Shown piece by piece: positions 1 to 64,000 of a stretch of DNA of 64,000 bases (positions are counted from its first letter, which is position 1; each line of letters opens with the position of its first letter). Source of the DNA: Macrostomum lignano (taxonomy: Eukaryota); NCBI GenBank assembly GCA_002269645.1, contig NIVC01000426.1, positions 1-64,000 on the forward strand, read 5' to 3'. The notes below the pieces were generated by a model, which saw only the letters and a list, made by a program, of their open reading frames with translations, was not told the origin of the DNA and ran no database searches. The position numbers were made by a program, and so were the translations under genes.

Positions 1-1909
1 GGTACTGGTAAAGGAAATTTTTTAATTGGTCAACTGTCTCCCTCTCGGCTCTGGATACAACTTTCATTCTGGCGCGTAGAATTTAACTTTCAAGGCCCAT
101 GCTGTGTCAATATTCAACAATGGCCAACGCCCATCATTACATACCATAAACCAGCACATACACATATATAAAATGCGAGCAACTTACATTGCGATGACAA
201 TGTCGGAAATCATTGCTGATCACTGAATGTATTTACTTTGAAAGTACTATAGGTGATTCAAAGTTCAACAAATTCTTTGAAGATCGAAAGCGCCTTGACT
301 GATCCGGTACGGCATTAAGCTGGAAATTAATTCGAAGAAAGCCTCAAAGTTAAATTTTGCCTTTTTGGTTAAGTAAAGCAAAATATCTGGATTAAAATAC
401 AATTAACCGTAGAATACAGTATTATTAATTCACAAAACTTTTTATAAAACGTCTTACTCTCTCAAAAAACAAATTCTAAAGATGCCATTTAATGTTTCCA
501 TCGCAACAGAGAAAAGTGTGCTTCACCCCTTTCGAATTAATTCGAATCGCGGCTTTAACATTTACAATTTAAAGGATGGCATTTTGCTTACAATACATGA
601 ATACGAGCTAGTCTTATTGGCTATAGTACAGTCTTAATAGTGAGAAATGTTAACGAGCTTGAAACTAATTAATTTTCTAATTCTGCAATCGAAATTATTC
701 GCACCTTTTATGTCTTAACTAAGACATAAAATGGTTTCGTATTTGATTTTTGTTCAATCAAGCGACATGGAAACATTCAACAAGAAAATTAGCTTGGTGG
801 TCAAAACGGAATGTCAAAAATAGATTACTATAGATTAAGCAAACTGCCTTTCATATAATCTTGAATGATTTTTAAAATTATTGTGTCGGTACATAACTTT
901 TTGTTATGTGTATTTGATTACATGTATAACTGTGTATGAGACTATGAGTGTGTATTTATAAAAACCTAAAATTCGTAATTGTTATATAAAAATTAAATTG
1001 ACCGAAACATCTTATTTTTTATTTTTTGAGTAATTGAAATATTCATTTTGATTTATTTCATATTTAGGTTCCTTTACAAAACGAACAAGTATAAATTAGG
1101 AATCAAATTAAAAGTACGTCAAATTATTTCAAACCAAATACATAAATAAAGGTTCCTGAACCTAAGCTGGAGCAGATAGTGGGGTTCCATATTGTTGATA
1201 TTCATAATTTTTAGCTTTTTCTTCTAGCATTAGATACAGGATCAGAGTTGAAATATTAGCCATTAACTTCAGGGTTAGTTTCCAGAAATTTTTTGTGAAG
1301 CAACTAAAAACCAGAATATTCGAAAAAATTTATTTAATGTTTTATGCAAAAAGTCAAGGCCCATTTTCGGCCAACAGCTGAAGGGGCCATATGGCCCCAT
1401 TTGGGCCCTCCCTGAGGGGTCTACCACATATTAATTTAGTTTAGGATTAGTTATAAAGTTTTAGTATGTGGATTTTAGGTATACCAAAATTTTAGTCATT
1501 TATTAGTTATCAGAGAATAAAAATAGCATGAAATTAACACAATAGCTCGTATTTAAACTGAAAATTTCTCGATAACTTTAATTTATTGCAGTTGAAATAC
1601 TGATTTTGAAAATGCTCGTATTTTTAATTTGAAAGCAGAAAACTACAGCAAATTCCTTTGGAAATTTTTTTTATGAAATTTTCCAAACGCTGGACTAGGC
1701 CGTGCAAGCTGAAGTGTTAAAAAGTACACCATGCACTCAGCCGCCAGGAAAAGCGCCGTCAGCGGCGTCAGCACCGGCGCTGGGAGCAGCCGTCAACGCC
1801 AATCGGCCAAACGGCACAGCGCGCCGGACTGCAGTTTCCTGTTCTTCCAGCAGCGCCACCCAGGGCTGGACAGCGGCGGACAAAGAAATCGCCGGACGAG
1901 CTGCCGTCC

Positions 1910-4900
1910 ATGGCCCGCATTGGTGGCCTGCAGCAGCGGCTCGTGTCCTCTGCATCTTCTGCATCTCCAGCTGCCGACCCCGATGTGGCGCCATCGCCGG
2001 TGCCAGTCAGCGGCTCCCTGCAGGTGCCGGAGCCGGCGAAACCGGACGAATCGATTGGGGCCGAGGCTTCAGCGGCGGCGGTGTCAGCAGTGGAAGAGAC
2101 TGGGACGAGCAGCGGCGAGTTTACAACGCCTGGCGTCTGGAGAGCACCGGCCTGCTCGGGCGGCTCGCGCGACGTCATGGACGCGATGCCGTCTGCGGGT
2201 GGCACCTCCGGCAGGTCGCATCGCCGGCAAGGCAAGCTGCCTCGGTACTTGGAGCTGCGGCTGTGCGAGTCCTGGGCTCAGCTGACCGCCGACTGCAAGC
2301 AGGTGCGGCTCTCAAATCTCTGCAGAAATTAGCAGCTTCTTTGCATTCTCACCACCCTCCTCCAGCTACCCTCCTCCAGCTACCCTCCTCCAGCTACCCT
2401 CCTCCATCCACCCTCTTTCAGCTACCCTCCTTCATCCACCCTCTTTCAGCTACCCTCCTCCAGCTACCCTCCTCCATCCACCCTCTTTCAGCTACCCTCC
2501 TTCAGCTACCCTCCTCCAGCTACCCTCCTTCAGCTACCCTCCTTCAGCTACCCCCTTCAGATATCAAGGTCTTGATTTGTCGCCTTCGAATCCACTGTGG
2601 CCTAACAAGACGTGATATTTTGATCACTCTATCACACTAATCATTGCCGAATGATTTTTTTTCATAAAATTTTCATTAAAAATCCCACCCGGCAGGAGCA
2701 CCGGCAGTGGCAGACGCCCGCTTGTCTGGAGGAGAGCCGGCGGCGCCAGGCGGAGGACGCCGAGCGCGAATCGCGCCGCGCCGCCCAACGCGCCGAGAAT
2801 GACAGCCTGCTGATGCGCGACGGTTCTCGCTCGCGGATGTCCCGGATCGCCTCGGCCTCCGGAGACGCCGCCGACCGGCGCACTGTCCGCCTGAGCCAGG
2901 CCTCAGCAGCGCGCGACAGCGGCAGCGGCGGCGGCGTCCGTCAAGAAGTCGGCCCGCTCTCGCGGCGGCGCCCTCCAAGAGCAGGCCATCGCCGAGGGGC
3001 CCGAGCACTCGACCGGAAATCCGGCAAAATCGGCCGACCACCACCCGACAGACACCCTGTCTTTCTCGCTGGTGTCCAAGGAGTCGCTGAAGAACGGCTG
3101 GCTGCAGAATTTCAATCAGCGCCTGATTGAAGACAAACTGCAGAGCGCGCTGGTCAAACTGAGGCTGGCCGGACACGCGCCTGGGTCTGTCCCAACTGGC
3201 CTGTCTGTCCCAACTGGCCTGTCTGTCCCAACTGGCCTGTCTGTCCCAACTGGCCTGTCTGTCCCAACTGGCCTGTCTGTCCCAACTGGCCTGTCTGTCC
3301 CAACTGGCCTGTCTGTCCCAACTGGCCTGTCTGTCCCAACTGGCCTGTCTGTCCCAACTGGCCTGTCTGTCCCAACTGGCCTGTCTGTCCCAACTGGCCT
3401 GTCCTGTCTGTCCCAACTGGCCTGTCTGTCCCAACTGGCCTGTCTGTCCCAACTGGCCTGTCTATCTTGTTAGCCGGTCTGTACTAAGCAGAAAAGGATA
3501 AACTCAATACATTTTCCATCTCATTAGGAATCGAACCACGGACCAGCACCTGCAGCAGCAGCAGCTGGAGCTGCAGTTCTACGCAGCCGGGGCCCCGTCC
3601 TACCGGCCGCCGCGACCCCGCCGGCTCCAGCCGGCCGAGCTGGTGGACCCGGACACCCTGCTGCCCAGGCCAGTCGCTCCGCCCGACGTCAGCGCCAAGC
3701 GGGCCTTCGCCGATCGTCTGGTCGAAGCCGCCGCCGCTGTCGCCTCAGCTTCATCGTCCGGGCCATCGGGGCTCCCCCTCCTGACCGAAGACGAGGCCCG
3801 GCTGCTCAGGCGGCGCTTCAAGACCGACTGGCCGGCCATGCGCGAGGCCGTCCTGCAGGCGATGCTGGCGCCGCCGCCGATGCCGGCAAAATCTGCGGCG
3901 CATCAGGCGGCCGCCGCCGCCGCCGCCGCTGCCGCCGCGAGCACCTCGGAGGAGTCGGCGCTGAACAACCTGCTGACCGTCGAGTTGCCATCTCGCTACA
4001 GCAGCCTCGGCGGTGGACGCCTCATCCAGTGCCGCCTGCCAGACGGTGGCACCGTCGTGCTGTACCCGTCGGGCAGGCCGGCGCTGCTCGCCTGCGGCTG
4101 GTCGGGTGCCGTTGTGGCCCTGAACGACTCGCTGGAGCGTCAGGGCAGCCACCTGCTTGCGAGCGTCACCGCGTCCGCCTGCGGCTTTGTGCGCTCGATG
4201 GATCCGACAGAGCCGACGTTCACTTGCACCCAGGCTGTGGCCCAGCTGCAGGTGCGCCGGGATGTCAGATTTTAAGTTTTGGAATATTTTTAGATCGAGG
4301 TTGAAGTCAGTAGCTTCAAATTGCTCATCTGAGACCCAAACCCCCTGTTTGGATCAGGGAGGGTGGCTCAGCAACTGAGGATTTGGGAGGCTGGCCCAGC
4401 AACTGAGGATCTGGGAGGCTGGTGGTCCAGCAACTGAGGATCTGGGAGGCTGGTGGTCCAGCAACTGAGGATCTGGGAGGCTGGTGGTCCAGCAACTGAG
4501 GATCTGGGAGGCTGGGGTGGGTGGCCGAGTCCACGCTTGGCAATTTTTCTGTATGCAGGCCAAGCAAAGCTGCTGAAGTCCAAGTACCCCTCCTCTAACC
4601 GCAGGACCCCCTGACCGGCCGGGTGCTGAAGCGGCTGGCCTGGCCCTCGGATCCGCGAGCGAAGCTGCCAATCAATCTGCAGGTGCGCCTGAACTCCTGC
4701 CTGACATTCGTGTGCTCGGGCCGAGCTGACATGACCTTCGCGTTCCAGGCAGAGGGTCGCTCTGCCCAGCTGGCTGTCGGCTTCTGCGCCGAGCGGGAGG
4801 CGGCCGTCAGGCAGCGGTGCATCGATCGCCATGGCAACCCGTTGGTGAGACGTCCGAAAGTTTACGGGGTTGACTTTCCGAGGTGCCATTTCAAACTGTT

Positions 4901-7900
4901 TGAAGTCCCATTTTACAACATAGAAGTTCCACTTTGATTTGACAGTTTGTGGGTCACTGATTTATGTATGATTTATGTCTGCCTCATGTACATGATGTAT
5001 CCCTAATATATGTCAGCCTTTATGTATTTTTAATCAAGGTTCTTCATCTCTGGCTCTGCATTTAAAGCGTTCGTAAAGAAAAACCTAGTAAGGCTTTTGA
5101 TTCTGATGAATTTTCACTGTCTTAAAATTGGTTTCACTGTCAGTTTTTATCTGTTTGTGTATTCACAGCGTCTAACGAGCAACTACCTGTGTTCACACTG
5201 CTGTCGCCAGCTGTCATATTGTTAACTTTATAGTATGTACATGCAAAAGTACATTTCATTGGAAGAGCATAGTGCTGTTAGTTCATGGTTAACACAAAAG
5301 TACATGACGCACTTCTACCCCATATATAAACAGATTGGACTCAGCGAATCGCTGAAAATCGACGGAGATAAAGAAACGGTGCTATGGAAGTCTGAGACAG
5401 CAAAGCGGCTGGTTGCAAAAGCGAAGCAGATGCGAAAGCAGCAGCAACAGCAGCAGCAGCAGCAGCAACAACAGCTGCAATATCAGCTGGCCAGAAGACC
5501 GGCGGTAAGACCAATTTAGTGCAGAAGTCGTTCTGTGATATGAAACTTTAAAACGAATGCGATTAAAGGATTTGTTAAATGATATCAAAGAAATAAACTT
5601 GCATTTTTATATATGTGAAGGAAAATGTCGGATTGGCTAATGTTCATTGTCAGGGGGAAGCAAAGTATCGGAGTAACCAATGTACATTGCTTGGGGGAAG
5701 AAAAATACGGAGTGGCCAATGTACATCGCTAGGTCGCTAGGGGGGGGTGGAGAAAAAATATCGGAGTGGTCAATGTACCTTGCTTGGGGAAGGAAAATAT
5801 CGGTGTCGCTAATGTAAATCGCTAGAGGGAAAGAACAAATCAGTGTGGCTAATGTACATCGCTAGGGGAAGGAAAATATAGGAGTGGCTAATGTACATCG
5901 CTAGAGGGAAGGAAAATATAGGAGTGGCTAATGTACACTGCTTGGGGGAAGGAAAATAGAGGAGTGACTAATGTACATCGCTAGCGGAAAGAAAAAGAAG
6001 AGTATTTGAGTCAAGAACTTGTGTTTTAGGAAGAAAAAGAGAACAAATCAAGTACGCTCGTAAATAGCTAATTGGAGAAGTAAATTTTCGATGAGTAGAG
6101 GAAATTAGTCAATATTTTTCCTAAATCTGTCATCACTAAGGACTCCGCCAAGTCCGGCGCCACAGAGTTCTCAGCCGCGTCTTCCGGGGGAACTGGCAGC
6201 GGTGGCAGCGGCAGCGACTTGACCGTGAGAGACTCGGACCTCGAGGAGACTCGAGCTCGAATTCGCGGCATCTGCGATTCCTGGCTGGAGGCATACAGGC
6301 AGCGCCTGGGTGTCGCTCCTCCAGCACCGCCGCCACCGTCGCAGCCCCAGCAGCTGCCGCTGTCATCGAGGACGCCGAGGCCGGTTCAGTCGGCCGCCCC
6401 GGCGACGGCTCAGCGCAGCTCCACCGCGGGACGGCGCTCCGTCCAGGCGCCGCCGCGGTTGCCCTCGGCGCCACCGACTGCCGCGTCTGGCGTCGGCGTC
6501 GGCGCGCTTCGACAGTCGGCGCCAGCGGCGCCATCGACTGCGACGAGCGCCACAGCGGCGGCGTCGGCCAACTCCCTGGCCGAAGCCCTGGAGTCTGCGG
6601 CGTGTCCGACCACAGCCAGGCAGCTGCTGATCGCGGCGGGGGCTGCTGGCGGAACTTCCGGCTTTGTTGGCTTGAATCGATGCGGATGCGGCCTTCAGGT
6701 GAGCCTAGCAAGCGTTTTTGTGCGCTTCCCTCTGCTATCCAATGTGTGGAACTGCTTCCCTCCGCTATCCAATGTGTGAAACTGCTTCCCTCCGCTATCC
6801 AATAAGTGGAACTGCTTCCCTCCGCTATCCAATGTGTGGAACTGCTTCCCTCTGCTATCCAATGAGTGGAACTGTTTCCCTCCGCTATCCAATGTGTGGA
6901 ACTGCTTCCCTCCGCTATCCAATGTGTGGAACTGCTTCCCTCCGCTATCCAATGTGTGGAACTGCTTCCCTCCGCTATCCAATGTGTGGAACTGCTTCCC
7001 TCCGCTATCCAATGTGTGGAACTGCTTCCCTCCGCTATCCAATGTGTGGAACTGCTTCCCTCCGCTATCCAATAAGTGGAACTGCTTCCCTCCGCTATCC
7101 AATAAGTGGAACTGCTTCCCTCCGCTATCCAATGTGTGGAACTGCTTCCCTCCGCTATCCAATGTGTGGAACTGCTTCCCTCCGCTATCCAATGTGTGGA
7201 ACTGCTTCCCTCTGCTATCCAATGAGTGGAACTGTTTCCTTCCCCTTTCCAATGTGTGGAACTGCTTCCCTCCGCTATCCAATGTGTGGAACTGCTTCCC
7301 TCCGCTATCCAATGTGTGGAACTGCTTCCCTCTGCTATCCAATGTATGGAACTGCTTCCCTCCGCTATCCAATGTGTGGAACTGCTTCCCTCTGCTATCC
7401 AATGAGTGGAACTGTTTCCCTCCGCTATCCAATGTGTGGAACTGCTTCCCTCCGCTATCCAATGTGTGGAACTGCTTCCCTCCGCTATCCAATGTGTGGA
7501 ACTGCTTCCCTCCGCTATCCAATGTGTGGAACTGCTTCCCTCTGCTATCCAATGTATGGAACTGCTTCCCTCCGCTATCCAATGTGTGGAACTGCTTCCC
7601 TCCGCTATCCAATAAGTGGAACTGCTTCCCTCCGCTATCCAATGTGTGGAACTGCTTCCCTTCGATAAATAATGTGTTAAAATTTTTCCCTCCGCTCTCC
7701 ACTGTCTCACCGTCTTCACCCTAAAGGTCCCCAGCCTGACGGACCTCGAGCTCGACGCGTTCATCGAGGCGCAGGGCCGGCGAAATCCCGATCAACTCTT
7801 GGTTGTCATGGTAACGCACTCCAATTCCGACTCGTCAGAGGCGGCGCGCCGCGCCGATTCCCTGCTGCGCCAGTACGCCTCAGCTAATAGAAATCGGCGC

Positions 7901-8341
7901 CGCGGCGCCACGGCGCCCTGTCTGGCCGCGGCGCGTGACAATTTTCGAATGCTGGCCTACGACCTGGGCGCCGCTGCGGCCACCACGGCGTGCACCTATC
8001 CGGAGCTGTTGGTGCGGCACAACCTGCGGGTTGGGGACGCTCTGGTGTACCGGCAGGGCCGCATCATGTTCGCTGGCGCGCTCGCCGGGCCCGAGCAGCT
8101 GCGGCGCCAGCTGGCCGAGTGCCGGCGCCTCGGGCAGCGCGGCTGTCCGGGCCTGCCGCGCGACTTCCGGCTGTCCACTTCTGCCTGGGATTGCCGCCGG
8201 GAGGATCCGGCGAGCGAGACGGCCGCTTTGATTGGCGGCGTTGCCATGGAGACGGGAACAAATAGGTTAGTTAATAGTGCAGTAAACGCGATTCACAGCC
8301 ATGAGGCCCAACCCCAGGGCGCAGAGAGTGTACATGCCTGA
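1910..8341 (+). CDS. FAM194-domain protein, C3orf20/ERICH6-like (7 exons; 5' end and exon 2 frame uncertain)
   Basis: Exons ~1910-2302 (frame open from 1721, possible acceptor at 1747), 2696-~3184, ~3556-4251, 4605-4844, 5334-5504, 6141-6698 and 7727-8341 (alternative donor at 8266). The exon 1-2 junction and all junctions from exon 3 onward are GT-AG and phase 0. Motifs recalled from the C3orf20/FAM194 family: VVLYPSGRPAL, WPSDP..LPINLQVRLN..TFAF, RCGC..QVPSLTDLELD, MLAYD..LLVRHNL..GDALVYRQGRIMFAG..LPRDFRL. Exon 2 requires a frame change near 2880-2940. Confidence 0.65.
2362..2562. repeat. Intronic minisatellite, ~13-14 bp unit CAGCTACCCTCCT
   Basis: Direct tandem copies in intron 1 of the FAM194-like gene. 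Confidence 0.85.
3186..3462. repeat. Intronic minisatellite, 18 bp unit GTCCCAACTGGCCTGTCT
   Basis: About 15 tandem copies. Confidence 0.95.
4365..4512. repeat. Intronic minisatellite, 28-31 bp unit with core CAGCAACTGAGGATCTGGGAGGCTGG
   Basis: About 5 copies; same family as 20989-21510. Confidence 0.9.
5630..5990. repeat. Degenerate ~39 bp minisatellite (GGCTAATGTACATCGCTAGGGGAAGGAAAATATAGGAGT)
   Basis: Imperfect tandem copies in intron 5. Confidence 0.8.
6720..7662. repeat. Intronic minisatellite, 30 bp unit ACTGCTTCCCTCCGCTATCCAATGTGTGGA
   Basis: About 31 copies filling intron 6. Confidence 0.97.
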
Positions 8342-8939
8342 CGGTTAGAAAGTCAGGACCGCTGTACACTCTGTGTGAGCGCGTGTATGACTGCGAGCCT
8401 GCGTACAGTATTCGAGCGCTTGTGTGTGTTCAGGAGTCTCAAGAGAATTGGGCAGAATTGTGCCAGGGGGGGCATAACCCTCTTGCGAACATTTATTTCT
8501 TTGTATACTACATTTAGCTCGTAAGTTAGGTGACTGTTGTCAATTCTTGGCCACCTTTTGTCGAAAGCTTTCAGTAAATGAGAAGTATTTGTACTCTATG
8601 AACTTGAAATAGATAGACTGAAATGTAGAAAGGGAGTGAAACGTTTTGTAATTCGCATTGCAGAGCGGTCACACTGGATGCTCTGACTGTGCTGTCAGCC
8701 AGCGACAATCACCCGATGCTGTCTTGCGGTCTGCCGAAAATTCGATGACATGCCGAATACAAAATCTGTCTACAAGTCTTCTTTCTACTTTGGAAAATAT
8801 CAATGTGCAGCTTAGCCTAACCAATCTAATTTATCATTTTTAGTTGTGCTTCCTATGTTGTCACGTCTGCGTGTTCCAACGAAGCGTGTTCACTTATATG
8901 AAACAAGCGGCCCTACGACCACTGCCCCAGTCAAGCACG

Positions 8940-9200
8940 GATCCCCAACCCCCAACCCATCTGCCCCAATCAGCCACAGACCCCAACCCCCAACCCCTCT
9001 GCCCCAATCAGCCACAGACCCCAACCCCCAACCCCTCTGCCCCAATCAGCCACAGAACCCTCAACCCCCAACCCCTCTGCCCCAATCAGCCACAGAACCC
9101 TCAACCCCCAACCCCTCTGCCCCAATCAGCCACAGACCCCAACCCCCAAACCCTCTGCCCCAGTCAGGCATGGACCCAACAAACCCCGCGCTAGACCCCA
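8940..9200. repeat. Minisatellite CCCAACCCCTCTGCCCCAATCAGCCACAGA
   Basis: Tandem copies; related to the 11260-11850 array. Confidence 0.85.
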
Positions 9201-10232
9201 ACCCAGCACCTCTACCTACAGCTTTCGTTGGCAGTTTTATATCAATCAATTTTTTTCTGATGCATACCACTTCTAGTTTATTGTTGTTGTGATTTTATCA
9301 TAATAATAAACAATTATCAATTTTTAAACTTCCATTTTTAATGATACAAAGCAAATTTTTGCGTTCTATTTGCTGCTGACTTAGATACGAGTTCCTATAT
9401 TTTTCCCCGAATCAATTGTAACGAGTAAAAACTGCCTGGATAAATTGCCCTTTGCATTGAAATTACATTTCCTCTGATACAAATATCTTCCAGAAAATGA
9501 ACAACTGTTATATTTTTAATGTTACTTTATTGCTGCTCAGTCGTTATCTATGAATCACATGGATGATATTTTATATTTTATCAGATTCTTTTTAACTCGC
9601 GAATTCTTGGATTCCTGCCCAACACTTTACTGTCAGTCCACTTTAATTGAGTTTCATGTTGTTTAAATTAAATAAACTGCAAAATTAACTAATAAGAAAT
9701 TTGCACAGATATGGTCAGGCTTTATGACGTCAGTTTCTTTTTTGAGAAATACAAGAAATAAAAAAATAATAATATCGCGGAGTTTAGCAAAAAGTTCTCT
9801 AGAAAAGAAGCTATTATACATGGACAGACAGAAAACTTTCTAACGCTCGCGTGGAAATAATAAAGACTCAAAGTGTCTGAAAATCTCTCCATGACAGTCA
9901 GTATTTTTGTTAATATGAAGCTGGACTCTACAGATTTTCATCTTCATCGCATCACCAGCCAGTTGTTGTACTCCATTCCCCGCTTCGCAGTTGGTCGCCT
10001 ATTGGTGTCTGAAAGTCGTGTGGGTTAATTTTACGATGTCAGAATGCCAGACAGAAGGCTGCTAAGTTTAAAACTGTGGTTGAAATTTTTTCTTTGTTTT
10101 AATGCGTGACTAAAATATATTATGCCAGTTATTACATCATTAGATGAATGATAAAATAGCCAAGTAAATTGCAAAATAATGTTTTCATAAAATTGGGGCT
10201 ATAAATACTTCTTCCTGCGATATACGGACGTC

Positions 10233-10460
10233 GACTAAGAAAGACAGGGGAGCTGAGGTGACTCAGACCTCGTGGACTAAGAAAGACAGGGGAGCTGAGG
10301 TGACTCAGACCTCGTGGACTAAAAAAGACAGGGGAGCTGAGGTGACTCAGACCTCGTGGACTAAGAAAGACAGGGGAGCTGAGGTGACTCAGACCTCGTG
10401 GACTAAGAAAGACAGGGGAGCTGAGGTGACTCAGACCTCGTGGACTAAGAAAGACAGGGG
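10233..10460. repeat. 42 bp tandem repeat, ~5.4 copies
   Basis: GACTAAGAAAGACAGGGGAGCTGAGGTGACTCAGACCTCGTG, directly abutting copies with no spacers. Confidence 0.95.
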
Positions 10461-11259
10461 AGTACATATATTCGATGTACACTCAACAGCCGGCAGGAGA
10501 CGAGATTGGCCCACCCCAGGGCACCGAATATGTACACTCTCTGACAAAGCGAAAGTCGGGACAGATGTACATACACCCATGGGCGTGTTTGTGCTCTGGG
10601 GTAAGTGGAATATGCCTGCTTTTTAATTGCCTCTCATCGCTTGAGCCAGCACCCAAAGGCACAGCCTCCCTTAAAATTACAAAAGTAATAACTAATGGCG
10701 TATAGAGAGCGTATATAAAATATGATTTACAATGTACACTCAATGTACACTGAATGTACATTCACCAGCTGGCGTGCAGTGACCAGAAAAGGCCATGTAT
10801 AGTTAATAAATTTATAAATATTGGCGTAAGCCTCCTTTAACCAATCAGATCCTAAGTAGTATATGCCAAAATTGTTAATAAGTTATATATGCTATTCATA
10901 ATTGTATGTTAAAAGCTGTTCTGAATAGTCCAGTACAACTTGTACCCGAGAGGAATCCAGTCGAGTTTTTAGTTAGAATATCAAATACGAAGTGTCGTAT
11001 TTCCTGGCTCGACTCGCGGTCTCTGCTGCTTCGTTGGCTGATTGAGCAAATGACGTGGAGTGTTTGAATCTTTAAAATAACGCTTGATAATTGAGGTTGA
11101 ACCAATGCTTCTACCAATGACCACCATCTGAAAGACAATACTTACTGTGCCCATCTACCCCGCCAACTATGACCACAGCATCTCGGCTCAGTTAGGACAC
11201 AAGGACAACTTAAGTAGAATATATATGTTACTTGAGTAGTCCTTGTTAGGACGGATACC

Positions 11260-11850
11260 CGACTCCCAACCCTTCTGCACCAGTCAGGCACGGACCAACC
11301 AAAACACCCTTCTGCCCCAGGCCCTCAGTCAGGCACGGACCAACCAAAACACCCCTCTGCCCCAGTCAGGCAAGGACCAATCAAAACACCCCTCTGCCCC
11401 AGTCAGGCAAGGACCAATCAAAACACCCCTCTGCCCCAGTCAGGCAAGGACCAATCAAAACACCCCTCTGCCCCAGTCAGGCACGGACCAACCAAAACAC
11501 TCCTCTGCCCCAGTCAGGCACGGACCAATCAAAACACCCCTCTGCCCCAGTCAGGCACGGACCAATCAAAACACCCCTCTGCCCCAGTCAGGCACGGACC
11601 AATCAAAACACCCCTCTGCCCCAGTCAGGCACGGACCAATCAAAACACCCCTCTGCCCCAGTCAGGCACGGACCAATCAAAACACCCCTCTGCCCCAGTC
11701 AGGCACGGACCAATCAAAACACCCCTCTGCCCTAGTCAGACACGGACCAATCAAAACACCCCTCTGCCCCAGTCAGGCACGGACCAACCAAAACACTCCT
11801 CTGCCCCAGTCAGGCACGGACCAACCAAAACACTCCTCTGCCCCGCCAGG
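11260..11850. repeat. 38 bp minisatellite CCTCTGCCCCAGTCAGGCACGGACCAATCAAAACACCC
   Basis: About 15 tandem copies. Confidence 0.95.
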
Positions 11851-11978
11851 CATGGACCTCCAACCCCCAACACCTTTGCCCCAGTCTGTCATGGACCTCC
11901 ATCCCCAACACCTCTGCACCAGTCTCCCAGTCTTTTGCCAACCCCTTCTCAACCACTACCCCCGCCAATCACCATAGG

Positions 11979-13554
11979 CCTGCTGGCGGATCCGTTCAGT
12001 GGCGGCGTTGGCAACCCGCTGCTGTTGCTGGCGGTGCTGGTCCAGAAATCCGGGCTGCAGAGCCAGTTGTCGCCTGTAGGCATCGGCCATTGACACTTGA
12101 CCTGCGCAATCGGATGGGGGGTTGGTTGGCTTTGTAGAAACTTGGGAAGTTACGGCAGCAGCTCAGAGCAACCCAGGGATTTCACAGTCTCACCATCCAA
12201 AAACTGCGTCCTCTGTCCGTCTGGCTGCATGGCGAATTTCAGGTGTCGCCAAGTGGATCCGCCCTTGCCGTTGCGCAGTCGCGGCTGCTGCCTGCGGGAG
12301 GCGGATTTGCAGTGGCGGGCGGGTGCAAGGACGCGAAATCGGAAACTGGCGGAGATAGCGCTCACGCATAGAGTGAGGCTTCAAAGTGCGAGGGGATTGG
12401 CGAATAACAAGCGACTAGCAAAGTTAACAAGACGAGGCGCCCCGAGCAGACCAGTGGCCCACAGAGTTCAGCCTGTGAGCTCGAGTTCAGCTCTCCCGAG
12501 CCGCTTTGTGCTGGGCCGGTCCGGCCGGATCCCGCTAGCGCAGCCCGACACCGGAGCTCGCGGCCTGCCGCCGAAGGATGGAACTGGACGCCGACAGTGC
12601 GCGCGACAGCCGCCGGGTGCCAGAGAGAGCGGCTGGCCAGTGGGCAGCTTCGCCAGCCGTGGACGGCATCCGTGATGAGCGCCGGCGGTAGGACTGCAGA
12701 CTCCGCGGACTCCGGCCAGCCGCGGTCGGCGGTGCTGCAGCGCGGAACAGCCGGAGGCCGGAGCGGCTCGGAGGTCCGGCTTCGGTGCCGCGGACTTGGC
12801 CGGTGCTCCGTCGGCTCCCAGCGACTGCCGCGGGTCAGGCCGGGCCCAGCCGGGCCGCTCGGCTGCCCGCCGCCCAAACGGCCGACTCGGAATGAGCGGC
12901 TGCGGCTGCGGCTGACAGAAATGTCGGCGCGGCAGGCAGGCAGGCAGGCAGGCGGTCGGGTGGCCGCAAGAGGCTCAAGGCTGGAGAGCGCGACAGCCCG
13001 CCCGGGCCGGGGCCCGAACGGCCGCCCCCGACGGCCGTCCGACACGGCAGCGCAGCCCCGGGCGGACGGCCGGCGGAGTACGGCCGCTGGGAACCGGCCG
13101 CGGACGGGAGCCTCGCAATCCGGCCAGGTCCGAACGGCCGGCCGAACGCCGGGCAGCCAGCGACCCGGCCAGTAGCCGGCCTGTCCCGCCGCAGCCGCCG
13201 AGCAGCCTCTGGAGCTCCTGCCTGGACCGCCGCTCCGATGGCGGACCTCCGCGCCGCTCCGACCCCCAGCTGTACTGCGCCGCAGCTCCGCCGGCTGTGG
13301 TTAGTCGAAGTCGCGGCGTCCAGAATCCAGCCGCCGGATGCTGTCCCGGACGCCGGCCTGGGCCAGCGAAGTGGTCCACCGGCCAGTCGCGCTCTCAAGC
13401 GACCAGAGGCGCCGCGGCGCAACGTCGGAGCGCGGCACCTCCCAGACGGCTGCAGACCGCGGGACCGGCGCGGGCTGCACTGCGGCCGCAAGCGGGACCG
13501 GCGCGGTCGGTCCGCACAGCGGCGCTGGGAGACGAACCCGGCTATGGCTGCGCT
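11979..13554 (-). CDS. Probable downstream exons of the hypothetical minus-strand gene (frame unresolved)
   Basis: GC-rich block ~12470-13554 with several long open frames and candidate acceptors at 13553-13556, plus a GC-rich exon-like block ~11979-12101 with acceptor GCGCAG|. Confidence 0.3.
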
Positions 13555-13843
13555 CTGAGCCAAGGTGTCAGCGGTAAATCCTGCCTTGCACTTGGCAAGC
13601 TAGTCGCCCACTGAGCCAACCTGCAAACCACCTTGACAGCCCTACAAAGTTGGCGCTTTGCCGCCCCTGTTTCAGTCCCGCGTCCTTGCACCCGCAACAA
13701 ACAGAATAGAGGTGGATGTTGGCTTATACAGTGAGGAACGAATCGCAAACTCTAAATAGGGTTTGTTTCGCGACTCGCCTACTGTAAGTATGAGTGGCAG
13801 CGTTTTAGCAATAGAGAAGGTGGCTGTGAACGCCGCCGCTCAC

Positions 13844-18000
<4,157 letters not shown>

Positions 18001-18752
18001 AGCAGAAATGCAGGTCCACAAAATCCAATTCCAATGTCAGTAGCGCCCTTTTCTACTTCGCTCTTCTTAAGCTTCAAGCTTGGCTTTTACTGTCTGGTTG
18101 TCAGGCGCAGTTAGCAGGGTGAGGGGAGGGGGGGTTAGCGGTGAGCCCAGAGCGGAGTGAGCAAGTGCAAGGGCCTTACTCAGTGCAAAGTGCTCACCCC
18201 ATACCGAGGCGAGCCGAGAACTCGAATTTATGGCGAATTATGCCGCCTCCAATGAGAGGGGTTTTGCGTCAAAGAAGGCAGATTCTGTAGGAATCTTTTG
18301 TCAGTCTGTGTGAAACAATCTGAGTCTGAGAGGGACAGAGACAGCCAGATAGAGATGGAGGTTAATATACTCAACGTGCGGCGCAGATGCACCTCTGCAA
18401 GGTGAGCTATTCGTACCGTAACGCTGGGTAAGCGAGGTGCAAATTAGCTTTGCCTTATGCCTTATGCAAGCCGTAATATCGTCTGAAGGGTCTCTCAATT
18501 ATACGAGTTGAACAGAAATTTCCGGTTGCAACTGGATTTGCTTGATGAAATTATTGCTAAGCTTGGTTCAATGTCGTAGTCGAACACTATTAAGCTGCCG
18601 AGGTGTTAAAAGGCGAATTAAGACAGGGTTTTCTGAACTGATAAGAATCACAACAACGAGCGAGGTTTCTGTGTGTTTTCTCAAGTGTATTTCTTTAATC
18701 CCTTACAAAGTAGCGAAAGGCCTTCGTTTCTCTGTCAAGTATATTTTACGTT

Positions 18753-19627
18753 AATTCACAAGTTTCTCTAGTCAATTCACAAGTTTCCCTAGTCGATTCA
18801 CAAGTTTCTTTAGTTGATTCACAAGTTTCTCTAGTCAATTCACAATTTTCCCTAGTCGATTCACAAGTTTCCCTAGTTGGTTGACATATTTCTCTAGTCG
18901 ATTCACAAGTTTGCCAAGCTGATTCACAAGTTTTCCTAGTTGATTCACAAGTCTCCCTAGTTGATTCACAAGTTTCCCTAGTTGATTCACAAGTCTCCCT
19001 AGTTGATTCACAAGTCTCCCTAGTTGATTCACAAGTTTCCCTAGTTGATTCACAAGTTTCCCTAGTTCGTTGACATATTTCTCTAGTCGATTCACAAGTT
19101 TGCCAAGCTGATTTACAAGTTTTCCTAGTTGATTCACAAGTCTACCTAGTTGATTCACAAGTTTCCCTAGTTGATTCACAAGTCTCCCTAGTTGATTCAC
19201 AAGTTTGCCAAATTGTTTGACACATTTCTCTAATCGATTCACAAGTTTCCCTAGTTGATTCACAAGTTTCCCTAGTTGGTTGACACATTTCTCTAGTCGA
19301 TTCACAAGTTTGCCAAGCTGATTCACAAGTTTCCCTAGTTCATTTACAAGTTTCCCTAGTTGATTCACAAGTCTCTCTAGTTGATTCACAAGTTTCCCTA
19401 GTTGATTCACAAGTCTACCTAGTTGATTCACAAGTTTCCCTAGTTGATTCACAAGTTTTCCTAGTTGGTTGACACATTTCTCTAGTCGATCCACAAGTTT
19501 CCCTAGTTGATTCACAAGTTTCCCTAGCTGATTCACAAGTTTCCCTAGTTGATTCACAAGTCTACCTAGTTAATTCACAAGTTTCCCTAGTTGATTCACA
19601 AGTCTCCCTAGTTAATTCACAAGTTTC
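18753..19627. repeat. 21 bp minisatellite TTGATTCACAAGTTTCCCTAG
   Basis: About 40 copies downstream of the ENPP stop codon. Confidence 0.95.
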
Positions 19628-19770
19628 CCGTTCATTGGTCTTGTACACTTTGGTGTTGAATTGATTGATAATAACATTAGAAAAGCATATTAAATCAAAA
19701 TTGCAATGCATTGGTTATGATTCAGTCAGATAGGCAAAGCCTAGAAGGCATTGGTTTGAAGCCAATTTGA

Positions 19771-23344
<3,574 letters not shown>

Positions 23345-23789
23345 CTCAGTCAGTCTTTCGGTGAATAAAAGAGAGTCTAGCAAGATTTGAACAAAACTGG
23401 CTCGGTGGGAATTGCCCCAGCCCTGCTTTGGGCCATTTTATATCCATAGCACCCCCTGTGCAGCTGGCGGCATTGGGCCTTGAATTGGTCCGGCAGCAAC
23501 CACCCCAACATAAGCCGGCCCAGCATTTCAAGCTGCGTTACCTTGGCAACAGTAAGCATAACATAGCTCTGTTTCGTAAATAGAAGCATTTAGCATTAAG
23601 TTGTAACAGTTTTCGCTATAAATGCAATACAAAATACTTGAGGTCTTAACTTAAACAGTGTGGCACTGAAGTATTGAATTATGGCCCCAGTGATAAGAGA
23701 GCGCGGGGTCTATGTATCCGACCGTGGCGCCCCGCAAAAAAACCGTGACCGTGACCCTGCATCTAAAACCATGGTGCCCCCATGACGCC

Positions 23790-24196
23790 CTTCTAAAACC
23801 GTGGCGCCCCTATGACGCTCAACTTAAAACGGCAGCGTCCTCATGGTGTCTTACCTAAAACTATGGCGCCCCCATGCTGCTCCCATCTAAAACCGTGGCG
23901 CCCCCATCTTAAACCATGGCGCCCCCATGGCGCCCCCATTTAAATCCATGGCGCCCCCCCCATTTAAACCCGTAGTACCCCATGGCGCCCCATCTAAAAC
24001 CGTGGCGCCCCCGTGGAGTCCCCATTTAAAACCGTGGCGCCCCCGTGGAGTCCCTATTTAATTCCGTGGCGCCCCCACGGCGTCCCCATATAAAACCGTG
24101 GCGCCCCCACGGCGTCCCCATCTAAAACCGTGGCGCCCCCACGGCGTCCCCATCTAAAACCGAGGCACCCCCACGGCGTCCCCATCTAAAACCGTG
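23790..24196. repeat. ~33 bp hairpin-containing minisatellite TAAAACCGTGGCGCCCCCACGGCGTCCCCATC
   Basis: Degenerate tandem copies between the divergent ENPP and EGF-LamG genes. Confidence 0.85.
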
Positions 24197-24649
24197 TTTA
24201 AGCATCGGCCCAAGTCTAAAAAAGCCTTGCACAAGTGAACGTCTAAAGATTCAACGGAAAACTTCAAAATTTAAAAGTGCAACCTAGCGACAGTTTTCAA
24301 ACAATGACCACAGCTGGGGGATGCTGGCACGGTTTGCCTTATCAGTACTTACAAGGCGTTGAAATTATTTAAGATAAGATTACACTGCCCGAGGCCCCTG
24401 TGCTTGAGTGGCCGCGCTTCTATCTGAAAAGAAACATTGAATTCTAGCAAGTGTAGCCGACAGTGAACAATTTGTCATTGTGTTCCAGCTGATAAGGGAG
24501 GCCGCTTTGAGCAGTAATAATTTAGTTTCAACGTTTTCAACGTTTCTTTGACATCCGCTACCATAAACCGGAGCGCAGGTTTGCGCAATGAAGAAGATTC
24601 GTTTAGGTGTTACCGGTATAATCTCAGTAGCATTCGTGTTTCACTTCGA

Positions 24650-25585
24650 TTCACAGAGATTCTCCCTCGAGATTCGCCTTGAAAAATTTGCTCCTAAGAG
24701 ATTCGCCCTCGAGATTTTAGCATGAGATTCCTCTCTAAGATTCGCTCCTGGAATTCACTACCAAAATATTCACTCCTCAAGAGATTTGCCCCAGAGATTC
24801 GCTGCTGAGATTCGCCCTTGAGATTCGCTCCTGAGATTCGCCCCTGAAATCACTCCTAAGATTCGCCCTTGAGATTCGCCCTTTAAATTCGCCCCTGAGA
24901 TTCGCCCCTGAGATTCACCCTTGAGATTCGCCCCTGAGATTCGCCCCTGAGATTCGCCCCTGAGATTCATCCTTGAGATTCACCCTTGAGATTCGCTCCT
25001 CTAGAGATTTGCCCTTGAAATTCGCCTCTGAGATTCTCTCCTCTAGAGATTCGCCCTTGAGATTCGCCCCTAAGATTCTCCCCTGAGATTCGCCCCTGAG
25101 ATTCTCCCCTGAGATTTGCCCTGAGATTCGCCCTGAGATTCGCCCCTAAGATTCGCCCCTGAGATTCGCTCCTCTAGAGATTCGCCCTTGAGATTCGCCC
25201 CTGAGATTCGCCCCTGAGATCACTACTGAGATTCGCCGCTGAGATTCGCCACAGAGATTCGCCCTTGAGATTCGCCCCTGAAGATTCGCCCTGAAGATTC
25301 TCCCTGAAGATTCACCCTGAAGATTCGCCCTGAAGATTCGCCCTAAAGATTCGCCCCTGAAGATTCGTCCCTGAGATTCGCCCTGTAGATTCGCCCTGAA
25401 GATTCGCCCTGAAGATTCGCCCCTGAAGATTCGTCCCTGAGATTCGCCCTGTAGATTCGCCCTAAAGATTCGCCCCTGAAGATTCGTCCCTGAGATTCGC
25501 CCTGTAGATTCGCCCTGAAGATTCGCCCCTGAAGATTCGCCCTGAAGATTCGCCCTGAAGATTCGCCCTGAAGATTCGCCCTGGA
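24650..25585. repeat. 12-14 bp minisatellite GAGATTCGCCCCT
   Basis: Dozens of copies upstream of the EGF-LamG ATG. Confidence 0.93.
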
Positions 25586-25926
25586 GATTAGCCTTACTAA
25601 GAAGTTTGCCTATCCAGAGACTCGCCCCTGAGATGCTACTCGGCTTCCTACGCGCGCAGTAGGGTGTAGCAGATATTTCGTGCAATTCAAAGTTCGCAGC
25701 ATTTCTTAGAAGAGGGGTTTAGCGAGGACGCCACTGATTGGCCAGGCCTTGGAGCTGCTATGATGGAATTCGCCCCCACACCGGCCAATCCTCGCTAACA
25801 AATGCACTGATCCCAAAGCTTTTTTCTTGCCAGTTCATCTCTCTTTCTGGGACGCTGCCGTAAAAAGCTTTTTAGTCCTCTAGAAGACAATAGTTGCGTG
25901 CCAGCTCTGAAACTCCAAGATTTGCA

Positions 25927-46808
<20,882 letters not shown>

Positions 46809-47349
46809 CCAAACAGATCTGCTTGAGCTTCAACTGCAGCCGAGAGCGCCTCGTGAAGAATTGAATTGCGTTTTTTTCATATTTCATATTTTGGTTATGC
46901 TAATGCAATTTTATACATTAATTAATATTCCCACTGATGGAAACTGCTTCTGCTAGTTTATGAATTTAAGAACCCTCTGTTCAGTAGCAATTCATGTTTA
47001 GTCCATATGTTAGTCTTGAATATTAAGCTTAACGTATGTCCATGTTCCATATTTATGAATTTCAACATTTAAATGTACTGCTCTCAATAACTCTTCACGC
47101 ATAGTACACCTTTTCAAGTTCAATTTTGATCAAAGTCCAGTTCTAAAACAACTAGCGGAAATTCAGTTCAGACTGAGGATAATTTTGTCTATGGCTAAAC
47201 CTTACTTCGGTTAGAATGTTTTGAGCTGGGGTTAGACTGGGCCCCAGTCTAAATTGTCTGAATTGAATTTCCGCTAGTTGTTTTGGAACTGGGCTTTGAT
47301 CAGGATTGAACGTAAAAAGTTGTAGAAACTTATTAATCACTCGACACAC

Positions 47350-48275
47350 CGGAAATGCCACTAATCCATCTCCCAACACATCGAAAATGCCACTAATCCA
47401 TCTCCCAACAAACGGAAATGCCACTAATCCAACTCCCAACAAACGGAAATGACGCTAATCCATCCCAAAACACACTGAAAATGCCGCTAATCCATCTCCC
47501 AAACCACCGAAAATGCCGCTAATCCATCTCCCAAACCACCGAAAATGCCGCTAATCCATCTCCCAAAACACCGGAAGTGCCGCTAATCCATCTCCCAAAA
47601 CACCGGAAGTGCCGCTAATTCATCTCCCAAAACACCGGAAGTGCCGCTAATCCATCCCAAAACACACCGGAAATGCCGCTAATTCATCTCCCAAAACACC
47701 GGAAGTGCCGCTAATCCATCTTCCAAAACACTGGAAGTGCCGCTAATCCATCTTCAAACACACCGGAAATGCGGCTAATCCATCCCAAAACACTCCGGAA
47801 ATGCCGCTTATCCATCTCCCAAAACACCGGAAGTGCCGCTAATCCATCTCCCAAAACATCGGAAGTGCCGCTAATCCATCTCCCAAAACACCGGAAGTGC
47901 CGCTAATCCATCCCAAAACACATCGGAAATGCCGCTAATCCATCTTCAAACACCGGAAATGCGGCTAATCCATCCCAAAACACACCGGAAATGCCGCTAA
48001 TCCATCTTCAAACACCGGAAATGCGGCTAATCCATCCCAAAACACACCGGAAATGCCGCTAATTCATCTCCCAAAACACCGGAAGTGCCGCTAATCCATC
48101 CCAAAACACACCGGAAATGCCGCTAATTCATCTCCCAAAACACCGGAAGTGCCGCTAATCCATCCCAAAACACACCGGAAATGCCGCTAATCCATCTTCA
48201 AACACCGGAAATGCGGCTAATCCATCCCAAAACACACCGGAAATGCCGCTAATCCATCTCCCAAAACACCGGAAA
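47350..48275. repeat. ~31 bp minisatellite CTAATCCATCTCCCAAAACACCGGAAGTGCCG
   Basis: About 29 copies between the EGF-LamG and POP7 3' ends. Confidence 0.93.
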
Positions 48276-48999
48276 CGCAGCGGCATATGATTTGCATATT
48301 AATAAAAAATTGCATACGAATACAGCGCCAAGTCACTAAATTAACATTTGTCTTTCATTTTTGCCGCAAAAAGCAGTTGTTTGCCGCTGCATCACTAATA
48401 ATACGCGTACTCTGTTATAAGCATAATTATGATTTATCTCGTATAAACCACCACGTGTGCTGCTATTTGCATGTGGAAAGGATCAAAAACTTATTATTTC
48501 ACAGGTACAGTATGATGAGCATTGTGCATGCATGAGTACAATTATAAATTAATAAACGCATAGGAATTAAGCGCCGAAGTTAAAATATTGAAGAATATGG
48601 GCAATAACAAATTGCCACGTTTCTCCATTTTTATTTGACAGCAATTTATGACAGTATATATATGTTTACTCAAGTTACATATATACTGATATATCTGCAT
48701 TAGTTTACGCCAATATTTATTAGTGCATGTGCACTTTTGAGACAAATAAATTATAGGAAGCCGCGACCACCTGCCCGCCTCCAATAAATACATAATCGAG
48801 GGCAAAAATCAGAGTTAATGACAACTGGAATAAAAAGTTAATAGAAGACCAAAATAACTAATTTGTTTGAATAAGCGATGTCGCTGGACATTTGTTATAA
48901 CCAGCAGGGGTAAATAAGTTGAAAATTATAAAAGAAAACAAATCCTTTGTTACTGAAACTGCATAAATTTATTGTCATAAATATATATAAGAGTACCAT

Positions 49000-49530
49000 A
49001 TCTTTGACACCTGTCCCCTTATCTTTGACACCTGTCCCCTTATCTTTGACACCTGTCCCCTTATCTTTGACACCTGTCCCCTTATCTTTGATACCTATCC
49101 CCTTATCTTTGACACCTGTCCCCTTATCTTTCACACCTGTCCCCTTATCTTTGACACTTGTCCCCTTATCTTTGACACCTGTCCCCTTATCTTTGACACC
49201 TGTCCCCTTATCTTTGACACCTGTCCCCTTATCTTTGACACTTGTCCCCTTATCTTTGATACCTGTCCCCTTATCTTTGACACCTGTCCCCTTGTCTTTG
49301 ACACCTGTCCCCTTATCTTTGACACCTGTCCCCTTATCTTTGACACCTGTCCCCTTATCTTTGACACCTGTCCCCTTATCTTTGACACCTGTCCCCTTAT
49401 CTTTGACACTTGTCCCCTTATCTTTGATACCTGTCCCTATATCTTTCACACCTGTCCCTATATCTTTCACAGCTGTCCCTATATCTTTCACAGCTGTCCC
49501 TATATCTTTCACAGCTGTCCCCTTATCTTT
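49000..49530. repeat. 21 bp minisatellite TTTGACACCTGTCCCCTTATC
   Basis: About 25 copies. Confidence 0.95.
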
Positions 49531-49715
49531 CCCGCATTTTCAATGACGGACTAATCGTTTACAGTAGATAGGAAGCTAACCTATAATATAGTATTTAGAA
49601 AGCATTACTAATAGTAATTAAGAATTGACTGAATAAAAACATAGCCAACAACAAGGCGGAGAGCTGAAGTATTACACTGTTAATTTAATTAATCGGTATG
49701 ATTAATATTATTGAA

Positions 49716-50201
49716 TCAACCAGAAGTGGCGGCCGCGGTCCCGCTAGCACTAGCCGCCGACGGCTTAGCCTCCAGCCGGATGTGCAAAGCAGATTTCAGT
49801 CGCTGCCGCTGCTGCTGCCCCTGGGCGTCCTCATTCAGCTCGTGCAGCAGTCGGTCTGTACAAGCTACGGTGGAGGTGTACACAGCCGGCTGGCTGGTCA
49901 GCTCATCGGCCAGCTGCAGGGCCAGATTGGCCGCTCTGGGCACAGCGGCGCCGAGCCCGTGCACCCAGCACAGGTGAGGCGGCCGGCGGAGCAGCCTGCG
50001 GCAGCGCAGCAGCTGGGCTGGGAAGTTGGTTCGCTTAGTCACGTAGACATCGAATCCGCGCTGCGGCAGGCGGGGAGGCAGGCAGGAGATCAGGCGGGAC
50101 TCCTCGGCGTCCATTAGGTCGGCTAGGGGATTCTCTTTGGCCGCGGCGGCTGCGGCGTCGGGAGTCGGCGAGGTGGCGACGGGCTTGGCTGATGAGCTCA
50201 T
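49716..50201 (-). CDS. POP7: RNase P/MRP subunit p20 (Rpp20, Alba-like), intronless
   Basis: LPPRLPQRGFDVYVTKRTNFPAQLLRC..VHGLGAAVPRAANLALQL..TSTV..DRL..KSALHIRL matches the Rpp20 pattern (LPSRLPRRPNDIYVNMKTDFKAQLARC..IHGLGLAINRAINIALQL..NTSTV..NSAIHIRV). First ATG is at 50201. Confidence 0.88.
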   Translation of the reverse strand: MSSSAKPVATSPTPDAAAAAAKENPLADLMDAEESRLISCLPPRLPQRGFDVYVTKRTNFPAQLLRCRRLLRRPPHLCWVHGLGAAVPRAANLALQLADELTSQPAVYTSTVACTDRLLHELNEDAQGQQQRQRLKSALHIRLEAKPSAASASGTAAATSG

Positions 50202-50308
50202 GCCGAGTGCAACGATTCTAAGAGTTGATGGATTGATTATCACTGGGGATCAATGGAGATTATTTGGAACTGTTTATGATTTTCGGTAGACACTCGGGAC
50301 ACCAGAAT

Positions 50309-51404
50309 TCACAGGGTGCCTCTTGGAAGACTGAACGATAGGCGATCGCCAAGCTCGCCCCAGGTGGGCCGGTACACCTGCGGGGGTTGCGACGGAGAGT
50401 GCGGGTGGTTTAAGAAATTCTGCAATAGATCAGAGAGCAAGAGATTAGATTAGGGGGAGAGATCAGAGAGCAAGAGATTAGATTAAGGCGAGAGATCAGA
50501 GAGCAAGAGATTATATTAAGGCGAGAGATCAGAGAGCAAGAGATTATATTAAGGCGAGAGATCAGAGAGCAAGAGATTATATTAAGGCGAGAGATCAGAG
50601 AGCAAGAGATTATATTAAGGCGAGAGATCAGAGAGCAAGAGATTAGATTAAGGCGAGAGATCAGAGAGCAAGAGATTAGATTAAGGCGAGAGATCAGAGA
50701 GCAAGAGATTATATTAAGGCGAGAGATCAGAGAGCAAGAGATTAGATTAAGGCGAGAGATCAGAGAGCAAGAGATTATATTAAGGCGAGAGATCAGAGAG
50801 CAAGAGATTATATTAAGGCGAGAGATCAGAGAGCAAGAGATTATATTAAGGCGAGAGATCAGAGAGCAAGAGATTAGATTAAGGCGAGAGATCAGAGAGC
50901 AAGAGATTAGATTAGCGAGAGAGATCAGAGATCAGAGAGCACGAGATTAGATTAGCGAGAGAGATCAGAGATAACGAGATTAGATTAGCGAGAGAGATCA
51001 GAGATCAGAGAGCACGAGATTAGATTAGCGAGAGAGATTAAACCAAGGGAGAGATCAGACATCAAGCTATAGACTGGGCAGTGGTTACTAAAGGAAAGAT
51101 CAAATAGAATAAGAGACCAATGGTATATATAAAGCTATCAAATAGACTAAAAAAGCATTGCACACACCTGATACACGCAGAACCAGGTAAGCAGTGCCAC
51201 AGTCCAGATGGCGCTGCCAATGCCGCTAATAATAACCAGACGCCGGATCTGCGCCTGTTCCGGATAGGCCGGCGCTAGGAAGGCCTCGCGAAAAAACCAA
51301 GCAAAGTTGGTTAGCCAAAGGAATGGCAATAGGAATGCGCCGCCGATAGTGTATTTGCGACAGATGTTGAGCTTGTCAGCACCGCTAGACTTAGATAGAT
51401 CCAT
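50309..51404 (-). CDS. PSENEN: Gamma-secretase subunit PEN-2, 101 aa
   Basis: Exons 51404-51168 and 50377-50309 give MDLSKSSGADKLNICRKYTIGGAFLLPFLWLTNFAWFFREAF..YQ|VYRPTWGELGDRLSFSLPRGTL*, colinear with PEN-2. Confidence 0.95.
50420..51060. repeat. 33 bp minisatellite filling the PSENEN intron
   Basis: GATCAGAGAGCAAGAGATTATATTAAGGCGAGA tandem copies. Confidence 0.93.
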
Positions 51405-51433
51405 GCGCCAGCGGGAGTGTCGGCGCCGGCGGC

Positions 51434-54400
51434 TTAGGGGCGATGCCCATGGATGTTTAGGGGCGATGCTCATGGATGCTTAGGTGGGCGATGCTCATGG
51501 ATGCTTAGGGGCGATTCTCATGGATGTTTAGGTGGGCGATGCTCATGGATGCTTAGGGGCGATGCCCATGGATGTTTAGGGGCGATGCTCATGGATGTTT
51601 AGGTGGGCGATGCTCATGGATGCTTAGGTGGGCGATGCTCATGGATGCTTAGGGGCGATGCTCATGGATGCTTAGGTGGGCGATGCTCATGGATGCTTAG
51701 GTGGGCGATGCTCATGGATGCTTAGGGGCGATGCTCATGGATGCTTAGGTGGGCGATGCTCATGGATGCTTAGGTGGGCGATGCTCATGGATGCTTAGGG
51801 GCGATTCTCATGGATGTTTAGGTGGGCGATGCTCATGGATGCTTAGGTGGGCGATGCTCATGGATGCTTAGGTGGGCGATGCTCATGGATGCTTAGGTGG
51901 GCGATGCTCATGGATGCTTAGGTGGGCGATGCTCATGGATGCTTAGGTGGGCGATGCTCATGGATGCTTAGGGGCGATTCTCATGGATGTTTAGGTGGGC
52001 GATGCTCATGGATGCTTAGGTGGGCGATGCTCATGGATGCTTAGGTGGGCGATGCTCATGGATGCTTAGGTGGGCGATGCTCATGGATGCTTAGGTGGGC
52101 GATGCTCATGGATGCTTAGGTGGGCGATGCTCATGGATGCTTAGGTGGGCGATTCTCATGGATGCTTAGGTGGGCGATGCTCATGGATGCTTAGGTGGGC
52201 GATGCTCATGGATGCTTAGGTGGGCGATGCTCATGGATGCTTAGGTGGGCGATGCTCATGGATGCTTAGGTGGGCGATGCTCATGGATGCTTAGGTGGGC
52301 GATGCTCATGGATGCTTAGGTGGGCGATGCTCATGGATGCTTAGGTGGGCGATGCTCATGGATGCTTAGGGGCGATTCTCATGGATGTTTAGGTGGGCGA
52401 TGCTCATGGATGCTTAGGTGGGCGATGCTCATGGATGCTTAGGTGGGCGATGCTCATGGATGCTTAGGTGGGCGATGCTCATGGATGCTTAGGGGCGATT
52501 CTCATGGATGTTTAGGTGGGCGATGCTCATGGATGCTTAGGTGGGCGATGCTCATGGATGCTTAGGTGGGCGATGCTCATGGATGCTTAGGTGGGCGATG
52601 CTCATGGATGCTTAGGTGGGCGATGCTCATGGATGCTTAGGTGGGCGATGCTCATGGATGCTTAGGTGGGCGATGCTCATGGATGCTTAGGTGGGCGATG
52701 CTCATGGATGCTTAGGGGCGATTCTCATGGATGTTTAGGTGGGCGATGCTCATGGATGCTTAGGTGGGCGATGCTCATGGATGCTTAGGGGCGATTCTCA
52801 TGGATGTTTAGGTGGGCGATGCTCATGGATGCTTAGGTGGGCGATGCTCATGGATGCTTAGGTGGGCGATGCTCATGGATGCTTAGGTGGGCGATGCTCA
52901 TGGATGCTTAGGGGCGATTCTCATGGATGTTTAGGTGGGCGATGCTCATGGATGCTTAGGTGGGCGATGCTCATGGATGCTTAGGTGGGCGATGCCCATG
53001 GATGTTTAGGGGCGATGCTCATGGATGCTTAGGTGGGCGATGCTCATGGATGCTTAGGGGCGATGCTCATGGATGCTTAGGTGCGATTCTCATGGATGCT
53101 TAGGGGCGATTCTCATGGATGTTTAGGTGGGCGATGCTCATGGATGCTTAGGTGGGCGATGCTCATGGATGCTTAGGTGGGCGATGCTCATGGATGCTTA
53201 GGTGGGCGATGCTCATGGATGCTTAGGGGCGATTCTCATGGATGTTTAGGTGGGCGATGCTCATGGATGCTTAGGTGGGCGATGCTCATGGATGCTTAGG
53301 TGGGCGATGCCCATGGATGTTTAGGGGCGATGCTCATGGATGCTTAGGTGGGCGATGCTCATGGATGCTTAGGGGCGATTCTCATGGATGTTTAGGTGGG
53401 CGATGCTCATGGATGCTTAGGTGGGCGATGCTCATGGATGCTTAGGTGGGCGATGCCCATGGATGTTTAGGGGCGATGCTCATGGATGCTTAGGTGGGCG
53501 ATGCCCATGGATGCTTAGGGGCGATTCTCATGGATGTTTAGGTGGGCGATGCTCATGGATGCTTAGGTGGGCGATGCTCATGGATGCTTAGGTGGGCGAT
53601 GCTCATGGATGCTTAGGTGGGCGATGCTCATGGATGCTTAGGGGCGATTCTCATGGATGTTTAGGTGGGCGATGCTCATGGATGCTTAGGTGGGCGATGC
53701 TCATGGATGCTTAGGTGGGCGATGCTCATGGATGCTTAGGTGGGCGATGCTCATGGATGCTTAGGGGCGATTCTCATGGATGTTTAGGTGGGCGATGCTC
53801 ATGGATGCTTAGGTGGGCGATGCTCATGGATGCTTAGGTGGGCGATGCTCATGGATGCTTAGGGGCAATTCTCATGGATGTTTAGGTGGGCGATGCTCAT
53901 GGATGCTTAGGTGGGCGATGCTCATGGATGCTTAGGTGGGCGATGCTCATGGATGCTTACGTGGGCGATGCTCATGGATGCTTAGGTGGGCGATGCTCAT
54001 GGATGCTTAGGTGGGCGATGCTCATGGATGCTTAGGTGGGCGATTCTCATGGATGCTTAGGTGGGCGATGCTCATGGATGCTTAGGTGGGCGATGCTCAT
54101 GGATGCTTAGGGGCGATTCTCATGGATGTTTAGGTGGGCGATGCTCATGGATGCTTAGGTGGGCGATGCTCATGGATGCTTAGGTGGGCGATGCTCATGG
54201 ATGCTTAGGTGGGCGATGCTCATGGATGCTTAGGTGGGCGATGCTCATGGATGCTTAGGTGGGCGATGCTCATGGATGCTTAGGTGGGCGATGCTCATGG
54301 ATGCTTAGGTGGGCGATTCTCATGGATGCTTAGGTGGGCGATGCTCATGGATGCTTAGGTGGGCGATGCTCATGGATGCTTAGGTGGGCGATGCTCATGG

Positions 54401-55662
54401 ATGCTTAGGTGGGCGATGCTCATGGATGCTTAGGTGGGCGATGCTCATGGATGCTTAGGTGGGCGATGCTCATGGATGCTTAGGTGGGCGATGCTCATGG
54501 ATGCTTAGGTGGGCGATGCTCATGGATGCTTAGGTGGGCGATGCTCATGGATGCTTAGGTGGGCGATGCTCATGGATGCTTAGGTGGGCGATGCTCATGG
54601 ATGCTTAGGTGGGCGATGCTCATGGATGCTTAGGTGGGCGATGCTCATGGATGCTTAGGTGGGCGATGCTCATGGATGCTTAGGTGGGCGATGCTCATGG
54701 ATGCTTAGGTGGGCGATTCTCATGGATGCTTAGGTGGGCGATGCTCATGGATGCTTAGGTGGGCGATGCTCATGGATGCTTAGGTGGGCGATGCTCATGG
54801 ATGCTTAGGTGGGCGATGCTCATGGATGCTTAGGTGGGCGATGCTCATGGATGCTTAGGTGGGCGATGCTCATGGATGCTTAGGTGGGCGATGCTCATGG
54901 ATGCTTAGGTGGGCGATGCTCATGGATGCTTAGGTGGGCGATGCTCATGGATGCTTAGGTGGGCGATTCTCATGGATGCTTAGGTGGGCGATTCTCATGG
55001 ATGTTTAGGTGGGCGATGCTCATGGATGCTTAGGTGGGCGATGCTCATGGATGCTTAGGTGGGCGATGCTCATGGATGCTTAGGTGGGCGATGCTCATGG
55101 ATGCTTAGGTGGGCGATGCTCATGGATGCTTAGGTGGGCGATTCTCATGGATGCTTAGGTGGGCGATGCCCATGGATGTTTAGGTGGGCGATTCTCATGG
55201 ATGTTTAGGGGCGATGCTCATGGATGTTTAGGTGGGCGATTCTCATGGAGTGATTCTCACGGACGTTTCGGGGCGATTCTCACGAATGTTTCGGGGCGAT
55301 TCTCACGAATGTTTCGGGGCGATGCTCATGGGTGTTTCAGGGCGATGCTCATGGGTGTTTAGGGGCGATGCTCATGGGTGTTTAGGTGGGCGATTCTCAT
55401 GGAGTGATTCTCACGGACGTTTCGGGGCGATTCTCACGGACGTTTCGGGGCGATTCTCACGAATGTTTCGGGGCGATTCTCACGGATGTTTCAGGGCGAT
55501 GCTCATGGGTGTTTAGGGGCGATGCTCATGGGTGTTTAGGGGCGATGCTCATGGGTGTTTAGGGGCGATGCTCATGGGTGTTTAGGGGCGATGCTCATGG
55601 GTGTTTAGGTGGACGATGCTCACGGATGTTTAGGGTGATTTTCATGGATGTTTAGGGGCGAT
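51434..55662. repeat. 4.2 kb, 24-25 bp minisatellite GATGCTCATGGATGCTTAGGTGGGC
   Basis: Roughly 170 copies between RPL13A and PSENEN. Confidence 0.97.
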
Positions 55663-55877
55663 CCTACTAAGCCTAAATACTAAAAAGGAAACAAAAAAGA
55701 AGAAACACAAAAGACGACAAATTGTTCAGCGTATTTTGTAATTTTTTTACTCCAACACGAGCGGCACAGACACTTGTCTCTATCGACACACAGAAGCTTC
55801 AGCCTGCGAGTCTGTCAGCAATCATGACGCACTGTCACAATTCGAATCTCTAAGAATCCATTCACAAATCCAGCCGT

Positions 55878-57031
55878 TCACTTGTGCCCGAAGGACTCGA
55901 TAATCTTCTGATACTTGGCCACCCGATCCTTGACCTTCTCGACGGCCTTGGAGCGAAGCTGGCGGTCGCGCAGCTGGCGCTTGTGAAAGTGAGCCGATTT
56001 CACCTTGCGCCTGCGCTCCAGGGTGCCAATCACGCCCTGGTATTTCCAGCCGACCTCGTGCGACAGGCGGCCGAGGACGCAGAACTTGCGGCGGGTCTTC
56101 AGCCGGAGGCACTTGAGCGCCGACGGCACCACCTGACGCTTGGCCTTGTCGTAGGGGCTGGGGATGCCCTCGAACACCTGGACGTGTGTGACGGCGGGTG
56201 TTGCGAAGTGATGGTGATAGAATTTCGGAGGAATCCGGGAGGGGATGCTAAGGATGGAGAATCGGGGAATTAAGGGATGCTGAGGATGGAGAACCGGGAA
56301 GGGGATGCTGAGGATGGAGAACCGGAAAGGGGATGCTGAGGATAGAGAATCGAAGAGAGGATGCAGCTGACGGAGAACAGGGGACGGGAATCTGAGGAGG
56401 AGAATCGGAGAGGGGATGCAGGTGATGGAGAGCCGGGGAGGGGAATCTGAGGATGGAGAATCGGAGAGGGGATGCAGGTGATGGAGAGCCGGGGAGGGGA
56501 ATCTGAGGATGGAGAATCGGAGAGGGGATGCAGGTGATGGAGAGCCGGGGAGGGGAATCTGAGGGTGAAGAATCGGAGAGAGGATGCAGCTGATGCAGCT
56601 GATGGAGAACCGGGGAGGGGAATCTGAGGATGGAGAATCGGATGGGATGATGCGGATGGAGAACCGGGGAGGGGATGCAGCGGATGGAGGATGGGGCCAG
56701 ACATGGAACAGCTGCTCACCTTCAAACGGTCAAGAGCCTCGGCGCCCCTGGCGAGCTTGTGCGGCAGCATGCCCCGCACGGTGCGCCAGAAGATCTTAGA
56801 CGGGGCGCGGAAGTGGTACGGTCCCCGACTGGGTTTAGTGTTAAGCCGCTTGCGCAGAAACTCGTGGTAGCGAGTCTTGTTGCGAAAGAAGGAGCCGGAG
56901 ATGTTGATGCCCTCGCAGCGGACAACTACAACGCGCTGGCCGAGGAGCAGCGTCTTGGCGACCACGGCAGCCAGACGGCCGAGAAGGTGGCCGCGAGCGT
57001 CGATAATCAACGGGCTGGATTTGAATCCCAT
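55878..57031 (-). CDS. RPL13A: 60S ribosomal protein L13a (uL13), 203 aa
   Basis: Exons 57031-56720 and 56177-55878: [53 protein letters not shown]|[19 protein letters not shown]. Confidence 0.97.
56195..56700. repeat. Degenerate minisatellite in the RPL13A intron (GGGGATGCTGAGGATGGAGAATCGG)
   Basis: Imperfect tandem copies. Confidence 0.85.
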
Positions 57032-57189
57032 TGCGGCATGCAATTGGGAGTTTTTTTAGGTTGGATTTGTATAGGAATCAAAGTTAGTGAGCTGTGCGGC
57101 AGTGGCTGCCTTTAGCAGATAAGCTCTATTTCTACTAACTATGAAAAAGCACATCAGATAAACCAAAGGCTGAGTAGACAAAACTAAAA

Positions 57190-57925
57190 GACCAGAGGAT
57201 AAGCCACAGGACCAATAGGAGAAGGCGGGTAAGCCACAGGACCAATAGAAGGCGGGTAGGGTAAGCCACAGGAACAATAGAAGGCGGGTAAGCCACAGGA
57301 CCAATAGAAGGCGGGTAAGCCACAGCCACAGGACCAATAGGAGAAGGCGGGTGGGTAAGCCACAGGACTAATAGGAGAAGGCGGATAAGCCACAGGACCA
57401 ATAGGAGAAGGCGGGTAAGCACAGGACCAATAGGAGAAGGCGGGTAAGCACAGGACCAATAGGAGAAGGCGGGTGGGTAAGCCACAGGGCCAATAGGAGA
57501 AGGCGGGTAAGCCACAGGACTAATAGAAGGCGGGTAAGCCACAGGACCGATAGGAGAAGGCGGGTAAGCCATAGGACCAATAGGAGAAGGCGGGTAAGCC
57601 ACAGGACCAATAGAAGGCGGGTAAGCCACAGGACCAATAGGAGAAGGCGGATAAGCCACAGGACCAATAGGAGAAGGCGGGTAAGCCACAGGACCAATAG
57701 GAGAAGGCGGGTAAGCCACAGGACCAATAGGAGAAGGCGGGTAAGCCACAGGACCAATAGGAGAAGGCGGGTAAGTCACAGGACCAATAGGAGAAGGCGG
57801 GTGGGTAAGCCACAGGACCAATAGGAGAAGGCGGGTGGGTAAGCCACAGGACCAATAGGAGAAGGCGGGTAAGTCACAGGACCAATAGGAGAAGGCGGGT
57901 AAGCCACAGGACCAATAGGAGAAGG
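57190..57925. repeat. 30 bp minisatellite TAAGCCACAGGACCAATAGGAGAAGGCGGG upstream of RPL13A
   Basis: About 25 copies, each with CCAAT and GGCGGG. Confidence 0.95.
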
Positions 57926-58928
57926 CGCATATGCCAAAGGATTGTAACACCTATCTGTAAACTATCTTTGCCAGCTCTAGTAGTTAAATTAATTAAAATG
58001 GAGTTAAAATCCATAGAAATAACAGTAAGTCAAAGTCAACAATGGTTTCCTACGCCAGACAACAGGTCAGAGAGTCCGTTGCATTGCTTTCATACTTGGA
58101 CAACTCAGTCAGCAACAATCAAACCTGACAAGTGATTTTTTTCATCCAATCAAATAGGAGCACACGCACAAAAATGGCCATAGATTCTGGCCCAGAAGAG
58201 AAAAACAATAGGCATTAATATATTATAATTATGAATATCGAATTGCAGGAGAAGTGTGTGTAAATTCATGGCGGCTCGAATATATGATAGATTAATAAAC
58301 TCACTCAATTAATTATGTTAAAGTGAACGCAAACAAACCGGTGATAATTAAGGGAAGCAAAATAAAGAGGGTTTAGGTGGTTAAAATTAGATTCTATATA
58401 TGGAGAAAGAGCAGGCAACAAAGGAAGCTAACACACAAGCACACATTCTAGACAATAAATTTAATAGTGTAAGCAATTCAGCTAAGGGGAAGAAGTGCGC
58501 AACTTCTCAAATTTTGATTTCTTATGTCTAGAAATAACAGTTTATTTTTTTCCATTGCATTCCTAGTGCGCAGAGAGAAACTTTGAATGTGTGAACCAAA
58601 AAGATAAACAAAATAAACAATAAGCAAGAAAAATAGCCAGACGAAAATCACAGAGTATTCACCCCAGAAACACGAGAAAACGCGGCTCAGGTAGGACGGG
58701 ATGCTTTTGTTTCTTAGAAAATGTTTACTCATCCTAGTTGGACACACATTGTGATTAAAAGTTTTTTATCTTAGAGACAAAACAGCCTTCAAAAGTATTT
58801 GGTTCTAAGAAACAAAGAATTCCGCCTGTCTACACCAGCCGTCTTTCATAGAACAAATAAAAGCGGTTAACGTGTTTAATTCAGCTACTGACAGTAGTTT
58901 CATTGCAAACAAATACGATAGTAGTTGT

Positions 58929-61900
58929 TCAACTTTCGTGATTAGCACTAGCGGCCGCCGCGGCCGAACCGGAGCTCTCAGTGTTGGCCTCCGGTTTCAT
59001 CGCCGGGAAGAACAGCACCTCCTTGATGTTGTTGGTGTCGGTCAGGAACATAGCAAGCCGGTCCAGTCCCAGACCCCAGCCGGCAGTTGGCGGCAGGCCC
59101 ATCTCTAATGCGCCGAGAAAAGTCTCGTCAACAAACATGGCCTCTTCGTCGCCTTGCGCTTTAGCAGCAGCCTGGGCTTCGAATAGCTGGCGTTGCACTA
59201 TGGGGTCGTTCAATTCCGTATAGGCGTTGCAAATCTCGCGTCGGCAGGCGAACAGTTCGAAGCGTTCCGTCAGGCCTGGGATGGACCGGTGCCACTTAGC
59301 CAGGGGAGACATGATCTGGCAATGGGGATGCGCGCGATTCTGTGCCGCAAGACTCAATTCACAGTACGTAAGACAGCATCTGAATTGCACGGTTCAAGCT
59401 AGCGCCTTCTTAACCATAAGTACCTTGGGATGCCCGCTACCCCTCCCTCATCAGTACCTCTGATGCTTGAGAATGCCCGCTACCCCTAATCAGTCCCTCT
59501 GATGCTTGAGAATGCCCGCTACCCCTAATCAGTCCCTCTGATGCTTGAGAATGCCCGCTACCCCTCATCAGTCCCTCTGATGCTTGAGAATGCCCGCTAC
59601 CCCTCATCAGTCCCTCTGATGTTTGAGATGCCTGCTAACCCCCTCATCAGTCCCTCTGATGTTTGAGATGCCTGCTAACCCCCTCATCAGTCCCTCTGAT
59701 GTTTGAGATGCCTGCTAACCCCCTCATCAGTCCCTCTGATGTTTGAGATGCCTGCTAACCCCCTCATCAGTCCCTGTGATGTTTGAGATGCCTGCTAACC
59801 CCCTCATCAGTCCCTCTGATGTTTGAGATGCCTGCTAACCCCCTCATCAGTCCCTCTGATGTTTGAGATGCCTGCTAACCCCCTCATCAGTCCCTCTGAT
59901 GCTTGAGATGCCTGCTAACCCCCTCATCAGTCCCTCTGATGTTTGAGCTGCCTGCTAACCCCCTCATCAGTCCCTCTGATGTTTGAGATGCCTGCTAACC
60001 CCCTCATCAGTCCCTCTGATGTTTGAGATGCCTGCTAACCCCCTCATCAGTCTCTCTGATGTTTGAGATGCCTTCTAACCCCCTCATCAGTCCCTCTGAT
60101 GTTTGAGCTGCCTGCTAACCCCCTCATCAGTCCCTCTGATGTTTGAGCTGCCGGCTAACCCCCTCATCAGTCTCTCTGATGTTTGAGATGCCGGCTAACC
60201 CCCTCATCAGTCTCTCTGATGTTTGAGATGCCTGCTAACCCCCTCATCAGTCTCTCTGATGTTTGAGATGCCGGCTAACCCCCTCATCAGTCCCTCTGAT
60301 GTTTGAGATGCCTGCTAACCCCCTTATCAGTCCCTCTGATGTTTGAGATGCCTGCTAACCCCCTCATCAGTCCCTCTGATGCTTGAGATGCCTGCTAACC
60401 CCCTCATCAGTCCCTCTGATGTTTGAGCTGCCTGCTAACCCCCTCATCAGTCCCTCTGATGTTTGAGATGCCTGCTAACCCCCTCATCAGTCCCTCTGAT
60501 GTTTGAGATGCCTGCTAACCCCCTCATCAGTCCCTCTGATGTTTGAGATGCCTGCTAACCCCCTCATCAGTCCCTCTGATGTTTGAGATGCCTGCTAACC
60601 CCCTCATCAGTCTCTCTGATGTTTGAGATGCCGGCTAACCCCCTCATCAGTCCCTCTGATGTCTGAGATGCCCGCTAACCCTCAGGTATCGATCGCTAAT
60701 AAAATGAACTCACCTGCGGATGGTTAATCAGGAAAGTGGGATTAATACACTCAGTCTCTAAGAAGTCGCCAGCCAGTTTGTCCAACAGGCGGGGCACTGT
60801 CCTGGGCGGCTGGCATTCTACGTTGCGCTCAACACAAAGCCGGTCGAATAGAGCCCTGTTAATCGGGGTCAGGGAGACTGGCATACAGGTATGATTAAGA
60901 TTAAGAGATTGGGGGATAAAAGGTGATCAGTAAAATGTAATAGAGACAATAAAGCATTGCTAATGAAGCAGTGTTAAAGGAAGGGTTAAGAGCTAGAGTG
61001 AATAATGGAAAAGTGAAGGGTCATGATGAGTGAGTGAAAGATCTGGATGAAGGGTGAGGGTGAAGGGTCTGGATGAAGGGTGAAGGTGAGGGTGAAGGGT
61101 CTGGATGAAGGGTGAGAGTGCAAGGTCTAGATAAAGGGTGAGGGTGAAGGGTGAAGGGTCTGGATGAAGGGTGAGAGTGCAAGGTCTAGATAAAGGGTGA
61201 GGGTGAAGGGTGAAGGGTCTGGATGAAGGGTGAGGGTGAAAGGTCTGGATGAAGGGTGAGGGTGAATGGTCTGGATGAAGGGTGAGGGTGAAGGGTCTGG
61301 ATGAAGAATGAGAGTGCAAGGTCTGGATAAAGGGTGAGGGTGAAGGGTCTGGATGAAGGGTGAGAGTGCAAGGTCTGGATAAAGGGTGAGGGTGAAGGGT
61401 CTGGATGAAGGGTGAGAGTGCAAGGTCTAGATAAAGGGTGAGGGTGAAGGGTGAAGGGTCTGGATGAAGGGTGAGGGTGAATGGTCTGGATGAAGGGTGA
61501 GAGTGCAAGGCCTAGATAAAGGGTGAGGGTGAAGGGTGAAGGGTCTGGATGAAGGGTGAGGGTGAATGGTCTGGATGAAGGGTGAGGGTCTGAATGAAGG
61601 GTGAGAGTGGCGGACAGAATATATGGTCAAAACCGCATGCCTCAACCTGTCAAATAATTAATACCTGGCTTCCTCCGTGCCCAGCGTATCCGGGGGAGGC
61701 AGCGCCACCCCAAGCCGTTTGCCCAGCTCGGCGTACAGATCCAACCGACGGAACGGCGGCGTGAAGTCCACCTCCCATTCCACACCTTCCTCCGGATGAT
61801 AGACGATCTTGTGAGATCCGGTGAGCTCCTTGACTAAGCCGGACAGAAGCTGCTCAGTGATGGCCATGAGATCATTGTAATCAGCGTAGGCCATGTAGAA

Positions 61901-63602
61901 CTCGCACATGGTGAACTCGGGATTATGAGTCATGTCGATGCCTTCATTGCGAAATTGTCGGCCAATTTCGTACACCCGATCGAAGCCGCCAACGATCAGC
62001 TGTTTGAGGAACAGCTCGGGAGCGACTCGAAGGTACAGATCTCGGTCAAGCTCGTTGTGATGCGTCACAAATGGCTTAGCAGTGGCGCCGCCAGGGATCA
62101 CGTTCATGATGGGTGTCTCAACCTCCAGGAAGCCCATCTGGTCTAGGAACCTGCGCCAGATGAATGAGAGTTAGCACTGTCTTGAAACTGAGTAGCTTTG
62201 AGTGATAATAATTCAAAATTCTACCCTAGAAGATAACGTTGCAGGATTAAAGAGGTCTGCATCCTCAGGACTCTGAGTGAAGAATCTTGAGCTCTTGAGA
62301 GTCACGGGATGAAGAATCTCACCCTTAGAGAGCCACAGGATTAAGAATCTCACCCTTAGAGAGCAGCAGGATGAAGAATCTCACCCTTAGAGAGCAGCAG
62401 GATTAAGAATCTCACCCCTAGAGAGCAGCAGGATGAAGAATCTCACCCTTAAGGCCGCAGGATTAAGAATCTCACCCTTTAGAGAGCCGCAGAATGGAGA
62501 ATCTCACCCCAAGAGAGCAGCAGGATGAAGAATTTCACTCTTAGAGAGCCGCAGGATAAGAATCTCACCCTTAGAGAGCCGCAGGAGAAGAATCTCACCC
62601 TTAGAGAGCCGCAGGAGAAGAATCTCACCCTTAGAGCCGCAGGATAAGAATCTCACCCTTAGAGAGCCGCAGGAGAAGAATCTCACCCTTAGAGCCGCAG
62701 GATAAGAATCTCACCCTTAGAGAGCCGCAGGATTAAGAATCTCACCCTTAGAGAGCCACAATATTAAAGAATCTCACCCTAGAGAGCAGCAGAATGAAGA
62801 ATCTCACCCTTTGAGAGCAGCAGGATTAAGAATCTCATCCTTAGAGAGCCGCAGGATTAAGAATCTCACCCTTAGAGAGCCACAATATTAAAGAATCTAA
62901 CCCCTAGAGAGCAGCAGAATGAAGAATCTCACCCTTTGAGAGGCACAGGATTAAGAATCTCATTCTTAGAGAGCCGCAGGATTAAGAATCTCACCCTTAG
63001 AGAGCCACAATATTAAAGAATCTCACCCTAGAGAGCAGCAGAATGAAGAATCTCACCCTTTGAGAGGCACAGGATTAAGAATTTCATCCTTAGAGAACCG
63101 CATGATTAAGAATCTCATCCTTAGAGAGCCGCAGGATTAAGAATCTCACCCTTGGAGCATATTCGATTCTGGGGGTCAAAGTTTTAGCTATAGTATTGGC
63201 TATTTAAAAATTTACGAACCTGCGAACATAGGTAATAATCCGAGCCCTCATGATGAACCGCTGTCGCACCTCAGAGTTAATGATCAGATCCAAATGTCGC
63301 TGTCTGAATCGAGTCTCCTTATCCTTGAGGCCATAGTGCAGATGCGGCAGCTGGCGAAGGCACGGTGCCAGCAGGCGCATCTCAGTAGGCAGGATGCTCA
63401 GCTCGCCCTTAGCCGACCGAGTCGGCTTGCCAATCACGCCGACAATGTCGCCTCGCTTGAGCTCCTCGTTGGTCTTGTGAAAGTCCGGCCCAGTGTAATT
63501 GCCAGCGTTGGCTAGAATTTGCAGCTTAGTGCCCTCGCCGCGGATATCGTAGAAAATCAGCTTTGAGCCCTGGCGGTGTAAATTTGGTAGTAGTATTAAT
63601 AT

Positions 63603-63649
<47 letters not shown>

Positions 63650-64000
63650 GCAGAAGCAGTAGTAGTAGTAGTAGTACTGTAGTAGTGGTAGTACTAGTAG
63701 TAACAGTAGTAGTAAAAACTCAAGTTACTCATAAAGAACAAATAGCGGTTATTAATAACCGCTGACTACTATTCTACTGCTTATGTGCATGCACATTAAG
63801 TAGTATAATCTTCAGCAAGTATAACAGTTAAGCACACAACACTACATGTAACTACGTAACTGCTATTTGGGCTACAGAATACAGATAGATAGATTATACT
63901 ATTCAATGCGTGCCCCTTAGTAGTAGTAGTAGTAGTAGTCGCCCTTGATATTCAATACTAAAAATAAGGCACAAATCAACATACCTGCAATCGCTTAGAG
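58929..64000 (-). CDS. KARS1: Lysyl-tRNA synthetase (class II), 3' part; 5' exons lie beyond the window
   Basis: Exons 64000-63985 (partial), 63569-63220, 62150-61665, 60855-60714 and 59315-58929 join in frame. OB-fold ([13 protein letters not shown]), FLEVETP, motif 2 ([18 protein letters not shown]) and motif 3 ([15 protein letters not shown]). Confidence 0.97.
59425..60685. repeat. 40 bp minisatellite CCCTCATCAGTCCCTCTGATGTTTGAGATGCCTGCTAACC in a KARS1 intron
   Basis: About 31 copies, each with a CATCAG/CTGATG hairpin. Confidence 0.96.
61020..61610. repeat. Minisatellite GGATGAAGGGTGAGGGTGAAGGGTCT in a KARS1 intron
   Basis: Imperfect tandem copies. Confidence 0.9.
62320..63152. repeat. 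~31 bp minisatellite GAATCTCACCCTTAGAGAGCCGCAGGATTAA in a KARS1 intron
   Basis: About 26 copies. Confidence 0.92.
63590..63712. repeat. (TAG)n microsatellite
   Basis: Direct reading. Confidence 0.9.

Follow-up and report, generated by a model that had tools for sequence, protein, structure and literature searches.

The locus described here raises the question of how a gene is expressed when its start codon lies only 107 nt behind the stop codon of a neighbour on the same strand. The upstream gene is PSENEN, which encodes PEN-2, and the downstream gene is POP7, which encodes the RNase P/MRP subunit Rpp20; both lie in a 64,000-nt stretch of Macrostomum lignano DNA (hereafter the window), taken from contig NIVC01000426.1 of the Mlig_3_7 assembly (NIVC; Wudarski et al. 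2017, PMC5730564). We consider the pair to be quite probably an ordinary M. lignano spliced-leader (SL) operon, in which the SL would be joined to POP7 at an acceptor with its exon start at either 50242 or 50217. The features that bear on this reading are collected in Table 1.

Table 1. Features of the PSENEN-POP7 locus and its upstream neighbours (positions in the window; a slash within a sequence marks a splice junction).
Feature	Position	Strand	Details
Lysyl-tRNA synthetase	62137..58929	-	Pfam; upstream of PSENEN, same strand
RPL13A (uL13)	55878..57031	-	Two exons, 57031-56720 and 56177-55878; 203 aa; Pfam Ribosomal_L13
Tandem array, 23-25-bp repeats	51438..55662	.	4.2 kb, between RPL13A and PSENEN; TRF
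PSENEN (PEN-2) exon 1	51168..51404	-	Codons 1-79, ATG at 51404; from translation and splice junction CAG/GTGTGTGC
PSENEN intron	50378..51167	-	790 nt, phase 0, GT..AG ends
PSENEN exon 2	50309..50377	-	VYRPTWGELGDRLSFSLPRGTL followed by stop; stop TGA at 50311-50309
Potential cis-splice donor GT	50311..50312	-	CT/GTGAAT; overlaps PSENEN stop codon
PSENEN stop-POP7 ATG spacer	50202..50308	-	107 nt; no ATG, no tandem repeat
CATAAA	50273..50278	-	Possible weak poly(A) signal of PSENEN, alternatively TATA-like; at chance level, not conserved in two relatives
Candidate SL acceptor A	50243..50244	-	ccattgatCCCCAG/TGATAATC (CCCCAG/); exon start 50242, 5' UTR 41 nt
Candidate SL acceptor B	50218..50219	-	caaCTCTTAG/AATCG; exon start 50217, 5' UTR 16 nt
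POP7 (Rpp20) CDS	49716..50201	-	RNase P/MRP subunit; intronless, 161 aa; ATG 50201-50199, stop TGA 49718-49716
ATTAAA in POP7 3' UTR	49684..49689	-	Read from sequence

Both gene identities rest on domain matches. The 161-aa POP7 open reading frame (ORF) matched the Pfam Rpp20 family (E=1.7e-11), and its homologues bear the name ribonuclease P subunit p20. An identical 161-aa protein is annotated on contig NIVC01000575.1 of the same assembly (GCA_002269645.1), and BOX15_Mlig007866g1 of Macrostomum lignano is 99% identical to it; on the window's own contig, NIVC01000426.1, POP7 is uncalled by GenBank. Exact look-up of the 161-aa protein returned genomic NCBI contigs only and no M. lignano transcript, no SL-joined POP7 transcript or read turned up for M. 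lignano or its relatives, and the same kind of look-up found no database record of a 175-aa, GTG-extended form of the ORF. The ATTAAA hexamer downstream is likely the poly(A) signal of POP7 as the last gene of the unit. For PSENEN, the spliced two-exon protein matched Pfam PEN-2 (E=8e-33), and a 33-bp tandem repeat (50427-51038, found with TRF) fills most of the intron. We did note that the GenBank annotation of Mlig_3_7 has no PSENEN CDS at any of the three genomic copies of the locus, the accessions of POP7 and RPL13A being consecutive (PAA64498 and PAA64499) with no PSENEN CDS between them, and that a homologue search with PSENEN returned no Macrostomum proteins. This gap may reflect a pipeline that never cut the unit at an SL site, or else the stated pre-submission filtering.

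PSENEN (51404-50309) and POP7 (50201-49716) are both encoded on the minus strand, with no ORF in the spacer between them. An earlier note on this DNA had placed the PSENEN stop at 50311-50309 and the POP7 ATG at 50201, 107 nt apart on the same strand and with no upstream ATG in between; all of these coordinates check to the base, and the spacer (50308-50202) indeed contains no ATG. Tandem repeats make up 40% of the window, yet the spacer is repeat-free, and the repeat-adjusted distance between the two genes is 107 nt, below the 1 kb operon criterion of Ustyantsev & Berezikov 2021.

This spacing falls within a class of gene pairs that is well described in the same organism. M. lignano uses a single 35-nt SL, CGGTCTCTTACTGCGAAGACTCAATTTATTGCATG, which ends in ATG (3' end ...CAATTTATTGCATG) and is added to ~30% of genes; ~15% of genes lie in operons, 75% of which are two-gene operons, and human-conserved genes are over-represented among the trans-spliced ones (PMC8629364). 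The repeat-adjusted distance between trans-spliced neighbours peaks near 100 bp, and where at least one gene of a pair is not trans-spliced, the distances have a single mode and no ~100-bp peak (PMC8629364). In assembled M. lignano transcripts, ~7% are multi-gene precursors (PMC5730564). Two human-conserved genes on one strand with 107 nt between them are thus typical candidates for the documented operon class. Under such a scheme, PSENEN and POP7 would be transcribed together from one upstream promoter as adjacent cistrons, possibly with RPL13A in the same transcription unit; the precursor would be cleaved and polyadenylated after PSENEN, and trans-splicing of the 35-nt SL to an acceptor in the 107-nt spacer (50242 or 50217) would yield a monocistronic POP7 mRNA. 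The pair had no entry in the M. lignano and flatworm SL-operon papers or supplements that we searched.

The unit may extend further upstream. From RPL13A to PSENEN there are ~215 nt of unique sequence, the tandem array, and then 33 nt to the PSENEN ATG. The array measures 4.2 kb in the window but only ~0.8 kb in the other two genomic copies of the locus, and the repeat-adjusted RPL13A-PSENEN distance is ~250 nt. By the repeat-adjusted criterion, RPL13A, PSENEN, and POP7 could be one operon, if PSENEN is itself trans-spliced. In the two other copies, CCCGCAG/GCGC lies 4 nt 5' of the PSENEN ATG, where the window copy reads CCCGCTG. The last 8 nt of the SL (ATTGCATG) were also seen 5 nt 5' of the RPL13A ATG; with one occurrence against 3.3 expected, we rejected this match as chance. 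Exact matching of the SL and of its 3' portions to the window and the collected loci revealed no SL RNA gene, and Rfam, run over the entire window at gathering thresholds, gave no match.

Over 1931 nt, the window matches NIVC01000426.1 at 100% identity. Two further, near-identical copies of the locus lie on NIVC01000575.1 and NIVC01001745.1, in keeping with the duplication known for the DV1 line. Around the locus, identity among the three M. lignano copies is 98-100%, and their spacers differ at a single nucleotide, which makes them useless for phylogenetic footprinting. Using the POP7 sequence as query, we identified two relatives, both in Logan assemblies only, whose POP7 is 75% (species 2) and 60% (species 3) identical to that of M. 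lignano. Each is represented by two contigs (L002 and L003 from runs SRR28338165/6 in species 2; L004 and L005 from runs SRR30276812/04 in species 3). A more distant POP7 homologue locus was dropped, as Pfam found no PEN-2 gene next to it.

Three of the four contigs from the relatives carry PSENEN, a spacer, and POP7 in the same order and orientation as in M. lignano, with spacers of 120 nt in species 2 and 101 nt in species 3. The PSENEN coding sequence of both relatives runs through the position of the M. lignano exon junction with no gap in the alignment (nucleotide identity 85% and 81%, respectively), which suggests that the intron-less contigs are RNA-derived, from a spliced dicistronic RNA, or else that those species may have no intron at this position. 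All three dicistronic contigs start no more than 100 nt into the PSENEN coding sequence, and downstream of POP7, L002 ends 9 nt past an AATAAA and L005 ends 17 nt past a TATAAA, as transcript ends would. The remaining observations concern POP7's 5' side: L003 begins in the spacer, 27 nt 5' of the POP7 ATG, and the SL is absent from all four contigs, with spacer sequence rather than SL upstream of POP7. To tell whether the Logan samples were RNA or DNA, we also searched for RPL13A; the hits were confined to genomic entries of M. lignano and to unrelated taxa. The contigs are likely of RNA origin; if they are genomic, they would show synteny only. At the level of sequence, the tight linkage of PSENEN and POP7 is conserved in two related species, and co-transcription of the two genes is likely; for M. 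lignano it is inferred.

The motifs within the spacer are less informative than its length. The earlier note had described a CATAAA at 50278-50273 and a ...CTCTTAG ending at 50218, and both are present as claimed. Upon shuffling of the spacer, however, a poly(A)-signal variant appeared in 46% of shuffles, a pyrimidine-preceded YAG in 76%, and both motifs in the right order in 21%; occurring at chance frequency, the CATAAA and the acceptor motifs add little. The spacer of species 2 contains only an ACTAAA, 14 nt 5' of the POP7 ATG, and that of species 3 contains none of the listed poly(A) variants, such that the spacers of the three species share no conserved poly(A) signal. Nor did we find a U-rich element in the PSENEN-POP7 spacer.

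Regarding the acceptor itself, the M. lignano spacer holds four AGs, two of them with pyrimidine tracts (candidates A and B, with exon starts at 50242 and 50217, respectively). The top trans-splice acceptor motif of M. lignano is [T/C]TNCAG (PMC8629364), which candidate A fits at 5/6 positions, with 80% pyrimidines upstream; candidate B has TAG instead of CAG, and 67% pyrimidines upstream. The two would also differ in the fate of the ATG that the SL brings with it. At A, the terminal ATG of the SL would be followed directly by TGA, a one-codon upstream ORF (uORF), and at B it would open a 61-codon out-of-frame ORF across POP7. In the alignment of M. lignano with species 2, A stands opposite TCTCAG/ and B opposite CTCTAG/, ~23-25 nt apart, and in species 3 an ATCCAG/ lies 10 nt 5' of the POP7 ATG; each plausible acceptor in species 2 and 3 would give a short SL-ATG ORF that ends before the POP7 ATG. 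In Schistosoma mansoni, just 28% of trans-spliced mRNAs have the SL AUG in frame, according to the figure quoted in PMC9851317 from Cheng et al. 2006, and since an out-of-frame SL AUG is common there, the uORF argument merely tilts the choice toward 50242. We regard both acceptors as plausible, with A predicted to be at least as good as B and slightly favoured. The proposal in the earlier note that POP7 is a downstream SL-operon cistron is partly supported, by the organism, the spacing class, and the conserved pair; as the SL site, 50242 is slightly preferred to its choice of 50217, being the better fit to [T/C]TNCAG.

The absence of ATG from the spacer is the only feature that hints beyond the textbook mechanism. 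No ATG occurs in the 107-, 120-, and 101-nt spacers of the three species, for which the joint chance is ~0.005 (0.22 x 0.21 x 0.11), a post hoc statistic drawn from two to three lineages. The only trinucleotides missing from all three spacers are ATG and the CpG-containing ACG. The simple operon model leaves the ATG-free spacer unexplained. Given that a scanned leader is constrained, and an outron and a 3' UTR are not, this feature keeps alive two other explanations, a dicistronic mRNA and an independent POP7 promoter.

According to the first of these, which we judge to be unlikely, PSENEN lacks its own poly(A) site and both ORFs stay together on a stable, mature polyadenylated mRNA, with translation of POP7 depending on termination-reinitiation over the ATG-free spacer. 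Another form of this explanation would have the SL spliced to the acceptor of the PSENEN intron (50378/50377), placing the SL ATG in frame with exon 2 and producing a 23-codon uORF followed by the spacer and POP7; acceptors shared by cis- and trans-splicing are common in flatworms (PMC12582326). The contigs of the relatives speak for a dicistronic mRNA, three of the four spanning intron-less PSENEN, the spacer, and POP7, with ends just past poly(A)-like hexamers 3' of POP7 in both species and the SL in none, as do the ATG-free spacers of the three species (~0.005), the lack of a canonical or conserved poly(A) signal in these spacers, and the lack of a separate PSENEN CDS in GenBank. However, eukaryotic ribosomes reinitiate inefficiently after an ORF as long as that of PSENEN (101 codons). 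The pervasive SL mechanism of M. lignano already solves the problem of expressing the downstream gene (PMC8629364), and with precursor contigs at ~7% in M. lignano assemblies, dicistronic contigs are no proof of a mature mRNA (PMC5730564). The ATG statistic, moreover, is subject to the limits given with it. A mature dicistronic PSENEN-POP7 mRNA that is conserved in the genus, with reinitiation after either the PSENEN ORF or the 23-codon SL uORF (50377), therefore seems improbable to us.

We are similarly doubtful of an independent POP7 promoter, with transcription starting in PSENEN exon 2, the intron, or the spacer and no trans-splicing. An ATG-free spacer would suit a conventional 5' UTR covering much of it, and ~70% of M. 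lignano genes are without trans-splicing (PMC8629364). One form of this explanation takes CATAAA, a single mismatch from TATAAA, as a TATA-like element ~30 nt 5' of a start near 50245, and the species 2 contig that starts 27 nt 5' of the POP7 ATG without SL would be consistent with a nearby start. Nevertheless, CATAAA is not kept in either relative, species 3 has a purine-rich spacer without a TATA-like element, and contigs in both species run from PSENEN into POP7. The ~100-bp distance mode, furthermore, is seen only in trans-spliced M. lignano pairs (PMC8629364), which speaks against this explanation.

A third explanation involves cis-splicing within the spacer. The statement in the earlier note that there is no obvious donor was inaccurate, as the GT at 50312-50311 pairs with the AG at 50218 to give an in-frame intron of 95 nt. 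The same intron (50312..50218), with the AG of acceptor B as its cis acceptor, is used in a 265-aa fused 'PEN-2' model (P0014, UniProt A0A1I8IIK8) that reads ...PRGTL-IVALG-MSSS. Chimeric gene models are treated as an operon signature in flatworms (PMC12582326), and the PEN-2::Rpp20 fusion in A0A1I8IIK8 is probably a gene-prediction artefact of this kind, a chimeric model typical of operons. That removal of the intron (GT 50312..AG 50218) truly deletes the PSENEN stop codon and yields a PEN-2::Rpp20 protein is highly improbable, and we rejected this reading: the reading frame is kept across the junction in M. lignano (P0014) and across an equivalent GTGAG..CAG pair in species 3, but it is lost in species 2, the 'intron' is retained in the contigs of the relatives, the newer evidence-based annotation has POP7 as a separate 161-aa protein, there is no biological rationale for joining a gamma-secretase subunit, which sits in the membrane, to an RNase P subunit of the nucleus, and chimeric models are a known operon artefact (PMC12582326).

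If confirmed, the PSENEN-POP7 operon would add one pair to the ~10,000 M. lignano genes already placed in SL operons. Its more immediate use lies in annotation, given that GenBank is without a PSENEN CDS in all copies of the locus and that an older model wrongly fuses both proteins. The persistence of the pair in three Macrostomum-like species could also make it a modest test of how well operons are conserved in free-living flatworms.

Among known systems, the proposed operon resembles the SL2-type operons of C. elegans in its polycistronic precursor, its combination of upstream 3' end formation with downstream SL trans-splicing, and its short spacer. The C. elegans intercistronic figure of ~100 nt is the distance from the poly(A) site to the trans-splice site. 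Here, the 107 nt are the whole stop-to-ATG gap and the true intercistronic stretch would be at most ~30-55 nt, which makes the likeness to the C. elegans figure drawn in the earlier note a loose one, sound as regards a short spacer but not as regards the distance measured. M. lignano differs further in having one SL and no specialised SL2 (PMC8629364). In the SL1-type operons of Ciona and C. elegans, the poly(A) site abuts the acceptor (PMC12582326), and were CATAAA the PSENEN signal, the RNA would be cleaved 10-30 nt beyond it, on or beside the CCCCAG/ at 50243, a likeness that rests on a chance-level hexamer.

Closer parallels are found among flatworms. The UbCRBP-enolase operon of Schistosoma mansoni and other parasitic-flatworm operons are mostly two-gene and use a flatworm SL ending in AUG, and in S. 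mansoni the median distance between cistrons is 99 bp; these operons belong to a different lineage and comprise different gene pairs, with no PEN-2 or Rpp20 entry in the supplements (PMC12582326). The nearest comparison is with the SL operons of M. lignano itself (PMC5730564, PMC8629364). From these, PSENEN-POP7 differs in that its best acceptor fits [T/C]TNCAG partly and in that GenBank is without a PSENEN CDS. It is alike in being found in the same organism, in its same-strand neighbours, in a spacer in the ~100-bp range, in its human-conserved genes, and in the tandem repeats that inflate the distance to the next upstream gene, here RPL13A (PMC8629364).

The trinucleotide ATG is absent from the spacer between PSENEN and POP7 in all three species compared, M. 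lignano and two relatives (L002 and L005, Logan contigs), a state with a joint chance of ~0.005. Only ATG and ACG are missing from all three spacers, and this ATG-free condition is not predicted by a simple operon model.

Immediately 5′ of the PSENEN start codon, two near-identical genomic copies of the locus (L001, NIVC01000575.1, ~1882-1892; L006, NIVC01001745.1, ~6918-6928) read CCCGCAG|GCGC, a possible spliced-leader (SL) acceptor. The window copy reads CCCGCTG at the matching site (51408-51414, minus strand), and this candidate acceptor may have been lost here. Between RPL13A and PSENEN lies a tandem array of 23-25-bp units, spanning ~4.2 kb in the window (51438-55662) compared to ~0.8 kb in the same two copies (L001 1051-1865; L006 ~6090-6900). 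Either the copy number varies widely or the array was collapsed during assembly.

In public annotation, the 265-a.a. UniProt entry A0A1I8IIK8, titled 'Gamma-secretase subunit PEN-2', is a chimeric PEN-2 and Rpp20 model, which joins the two proteins by removing the stop codon and spacer as an intron (window 50218-50312). A PSENEN CDS is annotated in none of the three Mlig_3_7 copies in GenBank (L001, L006, and L011, the contig of the window), and POP7 has no GenBank annotation on this last contig, NIVC01000426.1.

The final 8 nt of the SL, ATTGCATG, occur 5 nt 5′ of the RPL13A ATG (57037-57044, minus strand); we rejected this as a meaningful SL match and attribute it to chance, given one match was seen against 3.3 expected. 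An intronless RPL13A paralogue (BOX15_Mlig015828g2, 211 a.a., labelled 'partial') was noted on two further contigs (L007 and L008, both 6001-6636), with a Mat89Bb-domain gene on one side and a kinase gene on the other, and may be a retrocopy; an RPL13A transcript (RNA1509_2265) is marked as TRANSSPLICED in the eLife 2016 supplement.

Spacers compared and other features of the window
Feature	Position	Strand	Details
PSENEN-POP7 spacer, window	50202-50308		
PSENEN-POP7 spacer, L002	277-396		
PSENEN-POP7 spacer, L005	299-399		
Array of 12-bp unit GCCCTAACCCTA	28510-29205		696 bp; alternating TTAGGG/CTAGGG on opposite strand
272-bp unit x 5.7	15972-17509		99% identity; long GATA and TAGA microsatellites on flanks
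RNase H-domain ORFs	40353-41182	minus	Pfam E=2e-4, below curated cut-off
ENPP-like gene	21067-23383	minus	Pfam Phosphodiest, E=4e-31

Elsewhere in the window, the exons of the ENPP-like gene are interrupted by intervening ACAG microsatellites and 28-bp repeats, and the RNase H ORFs are probably a retrotransposon fragment. The GCCCTAACCCTA array looks like an interstitial telomere-like repeat.
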